DNA from: Candidatus Kuenenbacteria bacterium
GTDB lineage: Bacteria; Patescibacteriota; Patescibacteriia; UBA11705; JABHMO01
NCBI GenBank assembly: GCA_013202715.1
Contig: JABMRF010000007.1
Location: 8,566 to 72,565 of the forward strand
Reading direction: 5' to 3'
DNA: 64,000 nt
Below, piece by piece: positions 1 to 64,000 of the stretch; position 1 is the first letter of the stretch; every line of letters begins with the position of its first letter. The notes below the pieces were generated by a model that was not told where the DNA came from, made no database searches, and saw nothing but the letters and a program-made list of their open reading frames with translations. Position numbers and translations under genes: made by a program.

Positions 1-201
1 TTCCAGGAATTGAATAAAATGTTTAAACGCATCTAACTGTGAATAGATCATTTGACAAAATGTTAAATTTTAGCTAAAATAGTTAAGTAAATTAAGAAAT
101 AATATTGTCCTCAGAAATTATTAAATATTAAGATAATTTCGCTAAAATTAGATAAATTTTATTAAACTATGTCAAACGATAGCTTGATATTAAGTTTTGT
201 G

Positions 202-229
202 TTGACATATTTTTTAAAACCATTATAAT
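202..229 (+). promoter_or_regulatory. sigma70-type promoter for infA operon
   Basis: TTGACA (202-207), 16-nt spacer, TATAAT (224-229). Confidence 0.6.
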
Positions 230-245
230 TAAATTACTTTAATTC

Positions 246-461
246 ATGGCAAAAAAAGACATCATTGAAATGCGGGGTGTGGTTGATGAACTATTACCTG
301 CAGCAGCTTTCATCGTAACTCTGGAAAATGGGCATACGATTACAGCTCATCTAGCAGGAAAAATGCGAATGAACAGAATCAGAATTCTGGTCGGAGATAA
401 GATAAAGGTGGAATTAACGCCTTATGACTTGTCTCGCGGTCGGATAACATATCGCTTTTAG
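246..461 (+). CDS. infA: translation initiation factor IF-1
   Basis: 71 aa; [37 protein letters not shown] signature. Confidence 0.98.
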
Positions 462-529
462 CAAAACTGATCAAAATTTAAAATCCAAGAAAACTTTTTA
501 TTTTTTTAGTATCGTATTTTGAAATATAT

Positions 530-643
530 ATGAAAGTAAGAGCTTCAGTAAAAAAAATGTGTAAAGATTGCAAGGTTGTCCGTCGCGAACGGAGAGTCCA
601 TGTGATTTGTAAAAACCCTAAGCACAAACAGCGTCAGGGCTAA
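530..643 (+). CDS. rpmJ: 50S ribosomal protein L36 (not in ORF track)
   Basis: Own translation [37 protein letters not shown]; Zn-ribbon form; between infA and rpsM. Confidence 0.98.
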
Positions 644-649
644 ATTTTT

Positions 650-1036
650 ATGGCTAGAATTGCAGGTGTAAACATTCCAAACGATAAAAGAATAGTCATT
701 GCTCTGACTTATATTTTTGGAATTGGATTAACAACTTCAGGAAAAATTTTAGATACATTGAAGATTGATACGAATATTCGAACAAAAGATTTGAGTGAAG
801 ACCAGGTAAATACCATCCGAATAGAAGTTGAAAAAAAGAAAGTTGAGGGAGCATTGAAGAGAGATGTGATGTCAAACGTAAAAAGAATGAAGGAAATTAA
901 ATCATATAGAGGTTCACGGCACGACAAAAATTTACCATGCCGTGGCCAAAGAACAAAAACGAATAGCAGAAGTGTTCGTGGTAATACTAAAAAAACAGTA
1001 GGAAGTGGCCGAAAGGCGTCAGCGCAAAAAACTTAG
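650..1036 (+). CDS. rpsM: 30S ribosomal protein S13
   Basis: [10 protein letters not shown]...[11 protein letters not shown] motifs; operon position. Confidence 0.98.
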
Positions 1037-1070
1037 TTGATTAAGTTGATTAGTTAATTAAGTTAATTTA
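1033..1070. repeat. degenerate 8-9-mer tandem repeat (ttagttga/ttaagttga)
   Basis: ttagttgattaagttgattagttaattaagttaattta between rpsM and rpsK. Confidence 0.6.
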
Positions 1071-1080
1071 AACGTTTACT

Positions 1081-1704
1081 ATGGCAGACGAAAAAACAAC
1101 AACAAATGAAAAAAAGCCAAAAGAAATTGTAGAGCCTGTACCAGCAGCTGCTCCTGTTGATGATGCATATGATTCAATTGTGAATTCTGCAGCAAGCGTT
1201 GATGATGCTTTTGCTTCAATAACTTCTGGTGGCGATGACAAGAAGGAAGAGGGAGGTCTCGAGTTTTCTGAAGAACCTGTTGAATTGGCAAAAAAGAAAA
1301 AAGAAGGGAAAAAGGGAGCAAAACCAAAAAAAGGGAAAAAGAAAAAAGTATATAGACAAGTAACAGTTGGTGCTGCTTATATAAAGGCGACTTACAACAA
1401 CACAATCGTTTCTTTGACTGATCAGGCTGGAAATGTGATATCTTTTTCAAGCGCTGGCGCAAATGGATTTCGAGGACCGAAAAAAGCTACACCTTATGCT
1501 GCAACTGTAATTGTTCGCGATGCTGCTGAAAAAGCAAAACCATATGGCCTCAAAGATGTAAATGTCTTTGTTCGTGGTGTGGGTATGGGCCGCGAGTCAG
1601 CAGTAAGAGCATTGAATGCAAATGGACTAAATGTATTATCAATAAAAGACGTAACTCCAATTCCGCACAATGGTTGCCGGAAAAGGAAACCTCGTCGAGT
1701 TTAA
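1081..1704 (+). CDS. rpsK: 30S ribosomal protein S11 with long N-terminal extension
   Basis: [29 protein letters not shown] motifs in C-terminal part. Confidence 0.97.
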
Positions 1705-1706
1705 AT

Positions 1707-2345
1707 ATGGGAAGAGATTTAACCCAAAAATGTAAACAATGTCGCAGAGAAGGCGTGAAGCTAATGCTGAAAGGCGAACGTTGTGAAAGTACGAAGTGCG
1801 CTCTTGTAAAAAGGAACTATATTCCTGGCGTACATGGTTTGAAATTGGGCCGAGGTGGTCGCATGTCAGGTTATGGAATTCAGCTTCGTGAAAAACAAAA
1901 GGCCAAGAGAACTTATCGACTCATGGAAAAACAGTTTAGAAATTATTTTGATAAAGCGATTAATACAAAAGCTGGAGAAACCGGTGAAAACTTATTCAAT
2001 CTTTTGGAAATGAGAATGGATAATGTAGTATATAAAGCTGGATTTTGTGGAAGTAGAGATTTTGCAAAACAAGCTATTGGCCATGGAGCTTTTCAAGTCA
2101 ATGGAAAAAAACTGGACATCCCATCATATCAAATGAAAGTAAAAGACAAGATAACTATTCGACCGAAAAATCTAAAGATGCCGCAATTTATCGATTTGGC
2201 TGAGAAATTAAAAAAGAGACAACTTCCAGAATGGTTAGCAGTTGATTTGAAGACATTAGAGATCACCGTAATCGGAGTTCCTAATTTACAAAAAGACATT
2301 CCGAGTTTCGATCTAAAGGCAATTATTGAGTTCTATTCTAAATAA
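1707..2345 (+). CDS. rpsD: 30S ribosomal protein S4 (Zn-binding type)
   Basis: CKQCRREG, LREKQKAKRTY, LEMRMDNVVY, IIEFYSK; ATG at 1707 preferred over overlapping start. Confidence 0.97.
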   Translation: MGRDLTQKCKQCRREGVKLMLKGERCESTKCALVKRNYIPGVHGLKLGRGGRMSGYGIQLREKQKAKRTYRLMEKQFRNYFDKAINTKAGETGENLFNLLEMRMDNVVYKAGFCGSRDFAKQAIGHGAFQVNGKKLDIPSYQMKVKDKITIRPKNLKMPQFIDLAEKLKKRQLPEWLAVDLKTLEITVIGVPNLQKDIPSFDLKAIIEFYSK

Positions 2346-2411
2346 AGATAATTAATCAATATCTGTCGCAGGACAACATAAGTCCGAAGGCAGTATAAAC
2401 ACAAAAAAAAT

Positions 2412-3122
2412 ATGGAAAAGCTACTTTTACCGTCAAAGATCTCTTTTGAAAAATCAAAAGAAGCAAACAAATCTGTTTTTACCGTTGAGCCATGCTATTT
2501 TGGCTACGGAACAACACTGGGTAATGCACTTAGACGCGTATTGCTCTCATCACTTCCTGGCGCAGCAGTTACAGCTGTGAAAATCAAGGGCGCAGACCAA
2601 GAATTTTCATCTATGGAAAATGTAAAGGAAGATGTTTTGAATATTTGTTTGAACCTAAAAGCTTTGAATCTAAAAGTTTTTAGCTCAGAGCCAGTGAAGT
2701 TAACTTTGAAAACTAAAGGAGTAAAAGACGTAACTGCCGCTGATTTTGACAAGAACAGTGATGTTGAAATCATTAATACCGACTTAGTACTAGCAACTCT
2801 TACTGATAAAAACGCTGAAATGGAAATGGAAATTACAGTTGAACAGGGAAGAGGATATAGTCCGACCGAAGAGAGAAGTAAGGATGAAATTGAGATTGGA
2901 ACAATTTTGATCGACGCCTTGTTCTCACCAGTTCAAAAAGTTGGTTATAAAGTTATTCCAGTTCGAGTTGGTGATATCACTAACTATGATAAATTAACAA
3001 TGGAAATTGAAACTGATGGAACGATTACTCCTGAGGAAGCCGTAGATCAGACAGTAAAAATATTAATTGACCATTTTTCTCTATTAACAACTACTAAAGA
3101 AGAAGAAAAAGCCGCGGAATAA
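2412..3122 (+). CDS. rpoA: RNA polymerase alpha subunit, NTD only (236 aa)
   Basis: GYGTTLGNALRRVLLSSLPGAAVT, GRGY, IETDGTITPEEA; ends before the usual CTD. Confidence 0.95.
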   Translation: MEKLLLPSKISFEKSKEANKSVFTVEPCYFGYGTTLGNALRRVLLSSLPGAAVTAVKIKGADQEFSSMENVKEDVLNICLNLKALNLKVFSSEPVKLTLKTKGVKDVTAADFDKNSDVEIINTDLVLATLTDKNAEMEMEITVEQGRGYSPTEERSKDEIEIGTILIDALFSPVQKVGYKVIPVRVGDITNYDKLTMEIETDGTITPEEAVDQTVKILIDHFSLLTTTKEEEKAAE

Positions 3123-3238
3123 AGCGGATCCAACCCTTCGATAAACTCAGGGCAGGCGCGGATATAGCGGAAAGTGCACAACACATGTTAGCACGATCCG
3201 TATTAATCCGCGTATAATCCGTTAAATCCGCGTTTACA
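3113..3238. repeat. inverted short-period repeat hairpin (gcgga / tccgc) with nested REP-like insert
   Basis: gcggaat..gcggat..gcggat..gcggaa then atccgt..atccgcgt..atccgt..atccgcgt; insert cccttcgataaactcagggcaggc near 3133-3156. Confidence 0.75.
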
Positions 3239-3239
3239 T

Positions 3240-3590
3240 ATGAGACACCATAAAACAACACCAAGTTTAAGCCGAAAAGTAGGCCCAAGAAAAGCATTGC
3301 TAAGAGGATTAGCAACAAGTTTGGTGTTGAATGGAAAAATGAAAACCACTCTGCCAAAGGCAAAAGCAATTCAGCCGATTGTCGAAAAATATGTAACGAC
3401 CAGCAAGAAGAAAAATCTTGCCAATCGAAGACAGTTATTGAAATATTTTTATGAAGAAAAAGCTGTGAATATATTGCTTGATGAATTGGGACCAAAATAC
3501 AAAGAACGTCCAGGTGGTTACACCAGAATTGCAAAACTTGGTAAAAGAAAAGGTGATGACGCTGAAATGGCGCTAATCGAATTCGTGTAA
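3240..3590 (+). CDS. rplQ: 50S ribosomal protein L17
   Basis: MRHH..., TTLPKAK, RPGGYTRIAKLGKRKGDDAEMALIE. Confidence 0.98.
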   Translation: MRHHKTTPSLSRKVGPRKALLRGLATSLVLNGKMKTTLPKAKAIQPIVEKYVTTSKKKNLANRRQLLKYFYEEKAVNILLDELGPKYKERPGGYTRIAKLGKRKGDDAEMALIEFV

Positions 3591-3695
3591 ATCACGAATA
3601 GCACGAATTAGCGCGAATAAGCACGAACATCATTAGCGAAATTAAATAATGTATTTATTGGCGAATATTCGAGTGAATTCGCGAAATTAGTGATT
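3591..3695. repeat. inverted short-period repeat hairpin (cacgaat / attcg, ~10-nt period)
   Basis: cacgaatagcacgaattagcgcgaataagcacgaa ... attcgagtgaattcgcgaaattagtg. Confidence 0.7.
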
Positions 3696-3699
3696 ATAT

Positions 3700-4056
3700 A
3701 TGGAAAGAAAATTACACAAAATTGATGCAAATGGTAAAGTCTTGGGGCGTTTAGCTTCAGAGATTGCAATTATATTACATGGAAAACACAAGGTTGAGTA
3801 TCAAGCAAATACAGATATTGGTGATATTGTTGAAGTGACCAACTATGATAAAGTAAAAGTGACCGGTAATAAAGTTAATGATAAATTATACCACCATCAT
3901 TCAGGTTATATTGGAGGATTGAAAACCACCAATTTTAAAAAGAAAATGGAAAAAGATCCAAAGTTTATTTTACACAATGCAGTTTTCCATATGTTGCCAA
4001 AGAATAAGCTGAGAGCGCACATGATTAAACGACTTAAATTTATTGAAACTAAATAA
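3700..4056 (+). CDS. rplM: 50S ribosomal protein L13 (short form)
   Basis: IDANGKVLGRLAS, HHSGYIGGLK, MLPKNKL. Confidence 0.96.
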   Translation: MERKLHKIDANGKVLGRLASEIAIILHGKHKVEYQANTDIGDIVEVTNYDKVKVTGNKVNDKLYHHHSGYIGGLKTTNFKKKMEKDPKFILHNAVFHMLPKNKLRAHMIKRLKFIETK

Positions 4057-4058
4057 AT

Positions 4059-4658
4059 ATGGCCACAGAAAAGAAAACAACTACTAAGACTGAAAAAAAA
4101 CCCCAGCCAAAGACTGATTCGCCTGTGGCGAAGGCAGTTAAAAAACCGGCAGCACCGAAAAAAATAACAAAGAAAAAAGCTGAGCCTAAAACAGCCGCCG
4201 TTAAAGTTGAAAAAAAAGAACCGGTAAAGCCAGCAGAAGTAAAAGAAAAAGTTGTAAAAAAGACAGGTGGTGAATATTTATATGGTGTCGGACGAAGAAA
4301 AACCGGCATTGCGCAGGTTAGAGTTTACAAAAAAGGTACAGGAAAAGTTACTGTTAATGAAAAAGATTCCTTGCATTATTTTCCAACCGCAGAGCAGCAA
4401 GAGCGGATAATGTCTCCTCTGAAAATTGTTGGGCAGGTTGGTAAGCTCGATGTAACCGTGAAAGTTAGTGGTGGTGGGCCGATCGCTCAGGCCGGTGCAA
4501 TTCGTCATGGAATATCTCGCGCACTGTTGCAGCTAAATCCTAATTTCAAAAAACCATTGAAAAAAGCCGGCTATCTGACTCGTGATCCGAGAAAGAAAGA
4601 AAGAAAGAAACCGGGTTTGAAGAGAGCCAGAAAAGCTCCACAGTGGAAGAAACGTTAA
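4059..4658 (+). CDS. rpsI: 30S ribosomal protein S9 with Lys-rich N-terminal extension
   Basis: GVGRRKT, LTRDPRKKERKKPGLKRARKAPQWKKR. Confidence 0.97.
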   Translation: MATEKKTTTKTEKKPQPKTDSPVAKAVKKPAAPKKITKKKAEPKTAAVKVEKKEPVKPAEVKEKVVKKTGGEYLYGVGRRKTGIAQVRVYKKGTGKVTVNEKDSLHYFPTAEQQERIMSPLKIVGQVGKLDVTVKVSGGGPIAQAGAIRHGISRALLQLNPNFKKPLKKAGYLTRDPRKKERKKPGLKRARKAPQWKKR

Positions 4659-4682
4659 ATATAAGAATCAGATACTATATAA

Positions 4683-4708
4683 AAAACCGCTCCTTTGGGG
4701 CGGTTTTT
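4683..4708 (+). terminator. intrinsic terminator after rpsI
   Basis: aaaaccgctcc-ttt-ggggcggttttt. Confidence 0.8.
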
Positions 4709-4766
4709 GGATTGAGGTCTTAGGAAACATTGCAATTTTAGTATATTTTAGTTATAATTCTTTTAT

Positions 4767-6221
4767 ATGGCTACGGAAACCGTAACAAAAAACACAACTT
4801 ATCTGACCAGTTCCTATATTTGGCAAAAACTTTTGTCGTTTTTTTATTTTGTAATGGTGGCTCGATTTATCGGTGTGGAAAATCTTGGTAAATATGCATT
4901 TGCAATTTCATTTGTAACGCTGTTCGCAGTTTTTGTTGATCTGGGCCTAAATCAGGCTCTGATTCGGGAGTCAGCAAAATTTCAGGAAAAATCAAAAAAT
5001 TACTTGTCTTCAATTTTGTCGGTCAAAGTTTTGGGATCATTTATCGTCTATATAATTGTGGTCGTTTTAATTAATCTCCTCAACTATCCAACTCTCACAA
5101 AAACTCTGGTTTATCTGGCCGGAATTCCAATGATTTTTGACCAGTTTGCAAATACTTTCTGGGCAGTTTTTCGTGGTCATCAAAATCTAAAATGGGAAGC
5201 AATCAGTATTGCCATTAATCAGGTGATAATTTTAGTGATTGGATTGACCGTACTGTATTTGCGTTTGCCTCTGGTCTGGTTAATGCTTCCGTTTATCTGC
5301 GCCAGCTTATTCAGTTTCTTGTTTGCCGGCTATAGCGTTAGAAAGATTTTGAAAGTAAAATATTTATTAAGATTTGACAAAAAGATCTTGCTGTTTCTGT
5401 TTTCAATCGCGGTCCCGTTTGCCCTGATCGCAGTTTTCAGTCGCGTGTATGGATATATTGATACAGTAATGCTCTCTAAAATGATTGGCGACAAAGCGGT
5501 TGGCTGGTATCAGGTGGCCATGAAAATTCCGTTTGCTTTGCAATTTATCCCAGCCGCACTCGCCGCAGCGATCTTTCCGGCCTTTAGTCATCATTTTTTA
5601 CATAATAAAGGACAGCTCAAATTTACTTTTGACCGCGTCATGAAGTTTTTGATGATTATTGTTGTACCGATCTCAGTCGGGGTGGCGGTTTTGGCAAGGC
5701 CAATTATCATGTTCTTTTATGGGCCCGAATATGAGCCTTCGATTCTGCCATTGCAAATCCTAATGGCAGGATTGATTTTTGTGTTTTTGAATTTTCCACT
5801 TGGTTCACTGCTAAATGCTTGCAATAAACACGTTACGAATATGATTTTGGTTGGGGTGATTATGGTTATAAATATCGGGTTAAATATATATTTGATTCCT
5901 GAATATAGTTTTGTTGGAGCAGCTTTTTCATTTTTAGTAAGCCATTGTTTATTATTTATCGTCAGTTTATTTGTTGCAAATAAAATTATTCCGTACAGCA
6001 AATTCAACTTATTGTCCGTTATTTTGAAAACAATGATCAGCGTTTTGGCAATGGGCGTTGTTTTGACGTATTTAATTAGCACGTTGCATTTTATAGTTTT
6101 AATTGCAATTGGCGCCTTGATTTACCTTGGTGTCATGTTTATTATCAGAGGCTTTACCACAAATGATTTAAAATATTTTTGGCAGGTTTTGATAAAAAGA
6201 AAGAAGGTGGGGGATTCCTAA
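4767..6221 (+). CDS. Wzx-like polysaccharide flippase (MOP superfamily)
   Basis: 484 aa with many TM segments; ARFIGVENLGKY, DLGL, IDTVMLSKM..AVGWY patterns. Confidence 0.85.
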   Translation: MATETVTKNTTYLTSSYIWQKLLSFFYFVMVARFIGVENLGKYAFAISFVTLFAVFVDLGLNQALIRESAKFQEKSKNYLSSILSVKVLGSFIVYIIVVVLINLLNYPTLTKTLVYLAGIPMIFDQFANTFWAVFRGHQNLKWEAISIAINQVIILVIGLTVLYLRLPLVWLMLPFICASLFSFLFAGYSVRKILKVKYLLRFDKKILLFLFSIAVPFALIAVFSRVYGYIDTVMLSKMIGDKAVGWYQVAMKIPFALQFIPAALAAAIFPAFSHHFLHNKGQLKFTFDRVMKFLMIIVVPISVGVAVLARPIIMFFYGPEYEPSILPLQILMAGLIFVFLNFPLGSLLNACNKHVTNMILVGVIMVINIGLNIYLIPEYSFVGAAFSFLVSHCLLFIVSLFVANKIIPYSKFNLLSVILKTMISVLAMGVVLTYLISTLHFIVLIAIGALIYLGVMFIIRGFTTNDLKYFWQVLIKRKKVGDS

Positions 6222-6279
6222 TTTGATTGACAATTCGTCAGATAAAGGATAAGAAGGGAGTGAACAGTTATTCTGATTT

Positions 6280-7419
6280 ATGAAAAGAACACTATTGGTC
6301 ACAATTGATTTTCCGCCAATGTTTGGAGGAGTGGCAAATTATTGGGCAAATTTATGTCGCTGCATGCCAAGCGATAGTTTTGTAGTATTGGCGCAGGAAT
6401 ATGACAATTCCCTAGATTTTGATATCAAGCAAAATTATTTAATATATCGAAAAAATTTAATTTCAAATAATAAATGGCTGTGGCCGAAATGGCTACCGCT
6501 TTTGTATCAAACTTACAAATTAATTCGAAGTGAAAATATAAAGAAACTGGTTGTCGGACATGTCTTGCCAACCGGAACGGTAGCATATATATTAAAAAAA
6601 TTATTACGTGTCCCGTATCTGGTTTCGATTCATGGACTGGACATTGCCATTGCGCAACAGAACAAAAGAAAAAAATGGCTTATGCGAAAAGTGTTTAGTC
6701 AGGCGGAAAAAATTATTACAAATAGTAATTATACAAAAGAACAACTTCTCAAATTGGATTGTTGTGTGAAAGATGATGTTGTTGTTGTCTATCCTTGTCC
6801 GAATAAAACCCTTGGAAAGGGAAGTGAGGAATTTAAACAAAGAGTGTTTCAGAATAATAATTTGCAGAATAAAAAGATCATCTTAACGGTCGGTCGACTG
6901 GTTGAAAGAAAGGGCCATGATAAAGTAATTGAAGCTATGCCTGAGATTTTGGAGAAGATTCCAAATGCAGTTTATATTATTGTTGGTCAGGGGAAGCAAC
7001 TTTCAGATTTAAAAACAAAAGCCGAAGAGATACAGGTAAAAGACAAAGTTTTATTTTTTACAGACATGATGGACAATGAGTTACCTACGTTTTACGAGCT
7101 GGCTGATGTGTTTATCATGCCGTCACGTCAACTTGCCAATGGCGATGTGGAGGGGTTTGGTATAGTCTATTTAGAAGCAAATATCTACGCTAAGCCTGCT
7201 ATTGCCGGAAAGTCCGGTGGAGCAGTTGAGGCGGTAGAGCATAATTTAAATGGATTGTTAGTTGATCCGTTAAATATCAATGAAATCAGCCAGGCAATTG
7301 TTTCAGTTCTTGAAAATCAGACCAAAGCAAAAGAATTGGGGGAGAGAGGGCGTGAGCGCGTAATCGAAAAATTCAATTGGGAAAAACAAGCGGCTGAGTT
7401 AGTGAAGATATTGAGTTAA
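6280..7419 (+). CDS. GT4 family glycosyltransferase
   Basis: FPPMFGGV, VGRLVERKG, EGFGIVYLEA motifs. Confidence 0.92.
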   Translation: MKRTLLVTIDFPPMFGGVANYWANLCRCMPSDSFVVLAQEYDNSLDFDIKQNYLIYRKNLISNNKWLWPKWLPLLYQTYKLIRSENIKKLVVGHVLPTGTVAYILKKLLRVPYLVSIHGLDIAIAQQNKRKKWLMRKVFSQAEKIITNSNYTKEQLLKLDCCVKDDVVVVYPCPNKTLGKGSEEFKQRVFQNNNLQNKKIILTVGRLVERKGHDKVIEAMPEILEKIPNAVYIIVGQGKQLSDLKTKAEEIQVKDKVLFFTDMMDNELPTFYELADVFIMPSRQLANGDVEGFGIVYLEANIYAKPAIAGKSGGAVEAVEHNLNGLLVDPLNINEISQAIVSVLENQTKAKELGERGRERVIEKFNWEKQAAELVKILS

Positions 7420-7431
7420 TTAATCATAAAT

Positions 7432-8106
7432 ATGAAAAAATTCGTTCTTGATCTCGGCGGATCAATTGTGGCGCCGGAAAAGTTTGATACTGAGTTTTTG
7501 CAGAAAATGCGAAGTTTGCTGTTGCGTCACATTACAGATAGTCAGTTTTTTGTTGTAATTGGCGGCGGTTATGTTTGCCGAAAATACCTTCAGGGTGCGA
7601 AAAGTGTAACATCCCTTGAGCCAAGTGATTTGGATTGGCTCGGAATTCAGGCCACCAGATTAAATGCCAAATTTTTCCAAACAATAATAGGCGATGCTGC
7701 TTGTTCAGAGATTTTCTTGGATCCAAATGAAATGCCAAAAACTGACAAGAAAATAATTGTTGGTGGGGGATGGGAACCTGGAAATTCAACTGACTATGTG
7801 GCCACCGTCATTGCCAAGAATCAGCAGGTTGATACTTTGGTTGTCCTTACAAATGTGACGCACGTTTACGACAAGGATCCAAACAAATTCGATGATGCTG
7901 AGCAGTTTGATGATATGACATGGTCCGAGCTCAAGGCCATTATTGGCGATGAGTGGATTCCAGGCGCAAAGTTGCCACTTGACCCATTGGCTTGCCAATT
8001 GGCTGAAAAGGCTGGCTTGAAAGTTGTCGTCATGCACGGAGAAAATATCGACAATTTTGAAAAGTTTTTGAATGGTGAGGATTTTGTAGGTACAACAATC
8101 AGCTAG
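7432..8106 (+). CDS. pyrH: UMP kinase (archaeal-type)
   Basis: LGGS, VIGGG, DWLGIQATRLNA, PGNSTD, VYDKDP. Confidence 0.88.
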   Translation: MKKFVLDLGGSIVAPEKFDTEFLQKMRSLLLRHITDSQFFVVIGGGYVCRKYLQGAKSVTSLEPSDLDWLGIQATRLNAKFFQTIIGDAACSEIFLDPNEMPKTDKKIIVGGGWEPGNSTDYVATVIAKNQQVDTLVVLTNVTHVYDKDPNKFDDAEQFDDMTWSELKAIIGDEWIPGAKLPLDPLACQLAEKAGLKVVVMHGENIDNFEKFLNGEDFVGTTIS

Positions 8107-8179
8107 TTAATAAATATAAGCGCCATGAATTTAAATATATAAATTGCGTTTTTGTTTAATTTTAGCAAATAAATACCTC

Positions 8180-8208
8180 TTGACGCATGTTTTATTTTCT
8201 AGTATACT
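8180..8208 (+). promoter_or_regulatory. promoter for rplJ-rplL
   Basis: TTGACG-17 nt-TATACT. Confidence 0.65.
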
Positions 8209-8224
8209 AATAACAACAATAAAA

Positions 8225-8275
8225 CTCCATAGACAGCAGGTGTTCTTTTCAAGAGCTTAATTTCCTGTCGAGGAA
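8225..8275 (+). promoter_or_regulatory. L10 leader (ribosomal protein autoregulatory RNA)
   Basis: ccatagacagcaggtg...ttaatttcctgtcgagg resembles L10-leader consensus; upstream of rplJ. Confidence 0.75.
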
Positions 8276-8279
8276 TAAG

Positions 8280-8430
8280 TCAACTTAATTAACTCAATTA
8301 ACTTAATTAACTTGAGTTCATGTCTGTGGATGTTTTCACAGATTTTTTTAATTTCGAATTATGGATTTATGTAGATTTTACGGATTAGTTATATCCGCTC
8401 AATCCGCGTTTGATCCGCAATATCCGCGTT
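8280..8430. repeat. two short-period repeat tracts in rplJ leader
   Basis: (aacttaatt)n at 8280-8317; ggatt / atccgc inverted tract at 8360-8430. Confidence 0.65.
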
Positions 8431-8437
8431 ATATTAT

Positions 8438-8959
8438 ATGCCTAAGACAAAAGAACAAAAAGAGAAAATTGTAAAAGATTTATCAGATATTATATCTTCT
8501 GCTAAGTCTGTTATAATTGCCAATCATGAAGGGCTGACTGTGAACGATGCACAATTGCTCCGCGAAAATTGCAAAGAGCAAAATGTTCAATTCGTTTCAG
8601 TCAAGAAATCTTTATTAAAATTGGCATTCGCTTCTGCTGGACTAAAAGATGTTGATACAAAAGCAATGGAAGGTAGTTTGGCTGTAGCTATTAGTAAAGA
8701 AGACGAAGTTGCTCCGGCAAAGATTCTAAAAGAATTTGCCAAAAAGCACGAGCAGGTAGTTTTCAACGGCGGAGTTTTGGAAGGCGAGATGGTCTCAGTT
8801 GAGCAAATTGAAAAGTTGGCTGAATTACCAAGCAAACAAGAACTTTATGCCAAGATCGTGGGGTCAATCAAGGCGCCAGTTTCCGGATTTGTTAATGTTT
8901 TGAGAGGAAACCTAAGTGGATTAATTAATGTATTGAATTCTATTAAAGAAACAAAGTGA
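8438..8959 (+). CDS. rplJ: 50S ribosomal protein L10
   Basis: MPKTKEQKE, GLTV, LAELPSKQELYA; precedes rplL. Confidence 0.96.
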   Translation: MPKTKEQKEKIVKDLSDIISSAKSVIIANHEGLTVNDAQLLRENCKEQNVQFVSVKKSLLKLAFASAGLKDVDTKAMEGSLAVAISKEDEVAPAKILKEFAKKHEQVVFNGGVLEGEMVSVEQIEKLAELPSKQELYAKIVGSIKAPVSGFVNVLRGNLSGLINVLNSIKETK

Positions 8960-8960
8960 A

Positions 8961-9049
8961 AAGCAAGACGAGCAAGACAAGCAAGAAAAGCAAGACGAGT
9001 AAATTTGGATACTTGTCTGGCTGGTCTCGCTGGTTTCACTTGTCTCGCT
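8961..9049. repeat. inverted 9-mer repeat hairpin (gcaagacga / cttgtct)
   Basis: gcaagacgagcaagacaagcaagaaaagcaagacgag ... cttgtctggctggtctcgctggtttcacttgtctcgc. Confidence 0.8.
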
Positions 9050-9057
9050 AAAATAAT

Positions 9058-9555
9058 ATGACAGACGAAAAAACAACAGCTCCAGTAGAGGAGAAGAAAG
9101 AAGCAGCTCCAGTAGCTGAGGAAAAAGTATCCACCTCCGCTGAAGCTACGGCGGACAAGGAAGAAACAAAGGATGTAGAAGTTCCAGCAAAGTTCAAATC
9201 TCTAGTTGAAGAAATTGAAAAAATGTCAGTTATGGATTTGGCAGAGCTTGTAAAAATCCTTGAAGAAAAATTTGGTGTCAGCGCTGCTGCTCCAATGATG
9301 GCTATGGCTGCCGGACCTGGCGCTGCAGCTGAAATAGAAGAAAAATCAGAATTCGATGTAGAATTAGTTGCCTGTGGTGAAAACAAAATCGCAGTTATCA
9401 AGGTTGTAAAAGAAATCTCAGGCCTTGGTCTAAAAGATGCAAAAGATCTAGTTGACGCAGCTCCAAAGGTTTTGAAAGAAGCCGTGAAAAAAGAAGAAGC
9501 TGAAGAAATGAAGAAAAAGATCGAAGAAGCTGGTGGTACTGTAAATTTGAAATAA
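9058..9555 (+). CDS. rplL: 50S ribosomal protein L7/L12 with N-terminal extension
   Basis: [35 protein letters not shown]. Confidence 0.97.
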
Positions 9556-9579
9556 GATTTATACTTCAAAATAAGCAAA

Positions 9580-9605
9580 AAATCCCGCTTTAACCGGGAT
9601 TTTTT
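9580..9605 (+). terminator. terminator after rplL
   Basis: aaatcccg-ctttaac-cgggattttt. Confidence 0.75.
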
Positions 9606-9718
9606 GTTTGACTTTTCGTCTTTGCTCAGGGTCCTTGACATTGTTTTGTGAATTTGTTAATATTAAAAGTCCGGTGTTCATCAAAAGAATTGAAGTTACA
9701 ATCAATAAGGAGAAGGAA

Positions 9719-10085
9719 ATGGAAAAAGTGAAGCTTGAAAGAAGGGCCACGATAGGAATTAGCGCATTGATAGACATAATGAAGCGTGGTTTCTTTGGAC
9801 AATTTGAAGCGTTTCGACCCGTTGAATGGGAAATAGAAGAAGCACCGAGTAGCGAAAACAAGTTCAAGGTTGATCTCTTGTTGCGTTGCCGTTTGGAAGA
9901 TATTGATTTCAATGAAGTTCTATCATAGCCGTCTGACTGGATCAGCAACTATTCAGGTTTGGGTGAAGACAAGTAATGGCTTGATTCACGGTGATGTTTT
10001 TATGGTTCTGAGGTCTGGTGAAACCATAAAACTCGAGGGCGTGATGGTTCCTCCCGAACCAAGACCACAACTGGCTTTTGACTAA
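9719..10085 (+). pseudogene. orphan gene, apparently frameshifted (9719-9928 continued by frame ending 10085)
   Basis: Promoter TTGACA 9635/TAATAT 9658, SD AAGGAG, ATG 9719, terminator ~10091-10122; two overlapping frames fill the unit. Confidence 0.45.
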
Positions 10086-10147
10086 ACAGCAAAGCGCTCC
10101 GATATCAATCGGGGCGCCTTTTTATTATCCTAATCTAATTTGATTAT

Positions 10148-12367
10148 TTACTTTATGTCAGCCTCGTAAACTTTATTTCCGGAAATCAGATACATTTTGT
10201 TTCCACTAATTACAAAGTCTGCAATCGGGGCTTCTAGAGATTCAAATAAATATTGCTTGGCAAAGTCGCCGTTTTTGTTAGTTAAAATAATGCGTTTACT
10301 TCCGGCTTCGGAAATGTAAATATAGGGAAGCTCTGCTGTAGTGTAAATTTTATTGGCTTCAGCAAGAGCCGGCTCGATCAGCTTCAAGTCAAATTCCTGC
10401 AACTCTCCGGTATAAAATTTATAAACCTTGCCATCACTTGTCAAGACATAAATATCACCGTCAATAGTGAGGCTGGTTGCTTTGGAAAGATCAGCGTCTT
10501 TTTTGTCTTTGATCCAGATTTGTCCGCTACCATAGTTATTACCGCTGGCGCTGTATTTTATAATCTGCTGTCCGTTTGCATCAAGAGCGTAAATGCGCCT
10601 GTTGTAGAGCTCAGCGTGAGTGATCTTCGCGTTATCCGGCCAGGAAATTGATTTGTTTGTGAAGTTCTTTTGATCTGAACTATATGCCACCAGCTTGTTT
10701 TGATTTGTGATGAATGACAGGTTGCCGTCCTCTTCCATGCTTATTGCCAGATCGCCGTGTTCTGAATTTCCGATCGCACTTGAGGTTTTGTCTTCTGGAT
10801 TAACTTCGTAAAGAGTTAAGTCTTTGCTGTGAGTGAAAAGTTTGTCGCCAATCTTTTCAAGTTTCAGAAGATTGATTGGAATATCGTCCGGCCCCACCTT
10901 TGTAATTAATAGCGGGACTATTTTTTCAATATTCAAAAGCTTGTTTTTTATCGTTACGGACTGTTTTTCTAATTCTTCGAAGTTTGCCTTTTGGTTTGCA
11001 GTGGCTTGCGGTAAGTATTTAATAATGTCCTCAGCCTTTTTGATCAGTTCCAGACTCTTGCTGTCGTTTTTGTAAATTAAATTTATTTGAGCATCATTAA
11101 TAAGATCTTTTGCTTGCTGAATCTGAACGGCATAGATGGCTTGTTCCTCTTTTACTTGCTTGCGGTGCTTGACCCAGAAAATACTTGAGACCAATATTAT
11201 CCCAACAATTAACAAAGCAATTAGAATTGTTTTATTTAGCTTGCGCAGAGAAAATAGTTTGTCTTTTGATCGCACAACGGATGTTTCTGGGTGGGTTAGT
11301 GATTCTTTGGCTCGAAATAATTTGAGCTTTTTCTTGCCGGTGATTATTTTGAAAATGACCTTCAGTGCTTTGCCGATCGAAGTGAAGATTATTTTTATGG
11401 CATTAAAAAAATATTTAAGAATACCGAATTTCAATCTAACTGATTTATTTGGCCCTGCTAGCTGGCTTTTATCCACCTTTGATTTTTTGAAGAATTTTCG
11501 AAGGTGGGCTCTGATATTTAAGGCAAATGTTGGCGTGAGGAATTTTTCAGTTGTTTCTTTGGTTGAAATCAGTCGGGCAATTGACTTTTGGGAGACTGGC
11601 TTTTCATCAATTGACCGCTTTTCCTGCATTTTGATGAAAATCGCGCTGTATGTAAGGTGAGAATTATTTTTAACATTGTTAATCAGGCTTTTGAAATATT
11701 CAATGCCGTCACCAAATTCGTTACTGGAAAGGATTTTGTTTACTTTGTGCGGAGGAATATAGTTACTGAAAATTTCTGAACATATGAAGATAGTGTCATG
11801 GTAAAATATTTTTCCGCTGACGGTAGAAGAGAATATTTTTAATTTGCTTCCTTGCTCTTCTTTTAGTTTCGGTGTGTTATCAACAACGTTAATGACTTTG
11901 AAATTGTTCTGTTTTGTTTTGTGAAGAAGATAGGCATTGATTAATCCTTGTTGAGCAAAATAAAAATCAATATCCTTGGTTTGCAAGTTTGGTTTAGCCA
12001 CGGCGATTAAAAAGTTTAGGTTTTCTAAAACTAAACTGATGTGCCCAATCTGGATCATTTCTGTTAATGCAGTGTTGGTCTTTTGAAGAGCATGTTCAAA
12101 AACGGTTTCCAAATTTAATTTTTGAGGTTCGGGCGAAGAGTTGATCTGATCATAATAATTATCCTTCAGAGTATTGATCAGAGTCTGAATAATCTTTTCA
12201 CTCTCTGCAATTGGTGTGGCTCTAATTTCTACGATACCGATCAGGTAGCCGCCATTTTTTTCCTTTCCTTCTGGATAGATTATAAAATCCTCACAAAGGT
12301 AGGTGTCTTTGGCATGTTTTGATGGGATATAGATCTCTTCTAGTGAAATGTCGTGGTTTACTTCCAT
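10148..12367 (-). CDS. large single-TM protein with N-terminal PP2C-like region, coiled coil and C-terminal beta-propeller-like region
   Basis: 739 aa; TM near residues 381-399; IYALD/DGDIYVL/IYISE repeat-like strands; fold names are inference. Confidence 0.6.
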   Translation of the reverse strand: MEVNHDISLEEIYIPSKHAKDTYLCEDFIIYPEGKEKNGGYLIGIVEIRATPIAESEKIIQTLINTLKDNYYDQINSSPEPQKLNLETVFEHALQKTNTALTEMIQIGHISLVLENLNFLIAVAKPNLQTKDIDFYFAQQGLINAYLLHKTKQNNFKVINVVDNTPKLKEEQGSKLKIFSSTVSGKIFYHDTIFICSEIFSNYIPPHKVNKILSSNEFGDGIEYFKSLINNVKNNSHLTYSAIFIKMQEKRSIDEKPVSQKSIARLISTKETTEKFLTPTFALNIRAHLRKFFKKSKVDKSQLAGPNKSVRLKFGILKYFFNAIKIIFTSIGKALKVIFKIITGKKKLKLFRAKESLTHPETSVVRSKDKLFSLRKLNKTILIALLIVGIILVSSIFWVKHRKQVKEEQAIYAVQIQQAKDLINDAQINLIYKNDSKSLELIKKAEDIIKYLPQATANQKANFEELEKQSVTIKNKLLNIEKIVPLLITKVGPDDIPINLLKLEKIGDKLFTHSKDLTLYEVNPEDKTSSAIGNSEHGDLAISMEEDGNLSFITNQNKLVAYSSDQKNFTNKSISWPDNAKITHAELYNRRIYALDANGQQIIKYSASGNNYGSGQIWIKDKKDADLSKATSLTIDGDIYVLTSDGKVYKFYTGELQEFDLKLIEPALAEANKIYTTAELPYIYISEAGSKRIILTNKNGDFAKQYLFESLEAPIADFVISGNKMYLISGNKVYEADIK

Positions 12368-12369
12368 GA

Positions 12370-12465
12370 AAATTAAGAATCAAGAATGAATAATGAAGAA
12401 TGCAGAATTAAGGCTGTGCGCTACTGTAGTCGCTTATTAATTCTATATTCTTCATTGTTAATTTG
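12370..12465. repeat. inverted 7-mer repeat hairpin (aagaat / attct)
   Basis: aagaatcaagaatgaataatgaagaatgcagaatt ... aattctatattcttcattgttaatt. Confidence 0.65.
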
Positions 12466-12557
12466 ACTAAAAGTAAGTATCTATATTATACTATACATAT
12501 AAACAATTAATCAACTCAAAACGCCACAATAGGGGGGAAACGGCAAATGCTAAAATT

Positions 12558-13190
12558 ATGTTTGAACAACTATTTGGTTCAAAAACTAGAGTGAAATTAA
12601 TGAGGGTTTTTTTGGATAATCCTGAAAAAAGATATTTTGTCAGGGAACTGACTCGTGAAACGGACTGTCTTATAAATTCAGTACGGCGTGAATTGGATAA
12701 TTTGATCAATTTGAAGCTAATTAACGTTCAAGAACGTCGAGGCAAGGATGGGGATAAAAAGGCCCAAAATGTAAAAAAGTATTATCATTTAAATCAGAAA
12801 AATCTATTTCAACAGGATTTAATCAATTTATTTGCCAAAGGAAAGATATTACTTGAAAAAAAGTTGATTGAAAAAATAAAACGTCTGGGTGACGTTATCT
12901 ATATTTCATTTGGTGGAACTTTTATTGATGACGCAAAAGCGACCACAGACTTATTGATCATTGGTGAATTGGATAAACAAAAAGCCTCAGCAAGTATGAA
13001 AAAATTTGAAAAAGAGATGGGCCGCTCTATTCGTTATACCATTTTAGAAGAAGAAGAGTATATTCTAAGAAGAGATATTGCAGACCGATTTTTGCTTGAT
13101 ATTATAGAAAATGAAAACAATATTGTGGTTGTAGATAGACTTTCCAGAAAGCTAAAATCTAATTTGAATACAGAAATTGTTCAGTTATAG
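12558..13190 (+). CDS. winged-helix protein with degenerate nucleotidyltransferase-like domain
   Basis: LFGSKTRVKL, YFVRELTR..NSVRRELDNL (HTH); TDLLIIG. Confidence 0.65.
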   Translation: MFEQLFGSKTRVKLMRVFLDNPEKRYFVRELTRETDCLINSVRRELDNLINLKLINVQERRGKDGDKKAQNVKKYYHLNQKNLFQQDLINLFAKGKILLEKKLIEKIKRLGDVIYISFGGTFIDDAKATTDLLIIGELDKQKASASMKKFEKEMGRSIRYTILEEEEYILRRDIADRFLLDIIENENNIVVVDRLSRKLKSNLNTEIVQL

Positions 13191-13232
13191 AGCTGAGGCC
13201 GCGCCTCTCCCTACGTCTGGACTTGTATAATT

Positions 13233-14660
13233 ATGTTTAACAAGAGAATAATTGTTGTCGCGATTGCCTTTGTAGCGGGGGGGATTTTTTTATTTATCCC
13301 GCCACCGGCGGGATTAGCAAATTTTTGTTTAGCTGCAGAAAATGAGCAGGTTGATTTCAAGGTATATTCAGACCAGCTCAAGCTTGAAAAAGATTTGGAC
13401 CTGATTCCGGATGATTTTCAGGGTTCAGCGCGCATGAAGCTTATTGATCTCGGCGGGGACGGACAAAAAGAAGTTGTTGTCAGCTACGGAAACTTTGAAA
13501 ACCCTATGATCAAGCTGTTTCGCCTGGACGGGAGCCTTATCAACGTTTGGAAACCATACGTAGAGGGGTTCACAGGTGAGATTTCAATTGCTGTGGCTGA
13601 TTTGGATAATGATGGAAAGGAAGAGATTATTGCCGGACCTGGGGCCGGTGGCGGACCACAAGTTAGAGTTTTTAATGGATACGGAGCACCGCTCTTTACT
13701 TTTGGGTTTTGGGCTCACGATCAAGATTATCGTAATGGAGTAGAAGTCGCAGCAGGGGATATTGACGGCGATGGGTTCAAAGAAATTATTGTGAGTGTGA
13801 TTAAAGATGATAAAGCATTGGTCAAATTTTTCAATCGTTTTGGCGAACAGTTAGGTGTGCCAATTGAAATCGAACTTGAAAATAATTTTGAGCCGGTTAA
13901 GATTTCTTCTATAGATATTGATAATGATGGTGTTGACGAAATTATTGTCGGTATGGGATCCGGCAATCAGCCCAAGGTTAAAATTTTCAAAAAAGATGGA
14001 ACTGTGCTCGAAGAGTTTTTTGCTTATGGTGAAAACTTTGAGGGCGGAGTGAATTTTTCTATTGTCAATGTAGATTCTAATAATATAATTGTAACTGGCG
14101 CTGGATTTAGCGGTGGGCCCCATGTTCGATTTTTTAATTCAAATGGAGATCCTCTGAAAAAATCAAATTTTTTCAGTTACACGGAAAGTTTTCGTGGTGG
14201 AGTAAATGTTGATTATGCAGATATTGATAATGATGGTGAATTGGAATTAGTAACTTTGCCGCAAATAATTAATAATATCAGTGGTAAGTATTTACATAAG
14301 TATATTGATATTGATATTTCCGAACAAAAGCTTCGTTATTATCAAAATGGAAAACAGGTTGATGAGTTTATAATTTCCAGCGGAAAGGTAAACATGCCTA
14401 CACCGCTTGGCGAATACAAGATTTTCCAGAAAAATCCTCGCGCTTATTCAAGTACTTATGGCTTATATATGCCGTGGTGGATGTCGTTCAAACCAAAATA
14501 CGGACTGCACGAACTTCCGGAATGGCCAAATGGATACAAGGAGGGCCAAGATCACTTGGGTATGCGTGTTTCTCACGGGTGTGTTCGACTAGGTGTTGGT
14601 CCGGCTGAATCTTTGTACAACTGGACGCCGATTGGAACTGCGGTGATTATACATGAATAA
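13233..14660 (+). CDS. L,D-transpeptidase with FG-GAP/VCBS-type repeats
   Basis: Signal peptide; repeated DLDNDGKEEII / GGGPQVRVF; C-terminal YGLH...SHGCVRL catalytic motif. Confidence 0.88.
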   Translation: MFNKRIIVVAIAFVAGGIFLFIPPPAGLANFCLAAENEQVDFKVYSDQLKLEKDLDLIPDDFQGSARMKLIDLGGDGQKEVVVSYGNFENPMIKLFRLDGSLINVWKPYVEGFTGEISIAVADLDNDGKEEIIAGPGAGGGPQVRVFNGYGAPLFTFGFWAHDQDYRNGVEVAAGDIDGDGFKEIIVSVIKDDKALVKFFNRFGEQLGVPIEIELENNFEPVKISSIDIDNDGVDEIIVGMGSGNQPKVKIFKKDGTVLEEFFAYGENFEGGVNFSIVNVDSNNIIVTGAGFSGGPHVRFFNSNGDPLKKSNFFSYTESFRGGVNVDYADIDNDGELELVTLPQIINNISGKYLHKYIDIDISEQKLRYYQNGKQVDEFIISSGKVNMPTPLGEYKIFQKNPRAYSSTYGLYMPWWMSFKPKYGLHELPEWPNGYKEGQDHLGMRVSHGCVRLGVGPAESLYNWTPIGTAVIIHE

Positions 14661-14672
14661 ATAAAATGTAAA

Positions 14673-15119
14673 ATGAAAAATGTAAAACCACAATCAAAAT
14701 TAAAAAAAGAAAAAATAGTTTTAATTTCAACTCCGCAAAATTCACATTTTTCTGTAGCAATCGGTGATGATCAGATTGAAAAGTTTAAGATTGTAAATAA
14801 GCCATACAAGCAATCAGAGTTGCTGTTGCAAACAATTGACGAGCTAGTCAAGAGTCAAAAGTCAAAAGTCAAAAGTCTGTTTGTTGTGAAGGGGCCGGGA
14901 CAGTTTTCTGCGTTAAGGATTGGAATTTCAACCGCTAACGCCCTGGCTTACGGATGGGGGATCCCGGTTGTGGGAATAGAACTGAAAAAGAGCTGGGAAA
15001 AGTTGGAACCAAAAGAAAAGCTCGAAAAAGTTTGGCAAGTTGGAGTTAAAAAATTAAAAAAGACAAAGCCTGGCGTGATTGTTTTGCCGAAGTACGGTAA
15101 AGAACCAAACATAACGTAA
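14673..15119 (+). CDS. tsaB: TsaB-like t6A protein (short)
   Basis: QSELLL, GPGQFSALRIGISTANALAY, C-terminal PKYGKEPNIT; start uncertain. Confidence 0.8.
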   Translation: MKNVKPQSKLKKEKIVLISTPQNSHFSVAIGDDQIEKFKIVNKPYKQSELLLQTIDELVKSQKSKVKSLFVVKGPGQFSALRIGISTANALAYGWGIPVVGIELKKSWEKLEPKEKLEKVWQVGVKKLKKTKPGVIVLPKYGKEPNIT

Positions 15120-15244
15120 CGTAATTATGTAAGAATCAAGGAAAAACAGGAATACAAGTAACAGGAAAAAATGCTCGATTAAGCTTGAGTATTTTTTAAT
15201 TTAAAATATAAAAGCGCTCCGATAGTTGTCGGAACGCTGTTTTT

Positions 15245-17749
15245 TTAACGAAGTCTTTTGCCTGAAGGTTCTTTCTCGGTCGGAGGAGACAATTTAGCAA
15301 TTAACTGTTCAAGTAAGTTCTTGAAAGGATCTGGTATATCTTGAGCTGGTATCATTTGCTCAGTTGCCATATCCTTGCGAGCTGAAATCCTTATTTTTGG
15401 TCTAGTAGCAACAATGTTTCCAGCCACTGCAGTTACTGTGCGTTTTTGGCTGGCATTCAAATAACCTGACTCATCTAGGTTGTGAATACCAATAACTGCT
15501 CGACTACAAATTTGTGGAATTTGCGCAAATGATGGATTGCTATCAATACTTTCTGACTTGGGTGGTTCATTTCTAGAAAGAATGTCCACGAACTGTTTAA
15601 GTAGGTATTCAGCAATACCACTAGCCATAAGTTTATTATTAGCCAGTACAGTCAAAGCTTCAATTGCTAGATCGTCTAGCCAAACCTTTTGTAAGGTGGC
15701 TTTGTTAAAAGCAAGCATGTACTTATTATAGATCGTACTATTGATTATAGGTGAACTCATAAGAGCAACAAAGGCTTGAACGATTTCATCCAGAGTTTCT
15801 CGCTCGTTAGTGGAATCTATGATTGCAATGTATTCATGCAAAAGCAAATCCAGTGCTTCAGCTAGTTCGATTTTAGCAGGCTGATCAAGTTGATCATGCT
15901 TAATAGCTGAGAATTTAGCTTTGGCAATGTTTATCCACGTTGTATTACTATATGAGTTTGTTTGGCTAACTACAAAGCCAATCAAGTTTACCAAGAATAG
16001 ATCACCGGTATTGATGAATCTGTCCAAAAATTCCGCATTTTGTTGCAAGATTGCTAGGTTTGGCTGTAGTGCTGGCCAGAATTTTTCTTTGTAAGCTCTA
16101 TTTCTTTTTTCACCCAAAATAAAGGTGGTTAGCAAAACTGCTCTTTGTGTGGCAGTACTTGACGGTTGACGTGCATTTAACAAGTAGAATTTTGCAATTT
16201 TTTTAACAATTTCACCTGGTAACTTACGTTCTTGATAGATTTTGTCCATCAAGTTGATGAAATGAACTTGTGCACCAGCTGTCCATTTTTGGAAGAAAGT
16301 CAAAGCCAGATCAAAAGCTTGATCAATTCGACTAACAAACTGGTTAACAAATTCCAGGGTTATAACTGCTTGAACTTCTGATTTGTCTTGGTTTTTACTT
16401 AGTGCATGACTGAAATAGTCAGCCCAAAGTTGCTCTTCCTGTAAAGCTTTTTGTCGTGGATCAGTTTCTAAGTGGAAAAGCACATGTTTGAAAGTGAAAA
16501 GTACTTGATCGTCATCGGTTAAATCAATATATTGGAGTAGTGGCTCAGTAATAAGTTCTGGTGCCAGTTGTTGGCCAAATTTCACCAAACAAGTTTCAAT
16601 AGTCTGTCTGTAGATTTTAGGATCTTCTACAAGAATTGTTCTGAGTTGGGCAACTAACCTAGTTTCTTGAACGAAATTTGGTAGTCTTCGACAGATCAAC
16701 TCAGCATTGGCTGTCAGGCAATTGATTACATGTAGCCTGACTTGACTTTTGGTGTCAACTTCTAGTAACTTTGCCAGAGTAATAACTGAAACGTTTAGTT
16801 CAACTTCAGTTTTATTTCTGTCCAGGTAGCCAACAATAATGTTGACTGCTTCGATTTGTAGTTTTGCTGAGCGTCCAGATTCGCACAAAAAGCTGATATT
16901 TTCCATTAATGTTGAATTACATCCATGGTCAGATAAAGCTTTTGCCACAATGCCTCGAGATCTAGTCGGACGATTGTGCAAGTTTGTGGTGATTGCGGTA
17001 ACAAAAGTTTCTTCCATTTTACCAAACATAGCTGGGCTGAGGGCATTGACAGTATTTTCAAATTCCTGAGGATCAACCATCATAGGTAAAGTAAACAGTT
17101 TTCTGCCCCACAGAGTAGCTTCTTCCAGCAAGCCTTCTTGCATTCTTTCTTGTACGGCTGGCAAAGCAAAAATGCCATCCTTGCCAGGAGCAGTCAAAGA
17201 CTGTTCTTGTTCCCTTACCGCTAGAGCCATTGTGCTTGAAGTAGCGTCAATCTCATCTTGCAAGGCAAGAATGATTTTGGGGTTGTTTAGTCCAGCGGGA
17301 ATTTCCATTTCTGGTTTGGTGTCTTCTTCTTCAATTTCAAACTCAGCGTCAATAATGTTAGAAGATTGTTCTGGCTCAGGAGTAGAGGAGACTACTCTTA
17401 ATTGCCAATAAATTTGCAAAGCTCGCAAACATTCTTCAGTTGCGGTTTTAGGCGTTAGATTTCTGTATTTTAGTTTGCGTTTAAAAAGAGAAAACAAGGC
17501 TTTGTTGATCAGGGCATCAAGATGGAATTGCGTCAGTATAGGCGAGGTTTTAAATTCTGGGAACATGAGTAAGGTTTCTATGATTTTTTTTGAGTCGTCA
17601 GGTTGATCAGTTTCCAGTAGCTCGATAATGCCTTCACTAATGTGAATGTTGTGCGCTGACAAAGCAATAATTCTTCTAGTTAGACGTTTATTTTTGATCC
17701 TTGCTTCAACTTGTTCTTGCCCAAGTGTAATAGCTGTGGAAATTTCCAT
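15245..17749 (-). CDS. large alpha-helical (HEAT/ARM-like) orphan protein
   Basis: 834 aa ORF with promoter TTGACT-17-TAAGAT, SD GGAGG, terminator at ~15211-15245; Leu-rich helical composition. Confidence 0.7.
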   Translation of the reverse strand: MEISTAITLGQEQVEARIKNKRLTRRIIALSAHNIHISEGIIELLETDQPDDSKKIIETLLMFPEFKTSPILTQFHLDALINKALFSLFKRKLKYRNLTPKTATEECLRALQIYWQLRVVSSTPEPEQSSNIIDAEFEIEEEDTKPEMEIPAGLNNPKIILALQDEIDATSSTMALAVREQEQSLTAPGKDGIFALPAVQERMQEGLLEEATLWGRKLFTLPMMVDPQEFENTVNALSPAMFGKMEETFVTAITTNLHNRPTRSRGIVAKALSDHGCNSTLMENISFLCESGRSAKLQIEAVNIIVGYLDRNKTEVELNVSVITLAKLLEVDTKSQVRLHVINCLTANAELICRRLPNFVQETRLVAQLRTILVEDPKIYRQTIETCLVKFGQQLAPELITEPLLQYIDLTDDDQVLFTFKHVLFHLETDPRQKALQEEQLWADYFSHALSKNQDKSEVQAVITLEFVNQFVSRIDQAFDLALTFFQKWTAGAQVHFINLMDKIYQERKLPGEIVKKIAKFYLLNARQPSSTATQRAVLLTTFILGEKRNRAYKEKFWPALQPNLAILQQNAEFLDRFINTGDLFLVNLIGFVVSQTNSYSNTTWINIAKAKFSAIKHDQLDQPAKIELAEALDLLLHEYIAIIDSTNERETLDEIVQAFVALMSSPIINSTIYNKYMLAFNKATLQKVWLDDLAIEALTVLANNKLMASGIAEYLLKQFVDILSRNEPPKSESIDSNPSFAQIPQICSRAVIGIHNLDESGYLNASQKRTVTAVAGNIVATRPKIRISARKDMATEQMIPAQDIPDPFKNLLEQLIAKLSPPTEKEPSGKRLR

Positions 17750-17928
17750 TTGGAGCCTCCAGTTTGTGTTTATATGTTAATGAACATTATATTTAATCTT
17801 AGAGAATTTTACCAAAAAAGTCAACAGTAGACAGTGAGGTAATCACTTAAACATATAAACAAAGAAATAAAGTACTTATAATTGTTTTTTGTTTAATTTA
17901 ATTAGAAAAGATATCCACAACTAAAGTG

Positions 17929-17990
17929 TTGATGTATGTATTGAGGTGGGGTATAATGTAGGCAGAGTGAAGAAAAGTGGGGAATTGTGG
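17929..17990 (+). promoter_or_regulatory. mraZ promoter with MraZ-type GTG(G) repeats
   Basis: TTGATG 17929-17-TATAAT 17952; GTG at 17946, 17967, 17977, 17987 (10-nt period). Confidence 0.7.
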
Positions 17991-18034
17991 AAGACCCTTT
18001 CATGTTTCTTATTTTCTTCATTTTTAAAATATAC

Positions 18035-18116
18035 TGATTACGGATCAAATACGGATGTACAGATTCGTAACTGTAATCCCAAATCCGTACATCTGTACTA
18101 ATCGGTAATCCGTAAA
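18035..18116. repeat. inverted short-period repeat hairpin (tacggat / atccgta)
   Basis: tacggatcaaatacggatgtacagat ... atccgtacatctgtactaatcggtaatccgta just before mraZ ATG. Confidence 0.75.
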
Positions 18117-18121
18117 CTATT

Positions 18122-18553
18122 ATGTTTATCGGGCAATACAATTATTCAGTAGATTCAAAAGGCAGGTTAGCTATTCCGGCCAAGTTTCGGTCTGCTTTGA
18201 AATCCGGAGCAGTTGTCACAAAAGGATTGGATAACTGTCTTTTCGTTTACACTAAAACTGAATGGAATACTTATGCCAAAAAATTAGCAGCATTACCAAC
18301 AAGCCAGGCCAATAGCCGGGCTTTTTCTAGATTGATGCTCGCTGGAGCCATGGATGTGAAATTGGATTCACAGGGAAGAATTATGTTGCCTGATTATCTA
18401 AGAGCATATTCAAGTGTAAAGAAAAAGGTTGTCATTGCCGGCTTGTTTAACCGATTGGAAATCTGGGACGAAGCGAAGTGGAATCTTTACAAGAATAGAA
18501 CGGAAAAAGATGGGAATGAAATTGCCGAGCAGTTAGGTGAGCTCGGAGTATGA
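18122..18553 (+). CDS. mraZ: division/cell wall transcriptional repressor MraZ
   Basis: MFIGQY..VDSKGRLAIP, LDSQGRIMLP, RLEIWD. Confidence 0.97.
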   Translation: MFIGQYNYSVDSKGRLAIPAKFRSALKSGAVVTKGLDNCLFVYTKTEWNTYAKKLAALPTSQANSRAFSRLMLAGAMDVKLDSQGRIMLPDYLRAYSSVKKKVVIAGLFNRLEIWDEAKWNLYKNRTEKDGNEIAEQLGELGV

Positions 18554-18650
18554 CGCGAATAATGCGAATATATACGCGAATGACACGAATCGCGAATATC
18601 GCAAATAGGACCTCTATGAATATTATTCGCGATTCGCGACATTAGCGTTA
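18553..18650. repeat. inverted short-period repeat hairpin (gcgaat / attcgc)
   Basis: acgcgaataatgcgaatatatacgcgaatgacacgaatcgcgaat ... attcgcgattcgcgacattagcgt. Confidence 0.75.
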
Positions 18651-18728
18651 TATATAAATAAAATAAAAACAAAAGTATGTTTAAACAATTGTTAAAAGTT
18701 CTTGAATTAATATTTATTTGGTAAAAAT

Positions 18729-19661
18729 GTGCTAACTATCCACAAGCCGGTTCTAATTAATGAAGTGATTGAGTTTTTGTCTCCCAAGAAAAACCAGAAT
18801 TTTGTTGACTGCACCATCGGTGGCGGGGGACACGCAGAAAAAATATTAGAACTTACCGGGCCAAATGGAAGGCTTCTCGGGATGGATTGGGATCCGGGAG
18901 CAATCAAACTTTCTCGGCATCGGTTAGAAAAATTCAAAAAGCGGCTTGTCTTAGTTAACCATTCTTACATAGAATTAAAAAAAGTAGTGTATGATGAAAG
19001 ATTTTTTCACATTAACGGTATTCTTCTTGACCTTGGCTTATCTTCAGATCAGCTACAAGCTTCAGGACGTGGATTTTCTTTTCAGGTAAATGAACCGCTC
19101 GATATGCGGTATTCACCGGAAGAAAATGAATTTACCGCAGCAGACATTATAAATAAGTGGCCGGAAGAAAAAATTAAAAAAATGCTAAAAGAAAACGCAG
19201 AAGAAGGGCATGCCGGCAGAATCGCAAAGGCGATTATTGAAAGACGTAAAGAAGAGGAGATTAAAACAACATTGGAATTAGTGGCGGTAGTTATCAAAAA
19301 TGTTCCTAGAAAAAGATCCAGAATCCATCCGGCGACAAAAACTTTTCAAGCTTTGCGAATGGAAGTTAATAACGAATTAACAAATGTCCGTTTGCTATTA
19401 AAAGATGTATTGGAAATAATGGAACCTGGTTGTCGCCTGGGAATAATCACATTCCATTCTTTGGAAGACCGGATCGTAAAGCAGTTTTTTAAACATGAAA
19501 GTATTGACTGTCACTGTCCGACTGAAATTCCTGTTTGTAGATGCGAGCACAAAGCGCAGTTGAAATTAATTACGAAAAAGCCGGTGGGGCCAAGTGACGA
19601 CGAAATATCTGAGAATTTTCGTTCTCGAAGTGCAAAATTAAGGGTAGTTGAAAAGCTATAA
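18729..19661 (+). CDS. rsmH: 16S rRNA C1402 methyltransferase
   Basis: HKPVLINE, DCTIGGGGHA, DLGLSS, HPATKTFQALR, FHSLEDR, RSRSAKLR. Confidence 0.97.
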   Translation: MLTIHKPVLINEVIEFLSPKKNQNFVDCTIGGGGHAEKILELTGPNGRLLGMDWDPGAIKLSRHRLEKFKKRLVLVNHSYIELKKVVYDERFFHINGILLDLGLSSDQLQASGRGFSFQVNEPLDMRYSPEENEFTAADIINKWPEEKIKKMLKENAEEGHAGRIAKAIIERRKEEEIKTTLELVAVVIKNVPRKRSRIHPATKTFQALRMEVNNELTNVRLLLKDVLEIMEPGCRLGIITFHSLEDRIVKQFFKHESIDCHCPTEIPVCRCEHKAQLKLITKKPVGPSDDEISENFRSRSAKLRVVEKL

Positions 19662-19663
19662 GT

Positions 19664-19772
19664 TACGCGAATATGCATGTATGCGAATATCGCGAATCGC
19701 GAATAAGACGATTATTATTCGCATCATTCGCAATTTGCATCATTCGTATTAATATTCGCGACATTCGCGTCA
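19664..19772. repeat. inverted short-period repeat hairpin (gcgaat / attcgc), same family as 18553
   Basis: acgcgaat..gcgaatatcgcgaatcgcgaat ... attcgcatcattcgc..attcgcgacattcgcgt. Confidence 0.78.
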
Positions 19773-19773
19773 T

Positions 19774-20121
19774 ATGACAAGATTCACAAAATCATTGAGA
19801 CCAGAAAAAAATTCTAACCTAAAGCGAAAGGTTAGAAAGCTATCGAAGCCAATTCTTTTGGTGGTTTTGGGGATATTTTTTGTGGGAGCGATTGGTATTT
19901 ATTTATTTCAAATAAATTACATTGCGGCAACAGGATTCCAGATTCGCGATTATGAAAAACAAATTTCTGAATTAACATATGAAAACGAGAAGATTCAAAT
20001 GCAAATAATTGAAATGAAATCTATGACAGATTTGTCAGCCAAGGTTGCTGAATTAAATATGGAACCTGTTGGCCAGATTACTTATTATGATACCAGTGGT
20101 CAGGTTGTGGCGCGGAAGTAG
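19774..20121 (+). CDS. FtsL-like septal protein
   Basis: Basic N-terminus, one TM, coiled coil; directly after rsmH. Confidence 0.6.
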   Translation: MTRFTKSLRPEKNSNLKRKVRKLSKPILLVVLGIFFVGAIGIYLFQINYIAATGFQIRDYEKQISELTYENEKIQMQIIEMKSMTDLSAKVAELNMEPVGQITYYDTSGQVVARK

Positions 20122-20300
20122 TGACTAGCGAATAGCGAATAGGGATTAGTGATTAGTTAAAAGCCTGTAGAAGGGGCTTTTTTGTTTGTCTTGACAAATA
20201 ATTAAAATTCGAGTAAGATGAATTGTTGAATGGTTCTTTTGACTGATCTCTCGACTGCGCCTTTTCGAGGGCTTCGCTCGAGATCTAGGAGGAGGTGAAC

Positions 20301-20621
20301 ATGTCTGAAAAATGGTTATTTGTGACCAGGCATATGTACGCACTTGTAAATGGTAAATTGAAATCTCGTCCCCGCATGACATCTTTTGGTACGGTTAGTG
20401 GTGAAGAATTGGAAGCAATTTTCGAAGAGCATGGTCTGGAAAAAGAGTCATCGGCATCTGATCCTGATACGGGAGAGCCGTTGTATTTACCCGAAGGAAC
20501 CAAGCTCGAAGAAGTGGATGGGAAATTGGTCATCACACTGGGCAGCGATGTGACAATGAAAGAAGGCGCTTGTATTTACGGGTTCAAAATCACTGAAGTT
20601 GACGGTCCTGAAGAAGATTAA
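20301..20621 (+). CDS. acidic orphan protein
   Basis: Promoter TTGACA 20191-17-TAAGAT, SD AGGAGGAGGTG, terminator ~20638-20664. Confidence 0.7.
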   Translation: MSEKWLFVTRHMYALVNGKLKSRPRMTSFGTVSGEELEAIFEEHGLEKESSASDPDTGEPLYLPEGTKLEEVDGKLVITLGSDVTMKEGACIYGFKITEVDGPEED

Positions 20622-20678
20622 ACTTGTTGATTGAAATAATCCTCGCCACGCGGGGATTTTTTTGTGGAACAAATTAGA

Positions 20679-20920
20679 GCCGTAGTAGGTTTTCTAAACG
20701 GGGGCTCCATAGTCCCTTTGAAGCTAGACCCGTCCTTTGAAATCGGGATAGGAAGAATGAATAGCGAAGAAGGGCTGTGGAGTCCTTTTTGGGATGTTAT
20801 AAAAGCGACTTGGAAGTTTTTTAAATATCTCCAACAGGACTCCACAGCCTGTTCTTCGTTTCACTTCGAACAGGACTATGGAGCCCTCATTAAAGTAATT
20901 CTCCGTTTAGTATTATCGGC
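20679..20920 (+). ncRNA. putative structured RNA or foldback DNA element, family unknown
   Basis: Nested inverted repeats: 20702-20715 with 20873-20886 (14/14), 20773-20786 with 20836-20849 (14/14), 20694-20701 with 20903-20910; G-U type pairs favour + strand. Confidence 0.6.
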
Positions 20921-20984
20921 CCCTTTTAGTAGATGAGGACTTGATAAATATACAGTTTTGTAGTACCATTGACTAGAAAAGCAT

Positions 20985-22112
20985 ATGTATAAACTAAACG
21001 CAAAAAAATCAAATTCTCGCCGTGGCGAGTTGACCACTAGAAAAGGGGTAATTCAAACCCCTTGTTTTATGCCGATTGCGACCAAGGGAGCAATTAAAAC
21101 TATTACTGCAGATGAGGTTCGCGAGTTGAGTCCGGACGTTATCCTTGGCAATACCTATCATTTGATGCTGAGACCTGGCTCAGATGAGATCAAGGACCTC
21201 GGAGGTCTGCATCGGTTTATGGACTGGGAAAAGCCGATTTTGACCGACTCAGGTGGCTTTCAGGTTTTTTCATTGGCCAAAATACGAAAAATCACTGCCG
21301 AAGGCGTTAAATTCAACTCACATATTAGCGGTAAAGAATTTTTTATGTCGCCGGAAGACTCAATAAAGATTCAAATGAATATCGGCTCAGACATTATGAT
21401 GGTTTTGGACGAATGTGTGGAATTGCCCGCTGAGCGTTCATATTTAGAAAAATCAGTTGATTTGACCACAGTTTGGGCGAAGCGTTGCAAGGATTTTCTT
21501 CTCAATCAACCAATCAACCAGTCAACCAATAAACCTTTGCTGTTCGGAATCGTACAAGGGGGACTGGAATCGGATTTGCGAAAGAAGAGCGCCAAAGATC
21601 TGGTTGAAATCGGATTTGACGGCTATGCGATTGGCGGACTTTCGGTCGGCGAAAGTGAACAAGAAATGTGTTCAACTTTGGATTTTACTTGTCCTGAACT
21701 GCCAGAAAACAGACCGCGATATCTAATGGGAGTTGGCTATCCTCATCAAATTGTTGAGGCTGTTAAACGTGGAATTGACATGTTTGATTGTGTGATCCCT
21801 ACCCGCGAAGCGCGGCACGGCCGTCTTTATCTCTGGAATGATTTATTTCTTGAATCTGATAGAAACATCCTTGATCTGGGCGAATTTAGCAAGGAATTCT
21901 ACAACACTATTAATATCAAAAATGAAGAGTATAAATTTGATTTAAAACCAATAAACTCAAACAGTAAATTCCCTGAACTGCAAAAATATTCCAAAGCTTA
22001 TTTGCGGCATCTGTTTGTTACGGAAGATCCATTGGCGCAGCGATTGTCAACTTTGAATAATTTGGAATTTTATTTGGGCTTAATGGAGAAAATCAGAAAA
22101 GATATTCAATAA
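20985..22112 (+). CDS. tgt: tRNA-guanine transglycosylase
   Basis: TPCFMP, GNTYHL, LTDSGGFQVFSL, GIVQGG, PRYLMGVG, DMFDCVIPTR. Confidence 0.97.
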   Translation: MYKLNAKKSNSRRGELTTRKGVIQTPCFMPIATKGAIKTITADEVRELSPDVILGNTYHLMLRPGSDEIKDLGGLHRFMDWEKPILTDSGGFQVFSLAKIRKITAEGVKFNSHISGKEFFMSPEDSIKIQMNIGSDIMMVLDECVELPAERSYLEKSVDLTTVWAKRCKDFLLNQPINQSTNKPLLFGIVQGGLESDLRKKSAKDLVEIGFDGYAIGGLSVGESEQEMCSTLDFTCPELPENRPRYLMGVGYPHQIVEAVKRGIDMFDCVIPTREARHGRLYLWNDLFLESDRNILDLGEFSKEFYNTINIKNEEYKFDLKPINSNSKFPELQKYSKAYLRHLFVTEDPLAQRLSTLNNLEFYLGLMEKIRKDIQ

Positions 22113-22230
22113 TAAAATTATTCAGCAAAAATACGTAATAAGCGTATTTTTTATTTGAGTGGTTTGACAAATAGCCTCAAATTGCTTAAGATCTATTATT
22201 AGTATAAATTGTTCTTTTCAGGAGGATTAA

Positions 22231-22662
22231 ATGGCTATTTATCTATATATGGCTTTGGGAGTTGCTTTACTGCTGATACTCTTAGCAATAGTGTTTCGGA
22301 ATTCAATAAAAAAACAATTGAATAGTGGAAAAGACAAAGAAGCAAAGGCTGAGCTTGCGCGGATGGCAGCCATTATTCAGGGATTGTGCCAAAAGGATCC
22401 CAAGTGGAAAAAAAAATGGCCAGCAGCTGGTCGTCTTCACACTTTTATCAATACCAGTATTTTGGAAAAATATAGAGCCAGCAAGGCCTATGTCCGTGAC
22501 AAAGTAGCCAATAGATATGGCTTGGAACATCATAAAGCCAAGATCATGCTGAACTATTATCGTAGTCGCTATCTCCCAGAAGCTGGACGGCTCTATGAAA
22601 AAGAAAAAGCCAAACAAGAAAGGTTAGCGCAAAGAGCTAAAGAAAGAGGAAAAAAGAAGTAA
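22231..22662 (+). CDS. basic orphan with N-terminal TM
   Basis: Promoter TTGACA 22164-17-TAAGAT, SD AGGAGG. Confidence 0.7.
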   Translation: MAIYLYMALGVALLLILLAIVFRNSIKKQLNSGKDKEAKAELARMAAIIQGLCQKDPKWKKKWPAAGRLHTFINTSILEKYRASKAYVRDKVANRYGLEHHKAKIMLNYYRSRYLPEAGRLYEKEKAKQERLAQRAKERGKKK

Positions 22663-22683
22663 ACAATTGTTAGGGAGGATAGC

Positions 22684-23379
22684 ATGAGTTTTAAATTCAA
22701 GGGCTTAGAGGGTTTTCAGGAAGAGATTCTCAATTACTTGAACGGAAAAGATTGGTGTTTATTGACTGATATTGTGAATACTGTTTTCAAAGACATTCAC
22801 ATAACAGCAGCATTAGTAACTGCAGAAAAGCGTCTTGAAGAATTGTGTGACAGGGGATTGGTAAGAAAGAGCGGAAAAGATAAATATATGATTTGTATTG
22901 ATCATGCTCGTCGGCTTGAGGTCAGAGTTGAACCGCAAGTAGTGAGATATCAGAATGATCCTCTTTCTCCAACCATAACAGCTCATCATGTTCTGGTTGA
23001 AGATGATCTCGGCCTTTTGCGCGAAATGCTGGCCAGGGAAAATGAAGTTGAGGCGTTCAAGCGTGGCTGTCAGGCAATGGCAAGTTTTTCCGGTGTGCAG
23101 TTGATTTTTGATCCGGAAACCTTTGATTATAAACAGATTTATGTTGCGCCAAAATGTGAAAAAGTTGAACTGCAAGTTGGGACCAAAATATTGGGTTCGC
23201 CTGAACTTGATTGTTTTCCGGAAATTGAAATTTATTTGGTTACAGTTTGCGATGATAATGGAGAATGGCAGGAAACATTTGGCTGTAGAAATGAGCTGAA
23301 TGCCTTTGTCCGCGGCTGCAAAGCTGTATGCTCATTTGCAGAAGTTCGCTTGGAAATAACACCGGAGTTTGAACGCTAA
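22684..23379 (+). CDS. orphan with possible N-terminal wHTH and duplicated domain
   Basis: SD GGGAGG; VEDDLG..NEVEAFKRGCQAMASF repeated as VCDDNG..NELNAFVRGCKAVCSF. Confidence 0.7.
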   Translation: MSFKFKGLEGFQEEILNYLNGKDWCLLTDIVNTVFKDIHITAALVTAEKRLEELCDRGLVRKSGKDKYMICIDHARRLEVRVEPQVVRYQNDPLSPTITAHHVLVEDDLGLLREMLARENEVEAFKRGCQAMASFSGVQLIFDPETFDYKQIYVAPKCEKVELQVGTKILGSPELDCFPEIEIYLVTVCDDNGEWQETFGCRNELNAFVRGCKAVCSFAEVRLEITPEFER

Positions 23380-23389
23380 GGAGGAAAAA

Positions 23390-23689
23390 ATGGCTATCAG
23401 TCCATCAGATGTAAATCCCCTGTCCCCGGAAGATTTGGCGATTGTGCTTCGTTGGGAGAGCGTTATTGACGCTGAGCTTTACAACGAAGAAGATCGCAGG
23501 AATAGTGGAACTGCTCGAATAAAGATTTTATACGAAGAAGGCGAGGAAATACAAGGAACATATATGGACAGATTCACGGAGTTGGAGCGCAGATATCGCA
23601 GGGCCGGTTGGCATGTTGAACGATCTGCTCGAGACTCTGGGCCGGCTTTGGCTATTTGCGTCAACGAACATTGGAAAGCAAATTGGTAA
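23390..23689 (+). CDS. orphan protein
   Basis: SD AAGGAGG before ATG 23390; terminator ~23696-23722. Confidence 0.65.
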   Translation: MAISPSDVNPLSPEDLAIVLRWESVIDAELYNEEDRRNSGTARIKILYEEGEEIQGTYMDRFTELERRYRRAGWHVERSARDSGPALAICVNEHWKANW

Positions 23690-23812
23690 AATGGTAATGC
23701 AGTTCAATGAGCTGCATTTTTTAATTGAAAAAATTGACATTTGCCAAATCAAGCGGATTTGCTATACTGGAAAAAGTAAGCATCTTAGCTAATTATCTAG
23801 TTACCTAAATCT

Positions 23813-24133
23813 ATGCAAGATGATAAATGGCATGATATTTTAGACAGAGTCAAAGAGCAGTTTGAGATTCAGATGCAGGAGACTGAGCCTCATTCTAATA
23901 TAGAACGCGGCCAGGTTGAAACCGTGATTTTTGAGTCGCCTATTGGTAGAATTAAACTGGTCAGAACGACTACGCCGAGAGTTCTTGATAAGAAAACAAT
24001 CTATTCAGCTCGCGCAGGTAGCGACATGAACGTTCAATATGAATATTCTAAAACAGAATATGTGCACGATTTAAAAATATTCAAATGGGATGATGTCCGG
24101 GACGACTGGGTAAATGCTCGTTTTGAAATATAA
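23813..24133 (+). CDS. conserved-looking hypothetical protein
   Basis: 106 aa; FESPIGRIKLVRTTTPRVLDKKTIYS resembles CPR-conserved hypotheticals. Confidence 0.7.
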   Translation: MQDDKWHDILDRVKEQFEIQMQETEPHSNIERGQVETVIFESPIGRIKLVRTTTPRVLDKKTIYSARAGSDMNVQYEYSKTEYVHDLKIFKWDDVRDDWVNARFEI

Positions 24134-24138
24134 TGAAT

Positions 24139-24224
24139 ACGTGATCTACTGATTTTCTACGTGATCTACTGATGCTAACTGTTTTTAACTCATGTAGATC
24201 AGTAGTAAATCACGTAGATCAAGT
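24139..24224. repeat. inverted repeat hairpin (acgtgatctact / gtagatca)
   Basis: acgtgatctactgattttctacgtgatctactga ... gtagatcagtagtaaatcacgtagatca. Confidence 0.75.
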
Positions 24225-24240
24225 ATTATTCAATATACTT

Positions 24241-25305
24241 ATGAACAGAATTTTAAAAGCAGGAGGAACAATTTTAATTTGTATGGCCGTGTTGCTTGCA
24301 ATTACGGGTTGTACACCAAAACCAGAAAAGGTTTTACAGAAAATGATTAAAAAAATGGCCGAGGTAAATTCATACGATCTCAATGTAAAGTTGGGGGTAC
24401 ATGGACAGTTCCCACAGCTAACAACTTTAAATCTCGAGGGAGCAAAACTTTTGCCAGGTGCAATAATTTTTGATCTTATGGGGCCGGTTGATTTAACAAA
24501 AGATTTAGCATACAAATTGAGTGGTAGTGCGAAATATCGTCTCCAAGATTCAGAGATCAAGTTTGTCGGCGATTTGCTATATCAAGGCAATACGCTCTTT
24601 CTAAAATTATCTGAAATCCCGGATTTAAAAATGGCTGACTTGACTGATTTAAAAAATAATTGGTACAAATTTGATTTTGATTCTTTTGCGCTTGCAAAAC
24701 AAATAACTGACCCGAAAGAAACCAAGGTTGATGAGCAGAAAAATAAAAAGCTTAGAAAATTAGTTCAGAAAATTAATTTTTTCGAGATTGTTTCTGATAA
24801 TGGTATTGATAATCTTGACGGGATAAGAACTTATCATTACAGCATAAAAGTAAATAAAGATGCAATGGATAAATTTTTTCACGAGGCAACAGAAATATTT
24901 GAAGAAAGAAAATTAACCGCCCTTGAAGAAAAAGAGCTTGATAAAAACTTGGAAAATTGGAGTCAGATAACCGGTCAGGTTTGGGTTGGAGAAAAGGATT
25001 ATTATTTATACCGAATTGAGCTTGGTACACAAGTGGAAAGTGAAGACTCAGGTACCACTCGATACGATATGGCATTAGATCTTCGGGATTTTAATAAAAA
25101 GTTTGAAATAAATGAACCGGAGAATGTGCGTGAATTTAACATGGCAGAAATCTTTATGCCTGGACTTGATTTAGCCTTGCCAGAAGCTGGAAGTGGGGAC
25201 ATTAACAGTGTTGAAGAAATGCTAAAAGGTATTGAGGGTGTAAGTGACGAAGAACTACAGAAAAAATTAGATGAATTGAAAATTGAATTAGATAAAGTTA
25301 AATAA
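24241..25305 (+). CDS. putative lipoprotein (LolA/LppX-like beta fold)
   Basis: Lipobox ITGC; GIRTYHY, VWVGEKDYYLYRI, DFNKKFEINEP patterns. Confidence 0.65.
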   Translation: MNRILKAGGTILICMAVLLAITGCTPKPEKVLQKMIKKMAEVNSYDLNVKLGVHGQFPQLTTLNLEGAKLLPGAIIFDLMGPVDLTKDLAYKLSGSAKYRLQDSEIKFVGDLLYQGNTLFLKLSEIPDLKMADLTDLKNNWYKFDFDSFALAKQITDPKETKVDEQKNKKLRKLVQKINFFEIVSDNGIDNLDGIRTYHYSIKVNKDAMDKFFHEATEIFEERKLTALEEKELDKNLENWSQITGQVWVGEKDYYLYRIELGTQVESEDSGTTRYDMALDLRDFNKKFEINEPENVREFNMAEIFMPGLDLALPEAGSGDINSVEEMLKGIEGVSDEELQKKLDELKIELDKVK

Positions 25306-25370
25306 ATTGTTAAATTGTTAGATTGTTATATTGTTAAAACAATTTAGCAATATGGCAATTTAGCAATATA
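25305..25370. repeat. inverted 8-mer repeat hairpin (attgtta / gcaat)
   Basis: attgttaaattgttagattgttatattgtt-aa-aacaatttagcaatatggcaatttagcaat. Confidence 0.8.
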
Positions 25371-25375
25371 ATTTT

Positions 25376-26137
25376 ATGTGGATTTACATTATCGGTGCGA
25401 TCGTTTTTGTGATCGTCATCAGTCTTCGTCAGATCAATGCTTACCAGCGTGGCGTCATGTTTACCATGGGTCGATTTACTGGTATCAAAAAAGCGGGTTG
25501 GCGAATCGTGTTCCCAGTTTTTCAGCAAATGACAAAGGTGGATATGCGTACCAAAGCTGTGGACGTGCCAGACCAGAAAGCAATTACAAAAGATAATATT
25601 TCAGTTGGCGTGAATGCCGTGATTTATTACAAAGTAGTTGATGCGGACAAAGCAGTTTTAGAAGTAGAAAATTTTTATTACGCGACTTCTCAATTGGCTC
25701 AGACAACAATGAGAAATGTTGTCGGTGAAGTTGAGCTCGATGACCTATTGAGTCAGAGGGAAAAGATTTCCGAGAAAATTAAACTGATTGTTGATAAAGC
25801 AACGGATCCATGGGGGATTAGAGTCGAAAATGTAGAACTAAAAGACGTATCTTTGCCAGAAAATATGGAGCGAACAATCGCCAAGCAGGCAGAGGCGGAA
25901 AGAGAAAAAAGAGCTGTCATTATCAAGGCTGAAGGTGAAGTTCAGGCAGCATCAAATATGGCTGCAGCTGCGAAAACATTAGCTGGATCGGTTGGAGCTC
26001 TTCATCTTCGAACTTTACAATCTCTAAACGATTTAAGTTCAGATCAGTCCAATACAGTTGTATTCGCCTTACCGATTGAGATATTGCGAGCGTTTGAAGG
26101 ATTTGCAGGTAAGATGAAAAAGGATATTGGTGAGTAA
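25376..26137 (+). CDS. SPFH/stomatin (slipin) family protein
   Basis: ITKDNISVGVNAV, QLAQTTMR, WGIRVENVELKD, QAEAERE. Confidence 0.93.
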   Translation: MWIYIIGAIVFVIVISLRQINAYQRGVMFTMGRFTGIKKAGWRIVFPVFQQMTKVDMRTKAVDVPDQKAITKDNISVGVNAVIYYKVVDADKAVLEVENFYYATSQLAQTTMRNVVGEVELDDLLSQREKISEKIKLIVDKATDPWGIRVENVELKDVSLPENMERTIAKQAEAEREKRAVIIKAEGEVQAASNMAAAAKTLAGSVGALHLRTLQSLNDLSSDQSNTVVFALPIEILRAFEGFAGKMKKDIGE

Positions 26138-26226
26138 ATTGAAATTTTATAGAAATAGGAAAGCGGGCTGGATGTTGTCCGCTTTTCAGTTTGAAAAATG
26201 ATGAAATTTTGCTATACTATTACAGC

Positions 26227-28161
26227 ATGTCGATCCTAATTAAACAAAAAAAACGAGTCAGAATTCATTCTGGCTTTTCCATGGCTTCAACAAAAAATAG
26301 ACGAGATTATCGCCTGGCTTTATTGATGTTGTTTTTTATTGTATTTGCTTTACTAATGCTTGGTCGACTATTCAAATTACAAATAATTGATCGTGATTAT
26401 TATCTAGCCCTAGCTTCTGGTCAGCATGAAATTTTCAAACAGTTGTATCCAGATAGGGGCACTATTTACGTAAAAGATAAGGAGGGAGATTTTACTAAGG
26501 GCGCTCAGAGTGTTTATCCTGTGGCAATCAATAAGAGTATGTATTTATTGTACGCAGTGCCACAAGATATTAGAGATCCAGAAACCGTACTTGGCGCCTT
26601 GAAAGAGGTTTTTGAGATAAAGGATGAAGTTTCAGCTGACGAAGTTGTACCTACGGAAGAAGTAGCAACTGAGGAGCAGACTGAAGAGGCAAAGCAATTG
26701 GAAGATATTGAGGGATTAAATCCGTTAACGGTTGATGAAGAAAATCAGTTGTTGGCTGAAGGATGGAAATATAAATTAAACAAAACAGATGACCCTTATG
26801 AGCCATTGAAGCATCTAGTCGACGAAAAGGAAATTGAAAAAATTAAAGCCTATAATCTGGAGGGAATATATTGGACAAAGGAGGTTTCCAGATATTATCC
26901 GGAAAAGAATATTGGTAGTCAGCTGATTGGTTTTGTCGGCAAACAGGCGGAAAATAACATGCTCAAGGGATATTATGGACTTGAGGGTTGCTATAACAAG
27001 GAATTAGGAGGAGATGCTGGATTTTTGCGTTCAGAATTGGACACTTTTGGACGCTGGATTGCCGTAGCTGGCAAAGATTTTAGGAAAGCTGAAGATGGTT
27101 ACAGTTTAGTTTTGACAATAGATAAGTCGATTCAATATTATGCTTGTGATCAATTGAACAAATTTGTTGTTCAGTTTGATGCTGAGGGCGGTAGTTTAAT
27201 CGCCATGGATCCGATAACTGGCGAAATTATGGCCATGTGTAATAATCCTGATTTTGATCCCAATCTTTATAATAAAGTTGAAGATATCAGTGTTTTTAAT
27301 AATTCCAGCCTATTGGCAAATTATGAACCCGGCTCAGTGTTTAAACCTCTCACTATGGCTGCGGCGCTTGACACTGGCAAGGTTGATCCATTTACAGGAT
27401 TTCAGGATACCGGTGAAGTGAAAATCGGACCACACACAATTAGAAATTCAGATTTCAAAGCCAATGGTTGGCAGACTATGACTGAGGTATTGGAAAAATC
27501 ATTAAATACGGGCGCAGTATTTGCTGCGCGACAAGTGGGACTTTCAGAATTCAAAAGATATATAGAAGGGTTTGGTTTTGGAGAAAAAACCAATGCTGGA
27601 TTGTGTAATGAGGGAAGCGGTGATCTTCGTTCATTGGATGAAAAAGGAGATATTTATTTGGCAACCGCCTCATTTGGTCAGGGAATAACAACAACCCCAA
27701 TTCAATTAGTTCGCGCCTATGCGGCAATTGCCAATGAAGGAAAACTTGTAGAACCCTACGTTGTTGATTCAATTGTAGATGACAAAGGAAATGTGATTCA
27801 AAAAACAGAACCAAAAGTTATTGGCCAGGTTATTTCACCTCAAACTGCAAGATTACTTGGCAGTATGTTGGTTTCAGTTGTAAAGTCCGGGCATGCGAAA
27901 AAAGCGGGAATCCCAGGATATCTAGCTGCCGGAAAAACCGGAACAGCGCAGGTGCCTGATCCAATAAAGGGAGGCTATAGCGACAAAACAATTCACACCT
28001 TCCTTGGTTTTGCACCGTATAATCAGCCCAAGTTTGCAATGATTGTTAAACTGGATAATCCAACTGCCGTAGAATTTGCTGCAGATTCTGCAACTCCACT
28101 ATTTAGTAAAGTAGGGAAGTTTATTCTTGATTATTATGAAGTTCCAACAGAAGTAAAGTAA
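26227..28161 (+). CDS. ftsI: class B penicillin-binding protein (FtsI/PBP2-type)
   Basis: RGTIY, RYYP, EPGSVFK (SxxK), SLN, GKTGT; dcw context. Confidence 0.88.
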   Translation: MSILIKQKKRVRIHSGFSMASTKNRRDYRLALLMLFFIVFALLMLGRLFKLQIIDRDYYLALASGQHEIFKQLYPDRGTIYVKDKEGDFTKGAQSVYPVAINKSMYLLYAVPQDIRDPETVLGALKEVFEIKDEVSADEVVPTEEVATEEQTEEAKQLEDIEGLNPLTVDEENQLLAEGWKYKLNKTDDPYEPLKHLVDEKEIEKIKAYNLEGIYWTKEVSRYYPEKNIGSQLIGFVGKQAENNMLKGYYGLEGCYNKELGGDAGFLRSELDTFGRWIAVAGKDFRKAEDGYSLVLTIDKSIQYYACDQLNKFVVQFDAEGGSLIAMDPITGEIMAMCNNPDFDPNLYNKVEDISVFNNSSLLANYEPGSVFKPLTMAAALDTGKVDPFTGFQDTGEVKIGPHTIRNSDFKANGWQTMTEVLEKSLNTGAVFAARQVGLSEFKRYIEGFGFGEKTNAGLCNEGSGDLRSLDEKGDIYLATASFGQGITTTPIQLVRAYAAIANEGKLVEPYVVDSIVDDKGNVIQKTEPKVIGQVISPQTARLLGSMLVSVVKSGHAKKAGIPGYLAAGKTGTAQVPDPIKGGYSDKTIHTFLGFAPYNQPKFAMIVKLDNPTAVEFAADSATPLFSKVGKFILDYYEVPTEVK

Positions 28162-28297
28162 AGATCAAGGAGCAAAGATCAAAGAGCAAAGTAGGCGTAA
28201 AGCATAAAGATAAAAGCATAAAGAAGTGGCTCATAGGAATCCTTCTTTAGTCTTTTTCCTTGCTCTTTTATCTTCCTTTGATCTTAGCCCCTTGATC
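28161..28297. repeat. inverted 7-mer repeat hairpin (caaaga / ctttg)
   Basis: aagatcaaggagcaaagatcaaagagcaaag..taaagcataaagataaaagcataaag ... ctttgatcttagccccttgatctttgccctt. Confidence 0.75.
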
Positions 28298-28328
28298 TTT
28301 GCCCTTAAAACTGCTATACTTACGAAAT

Positions 28329-29606
28329 ATGAAACAAATCCTAGAAAAATTATTAGCAATACTGGCTCGAGCGATTATTCGGAAATATAAACCGAAAGTA
28401 ATTGGAATTACCGGGTCAATGGGGAAGACTTCTGCCAAGGAGGCTGTTTTTTCGGTTCTAGAGAGCAAGTTTAATGTGCGCAAGAATATTAAAAACTATA
28501 ATAATGAAATTGGAGTTCCTCTCACTATTATCGGATTGGAAAGCGGTGGAAAATCCCCGATCAAATGGGGGATAGTCTTTGCAAGCGCACTGAAACAAAT
28601 TTTAATTAAAAATAAGAAATATCCAGAGATGCTTGTTTTGGAAATGGGGGCGGACAAGCCGGGAGATATTGAATACTTAGTGAAGATTTCTCCTTGTGAT
28701 ATCGGTGTTGTAACATCGATTGGCCCAGCTCATTTAGAGGAATTCAAAACTATAGAAAATATTGCTAAGGAAAAACAAAAGATTGTTACGCATTTGAATA
28801 AAAATAATACTGCAATTCTAAATCGTGATGATGAATTGGTCAAGAAAATGCATCAGAGAGTCAAAGCAAATATAATATATTTTGGTTATGATGAGGCTGC
28901 TAATATCCGCGCAATAGATATGCATCACCATGGAGAAGGGCTTGATCTCTCTGGAATAAAATTCAAAATAGCATTTGGTGGAAGTACAGTCCCGGTCATG
29001 GTACCAGGAGTCGTTGGTGCTCATCAGATCAATTCCGCTCTCATTGGCGCTGCGGTAGGTGTCGCTGTCGGGATGAATTTGATAGAAGTTTCTGAAGGAC
29101 TGAAGAATTACAAGTCCCCTAATGGCCGAATGAGTTTGGTTCCGGGCGCGAATAACACCCTTATCATTGATGACACTTATAATTCATCACCTCGCGCGGC
29201 TCATGCGGCTCTGGATACGCTTGATAAGCTCAATATTGAGCAGGTAGAGCGGAAGGTTGCTATTTTGGGGGATATGCTCGAGCTTGGCGATTATTCAGAC
29301 GAGGCGCACATTGAGCTTGGTAAAAAGGCGGTAGAGTCTGGAGTTGATCTTCTGATTTCTGTCGGAAAGTTCAGAGACTTAGTTTTACAGGGCGCAAAGG
29401 CTGCTGGGTTAAGTGAACAAAATATGTGTTCATTTGAAGATTCAATAAAAGCAACTGAACAAATAAATGAACTGATTAAAGCTAATGATTTGATACTTGT
29501 AAAAGGCTCTCAAGGGTCTCGAATGGAGCGAGTTGTGAAGAAATTGATGAAAGAGCCAGAAAAAGCTGAACAATTGCTGGTGCGGCAAGATGATAGCTGG
29601 AAATAA
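28329..29606 (+). CDS. murF: UDP-MurNAc-tripeptide--D-Ala-D-Ala ligase
   Basis: GITGSMGKT, NNEIGVP, LEMG, DDTYNSSP, GDMLELG, VKGSQ. Confidence 0.95.
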   Translation: MKQILEKLLAILARAIIRKYKPKVIGITGSMGKTSAKEAVFSVLESKFNVRKNIKNYNNEIGVPLTIIGLESGGKSPIKWGIVFASALKQILIKNKKYPEMLVLEMGADKPGDIEYLVKISPCDIGVVTSIGPAHLEEFKTIENIAKEKQKIVTHLNKNNTAILNRDDELVKKMHQRVKANIIYFGYDEAANIRAIDMHHHGEGLDLSGIKFKIAFGGSTVPVMVPGVVGAHQINSALIGAAVGVAVGMNLIEVSEGLKNYKSPNGRMSLVPGANNTLIIDDTYNSSPRAAHAALDTLDKLNIEQVERKVAILGDMLELGDYSDEAHIELGKKAVESGVDLLISVGKFRDLVLQGAKAAGLSEQNMCSFEDSIKATEQINELIKANDLILVKGSQGSRMERVVKKLMKEPEKAEQLLVRQDDSWK

Positions 29607-29681
29607 GGCCCCATCGTCTAGTGGTTAGGACGCATGGTTCTCATCCATGTAACCGGAGTTCGATTCTCCGTGGGGTCACCA
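29607..29681 (+). tRNA. tRNA-Glu (anticodon CTC)
   Basis: GGCCCCA/TGGGGTC acceptor stem, CATGG-TTCTCAT-CCATG anticodon arm, GTTCGA T-loop, encoded CCA. Confidence 0.95.
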
Positions 29682-29779
29682 CTTTAAAAATGAACAATGA
29701 ATAATGAATAATTCGCTCAATAGGTAGAAATATGGTGTAAAATTTGCCAGTTAAATGTTTTATGTTATAATGAATTTAT

Positions 29780-30211
29780 ATGCAGGACAATAATAACAAT
29801 GAAATTACCTTAGAAAAAATCTGGCAGTATCTTCAGGAACACATGGTAACCAAAAAAGAACATGCGCAGTTAAGTGGCAAGGTTGATGTTATCAATGAGG
29901 AAGTTGGAAGATTAAGAGAGGATGTTACTGTTCTTAAGGCGGATGTTTCGGTTTTAAAAGAAGATGTTGGTATTTTGAAAGAAGATATGGCTGATATAAA
30001 ACCGCGGGTTGGCCATTTGCAAAATCAAATGGTAACCAAAGAGTATCTTGATAAAAAAACAGCAATTATTTTAGCGGAATCTGGCGCCAGACTAATGCGG
30101 CACGCAGAAAAAGATAAAACTTTTCGGCAAAAACTGGTTGATATATTCCGCAGTAAAACTTTTCCAAGTGAAGAGGGTGTGCGACAGTTGGAAGATTTGG
30201 CTAAGCAGTAA
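29780..30211 (+). CDS. coiled-coil heptad-repeat protein
   Basis: LREDVTVLKADVSVLKEDVGILKEDM heptads; TGnTATAAT 8 nt before ATG. Confidence 0.7.
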   Translation: MQDNNNNEITLEKIWQYLQEHMVTKKEHAQLSGKVDVINEEVGRLREDVTVLKADVSVLKEDVGILKEDMADIKPRVGHLQNQMVTKEYLDKKTAIILAESGARLMRHAEKDKTFRQKLVDIFRSKTFPSEEGVRQLEDLAKQ

Positions 30212-30339
30212 CAATCTGTCTAAAATTTGTTTTGAAGGAAATCTCCACGGTTGGTGGGGCTTTTTTATTTTTCTTTTAATAAAAAATCTCCCCCGCGATG
30301 CGGGGGAGAATGAGGAGACCATGGTCTCCTCGCGTTCGT

Positions 30340-31287
30340 TTATTTCTTTGTCTTCATGGCCGTCTCGATCCGGACGATGTTGGCAATGCCGATATCTTTG
30401 ACTGAACCGAGAAGGTCTTCTCGGACAGCCTCATAGGGAATATCATGCTTTGCCATCAATTTGAGAAGTCCGCCGATATTGCCCTCCATGGCATAGAGCA
30501 CGACCAGGGATGTGGCTGTATGTCTTACCGCGTCCGCGCAAACCTTGTATTTGTCATGCAAGGACAGAACGGTCCAGTTTGAGTAGATGCTGGTTTCCGT
30601 TTGGAAATACTCGCAGCGTCTCTCGGCGACAGGAACTCTGAGGTTCATAGGGAGGTTGTACTTCTCCCCAAGGGTGAATTTGTCTTCGTCGTTGGTTTCT
30701 TCGTCATTGAATGCTTCGAGTGCCAGCGGGACAATCATCCTCTCATAATCCAGAGAAAATGCCACGCTAATCGAAAGCCTGCTTTCATAGCTTCTCTCGG
30801 GATCATTGAAGAGCTTCATGACCAGTGGCAAGACTTTTTTATCGCGGTCCATACCGGAGTTGTTGGCAACGATGGCAGCCTCTTGCCAACGCTTACGGCT
30901 GACCAAGTAATCATAATAATCGTTGGCAATCTGGAGTTTGGCTTCGGGTGAAAACGAGTCAATAAGATATTCACTACAGGTTGCAATGTAAATAGCGCTT
31001 GGGCTACTCATACTGATTTTTTCCAGGGAGTCTTTGACTTCCTCTTTTATCAGCAGTTGCAAGTAGGCTCTGGCAGCTTCGACTGCATATTTATTCCCGT
31101 CCCGACTGAACCCATTATCTACTGGCCAGTTTTTCTCTCCATAGGTAGTACTCGCATACAGCATCGCATTCCAGTACATCCCATCTTCCATGAGCTCATC
31201 GTAGTGTGTCTGCCCTTCTGATTGGCAGCCGGCAAAAGCCAGCATTCCAACAACAATCAACGTCAGCTTGATACACAGATTTTTCAT
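30340..31287 (-). CDS. orphan lipoprotein
   Basis: SD AAGGAG before ATG 31287; lipobox FAGC; promoter TTGACA-17-TATAAT at 31366-31338; hairpin at 30281-30309. Confidence 0.7.
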   Translation of the reverse strand: MKNLCIKLTLIVVGMLAFAGCQSEGQTHYDELMEDGMYWNAMLYASTTYGEKNWPVDNGFSRDGNKYAVEAARAYLQLLIKEEVKDSLEKISMSSPSAIYIATCSEYLIDSFSPEAKLQIANDYYDYLVSRKRWQEAAIVANNSGMDRDKKVLPLVMKLFNDPERSYESRLSISVAFSLDYERMIVPLALEAFNDEETNDEDKFTLGEKYNLPMNLRVPVAERRCEYFQTETSIYSNWTVLSLHDKYKVCADAVRHTATSLVVLYAMEGNIGGLLKLMAKHDIPYEAVREDLLGSVKDIGIANIVRIETAMKTKK

Positions 31288-31493
31288 ACCTTTACTCCTT
31301 GTTTGATTTGTCAAAAAACTTCTAACCTGAACAAATCATTATAGCAGAAAAACAAAATTCTGTCAAGGGATGTGCAATTTTAGACAAAATATATGGATAT
31401 TTTGGCTTCTTCATTTTTTATTTTTTTGACTTTCACCCCACAAACAGTTAAGCTAGAATATAATATGTTATTTAACAATATAAGAGGTGCACC

Positions 31494-33245
31494 ATGCTGG
31501 AATTTGAATTTTTGGACTCAGAAAAACTTGAAAGCAGATATTTTCAGCTAGAAGACGCGGAGATCATGATTGATCGCGGTCTGAAAGGTGAAAATTGCGG
31601 ATTGGTTTATCCAACTGGAATTGGAAAAACTATTGTCGCTTTTTTTGTTATGGATCATTATCTGCGTAGCGGCAAAAAGGTCCTTTTTCTGGCTCATACC
31701 ACAGCGCTGATAAATCAGCACATGGAATCAGCCAGATCCTTGTTCAAGTTGCCGGACGAGAAGATCAATAAGATTACCGGCCGGATTTCAGAGAAAAAGC
31801 GGGTCAAGCTTTGGGGAGAAAGCAGAATTATTTTTGCCACTCCGCAAACCATTGATAATGAAATTAAAAAGGGAACAATTGACTTTGATAATGTCGGCTT
31901 TGTAGTTTTCGATGAAATGCACATGGCTGACAAAAAGTATGCTTATGTCGCACTAGCCAAGTTGGCAAAAGAAAAGGACATTCGAACAATTGGACTTACC
32001 GCATCGAGTGGTCGAGCAAAACGGATTGAAGTTCTGGAAGACAATTATAATATCAAATGGTGGGTCTATCGATCGGCTGAAGAATTAAAAAAGTTTGTTT
32101 TCCCGAAGCAACATCTGCCGATCATTATTGACTATCCTCGATTGCACCGACACGCCATGAAGTTCCTGCGAAGTAAAATTGTTTTAATCCATAACGAACT
32201 GGCCTCAACTGGCTTGATTGATCGGATTGAGGCAACTGAAGATACTGATAGGCGCTTTCCGTTTTATCGTTTGACCGAATTGAACAAGTTGTACCCACCA
32301 TTAAAGCGTTGGCTGGATAACCAAAAAAAGGAAAAACCATATTTTACAGATCCTATTAATGGCAAGAGAAGTTCCTGGCAGCATTTCATGGTGATGTATA
32401 TTGCTTATTACAAGCTGATGCATCTTCTTCACGTTTTTGTGACGGAAGGCTATGAAGTGTCACTGGAATACGTTGAAAAGATTCGATGTGAATTGGTAAA
32501 TAAAGGCACTCCAGAGCGACCGCACTACAGATATAATGCCGCTTTTGTGATTTTGTTTGATTACAATACCGAGCGTTTCATAAAGGGGCTCCATTATTTC
32601 ATTGATAATGAGATTGCCCATCCGAAGATTGCCAGGATTTTGGAATTGATTGAGGAATATAAAGATAGAAATTATCGGATGTTGGTTTTTTCAAATTTTG
32701 AAAGCACAGTGAAGGCTCTCAAAGAGTATCTAACGAAAATGGGCTATACGGTTGAAACTATTGCTGGCTCTAAGTTCATGAAGCCAAAAGAACAGCAAGC
32801 TGTTTTGGCCAGATTCAAAGAGCGCGAATTTCAAATTTTGTTGTCAACAACTGTGGTAGAGGCCGGCATTGATGTACCCAAGATCGATGTGGTGATTAAC
32901 TATTCAATGCCACTTACCGGTATTGCTCGGATTCAGCGAGGCGGTCGAGCCGGCAGAACTGCAGTTGGTTTGGTTTACTATTTGATCATGGAAAATTCAA
33001 ATGACAGCAGTTTGTACTATGCTGCCCGGTCAGATAATGTGGCTATGGTAAAGGAACTCAAAAAGCGTTTGACGATTCAAGCGCTCAGAGAGCAGGGACA
33101 TTTCTACCCAATCAGAGTGGTTCAGCACACATTACTGTTTGCTTCTGGATTTGAAGAAAGGGAAGAGTTGACTACTCGGCAAAGAGAGTCAAAAGGGCGT
33201 CGAGCACCAAGCAAGAAAAAGATTGTGAATCCCAAATTGCTATAA
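31494..33245 (+). CDS. Hef/MPH1/FANCM-like SF2 DExH helicase
   Basis: PTGIGKT, DEMH, GLTAS, HPK, EAGIDVP, QRGGRAGR; no ERCC4 nuclease tail evident. Confidence 0.85.
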   Translation: MLEFEFLDSEKLESRYFQLEDAEIMIDRGLKGENCGLVYPTGIGKTIVAFFVMDHYLRSGKKVLFLAHTTALINQHMESARSLFKLPDEKINKITGRISEKKRVKLWGESRIIFATPQTIDNEIKKGTIDFDNVGFVVFDEMHMADKKYAYVALAKLAKEKDIRTIGLTASSGRAKRIEVLEDNYNIKWWVYRSAEELKKFVFPKQHLPIIIDYPRLHRHAMKFLRSKIVLIHNELASTGLIDRIEATEDTDRRFPFYRLTELNKLYPPLKRWLDNQKKEKPYFTDPINGKRSSWQHFMVMYIAYYKLMHLLHVFVTEGYEVSLEYVEKIRCELVNKGTPERPHYRYNAAFVILFDYNTERFIKGLHYFIDNEIAHPKIARILELIEEYKDRNYRMLVFSNFESTVKALKEYLTKMGYTVETIAGSKFMKPKEQQAVLARFKEREFQILLSTTVVEAGIDVPKIDVVINYSMPLTGIARIQRGGRAGRTAVGLVYYLIMENSNDSSLYYAARSDNVAMVKELKKRLTIQALREQGHFYPIRVVQHTLLFASGFEEREELTTRQRESKGRRAPSKKKIVNPKLL

Positions 33246-33330
33246 TAATAATACATGATTTAAAATTAACAAGATTAAGGCCTTCTTCGCTTTGTACTTT
33301 GTCGGAGCTTCGAAGGCCGCAGGAGGAAAA

Positions 33331-34335
33331 ATGGAAGAAAAAACTTCACTATTTTCCGGTATACATAAGCATGACGGAACTTGGGTCAAGGATTTGCCAG
33401 ATCGAGTTGGCGAAACGATTTTTGAGCGGTTCATGGTCTATGAGCCACCTGAAATTCGAGAGTCAAAGAACGATACGTTCTTTTTGTCAGTTGTGATCGG
33501 AGACAAAACCGGTCGCATCAAACTGACTATGTGGCAAGTTCCCATCTTTGACAAAGCAAAAGCACTGGCTATGTTTGAAGTTGAAAAGGTCTACACCCTT
33601 GAGGCCAGAGTTCGTCTATATCGAGGTCAGATCAACTTGAGCTTGAGCTATGCTGGCAAGGAATCCAAGCTTTGGCTTTGTGAACATTCAGATGACGAAA
33701 GTAAATCTGATTATCAATTTGCGGATTACTGTCAGGTCCCAAATGACTGGACAGTTGTCCCTGTTCAGGAAATGATTGAATTTGTGACAGATGTGATTCA
33801 GAATGTCGAACATGATGCATACAACAGGATTCTTCGGTCCCTTTGGGAAGATGAAGAATGGCGTGCTCAGTTCATAAAATGGCCGGCTGCCAAGTGGTAT
33901 CATCATGCCTATTACGGCGGATTACTTGAACACGTTTACGAAATGCTTCAGGGAGTGAACACATTTATTGTTCATTATCCGAACTTGAATCTGGACCTAC
34001 TCCGAACCGCAATCATTCTCCATGATGTAGGGAAGTTCAAGGAGTATCGTGTAGGAGTTCAGATTGAAACCGTGAAAAGAGCCTATAGAATCGGCCACAT
34101 GGTATATATTCTTTTGCAAGTCGATCGGCTTGTTCGTAAAAAGGAAATTGAAATTACTGAGGAAGATTTGGAAGATCTGATTCATTTGATTATTTCTCAT
34201 CACGGCGAAGTCGAGCTTGGCTTTGGCTCAGCTGTAAGCCCAGACCTACCGGAGGCAAAGATCCTTTACCAATTGGATCAGCTGTCCTCAAAAACCAATC
34301 AAGAGTACTTGAAATCAAGGCGCGAAGCGCTTTAG
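33331..34335 (+). CDS. YhaM-like OB-fold + HD-domain 3'-5' exonuclease
   Basis: GDKTGRI (OB), PAAKWYHHAYYGGLLEH, LHDVGK, IGH, ISHHG; SD AGGAGG. Confidence 0.88.
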   Translation: MEEKTSLFSGIHKHDGTWVKDLPDRVGETIFERFMVYEPPEIRESKNDTFFLSVVIGDKTGRIKLTMWQVPIFDKAKALAMFEVEKVYTLEARVRLYRGQINLSLSYAGKESKLWLCEHSDDESKSDYQFADYCQVPNDWTVVPVQEMIEFVTDVIQNVEHDAYNRILRSLWEDEEWRAQFIKWPAAKWYHHAYYGGLLEHVYEMLQGVNTFIVHYPNLNLDLLRTAIILHDVGKFKEYRVGVQIETVKRAYRIGHMVYILLQVDRLVRKKEIEITEEDLEDLIHLIISHHGEVELGFGSAVSPDLPEAKILYQLDQLSSKTNQEYLKSRREAL

Positions 34336-34341
34336 ACAAGT

Positions 34342-34373
34342 TAAGTCCCCCCCGCATTGCGGGGGGGACTTTT
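34342..34373 (+). terminator. terminator of helicase-YhaM unit
   Basis: aagtccccccgc-att-gcggggggactttt. Confidence 0.8.
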
Positions 34374-34512
34374 AAAATCCAAAATGCAAAATGCCGTTCG
34401 GCCTCGAGCTCACGGCCGAGAGGTAAAACCACAGTTAAAATTCAGAATAAAAAATATTTTTTAAATTTATTATTTAAGGTATGTGGTTTTACATTTTTCA
34501 TTTTACATTCTG
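34372..34512. repeat. inverted 7-mer repeat hairpin (aaaatg / catttt) with nested GC-rich mini-hairpin
   Basis: aaaatccaaaatgcaaaat[gccgttcggcctcgagctcacggccgagag]gtaaaaccaca ... tgtggttttacatttttcattttacatt. Confidence 0.7.
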
Positions 34513-34582
34513 CAGCTCTTGCATTATTTATAAAAATATACTACAATAATACAAGATAAATAATCGGAGAGAATTAATAAAT

Positions 34583-34768
34583 ATGTTTGGATTTGAACAA
34601 CTAGGATTTAAAAGAGATAAGGAGGTTGCGCTTGGTAACCCTGTTTCTGCTTTAATTAAGGAGTTAGAGACCATTCCTGACGGAGAAAGAGTAGAGGCTG
34701 GCCAGATTATTCATGGATTAAATAGTGATGTAGCTAGCTTTTTATTTGAAAATAAAGATTCTTTATGA
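34583..34768 (+). CDS. small hypothetical protein
   Basis: 61 aa; ATGA overlap with next ORF; upstream TTGCAT/TACAAT promoter-like. Confidence 0.5.
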   Translation: MFGFEQLGFKRDKEVALGNPVSALIKELETIPDGERVEAGQIIHGLNSDVASFLFENKDSL

Positions 34769-35049
34769 ACGATACTCAAGTAGCTCAAATCGAAGGGCTT
34801 TTGAAAAATTCAGAATTAGATAATCGCTCGCAGGAGTTGATGCGGCAGTTTTTTAATTCTATTGCCGAACAGCCACAATATCCTAAGATCGTCAGTTTGC
34901 TGGAAAGATTTCCTTCTGTTTTTGAAAACTTTTGCAACTGCTTTCAGGTGAAGCGAGATTTTCTTAAACAAGGAAAAAGTGAAGAAGAATGGAATACTTT
35001 TGTTGCAAAGGAAGATGAGATGTTTGAGCAGATGGAGAAGGAAGAATAG
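34765..35049 (+). CDS. small helical hypothetical protein
   Basis: 94 aa; translational coupling to previous ORF. Confidence 0.6.
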   Translation: MNDTQVAQIEGLLKNSELDNRSQELMRQFFNSIAEQPQYPKIVSLLERFPSVFENFCNCFQVKRDFLKQGKSEEEWNTFVAKEDEMFEQMEKEE

Positions 35050-35078
35050 GTAATAGGTAATAGGTAATAGGTAATAGC
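35045..35078. repeat. perfect 7-mer tandem repeat (aataggt)x4 plus partial
   Basis: aataggtaataggtaataggtaataggtaatag. Confidence 0.85.
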
Positions 35079-35140
35079 TTATAGACTGAAGGGCTAAAAG
35101 GTCCTTTTTTTGTTTTTAAATAGTTATCCACAGGTGATCC

Positions 35141-35194
35141 TTGCTGTTCGTATTTTGTTCGGTTATAATAAATATATACGAACAGAAACCGAAC
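35141..35194 (+). promoter_or_regulatory. lexA operon promoter with two putative LexA boxes
   Basis: TTGCTG-17-TATAAT; GTTC-N7-GTTC 35146-35160 and GAAC-N7-GAAC 35180-35194. Confidence 0.7.
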
Positions 35195-35262
35195 TGGAGA
35201 ATAAAATTTTCAATTTCCAATTTCTAGTTTACAATAAATTTTCAATGACAAAATTTTCAAAT

Positions 35263-35631
35263 ATGAGTAGTAATAATAACAAATATGATTTAGAAGAAAG
35301 GACCGCCAAGTTTGGTGAGGATATTATTGATTTGTGTCAAAAGATAGAGAAAGATTTCATTAATCGTCCAATACTAAATCAATTACTTCGTTCAGGAACC
35401 TCTATTGGGGCGAACTATATGGAAGCAAATGGTGCCAGTTCAAAAAAAGATTTTCGTAATAAGATTTTTATTTGCAAAAAAGAAGCTCAAGAGACAAAGC
35501 ATTGGCTGCGTATGACTAAAAAGGCTATTTCAATTGAAAATCAAAAAGTAGAATATTTGGCAAATGAAGGACAAGAATTGATATTCATTTTTCAAAAGAT
35601 AACGAGTTCCTTGGACAGTAAAAAGGTTTGA
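35263..35631 (+). CDS. four-helix-bundle protein (23S rRNA IVS / bAvd-like family)
   Basis: YDLEERT..F, QLLRSGTSIGANYMEA, SKKDF, KEAQETKHWL; start 35245 or 35263. Confidence 0.9.
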   Translation: MSSNNNKYDLEERTAKFGEDIIDLCQKIEKDFINRPILNQLLRSGTSIGANYMEANGASSKKDFRNKIFICKKEAQETKHWLRMTKKAISIENQKVEYLANEGQELIFIFQKITSSLDSKKV

Positions 35632-35697
35632 AAATTAAAAATTGTAAATTTAATGAAAATTGTAAAATTGAAAATTATAAATTAACCATCATATCGT

Positions 35698-36300
35698 ATG
35701 ACTCTCACAAAACGTCAAAGTGAAGTACTCAAATTTGTAAAAACATTTATCAAAGATTATGACTATTCGCCGAGCTATCGGGAGGTCGCAGATGGCCTAG
35801 GATTGTCCTCTCCAGCAACTGTGCATCAGCATTTGCAGACTTTGAAGAGTAAAGGATATTTAAATATGGATCCGGAGTCAGCTCGTGGACTTGAGCTGAC
35901 AAGTAAAGTAATGAGGCTGGCGAAATCAATTGAACTGCCTCTGGTTGGTTTGATCACTGCGGGTGCTCCAATTGAAGCGGTTGAAGAAAATGAAACTATG
36001 GCTGTGCCGGCTGATCTTGTTCCAGATGAAAATGCCTTTGTGCTGAAAGTCAGTGGAGAGTCAATGATCGAAGAAGGAATTTTGGACGGCGACTTCGTCG
36101 TAGTCGAACGTAATCATTCTCCTCAAAATGGAGATGTCGTGGTGGCTTTGCTAAATAATGCCTTTGCAACTTTGAAAAAATTCTACCGTGAAACAAATCG
36201 TATTCGTCTGCAACCGGCTAATTCTGCCATGAAACCGATTTATTGCAGAGATGTAGCGATTCGCGGAGTTGTGCGAGCTATAATTCGTAAGTTCAACTAA
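35698..36300 (+). CDS. lexA: SOS repressor LexA
   Basis: LTKRQ, PSYREV, ITAG (A-G cleavage site), GESM (Ser), ATLKK (Lys). Confidence 0.96.
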   Translation: MTLTKRQSEVLKFVKTFIKDYDYSPSYREVADGLGLSSPATVHQHLQTLKSKGYLNMDPESARGLELTSKVMRLAKSIELPLVGLITAGAPIEAVEENETMAVPADLVPDENAFVLKVSGESMIEEGILDGDFVVVERNHSPQNGDVVVALLNNAFATLKKFYRETNRIRLQPANSAMKPIYCRDVAIRGVVRAIIRKFN

Positions 36301-36301
36301 T

Positions 36302-36769
36302 ATGTGCGCAGGAATTACATTCCCAATCGATACAATAGATGCTTTTGAGCTGGATCAGTTTTTTACACCGGAAGAATTCAGAAAACAAAGAAAAGGGGAT
36401 TCAATTCAAACGTTCTTTTGGCAAAATAAACCCTTTTTACCGGCAGAGGATGAATCAGGAAATATTCATCTCTATCCTTGGGGCAATCGAGACAAGCTCT
36501 TGAAAATGCCAAAAACTGGTTGGGCCAGACTGGAATCAATTCAGGATGGCCGGTGGGACTACTTAGCGCCAAAAGCTGTCTGGATTCCAAGTCTGATGGG
36601 TTATGAAAAACGCAAATGGTTCAAAACCCCGGGAGGCCTCAAGGGCGTCCGCGTTCGTCTCCATAATACAACGCGGGTTTACATGTTAACAACAAAGGCC
36701 AATCAAGAATTTAGAGAATATACGGGGCATGATAGGATGCCGGTTGGAAAAATAGTTTATTTGAAATAA
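36302..36769 (+). CDS. SRAP/HMCES-like SOS response-associated protein (short, divergent)
   Basis: N-terminal MC, WG, WARLES, MLT, HDRMPV; adjacent to lexA. Confidence 0.7.
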   Translation: MCAGITFPIDTIDAFELDQFFTPEEFRKQRKGDSIQTFFWQNKPFLPAEDESGNIHLYPWGNRDKLLKMPKTGWARLESIQDGRWDYLAPKAVWIPSLMGYEKRKWFKTPGGLKGVRVRLHNTTRVYMLTTKANQEFREYTGHDRMPVGKIVYLK

Positions 36770-37090
36770 TTAATAAAATATGGCAAGGGAGTTGAATATT
36801 TACAAGCCCCGAACCACTTACGTACTTTGTTCGTTTGGGTTCAGGGCAAGCATGGATATTTAACTCCGCTCTTGCCGGAAAAAAAGTATGTCTAAAAGAA
36901 AAATAAAAAAAGCTTACAGAGAAGTCAAATGTTTTTGGCAAGATTTAACAATTAACATCTAAATTTATGAAACAAGTTACTTTCGTTCCGCTAACTCCGG
37001 ATTTAATTATTAAGATTAAAGTTTAATTATGACAAACGAGGAGCTTAAAAAGTCGATTCTTACGTTTTTGAGGAGATTGGTGGAATAAAA

Positions 37091-37763
37091 AAATTTCTGC
37101 CCCACTTTAGTGGTTTCAACTCCCTCTCATTGTGTTTTTGCTATGGGCTATAAATATTACCCTAACAACATGTATTTTATTACTTATAAAACCTTCATGG
37201 GAAAAAAGTTTTTTGATACAGATGAGAAAAAGGGGATAATTACAGGGCAAATCAAAAAAGCTCAAGAAAAATTAGAATTGGATGTAAGAGCTTTTGCTGT
37301 GATGTCTAATCACTATACTATCATCTTCTAGTTAAATGTATTTATGGATTAAATATTACAAAGTCTTTACAATTGATAAATGGCGGCGGATCCTTTTTGC
37401 TTAAAAAAATAACAGGAATTCATCAAAGTTTATGGGGAGAAGAAAAATTTAGCAAACTTCTCTATGATGAAGATTCTTATTGGCGAGTTTTTGTATATAT
37501 TATTGGTAATCCATTGAAACATAATTTAGTGAAGGATTTAAACGAATTAGAAAATTATAAACATTGTAATTATGGAGAACGCCTAAAAGAGTCTGATAAG
37601 GAGTCTTTGCATAATTTAATTTTGGAAAATCAGAAATTTGATTTTGAAACAGACGAGGCCTGGAAGAAGTTATATGGTAGTGCGGAAGAAACCACTAAAG
37701 TGGGGCAGAAATTGTTTAATTAGGATTGGTGTGGAAGAAACCACTAAAGTGGGGCAGAAATTT
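37091..37763. mobile_element. REP-flanked RAYT element
   Basis: aatttctgccccactttagtggtttc (37092-37117) inverted relative to two copies at 37688-37713 and 37737-37762. Confidence 0.8.
37143..37723 (+). pseudogene. REP-associated tyrosine transposase (Y1/HUH), frameshifted
   Basis: YFIT, AFAVMSNHY(H), YIIGNP; removing duplicated ACTAT (37317-37321) restores NHYHLLV and joins both ORFs. Confidence 0.85.
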
Positions 37764-37769
37764 ATTTAT

Positions 37770-38018
37770 ATGCTCGAACAAATCAACCAACAAATTGAAG
37801 TTTTAGTTGCATTTATGAAGGGCAAGGTCCTCCCCTTGTCTTTTTGTTGGAATGATAAAAAGTACAGCATCAACAAAGTCAATTTAGTTCACAGTGAAAG
37901 AATTGGCCGTGATAAATATTATTATTTTTCAGTGAGCGCAGGCGAGGATTATTTTAAATTACAATTTAATACCGAAAACAACAAATGGTTGCTAGCCGAA
38001 GCGTATTATGCCAGCTAG
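37770..38018 (+). CDS. small beta-rich protein coupled to dinB
   Basis: PLSFCWNDKKYSI..YYFSV..FKLQFN..KWLL; overlaps dinB start. Confidence 0.7.
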   Translation: MLEQINQQIEVLVAFMKGKVLPLSFCWNDKKYSINKVNLVHSERIGRDKYYYFSVSAGEDYFKLQFNTENNKWLLAEAYYAS

Positions 38019-39222
38019 AATTATTTTCCACATCGACATGGACTCTTATTTCGCGACCGTTGAACAGCAAGCCCGACCCTATCTTCGAGGCAAGCCAATT
38101 GTGGTCAGTGGAAAGGAGGGATCTCGGAGCGTGATTGTTGCTTCTTCAAAAGAAGCAAAAAAGTTGGGCGTCAAAACTGCCATGCTGCATCACGAAGCTA
38201 GAAAGCTTTGTCCGAACTTAACTTTTGTAGAAGGCGATGGTGTGAAATACGGATATTTATCTGGGCAAATGATTGAGGTTTTCAAGAATTATACAGATAA
38301 GGTTGAGGTTTTTAGTATAGACGAAGCTTTTCTTGATATGACTGGCCATTGTCAAAGTTTCAAACAGGCAATCGATAAAGCAAAGCAAATAAAAGCACAC
38401 GTCAAACAGAAACTTGGAGAGTGGGTAACTGCCTCGGTTGGAATAGCGAATAATAAACTGCTCGCCAAATTAGCATCAGGACTAGATAAGCCGGACGGCT
38501 TATTTTTGATTGACCAAAATAATTTGGATCAAGTCTTAAAAAAAATAAAACTAACTGACTTTTGTGGCATCGGAAAGAGAACTGAAAGTAATTTAGCGCA
38601 GTTAGGAATTGATAGCATTGAAAAATTGCAATCGTGGAAGCTCGACCCCTTGGTCAAAGTTTTTGGGCCGTCTTATGGAAATAAGCTTTATAATATGGCG
38701 CGCGGGATTTGTCATGATCCGGTTGTGTCTTATTTGAACCGACCTGAAGCGAAATCAGTCGGCCGGTCATATACTCTATCAAAAAATACTTATGATAAAC
38801 AAGAAATACTGACAGTTTTGTTACATTTGTGTGAAAAGGTGGGTCGCGAGCTTCGCCGAAAAAAATTGGCCGGCAAAACCGTAGTTGTTTACTGGCGATA
38901 TGAGGATTTTACTCATGCCGGAGCTCGGAAAACTTTTTTGGGTTACTTGAATGATAGCCAAGCCTTTTTTAATCTTGGAGAAGATCGAATTAAGAAATAT
39001 ATATTTCCCAAGGCCGTTCGCTTGGTCGGTATTCATGTCAGTAACCTGATCAAGGATTATAAACAGCTCCCGCTCTGGCTCGGCGAGAGAAAACAAATTG
39101 AACTTTTGCCAGCACTGGACAAAATAAATGATACTTATGGTGAATTGACAATCAAGCCGGCATATTTATTGAAATTAAAAAGGTTGAAGAAAAAAGTGGG
39201 TGGATTTAAGCTGCCTGATTAA
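38008..39222 (+). CDS. dinB: DNA polymerase IV (Y family)
   Basis: HIDMDSYFATVEQ, SIDEAFLD, KLLAKLAS, KPDG, GIG. Confidence 0.95.
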   Translation: MPARIIFHIDMDSYFATVEQQARPYLRGKPIVVSGKEGSRSVIVASSKEAKKLGVKTAMLHHEARKLCPNLTFVEGDGVKYGYLSGQMIEVFKNYTDKVEVFSIDEAFLDMTGHCQSFKQAIDKAKQIKAHVKQKLGEWVTASVGIANNKLLAKLASGLDKPDGLFLIDQNNLDQVLKKIKLTDFCGIGKRTESNLAQLGIDSIEKLQSWKLDPLVKVFGPSYGNKLYNMARGICHDPVVSYLNRPEAKSVGRSYTLSKNTYDKQEILTVLLHLCEKVGRELRRKKLAGKTVVVYWRYEDFTHAGARKTFLGYLNDSQAFFNLGEDRIKKYIFPKAVRLVGIHVSNLIKDYKQLPLWLGERKQIELLPALDKINDTYGELTIKPAYLLKLKRLKKKVGGFKLPD

Positions 39223-39264
39223 ATATGCTATAATGTGGTCAGATAACACATAACTTTTTGTCCT

Positions 39265-39351
39265 ATGAAATGCAAAAAATGTAGATGTCAGACGTGTAAA
39301 TGCAAATCCAAATGCACAGATTGTGACTGTAAACCCTGTAAGTGTAAATAA
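39265..39351 (+). CDS. Cys-rich metallothionein-like peptide (not in ORF track)
   Basis: MKCKKCRCQTCKCKSKCTDCDCKPCKCK*, 10 Cys in 28 aa; TGcTATAAT upstream, hairpin + T tract ~39360-39397. Confidence 0.7.
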   Translation: MKCKKCRCQTCKCKSKCTDCDCKPCKCK

Positions 39352-39425
39352 CGGTATTTGAAGGAGTGACTTAACCACAATTCGCTCCTTTTGTTTTACA
39401 AAGAATTTTGCTATAATCTGACTAT

Positions 39426-40385
39426 ATGAAACAACCTGAAATTAACAAATTTTTAGCCAAATTGCTTGGTCAGGGTTTAGTTTACGCTCCAGTGAGAAAA
39501 GGGCCGGTTGTTTTGGTTGAACAAGTCGACTCGATTGATAGAATTGATTGGTCGGGCGATATACCGATTACAACTTTTAAATCTGTTTTTCTTCCACCAA
39601 AGGAAGTTCTGTTTGATAATAATAAAGCGGAGTTTGCAGACAAAATAAAAAAATTCGCCTGGGGTATGAATGTTCTTGACCTTCAGGCTTTTAGTTTATT
39701 TGAACAGGTTTTTGAAAAAGATATCTATTATCAGAAGCGACGACAAAATATTTTCATTATTGGATTTACAAATGGAATTGAAGACGATTTTCGAAAGTAT
39801 AAAGTCTTCCATCAAAAGTATGAGGAGAATGTCCTTGAGCATTTGATTTTTGATGTCTTCATCGAGCGACAGAAAAATGGCAACATGATTGTGTTTTCTG
39901 GTTCTGAAAAAGGACAACAGTTGCTCGAACAAAACGGAATCAAGGATTATGAAAATATCGAGTTTGCCGGATTAGTTCCTGAACAAGGAATTAATCCCAT
40001 AATTACTCGAAATCGTCAGGCAGTTGAGCTTGGTCGTGATAATCCAATTTGGGATGAGCTGGCAGAAATCTGTTTAGCTTGCGGGAAATGTTCAATCCAC
40101 TGCCCAACCTGTTTTTGTTTTGATGAGAAGGATCAGGCTGAGTTTGATTCTGTAAAAAAGGTCCGACAGTGGGGATCTTGCTTTTACCCTGAATTTTCAA
40201 AGACTGCCGGTGGAAACAAGGACTTGGATTCAGTGAAAAAGAAATTATATTTTTGGTACGAACATAAATTTGTGAGGATTCCTGATGAATTTAGTTATTA
40301 TGGCTGTGTGAGTTGTATGAGATGTTTCAAGGTTTGTCCTGTGGAAATAAATATTGCCAAGAATCTGCAAGCATTAAATAAATAA
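39426..40385 (+). CDS. group 3b-like hydrogenase beta subunit (2x4Fe-4S)
   Basis: CLACGKCSIHCPTCFC and GCVSCMRCFKVCP. Confidence 0.88.
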   Translation: MKQPEINKFLAKLLGQGLVYAPVRKGPVVLVEQVDSIDRIDWSGDIPITTFKSVFLPPKEVLFDNNKAEFADKIKKFAWGMNVLDLQAFSLFEQVFEKDIYYQKRRQNIFIIGFTNGIEDDFRKYKVFHQKYEENVLEHLIFDVFIERQKNGNMIVFSGSEKGQQLLEQNGIKDYENIEFAGLVPEQGINPIITRNRQAVELGRDNPIWDELAEICLACGKCSIHCPTCFCFDEKDQAEFDSVKKVRQWGSCFYPEFSKTAGGNKDLDSVKKKLYFWYEHKFVRIPDEFSYYGCVSCMRCFKVCPVEINIAKNLQALNK

Positions 40386-40425
40386 AAAAAATCGCGCCCA
40401 AGATTGAGCGCGAAGTGGTTGTAGG

Positions 40426-40734
40426 TTATGGAAGCTGTTTTGATAGATCCTGATAGAACTTGTCTAACAGTTCATCCTCACTTTCAAATCCGGCAACAGC
40501 ATTGCCATGGTCTAGTTGCCAAGAAACATCAAACATACCGTTGTGAAAAATAAATCCAAGTTCGAACTCAGCAGTGTCCGGTTCACAACAGTACCAGGCT
40601 TGAAGACTTTTTCTGTTTTCTTGAAAGGCTTTTAAGATGTCCTCTCTTGTTTCAGAAGAGTTTGTCAATAGTTGTTTTGCCCTTTCCAGCAGTTTCATTC
40701 CCAAACATTCAACGATACTTTTTTGGTCATTCAT
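40426..40734 (-). CDS. orphan protein inserted antisense in hydrogenase cluster
   Basis: Promoter TTGACA-17-TATAAT (40822-40794), SD-like GGAGAGG, hairpin ~40391-40412. Confidence 0.6.
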   Translation of the reverse strand: MNDQKSIVECLGMKLLERAKQLLTNSSETREDILKAFQENRKSLQAWYCCEPDTAEFELGFIFHNGMFDVSWQLDHGNAVAGFESEDELLDKFYQDLSKQLP

Positions 40735-40857
40735 GTTCGCCTCTCCAACTAGAGTAAGTTTAGTATTATATCATATAAATTGACCATTAGTGAATTATAT
40801 CACATAAAATTTATTTTGTCAATGGAGGATTATCTCGTTGTCTAATTTTACCAAAAA

Positions 40858-41655
40858 ATGAAGAATATTTACGAATTAAAACCGGCCCATGTTACAAAAG
40901 TAATTAAAGAAAATTCGATTACTAATACTTTTAATTTTAAATTAAAGAATCAAAATGAGTTCAAATTTTTAGCTGGCCAGTTTATGATGATTGGTGTGCC
41001 GGGATTTGGCGAGTGTCCGATTTCTATTTCATCCAATCCAAAGGACTCTACAAGGCATTTTAGTTTAACAATCCGAAGTGTTGGGGAATTGAGCGGTAAG
41101 TTAAATTCCCTTAAAGTTGGCGATAACGTTCTTGTGCGTGGTCCATTTGGAAATGGCTTTCCAGAAGTTACCAAAAATTTGATTCTGATTGGTGGCGGGT
41201 GTGGATTTATTCCACTTAGAAGTGTGTTTGAAGAAAATCGAAACCGTAAAGACATTAAACTTCAGGTTTTAGTTGGTTGTGCGACTCAGGATTCATTAGT
41301 ATTTAAAAGAGAATATTTAAAAATAAAAAATAAACACGATTTTGGATTAATTTTGGAACATGAAACAATGCCGGGATTTGCCAGACAAAAAGGATTTGTG
41401 ACGGATCTAATTAAGAAGAAAAAGCTGTTAAAAGATGCGCAAATCTTTGTTTGCGGGCCAGAGGTAATGTACAAGTTTGTTGCCAAGGAATTACTGGCAA
41501 AAAAAGTTGATCCAGCCAATATGTTTTTTTCACTTGAAAAAAGAATGCACTGCGGAGTTGGCGTTTGTCAACATTGCGCCATAGGAACAAAGTATGTTTG
41601 CAAGGATGGTCCTGTATTTTCGTATGATTTTTTGAAATTAAGTAAGTATTTATAA
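40858..41655 (+). CDS. group 3b-like hydrogenase gamma subunit (FAD/NAD, 2Fe-2S)
   Basis: GQF, PISISS, RGPFGNGF, GGGCG, CGPEVM, MHCGVGVCQHC..CKDGP. Confidence 0.9.
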   Translation: MKNIYELKPAHVTKVIKENSITNTFNFKLKNQNEFKFLAGQFMMIGVPGFGECPISISSNPKDSTRHFSLTIRSVGELSGKLNSLKVGDNVLVRGPFGNGFPEVTKNLILIGGGCGFIPLRSVFEENRNRKDIKLQVLVGCATQDSLVFKREYLKIKNKHDFGLILEHETMPGFARQKGFVTDLIKKKKLLKDAQIFVCGPEVMYKFVAKELLAKKVDPANMFFSLEKRMHCGVGVCQHCAIGTKYVCKDGPVFSYDFLKLSKYL

Positions 41656-41667
41656 CTCTGAATTATT

Positions 41668-42141
41668 ATGAACATCATTTATAAGGAAAAAGTTCCAACT
41701 TATGTTTTTGTAACGGCAATTTTACTCATTACCTGTATTATTTTATTAATTATTTTAATGTCACAGCTCACCAGCAAGCCGATTGTGCTGGATCTGGGCG
41801 GAAAAGTTATTTTGTTGATTGTTTTGATTTTTAATATCGTAGTTTTGTTTTATTTTCGTGAACTGGTTATTATTGTTACTGAGAGCAGAATTCTGTTTGG
41901 TTTTGGGAAGTTTAGAAAAAAGTTTTATACCGGAAATATTGAAAGTATTGAGATTGACGATTATAAATTTTCAAATTATCTTGGCTATGGTATTCGATAT
42001 GGTCGTGATAAATCAATCGGCTATGTTCCCCGTGGTGGCAAAGGACTGAGAATGAAATTCAAAAATGAAAAGCGGATTTATTTTTTCTCAACTGACAGAC
42101 CTGATGAACTGAAGTTGCTTTTGGAAAAATATATTAAATAA
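41668..42141 (+). CDS. two-TM membrane protein with PH-like soluble domain
   Basis: Two hydrophobic segments; GYGIRY, FSTDRPDEL. Confidence 0.65.
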   Translation: MNIIYKEKVPTYVFVTAILLITCIILLIILMSQLTSKPIVLDLGGKVILLIVLIFNIVVLFYFRELVIIVTESRILFGFGKFRKKFYTGNIESIEIDDYKFSNYLGYGIRYGRDKSIGYVPRGGKGLRMKFKNEKRIYFFSTDRPDELKLLLEKYIK

Positions 42142-42143
42142 TT

Positions 42144-42896
42144 ATGAAAAAAAGTAAAGTCAAAATCGGAATTTTTCCACTTACTGGCTGTGAAGGATGC
42201 TGTGTGGCGATTTTAGATTTGCCGGGAAAACTTTTAGAATTGCAAAGTAAGATTGAAATTGTTAACTTTCGTTTAATGGAAGAGGAAAGTCATTTGGAAA
42301 CAGAATCGTATGATATTGTTTTTGTCGAGGGTAGTCCGCTGACAGTGCATGACATTCAACTCTTGAAGCGTGTTCGAAAGCATTCAAAATATGTTATTTC
42401 AATCGGCTCTTGTGCTCACATAGGTGGAATTTATCATATGAAGCAGTATCATGATACAGATAAGATTCATAATTATGTTTATCGTGGAAAAAAAGGAATT
42501 GAAAATATTGATGTAAAACCACTAAGTGCATACGTTAAAGTCGATTTTGCACTGCCAGGATGTCCAATTACCGGCGAAGAGTTTTACGATTTTGTTTATC
42601 AACTCTTAATTGGTAAAGCGCCAAGTATTACTCAAAATCCGGTTTGCTATGAATGTCAAATCCAGGGCAATCAATGTTTATTGCAGCATGGCGATGTTTG
42701 CCTGGGTCCAATAACGCAGGGAGGCTGCTCAGCAATTTGTCTCAAATCAAAACAAGGCTGTTGGGGGTGTCGAGGCTTGGTTGAAGATGCAGAAGTGAGT
42801 AACTTAGTAAAAAAATTAAGAGAAAAATATTCGGATAAAGAAATTGCAAAGTTTTTTGAGGTGTTTGGGGTAAAAGAAATGATAAATAAAAAATGA
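42144..42896 (+). CDS. NiFe hydrogenase small (delta) subunit
   Basis: GCEGC, VEGS, GSCA, PGCP, VCYEC, CLGP, CWGCRG. Confidence 0.92.
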   Translation: MKKSKVKIGIFPLTGCEGCCVAILDLPGKLLELQSKIEIVNFRLMEEESHLETESYDIVFVEGSPLTVHDIQLLKRVRKHSKYVISIGSCAHIGGIYHMKQYHDTDKIHNYVYRGKKGIENIDVKPLSAYVKVDFALPGCPITGEEFYDFVYQLLIGKAPSITQNPVCYECQIQGNQCLLQHGDVCLGPITQGGCSAICLKSKQGCWGCRGLVEDAEVSNLVKKLREKYSDKEIAKFFEVFGVKEMINKK

Positions 42897-42899
42897 TTT

Positions 42900-43349
42900 A
42901 TGGATAAAAAATTTCCAAAGGTGGGAATGGGGGTTATGATAATGCGTGATAATAAAGTTTTACTTGGTCTGCGTCAGGGTTCACATGGGGCAGGTGAATG
43001 GTCATTTCCTGGTGGGCATTTAGACTTTGGTGAATCTCTATTTACAGGTATCAAACGTGAGGCGATGGAAGAGACCGGATTAGAAATTGATGATTTGGAA
43101 GTAGTATCAGTTTCTGATGATTTTCGATACATTAAATCTGATGGAAAGCATCATTTAACGGTTGGAGTAAGAGCTAATTCGGTTGAAGGTGAATCCAGAA
43201 TCATGGAGCCTAATAAATGTCAGGAATGGCGCTGGTTTGGCTTGGAGGAATTACCAGAAGACTTGTTCGAAGCAACAGAAACAATGATTAATAATTACAA
43301 AAATAACCGACTTTATAAAGAAAATATTGATAATTATGAAAACCATTAA
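42900..43349 (+). CDS. NUDIX hydrolase
   Basis: PGGHLDFGESLFTGIKREAMEETGL Nudix box; EPNKCQEWRW. Confidence 0.92.
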   Translation: MDKKFPKVGMGVMIMRDNKVLLGLRQGSHGAGEWSFPGGHLDFGESLFTGIKREAMEETGLEIDDLEVVSVSDDFRYIKSDGKHHLTVGVRANSVEGESRIMEPNKCQEWRWFGLEELPEDLFEATETMINNYKNNRLYKENIDNYENH

Positions 43350-44598
43350 AATAAATCACATCGCTAAAACTGAAGGCCACCTAAGTTTTGTCGGCGCTAT
43401 GCTGGACAATAATTTTGCGCAGGCACATATTGAAACTGAGGAAGGCGCGCGCTTGATTGAAGGAATCTTGCTGGGCCGGAAATATTACGAGGCACCGATC
43501 ATAACTTCCAGAATTTGCGGAGTTTGTCCGATTGTGCACAATCTAACTTCAATCAAAGCAATGGAAAGTGCTTTGAATGTCAAGGTCACACCGGAAATAA
43601 TATTGCTCAGAAAAATTCTAGAAAATGCGCAGATAATTCACAGCCATGCTATCCATGCTTACTTTTTTTCCTTTCCGGATATTATTGGCGTTTCTAATAA
43701 TTTCAATTTGATAAATAAATTTCCCAAGGAGTCGAAAATTGCGCTCGAAGTACGAGATTGGGGCGTGCAATTGGCTCGAATTATCGGTGGCAGAACTGTG
43801 CATCCGATCAATAGCGTGATTGGTGGGTTCAACGTTGAGCCGGATTTGAAAGAGCTTGATGAATTTATGGCTATGAAAGATGAAGTTTTGAAAAAGGCGG
43901 CTCAGATCTACAATTTTGTAATTAAGTACAAGCTTCCTAAATTTCAGCGACCGACAAATTATGTTAGCCTGAAATCAAATAGTGAGTACGCTGTTTATGA
44001 TGGCAAAATATATTTTTCAGACAACAAGAGCTATGATTCAGCGGAAACATTTTTGAGGGATGTGCAGGAAATAGTTTTACCTCATGAAAAGGTAAAGCGA
44101 ACGCAACATTTGGAGCGTGCCTTTATGGTCGGCGCACTGGCGCGACTGAATAACAGTTTTGACCAATTAAATCCAGAAGCCAAGAAGGCTTGGAACAAAT
44201 TGAAAATTAAACTGCCATGTTACAATTCATTTTATAATATTTTGGCGCAGGTGGTTGAAATTGTAAATTGTATTGAGGAACTCGAGAAGGATTATAAGCT
44301 ATATAAGAAAATCAGCGACAAGAAATTGTTGGTTGAAGTCAAACCGCGATCCGGAAAGGGATACGCAGTGATGGAAGCTCCTCGTGGACTTTTGTATCAT
44401 GAATATGAATTAAATGCGCAGGGAAATATTTTGCACTGCAATGTGATTACACCAACTGCCATGTTTTTGGCCAACTTGGAAAAGGATCTGGAACAGTTAT
44501 TGCCACAAATCAAAAATTATTCTGACAAAAAACAAAAAGATTTGATCAAAACCTTAATTCGCGCCTATGATCCTTGCATCAGTTGCGCAACCCATTAG
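43336..44598 (+). CDS. NiFe hydrogenase large (alpha) subunit
   Basis: EGH, RICGVC (L1), EAPRG, DPCISCATH (L2) then stop. Confidence 0.93.
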   Translation: MKTIKINHIAKTEGHLSFVGAMLDNNFAQAHIETEEGARLIEGILLGRKYYEAPIITSRICGVCPIVHNLTSIKAMESALNVKVTPEIILLRKILENAQIIHSHAIHAYFFSFPDIIGVSNNFNLINKFPKESKIALEVRDWGVQLARIIGGRTVHPINSVIGGFNVEPDLKELDEFMAMKDEVLKKAAQIYNFVIKYKLPKFQRPTNYVSLKSNSEYAVYDGKIYFSDNKSYDSAETFLRDVQEIVLPHEKVKRTQHLERAFMVGALARLNNSFDQLNPEAKKAWNKLKIKLPCYNSFYNILAQVVEIVNCIEELEKDYKLYKKISDKKLLVEVKPRSGKGYAVMEAPRGLLYHEYELNAQGNILHCNVITPTAMFLANLEKDLEQLLPQIKNYSDKKQKDLIKTLIRAYDPCISCATH

Positions 44599-44666
44599 TC
44601 ATGAATCCTGAAACATGAAACATAAATCATAGGGCTTGAGGTTTGAAACATGAAGCAATTACTTAT

Positions 44667-45020
44667 ATGATTGAAACATATCACCAAGCATTAAGGAAAA
44701 AAATGAATGATTATGCTCATTTGGTTTATAAGATCACAAGGGACTTTCCAAGAGAGGAATTGTACGGTGTTACAAGTCAGTTGAGAAGAGCTTCTCTTTC
44801 GGTAATTTTAAATTATATTGAGGGATATGCTCGGATTAAGGATAAAGTGCATAAGAATTTTTTAGAGATATCCTATGGTTCCTTGAAAGAATCTGATTAT
44901 TTGTTGGAATTTTCAAAAGACGAAAAGTATATCAATAGCGACCAAGATTATATAGTAGCCAGAAAGCTAGCAGATGAAATTGGCGCTATGCTTTGGTCTA
45001 CAATAAAAGGACTCGATTAA
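44667..45020 (+). CDS. four-helix-bundle protein (23S rRNA IVS / bAvd-like family)
   Basis: VYKITRDFPREELYGVTSQLRRASLSVILNYIEG, FLEISYGSLKE. Confidence 0.92.
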   Translation: MIETYHQALRKKMNDYAHLVYKITRDFPREELYGVTSQLRRASLSVILNYIEGYARIKDKVHKNFLEISYGSLKESDYLLEFSKDEKYINSDQDYIVARKLADEIGAMLWSTIKGLD

Positions 45021-45088
45021 AGACATAAAATGTGAATCGTTGTTAACATTTATGATTCAAGTTTTATGCTTCATGTTCCAAGACTAAT

Positions 45089-45349
45089 ATGCATGATTTA
45101 CATGTTGCTGACAAAATTCACAAACTTGTTATTGAACAAGCACAAAAAAATAACCTTAAACAAGTTAAAAGTGTTATAATTGATTTAGGTTCAGTAATTG
45201 AGCACGGTGCTGATATTAGTTCGGAAAATTTGGAATTCAATTTAAAAATGCTCAGCAAAAATACGATTGCCGAAAACGTGAAAGTTAAGATAAATCGAGT
45301 GGACGGCAATTCATGGAAGTTAATTTCAATAACTGGCGATGAAAAATAA
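45089..45349 (+). CDS. HypA-like nickel metallochaperone lacking Zn finger
   Basis: MHDL start, VKSVIIDLG, LEFN, no Cys; follows hydrogenase. Confidence 0.7.
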   Translation: MHDLHVADKIHKLVIEQAQKNNLKQVKSVIIDLGSVIEHGADISSENLEFNLKMLSKNTIAENVKVKINRVDGNSWKLISITGDEK

Positions 45350-46511
45350 ATTGAGAACAATCAAGAGCGTAAATTTGAAAAACAAGCATATTGTACTGCG
45401 GGTAGATTTTAATGTTCCTGTGAAAAATGGGAAAGTCCTAGATGATACAAAAATTGAACGGGCCCTGCCAACCATTAAATATTTACTTAAACAAAGATGC
45501 AAGTTGGCAATTGTTTCTCACTTTGGACGGCCGGAAGGACGACAAGTCAAGAAATTAAGTTTAGAGCCGGTTTACGCAGTTTTAAAAAATAAACTGCCAA
45601 AGGCAGCGATACAATTTAAAAATGGAATTCCCAAGTTGGCCTCTTCAGTTCTTGCTCAAAATGATATCGTTCTTCTTGAGAATATTCGTTTTGACAAGAG
45701 AGAAGATGAGAACTCAGTTGTCCTGGCAAAAGAATTAGCAAAGATGGGAGAAGTATTTGTAAACGAAGCATTCGCTTTTGCGCATAGAAAGACAGCTTCT
45801 ACAGTTGCAATTACAAAATTGCTGCCAAGCTATGCCGGGTTAAACTTTGCAGATGAAGTTAAGTTTCTGACAAAGGCGCTAACTCCAAAAAAACCGGCAG
45901 TAGCTCTGATTGGTGGAGCAAAAGTAAAAACAAAATTTGAAGTTGTGGAGAATTTCTTGAAAATATATTCAAAAGTGATGGTGGCTGGTGGCGTAGCGAA
46001 TACATTTTTGGCGGCCCAGGGATATGATATTGGCGATTCAATATCTGATCCATCAAAAATTTCTAAAGCAAAAAAATTATTAAAATCCACGAAGATGTTA
46101 TTGCCGCGTGACGTCTTAGTTAGCAATAAAAATCAACGAAAAGTAAGGGTTGTTAAAATTGAAAAGCAAAAAGTTTTGTGTAAAAAGGGCGAGCAGATTA
46201 TGGATATTGGACCGGAAACAATAAAATACTATTCGCAGCAAATCAAAAAAGCGAAAACAATAGTTTGGGGTGGTCCGCTTGGCATGTTTGAAAAACCAAA
46301 GTTTAGTCATGGAACACTTGCAATAGCAAAACTAATTGGTTCACGCGGTTCAAAACATGCGATTGTTATCGCCGGTGGCGGAGAAACAACACTCGCAATT
46401 GAAATGTCAAAGATGGAGAAGTATTATGATTTTATTTCTACCGGTGGAGGTGCAATGTTAGAATTTCTAAGTGGAAATATTTTGCCCGGAATTAAATCAT
46501 TATTAAAATAA
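45339..46511 (+). CDS. pgk: phosphoglycerate kinase
   Basis: RVDFNVP, SHFGRP, LLENIRF, GGAK, ISTGGGA. Confidence 0.97.
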   Translation: MKNKLRTIKSVNLKNKHIVLRVDFNVPVKNGKVLDDTKIERALPTIKYLLKQRCKLAIVSHFGRPEGRQVKKLSLEPVYAVLKNKLPKAAIQFKNGIPKLASSVLAQNDIVLLENIRFDKREDENSVVLAKELAKMGEVFVNEAFAFAHRKTASTVAITKLLPSYAGLNFADEVKFLTKALTPKKPAVALIGGAKVKTKFEVVENFLKIYSKVMVAGGVANTFLAAQGYDIGDSISDPSKISKAKKLLKSTKMLLPRDVLVSNKNQRKVRVVKIEKQKVLCKKGEQIMDIGPETIKYYSQQIKKAKTIVWGGPLGMFEKPKFSHGTLAIAKLIGSRGSKHAIVIAGGGETTLAIEMSKMEKYYDFISTGGGAMLEFLSGNILPGIKSLLK

Positions 46512-46515
46512 TTTT

Positions 46516-47775
46516 ATGAGGATTAAGAAGATTTTTGCCAGAGAAATTTTAGATTCTCGTGGCAACCCAACAGTGCAAGCAACCGTGGAATTAGTTAATG
46601 GAATAATGGCAACTGCTTCAGTTCCGTCAGGTGCGTCAACAGGAATTCATGAAGCATTGGAGTTGAGAGATGGAAATAAAAAAAGGTATGGTGGAAAAGG
46701 TGTTTTGAAGGCAATAAACAATGTCAATAATAAAATTGCCCCAAAATTGAAAGGCATGAACGTTACTCAACAAGAAAAGATTGATCAATTTATGCTTGAT
46801 CTTGATGGCACACCAAACAAAGCCAAATTTGGAGCTAATGCGATATTGTCCGTTTCTTTGGCTTGTGCCAGAGCTGGAGCTCTCACCTCAAAAATGCCGC
46901 TGTATAAATATATTCGAAAAACCTACAAGCTCCGAGAAAAAGGTTGGAAGATGCCTTTGCCCACCATGAATATTATTAACGGAGGAAAACACGCTGATAA
47001 TTCAGTTACTGTTCAGGAGTTTATGGTTGTGCCAAAAGCCAGGACAATCGCCAAGCGTGTGCGAATTGGAACTGAAATTTTTCACGCTTTGGAAGAGTTG
47101 TTACAGGTTGCTGGCTATCAAACTTTAGTTGGTGACGAGGGTGGATTTGCGCCAAATCTGAAATCCAATGAGGAAGCCTTTGAATTCATTATAAAAGCGA
47201 TAAAAAAGGCAGGTTATAAGCCAGGCAAAGATGCGTTTTTAGCATCAGATTTAGCATTGTCAGAATATTTCGATAAAAAATCCGGTAAGTACTCGCTCAA
47301 TGACAAAACAGGGAAAAAGAAAGTTACTGCAGATGAAGTTATCAAAACGTTAGACAAGTGGGTGAAAAAATATCCGATCATTTCCCTTGAAGATCCATTG
47401 GACGAAGATGACTGGCTGAACTGGATGAAGGCTACCGGATTTCTGGGCTCTGGGGTTACTTTGATTGGCGATGATTTGTTTGTAACTAATGTGGAGCGAT
47501 TGCAAAAGGGAATTGATATGGGAGTTGGTAATGGAATCTTGATTAAACTAAATCAGATCGGAAGTTTGACTGAAACTATTGCTGCGATTTATTTAGCAAA
47601 GAAAAATAAATATAAAGTAAGTATTTCTCATCGCTCTGGAGAAACCAGTGATACCTTTATCGCAGACCTCGCTGTTGCTGTAAATGCCGACTTTATAAAG
47701 ACCGGTTCTCTGTCTCGCTCTGAGAGAGTAGCAAAGTATAATCGGCTAATGTCAATAGAGGAGGATTTGAAGTAA
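46516..47775 (+). CDS. eno: enolase
   Basis: DSRGNPTV, PSGASTG, GDEGG, SHRSGET, RSER. Confidence 0.98.
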   Translation: MRIKKIFAREILDSRGNPTVQATVELVNGIMATASVPSGASTGIHEALELRDGNKKRYGGKGVLKAINNVNNKIAPKLKGMNVTQQEKIDQFMLDLDGTPNKAKFGANAILSVSLACARAGALTSKMPLYKYIRKTYKLREKGWKMPLPTMNIINGGKHADNSVTVQEFMVVPKARTIAKRVRIGTEIFHALEELLQVAGYQTLVGDEGGFAPNLKSNEEAFEFIIKAIKKAGYKPGKDAFLASDLALSEYFDKKSGKYSLNDKTGKKKVTADEVIKTLDKWVKKYPIISLEDPLDEDDWLNWMKATGFLGSGVTLIGDDLFVTNVERLQKGIDMGVGNGILIKLNQIGSLTETIAAIYLAKKNKYKVSISHRSGETSDTFIADLAVAVNADFIKTGSLSRSERVAKYNRLMSIEEDLK

Positions 47776-47791
47776 GTTGTTACATTGTTTT

Positions 47792-49336
47792 ATGAATCCA
47801 ATAGTTTTATTAATCCTAGACGGGTGGGGAATTGCACCCAAAAGTAAAGGAAATGCAATTGAATTGGCAAAAAAGCCGAACTTTGATTTGCTTTGGAAAA
47901 AATATCCTCATGCACTATTAAATGCACACGGATTAAATGTTGGTTTGCCAAAATATTATGTTGGAAATTCTGAGGCCGGGCATATTAATATTGGCGCCGG
48001 CAGGATTGTTAAGGATGATGCAGTTGAAATTTCTGAAGATATTTTAAATGGGAAGTTCAAGAAAAACTTGGCTCTAGTTCAAACAATTGAATCAGTAGCA
48101 AAAAACAAGTCAGCTTTGCATTTGATGGGAATGGTTTCGGACGGAGAAAGTCCTCATTCCTCACTGGATCATTTATATTCATTAGTTGATTTGGCATATA
48201 ATAAAGGACTTAGAAAAATTTACTTACATTTATTTACGGACGGGAGAGATGCTCCTCAATTTCACGCGCTTAAAATTGTGGATGAGGTTTTGAAAAATGT
48301 TTATGGAAAAGCTGTGATTGTCAGTTTAATCGGTCGATATTATGCCATGGATCGTGGAAAAAACTGGAAGCGAACTCAAAAGGCATATGAATGCATGGCG
48401 AGTGGCAAAGGCGTATTTTTTCGAGATTATCGAGATGCGATTATTCATTCATACAATAAAAAAGTAACTGATGAATTTATTGAGCCGTCAATTATTGGAA
48501 AAGATAAAAAGCAGGCGACTGAAGCTAGAATAAAAGACGGTGACGGCGTAATATTTTTTAACGCTCGATCTGATCGCGCGCGTCAACTTGCAAAATGTTT
48601 TGTACAAAAAGAGTTTAATAAGTTAAATCCTGGTGCGTTTAAACGAAGCAAAGTTTACAATAAGTTATCGTTTTGCGCTTTAACAGATTTCGGCCCGGAC
48701 TTGGACCATATTCTTACTGCTTATCCTTCGGCCGATCTTGATTTTACATTACCAAAAGTTCTGAAGGACACGAAACAGCTCTATCTCGCAGAAACGGAAA
48801 AATATGCTCATGTGACTTACTTTATGAATGGTGGAAGTGCGGATCCGGTTAATGGAGAAAAAAGAGTTCGAATTGATTCTCCTAGAGTAAAAAGTTATGC
48901 TCAAAAACCGGAAATGAGTGTTTATAAGATTACCAATACTTTGAAGCGCGCACTTGAGCAAAAGAAATATGATTTTGTCGCTGTAAATTTTGCAAATCCG
49001 GATATGCTGGGGCATACTGGAAATATAAAAGCAACTATTGATGCGATTCAGCACGTGGATAAATGTGTTAAAGAGTTGGCCGATTTGATCATAAAACAAA
49101 AAGGAACATTAATTATAACAGCAGATCATGGAAATGCTGAGAAAATGATTAATCTCGAGAATAATGAGATATGGACCGGCCACACAACAAATCCTGTACC
49201 CTTTGTTTTGGTTGCCGATGAATTCAAGGGGGCAAGATTGAAAACTGGTGTCCTCGGAGATATTGCGCCGACAATTTATCAAATACTAAACATGAAAAAA
49301 TTACCTAAAAAAATAAATAAAGGATTAATTAAATAA
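47792..49336 (+). CDS. gpmI: 2,3-BPG-independent phosphoglycerate mutase, copy 1
   Basis: LDGWG, GNSEAGH, DGRD, AETEKYAHVT, ADHGN. Confidence 0.95.
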   Translation: MNPIVLLILDGWGIAPKSKGNAIELAKKPNFDLLWKKYPHALLNAHGLNVGLPKYYVGNSEAGHINIGAGRIVKDDAVEISEDILNGKFKKNLALVQTIESVAKNKSALHLMGMVSDGESPHSSLDHLYSLVDLAYNKGLRKIYLHLFTDGRDAPQFHALKIVDEVLKNVYGKAVIVSLIGRYYAMDRGKNWKRTQKAYECMASGKGVFFRDYRDAIIHSYNKKVTDEFIEPSIIGKDKKQATEARIKDGDGVIFFNARSDRARQLAKCFVQKEFNKLNPGAFKRSKVYNKLSFCALTDFGPDLDHILTAYPSADLDFTLPKVLKDTKQLYLAETEKYAHVTYFMNGGSADPVNGEKRVRIDSPRVKSYAQKPEMSVYKITNTLKRALEQKKYDFVAVNFANPDMLGHTGNIKATIDAIQHVDKCVKELADLIIKQKGTLIITADHGNAEKMINLENNEIWTGHTTNPVPFVLVADEFKGARLKTGVLGDIAPTIYQILNMKKLPKKINKGLIK

Positions 49337-49337
49337 T

Positions 49338-50921
49338 ATGAAGTCAATACCAAAGCCAGTAGCATTAATTGTTTTGGACGGATGGGGCGTTGCTCCGGAG
49401 TCGGAAGGAAATGGAGTCACTCTAGCGAAAACTCCGAACTATGATAAGTATGTTTCCAGTTACCCGGCAATGACCTTGCTTGCGTCAGGTGAAGCCGTTG
49501 GTTTGTCTTGGGGTGAAATGGGGAATTCAGAAGTAGGTCATTTGAATCTGGGAGTTGGGAAAATATTTTATCAGAATTTACCGCGAATTGATAAAGCAAT
49601 TGAGGATAACAGTTTTTTTGAAAATGAAGTTTTGAAAAAAGCGATTGAGCATACCAAGAAACATAATTCAAAATTACACTTATTGGGTATAATTAGTCAA
49701 GGAAAGGTACATGGTGTGAATACTCACTGCTATGCACTGTTGGAATTGGCAAAAAAACAGGGAGTAAAAGACGTTTTTGTCCACGCGTTTCTAGACGGTC
49801 GAGATTCAAAGTTTGACAGCGGAAAAACTTTTATCAAGGAACTGGAAGAGAAAATAAAAGAAATTAAAGTTGGTGAAATTGCTTCTTTGCACGGACGGCT
49901 CTATGCAATGGATCGTGATAATCGTTGGGAGCGTGTTGAAAAAACATTTAAAGTTTTAGTTGAAGGCAAAAGTGAAGAATATGATAAAAATCCGGTTAGT
50001 TCGATTGAAAAGTCCTACAAGGACAAGGTTTACGATGAAGAATTTGTTCCGGTTGTGATTGGAAAGGAAGGTGCTCCTACCGCCGTAATTGAAGATAATG
50101 ACGCTGTGATTTGTTTCAATTACAGAGCTGATCGAGCCAGGCAATTAGCACATGCGTTTGTTCTAGATAAGTTTGATAAATTTGATCGTGGAGAAAAGAT
50201 AAAGAATCTATTTTTTGCATCAATGACTGAATATGAAAAAGGTTTACCTGTGGAAGTTATTTTTCCAAAAGAAGAAATTAAAACTTCACTACCGAAAGTA
50301 ATCAGTGAAAAAGGGTTTAAACAACTTCATATTGCTGAGACTGAAAAATATGCTCATATTACCTTCTTTTTTGCTGGTGGAGTGGAAGATCCATATGAAG
50401 GAGAAGATCGGATTGTGATTCCATCACCAAAAGTAGCTTCTTATGATGAAAAACCAGAAATGTCTGCGCGAAAAGTTACAGATGATTTGCTAAAAGAAAT
50501 ATTAAGTGAAAAACATGATTTCATTATTTTGAATTATGCTAATCCGGACATGGTCGGGCACACCGGACAAATTAAGGAAACGGTAAAATCCATTGAAACC
50601 ATTGATAAATACTTGGGGGAAGTTGTTGAAATGATTTTATCAAAAAACGGTTTGGCGATTATTGTTGCTGATCATGGAAATGCTGAGGAGCTGACAAATT
50701 TGCAGACCGGTGAAAAAGACAAAGAGCACAGTACGAATCCTGTTCCTTGTTTGATAATAGGAAAAGATTATGAAGGCAAAACAATTGAAGATGTTCAAAC
50801 GGTTGGTAATGATTTGAGTTTAGTTCAACCAACTGGATTGCTGTCCGATGTTGCGCCAACAATTTTGAAAATAATGGGAATTGATGCACCAGATGATATG
50901 ACCGGTCGACCTCTAATTTAA
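49338..50921 (+). CDS. gpmI: 2,3-BPG-independent phosphoglycerate mutase, copy 2
   Basis: LDGWG, GNSEVGH, DGRD, AETEKYAH, ADHGNAE. Confidence 0.95.
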   Translation: MKSIPKPVALIVLDGWGVAPESEGNGVTLAKTPNYDKYVSSYPAMTLLASGEAVGLSWGEMGNSEVGHLNLGVGKIFYQNLPRIDKAIEDNSFFENEVLKKAIEHTKKHNSKLHLLGIISQGKVHGVNTHCYALLELAKKQGVKDVFVHAFLDGRDSKFDSGKTFIKELEEKIKEIKVGEIASLHGRLYAMDRDNRWERVEKTFKVLVEGKSEEYDKNPVSSIEKSYKDKVYDEEFVPVVIGKEGAPTAVIEDNDAVICFNYRADRARQLAHAFVLDKFDKFDRGEKIKNLFFASMTEYEKGLPVEVIFPKEEIKTSLPKVISEKGFKQLHIAETEKYAHITFFFAGGVEDPYEGEDRIVIPSPKVASYDEKPEMSARKVTDDLLKEILSEKHDFIILNYANPDMVGHTGQIKETVKSIETIDKYLGEVVEMILSKNGLAIIVADHGNAEELTNLQTGEKDKEHSTNPVPCLIIGKDYEGKTIEDVQTVGNDLSLVQPTGLLSDVAPTILKIMGIDAPDDMTGRPLI

Positions 50922-50981
50922 TTATATTTAAAAAAAGAAAATTTCTCCACTGCAGGAGAAATTTTCTTGATTTGTGAATTG

Positions 50982-51410
50982 CTAAAAAATTAAAATATAC
51001 GATACTACAATTACTGCTCCGACTAAAGAACCAAAGAAAAGCTCCAGTGGTGTATGGCCCATTCGCTCTTTCAAGTGGGGGTATTTGTAGGATTCAGTTG
51101 ATTTGAGATTGTGAATCAGCTGGTTCAATTCCTGTGCATGCCTGCCTAATACCTGACGAAAACCACCAGCATCACGGATAACGATGATTCCCAGGATCAG
51201 GGCCAGGGCAGCTGCTGCCGAGTCCCATCCCTCAAAATAACCGGCCATTGCAAACAAGGCGGTCACTAACGCCGCATGAGACGATGGCATTCCTCCATAA
51301 CTGTTTAGGTCTTTCCAGGTAAACTGGCCTTTGATTCCGTTAATAATCAATTTAATAATCTGAGCAATGATCGCCGCGATGAGCGGGATTAAAATTAGTT
51401 GATAACTCAT
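50982..51410 (-). CDS. divergent PAP2 family membrane protein
   Basis: GGMPSSHAA, DA.G.R..LG.HA..LN, LKERMGHT. Confidence 0.88.
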   Translation of the reverse strand: MSYQLILIPLIAAIIAQIIKLIINGIKGQFTWKDLNSYGGMPSSHAALVTALFAMAGYFEGWDSAAAALALILGIIVIRDAGGFRQVLGRHAQELNQLIHNLKSTESYKYPHLKERMGHTPLELFFGSLVGAVIVVSYILIF

Positions 51411-51421
51411 ATTAAGAGCAG

Positions 51422-51531
51422 TTAAAAGGTAAAATGTCCCGCGTGACGGGATCCCGCTACGCGGGATAAAAGTTAAAAGTAATCGATTTATTGTCTTTGT
51501 ACTATTAACTTTGAACTTTGAGCTTTTAACT
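51422..51531. repeat. inverted 7-mer repeat hairpin (taaaag / ctttt) with nested GC-rich mini-hairpin
   Basis: ttaaaaggtaaaatg[tcccgcgtgacgggatcccgctacgcggga]taaaagttaaaagt ... actttgaactttgagcttttaact. Confidence 0.7.
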
Positions 51532-51536
51532 AATGT

Positions 51537-52349
51537 ATGTTATATATTTATTCGTTAATTCTTGGAATTGTCCAGGGCATAACTGAGTTTGTACCAGTTT
51601 CAAGTTCTGGGCATCTTGTAGTTCTTCACGACATTATTAATTTCAATGTCGTGGATAGCCTGGCTTTTGATGTTGCGCTTCATTTAGGTACTGTTCTCGC
51701 TGTGATTATCTTTTTTAGAATTGAGATACTTCGTTATATTGTTGCGATTTTGGAAATATTTATTCCAAAGCGAAAAGTTAATCGCCAGGATTTGAGTGAA
51801 GTCCTTTTGATAATTTACGCTACAATCCCGGCGGCCATAATTGGTTTTTTGTTTGAAGATGCAATCAAGAAATTGTTTAGAAATACAATCACTGTGATTA
51901 TTACGTTGGTACTCGGGGCTATGTTATTTTTCTTGGTTGAAAAATATGCAAAGCATTATAAAAATTTTTCCGGGATGGGGATTGGCAGAGCACTTTATAT
52001 TGGTTTGGCGCAAGCTCTAGCTTTGATCCCAGGAGTTTCCCGATCCGGCATAACCATTGTAGCAGGAATGAGTGTAAAATTAAAGCGCAGTGAAGCAGCT
52101 CGTTTCTCTTTTTTACTTAGCGCCCCGATCATCCTTGGTGCAGGTGTTCTTAAATTAAGGGAAATTGAGTGGTCTCTTTTGCCCGCGGAAGAAATTGGAA
52201 TGTTTATAATTGGATTCATTAGCTCATTTATTGTTGGATTTTTTGTTATTAAATATTTTCTTAAATTTTTACAGCATCACAATTTGAATGTGTTTGGGTG
52301 GTATCGAATTGGACTTGCTCTTCTCTTATCTGCCTGGTTGATTTTTTAA
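51537..52349 (+). CDS. uppP: undecaprenyl-diphosphate phosphatase
   Basis: QGITEFVPVSSSGHL, HLGT, PGVSRSG. Confidence 0.96.
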   Translation: MLYIYSLILGIVQGITEFVPVSSSGHLVVLHDIINFNVVDSLAFDVALHLGTVLAVIIFFRIEILRYIVAILEIFIPKRKVNRQDLSEVLLIIYATIPAAIIGFLFEDAIKKLFRNTITVIITLVLGAMLFFLVEKYAKHYKNFSGMGIGRALYIGLAQALALIPGVSRSGITIVAGMSVKLKRSEAARFSFLLSAPIILGAGVLKLREIEWSLLPAEEIGMFIIGFISSFIVGFFVIKYFLKFLQHHNLNVFGWYRIGLALLLSAWLIF

Positions 52350-52374
52350 GTAAAATGAGTTAAGGTTCATACAT

Positions 52375-53460
52375 ATGAAAATTATCATTCTCGCTGGTGG
52401 TGGCGGTACTCGCCTGTGGCCACTAAGCCGAGAAAAAAAACCAAAACAATTTTGTCAGATCGTTGGAGAAAAAACCATGTTTGAGCAAACCGTAGAGCGG
52501 TTTTTGCAGGATTTTGATATCAAAGATATATATGTTTGCCTGAATAAAGATCTTGCTCAAACAGCGCAAAGTTTAATGCCAAGTATTCTTCAGGAAAATT
52601 ACATTATTGAACCGGAAAAAAGAGACACCGCACCGGCTATGGGATTGATCGCTGCAAAATTGTACCTTGATTTCCCGGATGAGCCTATTGCCTATATTCC
52701 ATCTGATCATTCTATTACTGATGTTGATAAGTTTATAAGGATGATAAAAAGGGCCGATGAACTAATTTGGCAAACTGGTAAAATGTTTGACATCGCAATT
52801 CACCCAACATTTCCAAGTACAGTTCTTGGTTATACCAGGATCGGGAAGAAGACTGAGCTCAGCAGTAATGGAATTCAAATCTTTGAATTTAAAGGCCATA
52901 CCGAAAAACCTGAATTTGAGATTGCGAAACAGTATTTAGAAGATGGCGATTGTTTATGGCATGCGAATTATTACATGTGGACACCGCGAAAGATTCTCGA
53001 AGCATTCAAAGATTACAGCCCAGGTCACTATGTTTATCTGGAGCAAATAGTAGAAGCTCTTGGAGCGCAGGATTCTGAAAAGGCAAATTGGGCTTTTTCG
53101 CAAATGGAAAAAACATCTTTTGATTACGCTATCACTGAAAAGATCAGCCCGGAAAATGTTTTGATTATAAAAGGCGATTTTGGCTGGAGCGATGTTGGCG
53201 CATTTGATGTCTTGTATGAAGCGCAAAAATCAAAAGGTGACAAAAATGGCAATGTTGTAAAAGGAAATTATATTTCAAAGGACAGTGCGAATAATTTAAT
53301 TTATGGAAAAGCGAATAAACTAATTGCTGGAATTGAAATTGAAGATTTGATTATAATCGATACAGATGATGTGCTTCTTGTTTGTCCAAAATCCAAAGCG
53401 CAAAAGGTCAAAAAAATAGTTGAGAAATTAAAAGAACAGAATAAGTTAGAGTATTTATAA
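52375..53460 (+). CDS. mannose-1-phosphate guanylyltransferase family
   Basis: LAGGGGTRLWPLSR..KPKQF, EPEKRDTAPA, PSDH, SFDYA, WSDVG. Confidence 0.92.
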   Translation: MKIIILAGGGGTRLWPLSREKKPKQFCQIVGEKTMFEQTVERFLQDFDIKDIYVCLNKDLAQTAQSLMPSILQENYIIEPEKRDTAPAMGLIAAKLYLDFPDEPIAYIPSDHSITDVDKFIRMIKRADELIWQTGKMFDIAIHPTFPSTVLGYTRIGKKTELSSNGIQIFEFKGHTEKPEFEIAKQYLEDGDCLWHANYYMWTPRKILEAFKDYSPGHYVYLEQIVEALGAQDSEKANWAFSQMEKTSFDYAITEKISPENVLIIKGDFGWSDVGAFDVLYEAQKSKGDKNGNVVKGNYISKDSANNLIYGKANKLIAGIEIEDLIIIDTDDVLLVCPKSKAQKVKKIVEKLKEQNKLEYL

Positions 53461-53461
53461 A

Positions 53462-54094
53462 ATGGAAGAGTTTCTTACAAATATCTATCATTACATTAAC
53501 TATTTGCCCCTAAAGGGCTATGGTGTAATATTTTTATTTTCGTTTCTAGAAGCTTTTGCTTTCGTCGGAATTTTATTTCCCGGAACAATAATTATTGTTT
53601 TGATTGGTCTTTTGTCATATCTTGGTCACTTTAATATTGCTTTAGCCTTTGCCGCAGCCGTACTTGGCGCCCTGGCGGGTGACTTGGGCAGTTATTATTT
53701 GGGCAAGAAAAAAGGACTTGATTTGAAATTAGGAGACAAAGGAATATTCAAATTTCTATACATGCCTGAAGCCGGAGAGTTCTTGCTTGAAGGCGGCGGA
53801 ATAAGTATTATTACTGGTAGATTTATTGGTCCTACGCGAGCATTTGTTCCGTTTTATATGGGCGCAGCAGGTGAAAAAGAAAAAAAGTTTATTATTTACG
53901 ATGTGGTTGGCGTTCTTGTTTGGGCAGCTTTTTATTTAATGCTTGGATATGTTTTCGGTAATTCGTATGAATTTGTAAAACAATTTATCAGTGGTTTGCA
54001 GTTTTTTGTAATTCTTTTTATAGTTCTTACTGTTGGATCCTTGGTTTTAACAAAATTATTTAAAAAGAAGTTACCAGATTCAGGTAAAAAGTAA
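53462..54094 (+). CDS. DedA family membrane protein
   Basis: FLE..VGILFPG, GD..SYYLG, GRFIGPTR. Confidence 0.92.
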   Translation: MEEFLTNIYHYINYLPLKGYGVIFLFSFLEAFAFVGILFPGTIIIVLIGLLSYLGHFNIALAFAAAVLGALAGDLGSYYLGKKKGLDLKLGDKGIFKFLYMPEAGEFLLEGGGISIITGRFIGPTRAFVPFYMGAAGEKEKKFIIYDVVGVLVWAAFYLMLGYVFGNSYEFVKQFISGLQFFVILFIVLTVGSLVLTKLFKKKLPDSGKK

Positions 54095-54161
54095 ATTGTT
54101 ATACTGTTGTATTGTTATATTGTTCAAAAACAGTATAGCAGTATGGCAATATAACAGTATA
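54094..54161. repeat. inverted 8-mer repeat hairpin, same family as 25305
   Basis: attgttatactgttgtattgttatattgtt ... aacagtatagcagtatggcaatataacagtat. Confidence 0.8.
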
Positions 54162-54166
54162 ATCCG

Positions 54167-55162
54167 ATGAAAAAGTATTTAATTGTAGTAATTTTAATTA
54201 TAATAATATTTGCGTTCTATTTTGCAAATCAGATTTATAATTTTAATGACAATCAGTTTGGAGATAAGGTTTTTGTAATTGAAAAAGGTCAGAGTGTTGA
54301 GCAGATTGCAAAAAACTTGCAGGAGCAGGGAATTATTAAAAGCTCTTTTTGGTTCAAAGTTTATGTTTTTTCTACTGGCAACAAAGCCAAATTTGTTGAC
54401 GGTGAATTTAGTTTACGCACGGATACAAATTTGAAAACGATTGCCCATGAATTATTAACCCAAAGAGAGACAAATGAAGAGGTTGATATAACATTACTGG
54501 AAGGATGGACCATCGAACAGATGGATGAATACTTAGCCGTAAAATTATTGATCGAGCAGGGGGACCTCATTGATTACACAAAGAAATTTAACGATAAAAG
54601 TTGGTTTTTCTTAATTGATAGACCGAAAAAGGCCAGCCTGGAGGGATATCTTTATCCAGATACGTATCGAGTATACCAGCAAACAACGCCGGAGCAGATT
54701 GTAAAAAAAATGTTGGATAATCTGGAGACAAAATTAACTGAAGAATTGAGAGCGCAGATAAAGGCACAGGACATGTCCGTCTTTGAGATAATTACCCTGG
54801 CCAGCATTGTTGAGCGAGAAATGTTTGGCTATGAAAATCGTCGTGTTGTCGCAGAAATATTTTTGAAAAGACTAAAGATAGGAATGGCCTTACAATCGGA
54901 TGCAACTGTTAATTATGTAACTAGAAAGGGGATTGCCGCCCCCAGTCATGATGATATTCGAGTTGATAATCTATATAATACATACATGTATCCAGGCCTG
55001 CCGCCAGGTCCAATTTCAAATCCAAGTATTGAGTCGATCAGAGCTGTATTAAATCCAACAAAAACAGATTACTGGTATTTCCTGAATACACCTGAAGGCG
55101 ATATCATTTTTAGCAAAGACCATGATGAGCACGTAGCAAATAAATTTAAATACTTAAAATAG
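54167..55162 (+). CDS. mltG: endolytic transglycosylase MltG
   Basis: LEGYLYPDTY, ASIVERE, LQSDATV, YNTY..PGLPPGPI. Confidence 0.95.
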   Translation: MKKYLIVVILIIIIFAFYFANQIYNFNDNQFGDKVFVIEKGQSVEQIAKNLQEQGIIKSSFWFKVYVFSTGNKAKFVDGEFSLRTDTNLKTIAHELLTQRETNEEVDITLLEGWTIEQMDEYLAVKLLIEQGDLIDYTKKFNDKSWFFLIDRPKKASLEGYLYPDTYRVYQQTTPEQIVKKMLDNLETKLTEELRAQIKAQDMSVFEIITLASIVEREMFGYENRRVVAEIFLKRLKIGMALQSDATVNYVTRKGIAAPSHDDIRVDNLYNTYMYPGLPPGPISNPSIESIRAVLNPTKTDYWYFLNTPEGDIIFSKDHDEHVANKFKYLK

Positions 55163-55228
55163 TCTTGAGTCAAAATTCAGAAGTCTTGAGTTGTTAACTC
55201 CAGACTTTTGACCCTAGACTTTTGACTG
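55161..55228. repeat. inverted 7-mer repeat hairpin (agtc / gact)
   Basis: agtcttgagtcaaaattcagaagtcttgagtt-gtt-aactccagacttttgaccctagacttttgact. Confidence 0.75.
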
Positions 55229-55237
55229 GTAGTAAAT

Positions 55238-55813
55238 ATGTTAGACAAGAAATTTTGGAAAAAAACATTGGAAGACCAAAGTGAATATGATATTTCACGA
55301 CGGAAAATTATTAGTGAAGCTTCTGGTGCTCAGCATTTGGCGAAGCAGGCTATCTTTGCATTGCAAAGAGATGATAAACAAGAGGCAGAAGAAAAAATCG
55401 CTGTAGCAAAAGAAGGCTTGATAAGTTTAGAAAAAAGATTTGGTAAGGATGGGAAACTTAGAACTGAGGGCGTGTGGAAAGCGGCCGTGGAAGAGTTTGT
55501 GGAAGCAAAGTTGTTCATGGATTTTATTAAAAAAAAGGATATTCAAGGCATTGAAGAGTTTTTTGTTTTGCCGGATGAGTATATCGGGGGATTATCCGAT
55601 GTTACAGGCGAAATCCTGAGAATGATGGTGCTTTGGACTACAAAAGGCAACATTGAAGAAGTTAAAAATTCAGCGGAAGTGATCAGTGAAATAATTCATG
55701 AGTTGATGCAGTACAATTATGGCGGATATTTGCGCACAAAGTTTGATCAGGCAAAAAGATCTCTTCAAAAAGCAGAACAAATTCTTTACGATCTTAGTAT
55801 TCGGAAAAAATAG
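55238..55813 (+). CDS. translin/TRAX-family protein
   Basis: AVEEFVEA, EYIGGLSDVTGEILR, LRTKFD patterns. Confidence 0.82.
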   Translation: MLDKKFWKKTLEDQSEYDISRRKIISEASGAQHLAKQAIFALQRDDKQEAEEKIAVAKEGLISLEKRFGKDGKLRTEGVWKAAVEEFVEAKLFMDFIKKKDIQGIEEFFVLPDEYIGGLSDVTGEILRMMVLWTTKGNIEEVKNSAEVISEIIHELMQYNYGGYLRTKFDQAKRSLQKAEQILYDLSIRKK

Positions 55814-55825
55814 TATATTTAATTT

Positions 55826-56326
55826 ATGAAACATTCTTCAGAAAAAACAAAACGTGAGCAGGAGTATGCCCAAATGAATCGGGAGTATGTTGAGGATAAA
55901 CGTAGTCAGCTGAAAGATTTAAACCCAAAAGAGAAAGGCGGTAAAAAAGGTATTTTGGGAAAAAGAAGTACGAGGATGTATTGTTGTTTGTTTATAGTTT
56001 TAATTGTTGCTGTTGCTGCTTACATTATTTATTTTTTTGTGATGGACGTTAAGTATAATGTATATAAAGATAAAAAAGAACAGGTCGAAGAAGCTCTGCC
56101 TCAAGCGAAACAGGAAGTGAAAACCGGAATTGAACAAGGCGAGCAACTTTACAATGATACAAAAGAAAATATTGAAGACATTCAAGAAAAATACAACAAA
56201 GCAAAGGACACAATTGAAGATGTGGAAGAAAAATATGATCAGGTGAAAGGAACAATTGAGGACGTTGAGAATAAATATGATCAGGCAAAGGAAGCTTTTG
56301 AAGATGTCAAAGATTTGGTAAATTAA
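55826..56326 (+). CDS. single-TM protein with 14-aa helical repeats
   Basis: TM then K.NIEDIQEKYNKA/KDTIEDVEEKYDQV/KGTIEDVENKYDQA. Confidence 0.75.
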   Translation: MKHSSEKTKREQEYAQMNREYVEDKRSQLKDLNPKEKGGKKGILGKRSTRMYCCLFIVLIVAVAAYIIYFFVMDVKYNVYKDKKEQVEEALPQAKQEVKTGIEQGEQLYNDTKENIEDIQEKYNKAKDTIEDVEEKYDQVKGTIEDVENKYDQAKEAFEDVKDLVN

Positions 56327-56394
56327 AAATTTTGCAAATCCCGCCGTTGCCGGGATAAATAAAAAACAGAGGCTTGAATGGCCTTTGTTTTAGT

Positions 56395-56988
56395 TTAAAT
56401 TCCGATTTGAAGTCTTAATTTGTTTAAGGCACTTTGGCGGTGGTTGAGCTCTCGATGTTCCTCTCCGGATAAATCTGTAAACATTTTATTGAATTTAGGG
56501 ATGAGCATTATAGATCGGAAAGGATAGCCTTTTATAATTGGCGTTATCTGTTTTTCTGTAATAATACTTTCAATCGCCCCTTCGCTAAAAAGAGGTCCTT
56601 TGTTTTCTGAAATGAAACACAAAACAAGTTTTAATCTGGCAGTTCGTTTTTCGGCTGGAACTCCTTGAAGTTTTTCCAAAGTATAATCAACCATTTCCTG
56701 ATCGGTCATTGGATAGCCTTTCCATCTGCGGCTTTTGACGCCCGGCTCGCCATTTAAAAAATCAATTTCAAATCCACCGTCATCTGCAATAGTAGGGAGG
56801 CCGGCTAATTTATAAGCAAATTTAGCTTTGATTAACGCGTTTTCCTGGAATGTTTTGCCTGTTTCTTCCACATCATCCTTGATTCCAATCTCTTCCAATC
56901 CAAATATTTCAAATGGCCAGTCCTGCGTTTGTTTTTTGAACTCATTAACCTTACCTGGATTGTGAGAGGCGATAATTAGTTTCTTCAT
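56395..56988 (-). CDS. rdgB: non-canonical purine NTP pyrophosphatase (RdgB/HAM1)
   Basis: ASHNPGK, ETGKTFQENALIKA, ADDGG, GEPGVKSRR, NHR. Confidence 0.9.
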   Translation of the reverse strand: MKKLIIASHNPGKVNEFKKQTQDWPFEIFGLEEIGIKDDVEETGKTFQENALIKAKFAYKLAGLPTIADDGGFEIDFLNGEPGVKSRRWKGYPMTDQEMVDYTLEKLQGVPAEKRTARLKLVLCFISENKGPLFSEGAIESIITEKQITPIIKGYPFRSIMLIPKFNKMFTDLSGEEHRELNHRQSALNKLRLQIGI

Positions 56989-57103
56989 ATACCTTAATTT
57001 TACAGTTAAATAAGGCAAAAGTCAAAGGTAATTGACAAATCAAAAAAAGTATGTTATCTTATAGGGTGATGTTTATTGAAAAGACTGAACAAAGGGGGAT
57101 TCA

Positions 57104-57955
57104 ATGACCAAAGTTCATGAAGAATGGATTACAGAGATGATGGAGCGTCATGCTTGGGTAAATGATCTGGCCAGAGAATTTTGGGACAACAGTTTTCGCC
57201 ATGAACAAGTGCTTGAGTTGAATAGTGCTATCAGTGCTGGAAGAGAAGAAAGGGTGAAGGAACTCCATGCACGATTGATTAGCTCTATTCATTGTAATGT
57301 TTGTGGGACGAAGATTGCACGCGGTTGTATGGGTGCTGAGCAGTTTGGCAAGCGACGTAAATGCGATGACTGCCTTGAGGCTGAGCGCGAGTCTGATGGA
57401 AAAAAGTATTGCCGGCATTGTGGTCGGATTTATACGAAAAAAGAGCATTATGCTGGAATGAAGCAGCCACTTGATCCTAAGTCATTTGCCGCCATCAGTT
57501 GTTGTCCTGATTGTAAGACATTTGCGATTACCATTGCCAAGACCTGTGAAAGGCTAGCGAGGGAAAGTGTGCAGCCACTGATGGAAAGAAGAGATGATTT
57601 GAAGCGACCTGTATGCAGACCTGAGTTGTCTGTCGGAGATCAGGCTATTTTTGATCAGTATGGTGTAGACCATTCACTTTTCTTCAAGGGAACAAAGCCG
57701 CTTTTTATTCAAGGGATTGCCAAGGGTCATCGACCTCTGTTGCGTGCACTTGAACAAGGGTTTGTTCCTCGGTGTCGAATACGACACAAGGAATATGGAT
57801 ATGAAGGTGAGCTTCAATCTCTCACTCCTGTGATCAGAAAAGATGGGATGGGAACATTCATGACAAAACTGTTGAAGGCCAAAGTCTATTACGATGGAAG
57901 ACTGGCATTTACGGTTATTGGTGAATTCAAGATTGATGAATTTGAAGTAATGTAA
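57104..57955 (+). CDS. orphan multi-CxxC (Zn-binding) protein
   Basis: CNVC, CDDC, CRHC, CPDC; promoter TTGACA-17-TATCTT, SD-like AAGGGGG, terminator ~57959-57986. Confidence 0.7.
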   Translation: MTKVHEEWITEMMERHAWVNDLAREFWDNSFRHEQVLELNSAISAGREERVKELHARLISSIHCNVCGTKIARGCMGAEQFGKRRKCDDCLEAERESDGKKYCRHCGRIYTKKEHYAGMKQPLDPKSFAAISCCPDCKTFAITIAKTCERLARESVQPLMERRDDLKRPVCRPELSVGDQAIFDQYGVDHSLFFKGTKPLFIQGIAKGHRPLLRALEQGFVPRCRIRHKEYGYEGELQSLTPVIRKDGMGTFMTKLLKAKVYYDGRLAFTVIGEFKIDEFEVM

Positions 57956-58005
57956 CAGAAAAGCAGAACTAAACCAGTTCTGCTTTTAAAATATTTGAAT
58001 TTAGT

Positions 58006-58854
58006 TTATTTTTGTAATCTTTTTTGACAAAGTATATAAAATTTCTTCTCAATTTCAAATCCTAAATACTTTCTTTTGAGCTTTTTGGCAACAACCGCAG
58101 TTGTGCCGGATCCCATAAACGGATCGAAAACAAGCTCGCCTTCGTTTGAGCTGGCCAAAATTATTCGCTCAATAAGTTTTTCCGGTTTTTGAGTTGGATG
58201 TTCAGTGTTTTCTGGCATAGACCAAAAGGGGACAGTGAGATCAGTCCAGATATTGGATGGGTGAGTCATACGAAATTTTTCGCCGTTAATTTCCTGCCAG
58301 TCCTTTGGTTTTCCTTTTTCGTCAACATATGGAGCAATGACCGCCTTCTTTACTTTGACGTCATCCAGATTGAAAGTATAATTATCACCTTTGGTTGCAA
58401 ACCAAATATCCTCCATGTTATTTTTCCAGTTTCGTTTCGCTCCGCGTCCCTTGTCGCGTTTCCAGGTAATTCGATTTCTAACTGTAAAATGTTTTTTAAG
58501 AATCGATTCAATAATAGAAGACGCTTCCCAGTTTATGCAAATGTAAATTGAACCGTTTGACTTAAGAATTCGATGGCACTGCTTAATCCAATTTTCGCAC
58601 CAGCTAATGAATTCTTTTTCCTTGACTGAAACTGTCCCTTTACCAAAATCTTTTCGAATTGTATATGGCGGATCGGTGACAATTAAGTCAATGATATCGT
58701 TTGGTAGTTTATTTGTTTCTTCAAGTGAATCGCCAAAGAATATATTATTTTCTAAATTGTTAATTCTTAATCCTTCATTCTTAATTTCAAAAACGGGAAA
58801 ACTGCTCAGGTCTTCTTTTGTAACTGTAATAGTTTTGTTGCGTTTTGACTTCAT
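58006..58854 (-). CDS. amino-DNA methyltransferase, beta class, solitary
   Basis: DPPY precedes HPTQKP and DPFMGSGTT. Confidence 0.93.
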   Translation of the reverse strand: MKSKRNKTITVTKEDLSSFPVFEIKNEGLRINNLENNIFFGDSLEETNKLPNDIIDLIVTDPPYTIRKDFGKGTVSVKEKEFISWCENWIKQCHRILKSNGSIYICINWEASSIIESILKKHFTVRNRITWKRDKGRGAKRNWKNNMEDIWFATKGDNYTFNLDDVKVKKAVIAPYVDEKGKPKDWQEINGEKFRMTHPSNIWTDLTVPFWSMPENTEHPTQKPEKLIERIILASSNEGELVFDPFMGSGTTAVVAKKLKRKYLGFEIEKKFYILCQKRLQK

Positions 58855-58879
58855 TAATTTGATTATAGCAAATTTTCAC

Positions 58880-59214
58880 AAAAAAAATAGCACCGGCTAT
58901 TTTGTGCAATCCTTGTTTGTCATTTCTCTTGGTTTGACCCAGTGATTTCAGGCTTTTTATCACCTGTTATTTGGTGTCCAGTGACCAGTATGACGGGATT
59001 GCAACGAAGCTCGGTGCTCTGTTTGGTTTGCTGCGCGACGGGTCGTGGCGTCTTCTCGCAGACTAAGATCCCTAGTGGGTCTCTTCCGTGTTCGGACTAA
59101 TTGTCAGTAACTCTTGGCATCGCCCTCCTTTTTGAATTCGAAGCCAGGATGTAAGATTGTGCCCACTTTTCACATGGGCACAAGCATTGTAACGAATTAT
59201 TTTCTCAATGTCAA
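58880..59214 (-). ncRNA. putative small RNA / minigene unit A (MPRVTDN*, 59120-59097)
   Basis: TTGACA-17-TACAAT (59214-59186), 5' hairpin, AAGGAGG, terminator-like hairpin + T tract near 58880-58905. Confidence 0.5.
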
Positions 59215-59228
59215 TCGCTTTTGTGGAT

Positions 59229-59375
59229 AAAAAAAAGAGCGCTGAGGTGAATCAGCGCTCGAGGTGCGGTTTTTAGCCGCAAATCATAGTTTGCCTCCCT
59301 GTTTCTTGATGCTCTTGTCCTTATCAGGACCTAGATCAGTGACTGCATTATAGCATACACATGGGCCTTTGTCAA
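59229..59375 (-). ncRNA. putative small RNA / minigene unit B (MICG*, 59287-59273)
   Basis: TTGACA-17-TATAAT (59375-59347), GGGAGG-6 nt-ATG, terminator gagcgctga/tcagcgctc + T8. Confidence 0.55.
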
Positions 59376-59862
59376 GACCCTGAGCGACTAGCAGGAGTCG
59401 AAGGGTCAAGGCCTTTTTTAAAAAAAAATGGAGCATCACGATGATCGTGATGCTCCGGTGAAGATACCCAGGGTCTAGCCTATCCTGGGATGGCTCGACT
59501 GGCACGTCCTTCAAAACGTACTATGCCGCTACAGTCATTCTACGAGGTCTGTAGTTCTCGTCACGCTCTCGCCGGATTGCGCTCTTTTTCTCGTTTGTGT
59601 TGACGGATGGGATGTTCCGTCTTGGTCAGGTCCAGGTCATTATCCATGTCCTCCTGTGGAAGGGGTATGGCCGTTCCCGAAGCTTCAAACTTCGGGCAGC
59701 CTGTCCGTTTGCGTTAGGGCCAGTGCATACCGTCCTCTCGTCGTTCGGGCCTTTGGCGATGTCTGTCTGAAGCTTCTAACTTCTTGACATGTAACCGCAT
59801 TATAGCATACTTTTGTAATCTTGTCAAGACCCTGAGCGACTAGCAGGAGTCGAAGTGTCAAG
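59345..59862. repeat. duplicated promoter + REP-like block (59345-59410 and 59797-59862)
   Basis: gcattatagcatac...ttgtcaagaccctgagcgactagcaggagtcgaag(g/t)gtcaag in both copies. Confidence 0.9.
59420..59827 (-). ncRNA. putative structured RNA / minigene unit C
   Basis: TTGACA-17-TATAAT (59827-59799), several hairpins, AGGAGG, terminator 59430-59456 + T tract. Confidence 0.55.
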
Positions 59863-60045
59863 TGCTTTGTGTTTTTTTCTCTAAAATTAGATAAATGTTT
59901 ACTTTTAGATTCCAATCGAAACGTAGATTGTTTTGCAAGTCATAGACAAAATTGTCAAATTTGGTATAATTCATTCAAGAAAACAAAAAAGCATGAAAAC
60001 AAGAACTCAGCCTGAAGGATTCATTGTTTTTTTGTTTTTTACTAT

Positions 60046-60690
60046 ATGTTATATATCGTAGGTACACCAATTGGAAATATGCAGGATATGACAATGCGCG
60101 CTATTGAAACCCTAAAAGGCGTTGATGTTATCCTCTGCGAGGATACAAGACAAACCAGCAAACTGGTTGTTCGCTTTGAATTGAACAAAAAACTGGTCAG
60201 CTTGCATCAGCATACATCGGACGACAAGACGAAAATGCTTTTGGAAGAATATGAAAATATTGCTTATGTAAGTGATGCCGGAACTCCAGGGATTTCAGAC
60301 CCGGGCGGGAAATTAGTTCAGCTTGCAATTGAAGCGGGGCACGACGTTGTTCCGATTCCAGGACCGAGTGCAGTTGCAACCGCACTCAGTGTTTCAGCAT
60401 TTCCCGCTGATAAGTTTTTCTTTTTGGGTTTTATGCCCAAGAAGGGGCAACAAAGAACATTTGATTTAATTAAAGATTCACAATATACAGTTTGTTTTTA
60501 CGAATCACCGCACCGCATTATCAAAACATTAGAAAAATTAAAAACTGAACTGGAATCTGATCGACAGATGATGGTGGCGCGTGAATTAACAAAAAAATTT
60601 GAAACAATATATCGCGGAACAGCAGAGCAAATCCTCGAGCAAGTAAAAGAAAAGGGTGAGTTCACAATTGTTATTTCGCCAAAAAAATAA
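60046..60690 (+). CDS. rsmI: 16S rRNA C1402 2'-O-methyltransferase
   Basis: LYIVGTPIGN, CEDTR, SDAGTPGISDPG, YESPHR, ARELTK. Confidence 0.97.
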   Translation: MLYIVGTPIGNMQDMTMRAIETLKGVDVILCEDTRQTSKLVVRFELNKKLVSLHQHTSDDKTKMLLEEYENIAYVSDAGTPGISDPGGKLVQLAIEAGHDVVPIPGPSAVATALSVSAFPADKFFFLGFMPKKGQQRTFDLIKDSQYTVCFYESPHRIIKTLEKLKTELESDRQMMVARELTKKFETIYRGTAEQILEQVKEKGEFTIVISPKK

Positions 60691-60691
60691 T

Positions 60692-62215
60692 ATGGAAAAA
60701 AATAAATTTTACATTACAACCCCCATTTACTATGTAAATGACCGCCCGCACATAGGTCACGCTTACACAACGGTGATCGCAGATGTGCTGGCAAGATACA
60801 ATCGGTTCAAAATTGGAAGCGACAAGGTTTGGTTTCTGACCGGTACAGATGAGCACGGCGCCAAAGTTGCGCAGTCAGCTGAGGCTGAAGGAAAAGAACC
60901 ACAAGCATTTGTTGATGAAATTTCAGAGGAATACAAGAATAAATGGGAAAAGTTAAATATTTCTTATGATGATTTTATCCGAACTACTGAGGCACGGCAC
61001 GAAACAGTTGTAAAAGAAATTTTAACCAAATTGAAATCAGCAAAAACCCCGCAAGGAAAAGACGTTATTTTCAAAGATACCTATGAAGGACTCTATTGCG
61101 TCGGTTGTGAAGCTTACAAAAAAGAAGAAGACTTGGAGGACGGAAAATGTCCAGATCATGGCAAAGCTCCTGAAACCTTGTCCGAAGAAAATTGGTATTT
61201 TCGATTGTCTGATTATACGGACGAATTGAAACAAAAAATTGAATCAGATGAAATAAAAATCTTACCGGCTGACAAAAAGAAAGAAGTTTTGAGTTTTATC
61301 GCCCAAGGGTTAGAAGATATTGCTATTAGTCGCGCAAATGTTGATTGGGGAATTCCAGTTCCGTTTGACAAAGAGCAAACTATTTATGTCTGGGTTGATG
61401 CGCTCATTAATTATATTTCTGCAATTGGTTATCCAGATGACGAGAAGTTCAAAAAGTTCTGGCCGGCGAATGTCCATTTGCTAGCAAAAGACATATTAAA
61501 GTTCCATTGTATCATCTGGCCGGCAATGCTTCTGGCCGCAGAGATTGAACAGCCAAAAGAGTTGTTTGTCCATGGGTATTTTACTTTGAGTGGCAAGAAA
61601 ATGAGTAAGACCCTCGGAAATGTAATTGACCCGGACGAATTGGTTGAAGAATACGGAGCTGATGCTGCTCGTTATCTTATAATTTCGCAATTTGTTTTTG
61701 GCCAAGATGGTAATGTGAAAGTTGACGAGTTTCCAATCAAATACAACGCAGATCTGGCAAATGGAATTGGCAATCTTGCCAGTCGTGTGCTCAGTATGGC
61801 TGAAAAGTATTGTGAAGGAAAAGTTCCGGATAAAAAGTTTGATGCGGATTTGGATTTGAAAAAGATCTGGCAAAAGATTGACAAAGGCTTTTCGGATTAT
61901 AAAATTTTTGAAAATCTGAAAGAAATCTGGGAAGTAATTCGCTGGTCTGACACATACATTGACGAAACTAAACCATGGGTTCTTGGAAAAGAAAGTAAAC
62001 AAGAGGAACTTGATCAAATCATCTATAATCTTCTGGAAATACTTCGTCATTTGGGCTGGCTTATCAAACCAATCCTGCCTGAAACTTCAGACGAAATTTT
62101 GAAGCGACTTGGTGAATCAGAGTCAGATTGTTCTTACTCCGATGCAATAGCTGTTGGCAAAATTAAATCTGGAACAAAAGTTGAGAAGGGCGAAGCACTT
62201 TTTGCACGGAAATAA
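60692..62215 (+). CDS. metG: methionine--tRNA ligase (short form)
   Basis: TTPIYYVN, HIGH, GTDEHG, YVWVDAL, KMSKT. Confidence 0.97.
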   Translation: MEKNKFYITTPIYYVNDRPHIGHAYTTVIADVLARYNRFKIGSDKVWFLTGTDEHGAKVAQSAEAEGKEPQAFVDEISEEYKNKWEKLNISYDDFIRTTEARHETVVKEILTKLKSAKTPQGKDVIFKDTYEGLYCVGCEAYKKEEDLEDGKCPDHGKAPETLSEENWYFRLSDYTDELKQKIESDEIKILPADKKKEVLSFIAQGLEDIAISRANVDWGIPVPFDKEQTIYVWVDALINYISAIGYPDDEKFKKFWPANVHLLAKDILKFHCIIWPAMLLAAEIEQPKELFVHGYFTLSGKKMSKTLGNVIDPDELVEEYGADAARYLIISQFVFGQDGNVKVDEFPIKYNADLANGIGNLASRVLSMAEKYCEGKVPDKKFDADLDLKKIWQKIDKGFSDYKIFENLKEIWEVIRWSDTYIDETKPWVLGKESKQEELDQIIYNLLEILRHLGWLIKPILPETSDEILKRLGESESDCSYSDAIAVGKIKSGTKVEKGEALFARK

Positions 62216-62290
62216 CCTCCCCCAACCATGAACTATAACTCGTTACGCTCGTTAAATTCATGGCAAGCCCCCTCCTTGGTAAGGAGGGGG
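62214..62290. repeat. REP-like hairpin (cccctccttggtaaggagggg) with nested insert
   Basis: aacctcccccaa[ccatgaa...ttcatggcaagc]ccctccttggtaaggagggg. Confidence 0.6.
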
Positions 62291-62300
62291 CTAAGAAGAT

Positions 62301-63131
62301 ATGTTTGATACTCACGCCCACGTAAACTTCAACGCGTACAAGGATGACGCAGATGAAGTGATTAAACGCGCGCAAGATAAAGGCGTCAGTGTTATTTTAG
62401 TTGGCTCACAATTTTCAACAAGTGAGCGGGCAATAAAAATGGCGGAAAAATATGACAATGTTTATTCTGCAGTTGCCCTGCATCCAATCCATCTCGAAGA
62501 GCAAGTGATTGCAAACAAGGTTGATAATGATGAAACTGTTGAGTTTGTTTCTCGGGCGGAAGAATTTGATTACCGGAAATATTTACAGCTGGCAAAATCA
62601 AATGCTAATGTTGTTGCTGTTGGAGAAACCGGTTTGGATTATTTTCATTTAAAAGAAGATGCTCGAGATCTGCAGATTGAAAAACAAAAACAAGTTTTTA
62701 TTAAACATATTGAATTGGCAAATGAATTAAATCTGCCAATGATAATTCATTGCCGGGAAGCTTATACAGAGCTGATCGAAATTTTGAAACAAAACAAAGT
62801 GAATAAAGGCGGAGTGATTCATTGTTTCATTGGCAACTTAATCCAAGGAAAAAAATTATTGGACATGGGCTTTTATCTAGGGTTCAATGGTGTGATCACA
62901 TTCAAAAAAGCAGAACCATATTTAGCCGCTCTGAAATTGGTCCCGCTGGACAAAATTTTGATTGAAACTGACTGTCCTTATCTGACTCCAGTGCCAAATC
63001 GTGGCAAGCGAAACGAACCGTCATTTGTTGAGTTTATAATAAAAAAAATAGCGGATGTAAAAGGACTTTCTTTTGAGGAAGTTGAAAAACAAACTGATAA
63101 AAATGCAAAATCGTTGTTTAATCTTTTGTAA
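62301..63131 (+). CDS. tatD: TatD family nuclease
   Basis: DTHAH, VGETGLDY, IHCRE, HCF, ETDCPYL. Confidence 0.95.
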   Translation: MFDTHAHVNFNAYKDDADEVIKRAQDKGVSVILVGSQFSTSERAIKMAEKYDNVYSAVALHPIHLEEQVIANKVDNDETVEFVSRAEEFDYRKYLQLAKSNANVVAVGETGLDYFHLKEDARDLQIEKQKQVFIKHIELANELNLPMIIHCREAYTELIEILKQNKVNKGGVIHCFIGNLIQGKKLLDMGFYLGFNGVITFKKAEPYLAALKLVPLDKILIETDCPYLTPVPNRGKRNEPSFVEFIIKKIADVKGLSFEEVEKQTDKNAKSLFNLL

Positions 63132-63274
63132 AATAAGTAGATAGAGGTTCCCAAATTTTAATGTTTGGATTTTTTATTTCGCTTAAATTAGGAATTTATT
63201 TTTACTTTATGTTTTATGTGTACAAATGTACTTGAAGTTTTTTTGTATTCATGATAGAATAAGGTTGCTTTTAT

Positions 63275-63538
63275 ATGCCAGGACAGATAAAACAAGACAA
63301 GTTGTGGTGGAAGCCGGCAATTGAGTTATTTGCCCAGGTTTCTTGCTGGATTGTTTTCCCAATTATCATTGGGCTTTATTTGGGACGCTGGTTAGACGAG
63401 AAGTATAGTAGCGAGCCGCTTTACCTAATTGTTTGTTTGGGAGTGGCTTTTTTAATTACCAATGTTGGTTTAATTGTGCAAACACTGAAAACTGCTAAGA
63501 AGATGGACAAAACGGAAAAGGAAAACAAAAAAGTATGA
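63275..63538 (+). CDS. AtpZ/AtpI family small membrane protein
   Basis: PIIIGLYLGRWLD; two TMs; overlaps atpB start. Confidence 0.8.
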   Translation: MPGQIKQDKLWWKPAIELFAQVSCWIVFPIIIGLYLGRWLDEKYSSEPLYLIVCLGVAFLITNVGLIVQTLKTAKKMDKTEKENKKV

Positions 63539-64000
63539 CTACCCAAAACCAACCTGTAGAAAACCGAGAGAGCGAGGTTCACGTTTTGGATGAAGCTGTT
63601 GTTCTTGAAGTTTCATCTGAACAAGAAACACACGCGACCGAAGAACATGTTGGACATGAGATATCTCTTGGCGCGGAACCAATTGCGCATGTTGGAAATT
63701 TTACTATCACGAATTCGCTTTTAAATACCTGGATTGTTGTCGTGGCGTTGGTAGTTCTGGCGGTCGTAATAAGATTGAAATTAAAAAAAATACCAAAGGG
63801 AATTCAAAATATTTTTGAAATGATAGTTGAAGGAGGAGTAAATCTTTGTGACTCTGTTACGGGTGATCGCAAAAAGTCGATGAAGATTTTTCCTATTGTC
63901 TTGTCGTTTTTTATATTTATTTTGGTAAACAATTGGTTGGGACTTTTCCCAGGTATCGGATCAATTGGTTTTCTCGAGGGCGGTGCAGGGCATCAAGTTT
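63535..64000 (+). CDS. atpB: F0F1 ATP synthase subunit a, truncated by window end
   Basis: Own translation ..ISLGAEPIAHVGNFTITNSLL..IPKGIQNIFE..FFIFILVNNWLGLFPG. Confidence 0.92.
   Translation, partial: MTTQNQPVENRESEVHVLDEAVVLEVSSEQETHATEEHVGHEISLGAEPIAHVGNFTITNSLLNTWIVVVALVVLAVVIRLKLKKIPKGIQNIFEMIVEGGVNLCDSVTGDRKKSMKIFPIVLSFFIFILVNNWLGLFPGIGSIGFLEGGAGHQV

Follow-up and report, generated by a model that had tools for sequence, protein, structure and literature searches.

Minigene-bearing RNA units in a recurrent slot beside an rsmI-type gene of Candidatus Kuenenbacteria, with a proposed role in holding ribosomes

One kilobase of a Candidatus Kuenenbacteria genome, flagged at first pass as an array of promoter-SD-minigene-terminator units, contains a cluster of minigene-bearing RNA units that, judged from its sequence and from its counterparts in relatives, is real and selected, and for which a mechanism is plausible. 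The units share a clear anatomy, they occupy a conserved slot, SD-led minigenes occur in them in excess of chance, and both a four-codon frame (MHWP-stop) and a family of frames ending in [FY][PT][ST]GFx-stop (the SGF family) are conserved at the peptide level. We tentatively read the kilobase as three free-standing minigene units whose RNAs would recruit ribosomes via their SDs and hold them at slow stops, buffering free ribosomes, and we give this reading slightly less than an even chance.

The window is the whole stretch of DNA analysed, 64,000 nt of contig JABMRF010000007.1 (assembly GCA_013202715.1). The source genome (G000) has 1.30 Mb and a GC content of 39%, and is rated 99.99% complete. 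The flagged kilobase lies between a divergent gene of the TP_methylase family, which we take to be an rsmI-type rRNA methyltransferase gene (rsmI below), and a DNA methylase gene. Its GC content of 0.43-0.52, against 0.39 for the genome, agrees with the higher GC noted at first pass, and in Pfam and NCBIfam searches none of the five frames of 28-76 aa in the region scored over the cut-off. The features are as follows, from upstream to downstream of the units.

60046..60690, plus strand: upstream flank, divergent gene of the TP_methylase family (family match)
59830..59855, minus strand: REP-like hairpin at the -35 box of promoter 1, TTGACA on both sides (repeat search)
59799..59827, minus strand: promoter 1, 12/12, TG-extended (promoter scan)
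59422..59793, minus strand: unit 1, predicted transcript of ~370 nt, inferred from promoter and terminator; fold z -4.3
59714..59739, minus strand: SD (GAGAGG) and MHWP-stop minigene (59728-59714) (reading frames, synteny)
59697..59706, minus strand: word GACAGGCT(G), common to cluster RNAs of G007, G011 and G015
59561..59655, minus strand: second SD (59655-59650), followed by MTWT-stop (59640-59626) or by the 28-aa alternative (59647-59561)
59422..59456, minus strand: terminator-like hairpin 1 and T-run (terminator scan)
59378..59403, minus strand: second copy of the REP-like hairpin, loop same as in the first (repeat search)
59347..59375, minus strand: promoter 2, 12/12, TG-extended (promoter scan)
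59228..59340, minus strand: unit 2, predicted transcript of ~110 nt (promoter and terminator scans; fold z -3.9)
59298-59294, minus strand: unit 2 SD, predicted paired
59287-59273, minus strand: MICG-stop, stop in hairpin loop
59260-59237, minus strand: unit 2 terminator (terminator scan)
59222..59230, minus strand: 9-mer just upstream of promoter 3, kept in G002, G003 and G004
59186..59214, minus strand: promoter 3, 11/12 (promoter scan)
58882..59180, minus strand: unit 3, predicted structured RNA of ~300 nt (fold z -3.7, homologues)
59097..59129, minus strand: unit 3 SD (59129-59124) and MPRVTDN-stop (59120-59097); peptide not kept
59031..59061, minus strand: middle hairpin with internal loop (read from sequences); one G-C to A-U pair change in G004
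58890..59017, minus strand: 3' rod of 128 nt; its closing stem has nine pairs and one bulge (59017-59008 with 58898-58890); then a T-run
58006..58854, minus strand: downstream flank, N6/N4 DNA methylase gene (family match)

The promoter scan recovered the three minus-strand sigma70-type promoters with 17-nt spacers that had been reported from the sequence (12/12, 12/12 and 11/12), and the MPRVTDN, MICG and MTWT frames were found where they had been placed, together with the 28-aa alternative. That inventory had overlooked a fourth frame, MHWP-stop, which is the first SD-start of unit 1. Each unit had also been credited with an intrinsic terminator; a hairpin followed by a T-run is present in units 1 and 2, whereas in unit 3 the T-run follows a long-range stem and the scanner found no short terminator. 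No gene lies on the transcript of any unit, each of which ends at a terminator-like site. The units of the kilobase are three distinct RNAs and not copies of one, and all three predicted RNAs folded better than every shuffle (z scores as listed). DNA contigs from four runs of one study, one run possibly being the source, cover the stretch and break only at a duplicated 25-mer.

Promoters 1 and 2 had been described as duplicates with a REP-like insert. The duplication was confirmed (78 nt), and the insert proved to be a dispersed element that occurs at five to six promoters. The two copies here have one and the same loop, which suggests local copying. Promoter 1 is identical at 36 of 42 nt to a promoter of G004 at the same place, and the REP-like insert is missing from this orthologous promoter. 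Separately, we observed that the hairpin family, of ~27 nt, sits between two TTGAC words at -35 boxes, with further copies in G000 at C17 15617-15683, C25 16391-16486, C29 1716-1763 and C43 11369-11424, and that the empty site of G004 looks as if REP-like insertion duplicates the -35 word. The DnaA-box-like 9-mer upstream of promoter 3 has 43 copies in the genome.

Strong SDs had been called absent from core genes, and eight of the nine housekeeping-type genes checked in the window do lack one, the exception being tatD. As a rarity in the genome the strong SD did not hold up: an SD and start follow within 260 nt at 119 of 235 near-consensus promoters genome-wide, and 170 of 897 long ORFs carry an SD. 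Two classes could be told apart genome-wide, housekeeping genes mostly without an SD and accessory orphan genes with a near-consensus promoter and a strong SD. The assembly has no 16S rRNA from which to read the anti-SD sequence. Frames of at most 10 codons behind a near-consensus promoter number eight in the whole genome; three of the eight, a share above chance, are in the flagged kilobase, and most of the other five lie, by reading, inside longer genes or behind tRNAs.

We then compared the slot among relatives. A BLAST search of the region against 60 relatives returned only promoter, repeat and terminator words and no body homology; homologues of the units were found by synteny, not by BLAST. 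The rsmI-type gene is present in all 16 family genomes, and units lie divergent from it in G000, G001, G003, G004, G007, G010, G011 and G015, the seven relatives among these having one to four promoter-terminator units with SD-minigenes upstream of rsmI. In G002, G008 and G012 units are instead located beside (upstream of) the methylase gene. No units were found upstream of rsmI in G013, G009, G014, G006 and G012, and G002 and G008 have a contig edge there; G013, G009, G014, G006 and G005 have a reduced cluster or none at all. When metagenomes were scanned with rsmI, a single close relative came up, and 50,697 phage records gave no match. In 13 cluster sequences (8940 nt, including a unit on contig C29 of G000), SD-minigenes of at most 20 aa numbered 27 on the sense strand, where a Markov null expected 3.7 (maximum 10 in 300 draws), and two on the antisense strand, a strand-specific excess of ~7-fold over chance. 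The proposal that these RNAs load ribosomes on minigenes is therefore supported at the level of the locus, by this excess and by the frames kept as peptides, while it fails for the three peptides originally named: MTWT and MICG have no exact homologue, and the frame of unit 3 varies among its five homologues.

Unit 1 contains the frame that is kept. MHWP-stop also occurs in G003, where it starts with GTG, uses CCG for Pro and ends in a different stop codon, all three differences being silent. It was found in 2 of 26 order genomes, and the control gave none at those genomes. A wider search for Trp-Pro-stop fell below its control (20 matches against ~44, in 151 genomes), which leaves two genomes as the basis for the conservation of MHWP; for the same shortfall we rejected a class-wide Trp-Pro-stop family. 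For MTWT and the 28-aa frame no homologue was found by BLAST in the 60 relatives. In G002 and G004 another pair of frames, related to each other and 13 codons long, stands behind promoter 1, which indicates that the cargo of this promoter turns over; these frames (L099 in G002; L026 1343-1560 in G004) read M-x-A-x-R-x-x-x-A-V-G-x-x-stop and overlap a predicted helix. GGA words are frequent in unit 1, as a GGA-type sponge for CsrA/RsmA, one of the options raised at first pass, would have them. They are predicted to lie in stems and not in loops, the 99.99%-complete genome has no CsrA match and Rfam has no match to the units, and we regard this option as barely credible.

In unit 2 the stop of MICG lies in a hairpin loop. 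A unit of G015 encoding MISPL-stop likewise has its stop in a hairpin loop before the terminator, a likeness of build only.

Unit 3 has homologues in G002, G003, G004 and G012 (five genomes with G000). All five keep the GGAGG, the word ACAA at a distance of 17-22 nt downstream, and the closing stem (GCACCG-N-GC with GC-CGGTGC, then a T-run). The rod enclosed by this stem measures 76-128 nt across homologues and differs in sequence, and it folds in each. The frame after the SD is MPRVTDN, MA or MEKFG, or has no standard start (G004, G012), and in the flagged unit only 3 nt separate the GGAGG from the ATG. Since SD and stem are kept while the frame changes, we consider unit 3 a conserved RNA whose peptide is not conserved. 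Covariation, suggested as a check at first pass, was not significant in the closing stem: eight of its nine pairs are invariant, one is changed on both sides, and 100 of 500 shuffles scored as high. A sequence-only model of the 5' half detected no new homologue in 26 order genomes beyond the five training sequences (best other E 0.015), and the closing-stem pattern occurred in 3 of 401 class genomes. The homologue of G012 (L073) was seen between long inverted arms of short tandem words, in a cassette-like arrangement.

Rfam gave nothing near the gathering score over window positions 57000-62000 and four homologous loci, in line with the first impression of an unrecognised family. No tRNA-like ends with a tag frame, as in tmRNA, and no P4 consensus, as in RNase P RNA, were detected within the window; the genome has one tmRNA at another place, and RNase P-like text was read on contig C52, while relaxed ARAGORN tmRNA calls were noise. 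Unit 3 resembles 6S RNA, SRP RNA and CsrB/RsmZ in having a long rod closed by a terminal stem, and differs from them in its want of an Rfam match, its rod of 76-128 nt and the SD-bearing 5' domain ahead of it. We rejected 6S RNA as its identity (no RF00013 match and no whole-molecule rod with a central bubble), although the 6S model detected 6S in only 5 of 14 control genomes, so that a divergent 6S is still conceivable. Also considered and set aside were the closing stem as a tracrRNA terminator (a likeness of six base pairs, and no Cas1), microcin C and biarylitide precursors (the unit 3 peptide is not conserved and no enzyme is a neighbour), retron msr-msd and prepilin-leader mimicry.

These comparisons bear on two alternatives. 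The slot could be a hotspot of unrelated small RNAs, with unit 3 binding a protein and MTWT, MICG and MPRVTDN as by-products of a stock promoter-SD module. That half of the strong promoters here carry an SD and start would fit, as would the stem of unit 3 being kept without its peptide and the different cargo of promoter 1 in G000 and G003 versus G002 and G004; we nevertheless judge this improbable, given 27 SD-minigenes against 3.7 expected with almost none antisense, silent changes only in MHWP, and SGF frames that share the slot. The units could also be decayed remnants of longer accessory genes, which here have the same promoter-SD layout, and a decayed-looking stretch adjoins the cluster in G004. 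This is very improbable in our estimation: homologues have no longer frame in common and match no family, the structure of unit 3 is kept while its sequence turns over, and SD, start and stop are intact in 65 copies of the SGF family.

This family connects the flagged kilobase to other genomes. Units in the slot of relatives encode peptides of 5-12 residues ending in [FY][PT][ST]GFx-stop: the G003 transcript that starts with MHWP also has MRYTSGFP-stop and MYTSGFD-stop, related SGF frames occur in G001, G011 and G015, and looser variants in G007, G008 and G010. None of the four frames of the flagged kilobase has the SGF motif or a RAPP-like motif; what ties them to the family is the shared slot, a common transcript in G003 and the likeness of the promoters. 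The two SGF copies of G000 itself (19 and 19-54 aa) are in a promoter-terminator unit on contig C29, and the start region of this RNA matches that of promoter 2 at 23 of 25 nt. At this locus (L061 1298-1828) the two paralogous frames end in P[YF]PSGF[DE]-stop and lie between rlmN-like and uvrB-like genes, named by reading translations; the first frame may begin at a TTG behind an SD and would then have 54 aa, including LAGP and a hydrophobic start. Not one of the 897 long ORFs of G000 ends in the SGF motif.

To survey the family we searched the class with the pattern SD-start-[FY][PT][ST][GW]Fx-stop, which hit 16 of 401 genomes, where the control gave 3 hits; of the 19 sites, 16 are in frame. 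A GTDB-wide scan, which overlaps the class search, yielded 53 loci, and 43 of 55 matches were in frame against ~4 in 10 expected (p 9e-9, kin not being independent). After discarding 12 out-of-frame loci and 5 that were in frame inside long ORFs, 36 loci were kept, with 65 SGF frames of 5-12 codons; 19 loci have extra copies, and up to four frames stand in tandem between a promoter and a terminator-like site. As labelled in the records, carriers belong to Paceibacterota, Saccharibacteria, Falkow-, Kerfeld-, Magasanik- and Moranbacteria, many uncultured Clostridia and one Pseudodesulfovibrio; the four Clostridia carriers that we checked have genomes of 1.3-2.0 Mb. SGF frames were not above control in G002, G004, G005, G012 and G013, and a viral-contig scan for the pattern gave 12 loci, 10 of them out of frame, so the family was not found there. 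Over the minigenes of 20 of the 36 loci Rfam identified only flanking tRNAs and T-box-like leaders. Frames of 4-10 codons escape annotation, yet they are kept by selection across phyla on transcripts with no other gene. As an observation on layout, twelve loci of uncultured Clostridia (L105, L106, L115, L118, L131, L135, L139, L140, L144, L146, L152 and L153) each have 2-4 SGF/TGF minigenes in tandem on one transcript, often with an M-x-RGP frame of 15-21 codons at its head.

In the SGF frames Ser is drawn from both codon boxes, Gly, Phe, Tyr and Thr vary silently, and the position of the motif is fixed relative to the stop. We scored the stops of the 29 copies that had not been selected for their stop: 23 are TAG, 6 TAA and none TGA, TAG making up 25% of stops in G000. 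RF1 reads TAG and TAA, so the restriction to these two points to a preference for RF1-read stops. Of the 52 other SD-frames in these loci (companion frames), 14 start with RGP-, RAGP-, RGSP- or RSPP-like words, against 0 of 13 antisense frames, with a pattern chosen post hoc.

Conservation at the peptide level with free codon choice would also be expected if the transcripts were plain polycistronic mRNAs and the released micropeptides acted in trans, as ligand, inhibitor or signal, in the cell or in a host. Tandem paralogous copies would raise the dose, and the C29 RNA combines a 54-aa frame of hydrophobic start with a 19-aa paralogue, both motif-ending. For released peptides the stop codon should not matter, yet TGA is absent from 29 stops and TAG accounts for 23; frames of 2-5 residues and the changing frame of unit 3 fit badly, and neither an exporter nor a modifying enzyme is a constant neighbour. 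We consider this explanation unlikely, if still worth weighing.

We return to the reading in which ribosomes are held. What we infer is that the units are transcribed and translated, that ribosomes arrest at the stop or at RGP-like motifs, and that this buffers free ribosomes. Each unit would be transcribed from its own promoter into a free-standing RNA, ribosomes would load at the strong SDs, and they would linger at slowly terminating stops of the 4-13-codon frames or at RGP-like words, the result being a store or sink of ribosomes and not control of a downstream gene. Unit 3 would be the limiting case, an SD and a 3' stem with no fixed frame, which may bind the small subunit (or a protein) without needing a peptide. 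The three 4-codon frames end in P, T and G, which with Cys are the least-used last residues of the 897 long ORFs; the corresponding test across frames gave 9 of 27 (p 0.015 against composition, chosen post hoc and with kin not independent). According to 10.1101/751305, Pro, Thr and Gly before the stop slow release, more so without RF3, and RF3 had no match over the cut-off in the genome. RGP/RAGP-like words are arrest motifs according to PMC10987492 and PMC10951233, the latter also giving R/HxPP as a selected stalling motif, which MHWP-stop resembles only loosely. Among the points against the reading are the predicted pairing of SDs (those of units 2 and 3, and the second one of unit 1), the short SD-ATG spacing of unit 3 and its lack of a standard start in two of five homologues, the want of the family motif in the flagged frames, the failure of Trp-Pro-stop to be enriched class-wide, the relatives with a reduced cluster or none and those with SGF frames not above control, and an ordinary hibernation factor in the genome.

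More broadly, and with less confidence than for the kilobase itself, we propose that bacteria with reduced genomes in unrelated phyla, namely CPR bacteria and small-genome gut Clostridia, may have dedicated tandem SD-minigene RNAs whose nascent peptides park ribosomes at RF1-read stops. Such RNAs, with no gene behind the frames, would store ribosomes or sense termination; in this lineage the flagged array would be their cluster, with unit 3 past the need for a peptide. We lean against this wider proposal while thinking it a real possibility. Should the frames stall ribosomes, they would make up a minimal set of motifs for termination arrest, easy to synthesise, and bacteria that depend on a host might use them to slow or store their ribosomes, a question that bears on CPR life cycles. 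Without stalling there is still an uncatalogued structured RNA in unit 3 and an uncatalogued peptide family in the SGF frames.

Very short translated frames that act on the translation apparatus are known from the lambda bar minigenes and from the macrolide-resistance pentapeptides encoded in 23S rRNA, and TnaC and MsrDL are stop-codon arrest peptides that serve as leaders of a downstream gene. Compared by description, the bar minigenes and 23S pentapeptides are single frames in other RNAs, whereas the frames here have dedicated promoter-terminator units. Leader and arrest peptides (PepNL, TnaC, SecM, Apd) have a regulated gene downstream, unlike the units here with their terminator-like end and gene-free transcript; the methylase gene behind the cluster has its own -10 box, and its neighbours change between relatives. 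Peptide conservation anchored at the stop, as in such leaders, is shown by MHWP-stop (two genomes) and the SGF family and not by MPRVTDN, MTWT and MICG. PepNL (PMC11890864) resembles the SGF family in C-terminal residues fixed relative to the stop and in a stop-codon preference, but it stalls at UGA while the SGF family avoids TGA. With the RAPP-type peptides SecM, ApcA, ApdA, ApdP and YwcI (PMC10987492, PMC10951233, PMC12992588), the SGF companions share RGP-, RAGP-, RGSP- or RSPP-like words and the C29 frame shares LAGP. In these known peptides the RAPP-type motif lies near the C-terminus behind a longer chain, with upstream context needed, whereas the companions have their word in the first 12 residues and no localisation signal, spacer or downstream sec/yidC gene.

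Closest in layout is CreT of CreTA (PMC8501985), which is likewise a free-standing RNA with a strong SD, a start, a frame of 4-6 codons and a stem-loop. The units could accordingly act as RNA toxins of the CreT kind, or as addiction modules, by depleting a tRNA or release factor 1, and TAG/TAA-only stops would point to RF1. CreT has two consecutive rare codons fixed at the codon level; no such pair occurs here, only CCC is rare and G003 uses CCG in its place, and synonymous codons vary freely. CreT is linked to type I CRISPR-Cas and the antitoxin CreA, whereas no Cas1 match was found here and the neighbours are the rsmI-type and DNA methylase genes; the units also have several frames per RNA and a chromosomal slot beside housekeeping genes. 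Anti-SD-rich small RNAs in the slot of G005 and G007 would suit an addiction module, against which no antisense partner was seen, and we rate the toxin explanation as quite improbable. By the tests run, the units belong to none of the CreT, arrest-leader, RAPP, CsrB/RsmZ and 6S groups. They are uncatalogued in Rfam, Pfam and the literature searched, in which we found no description of the units or of the SGF family; the uORF tables of PMC10987492 and PMC12992588 may list some of the frames.

Several further observations were made around these loci. The anti-SD-rich RNAs just mentioned (L040 in G005, L031 in G007, both upstream of rsmI) are promoter-terminator RNAs of 60-150 nt that have no SD and are rich in anti-SD-like CU words; it is possible that they are partners of the SD-bearing RNAs. 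In the third unit upstream of rsmI in L031, an SD-started frame passes a terminator-like hairpin without a stop, possibly making a non-stop mRNA. The DNA methylase gene has a TG-TATAAT box (58854-58870, minus strand) ~11 nt ahead of its ATG, here and in relatives, so that the gene is probably near-leaderless, and no restriction partner was seen adjoining it in relatives. At 57104-57955 (plus strand) there is an orphan frame of 283 aa with Cys pairs and higher GC; it runs opposite to the genes around it, and the slot lacks it in G001, G003 and G004. Elsewhere in G000, a promoter-led RNA on contig C56 (from 260, plus strand) carries three SD-minigenes of 14, 3 and 3-4 codons.
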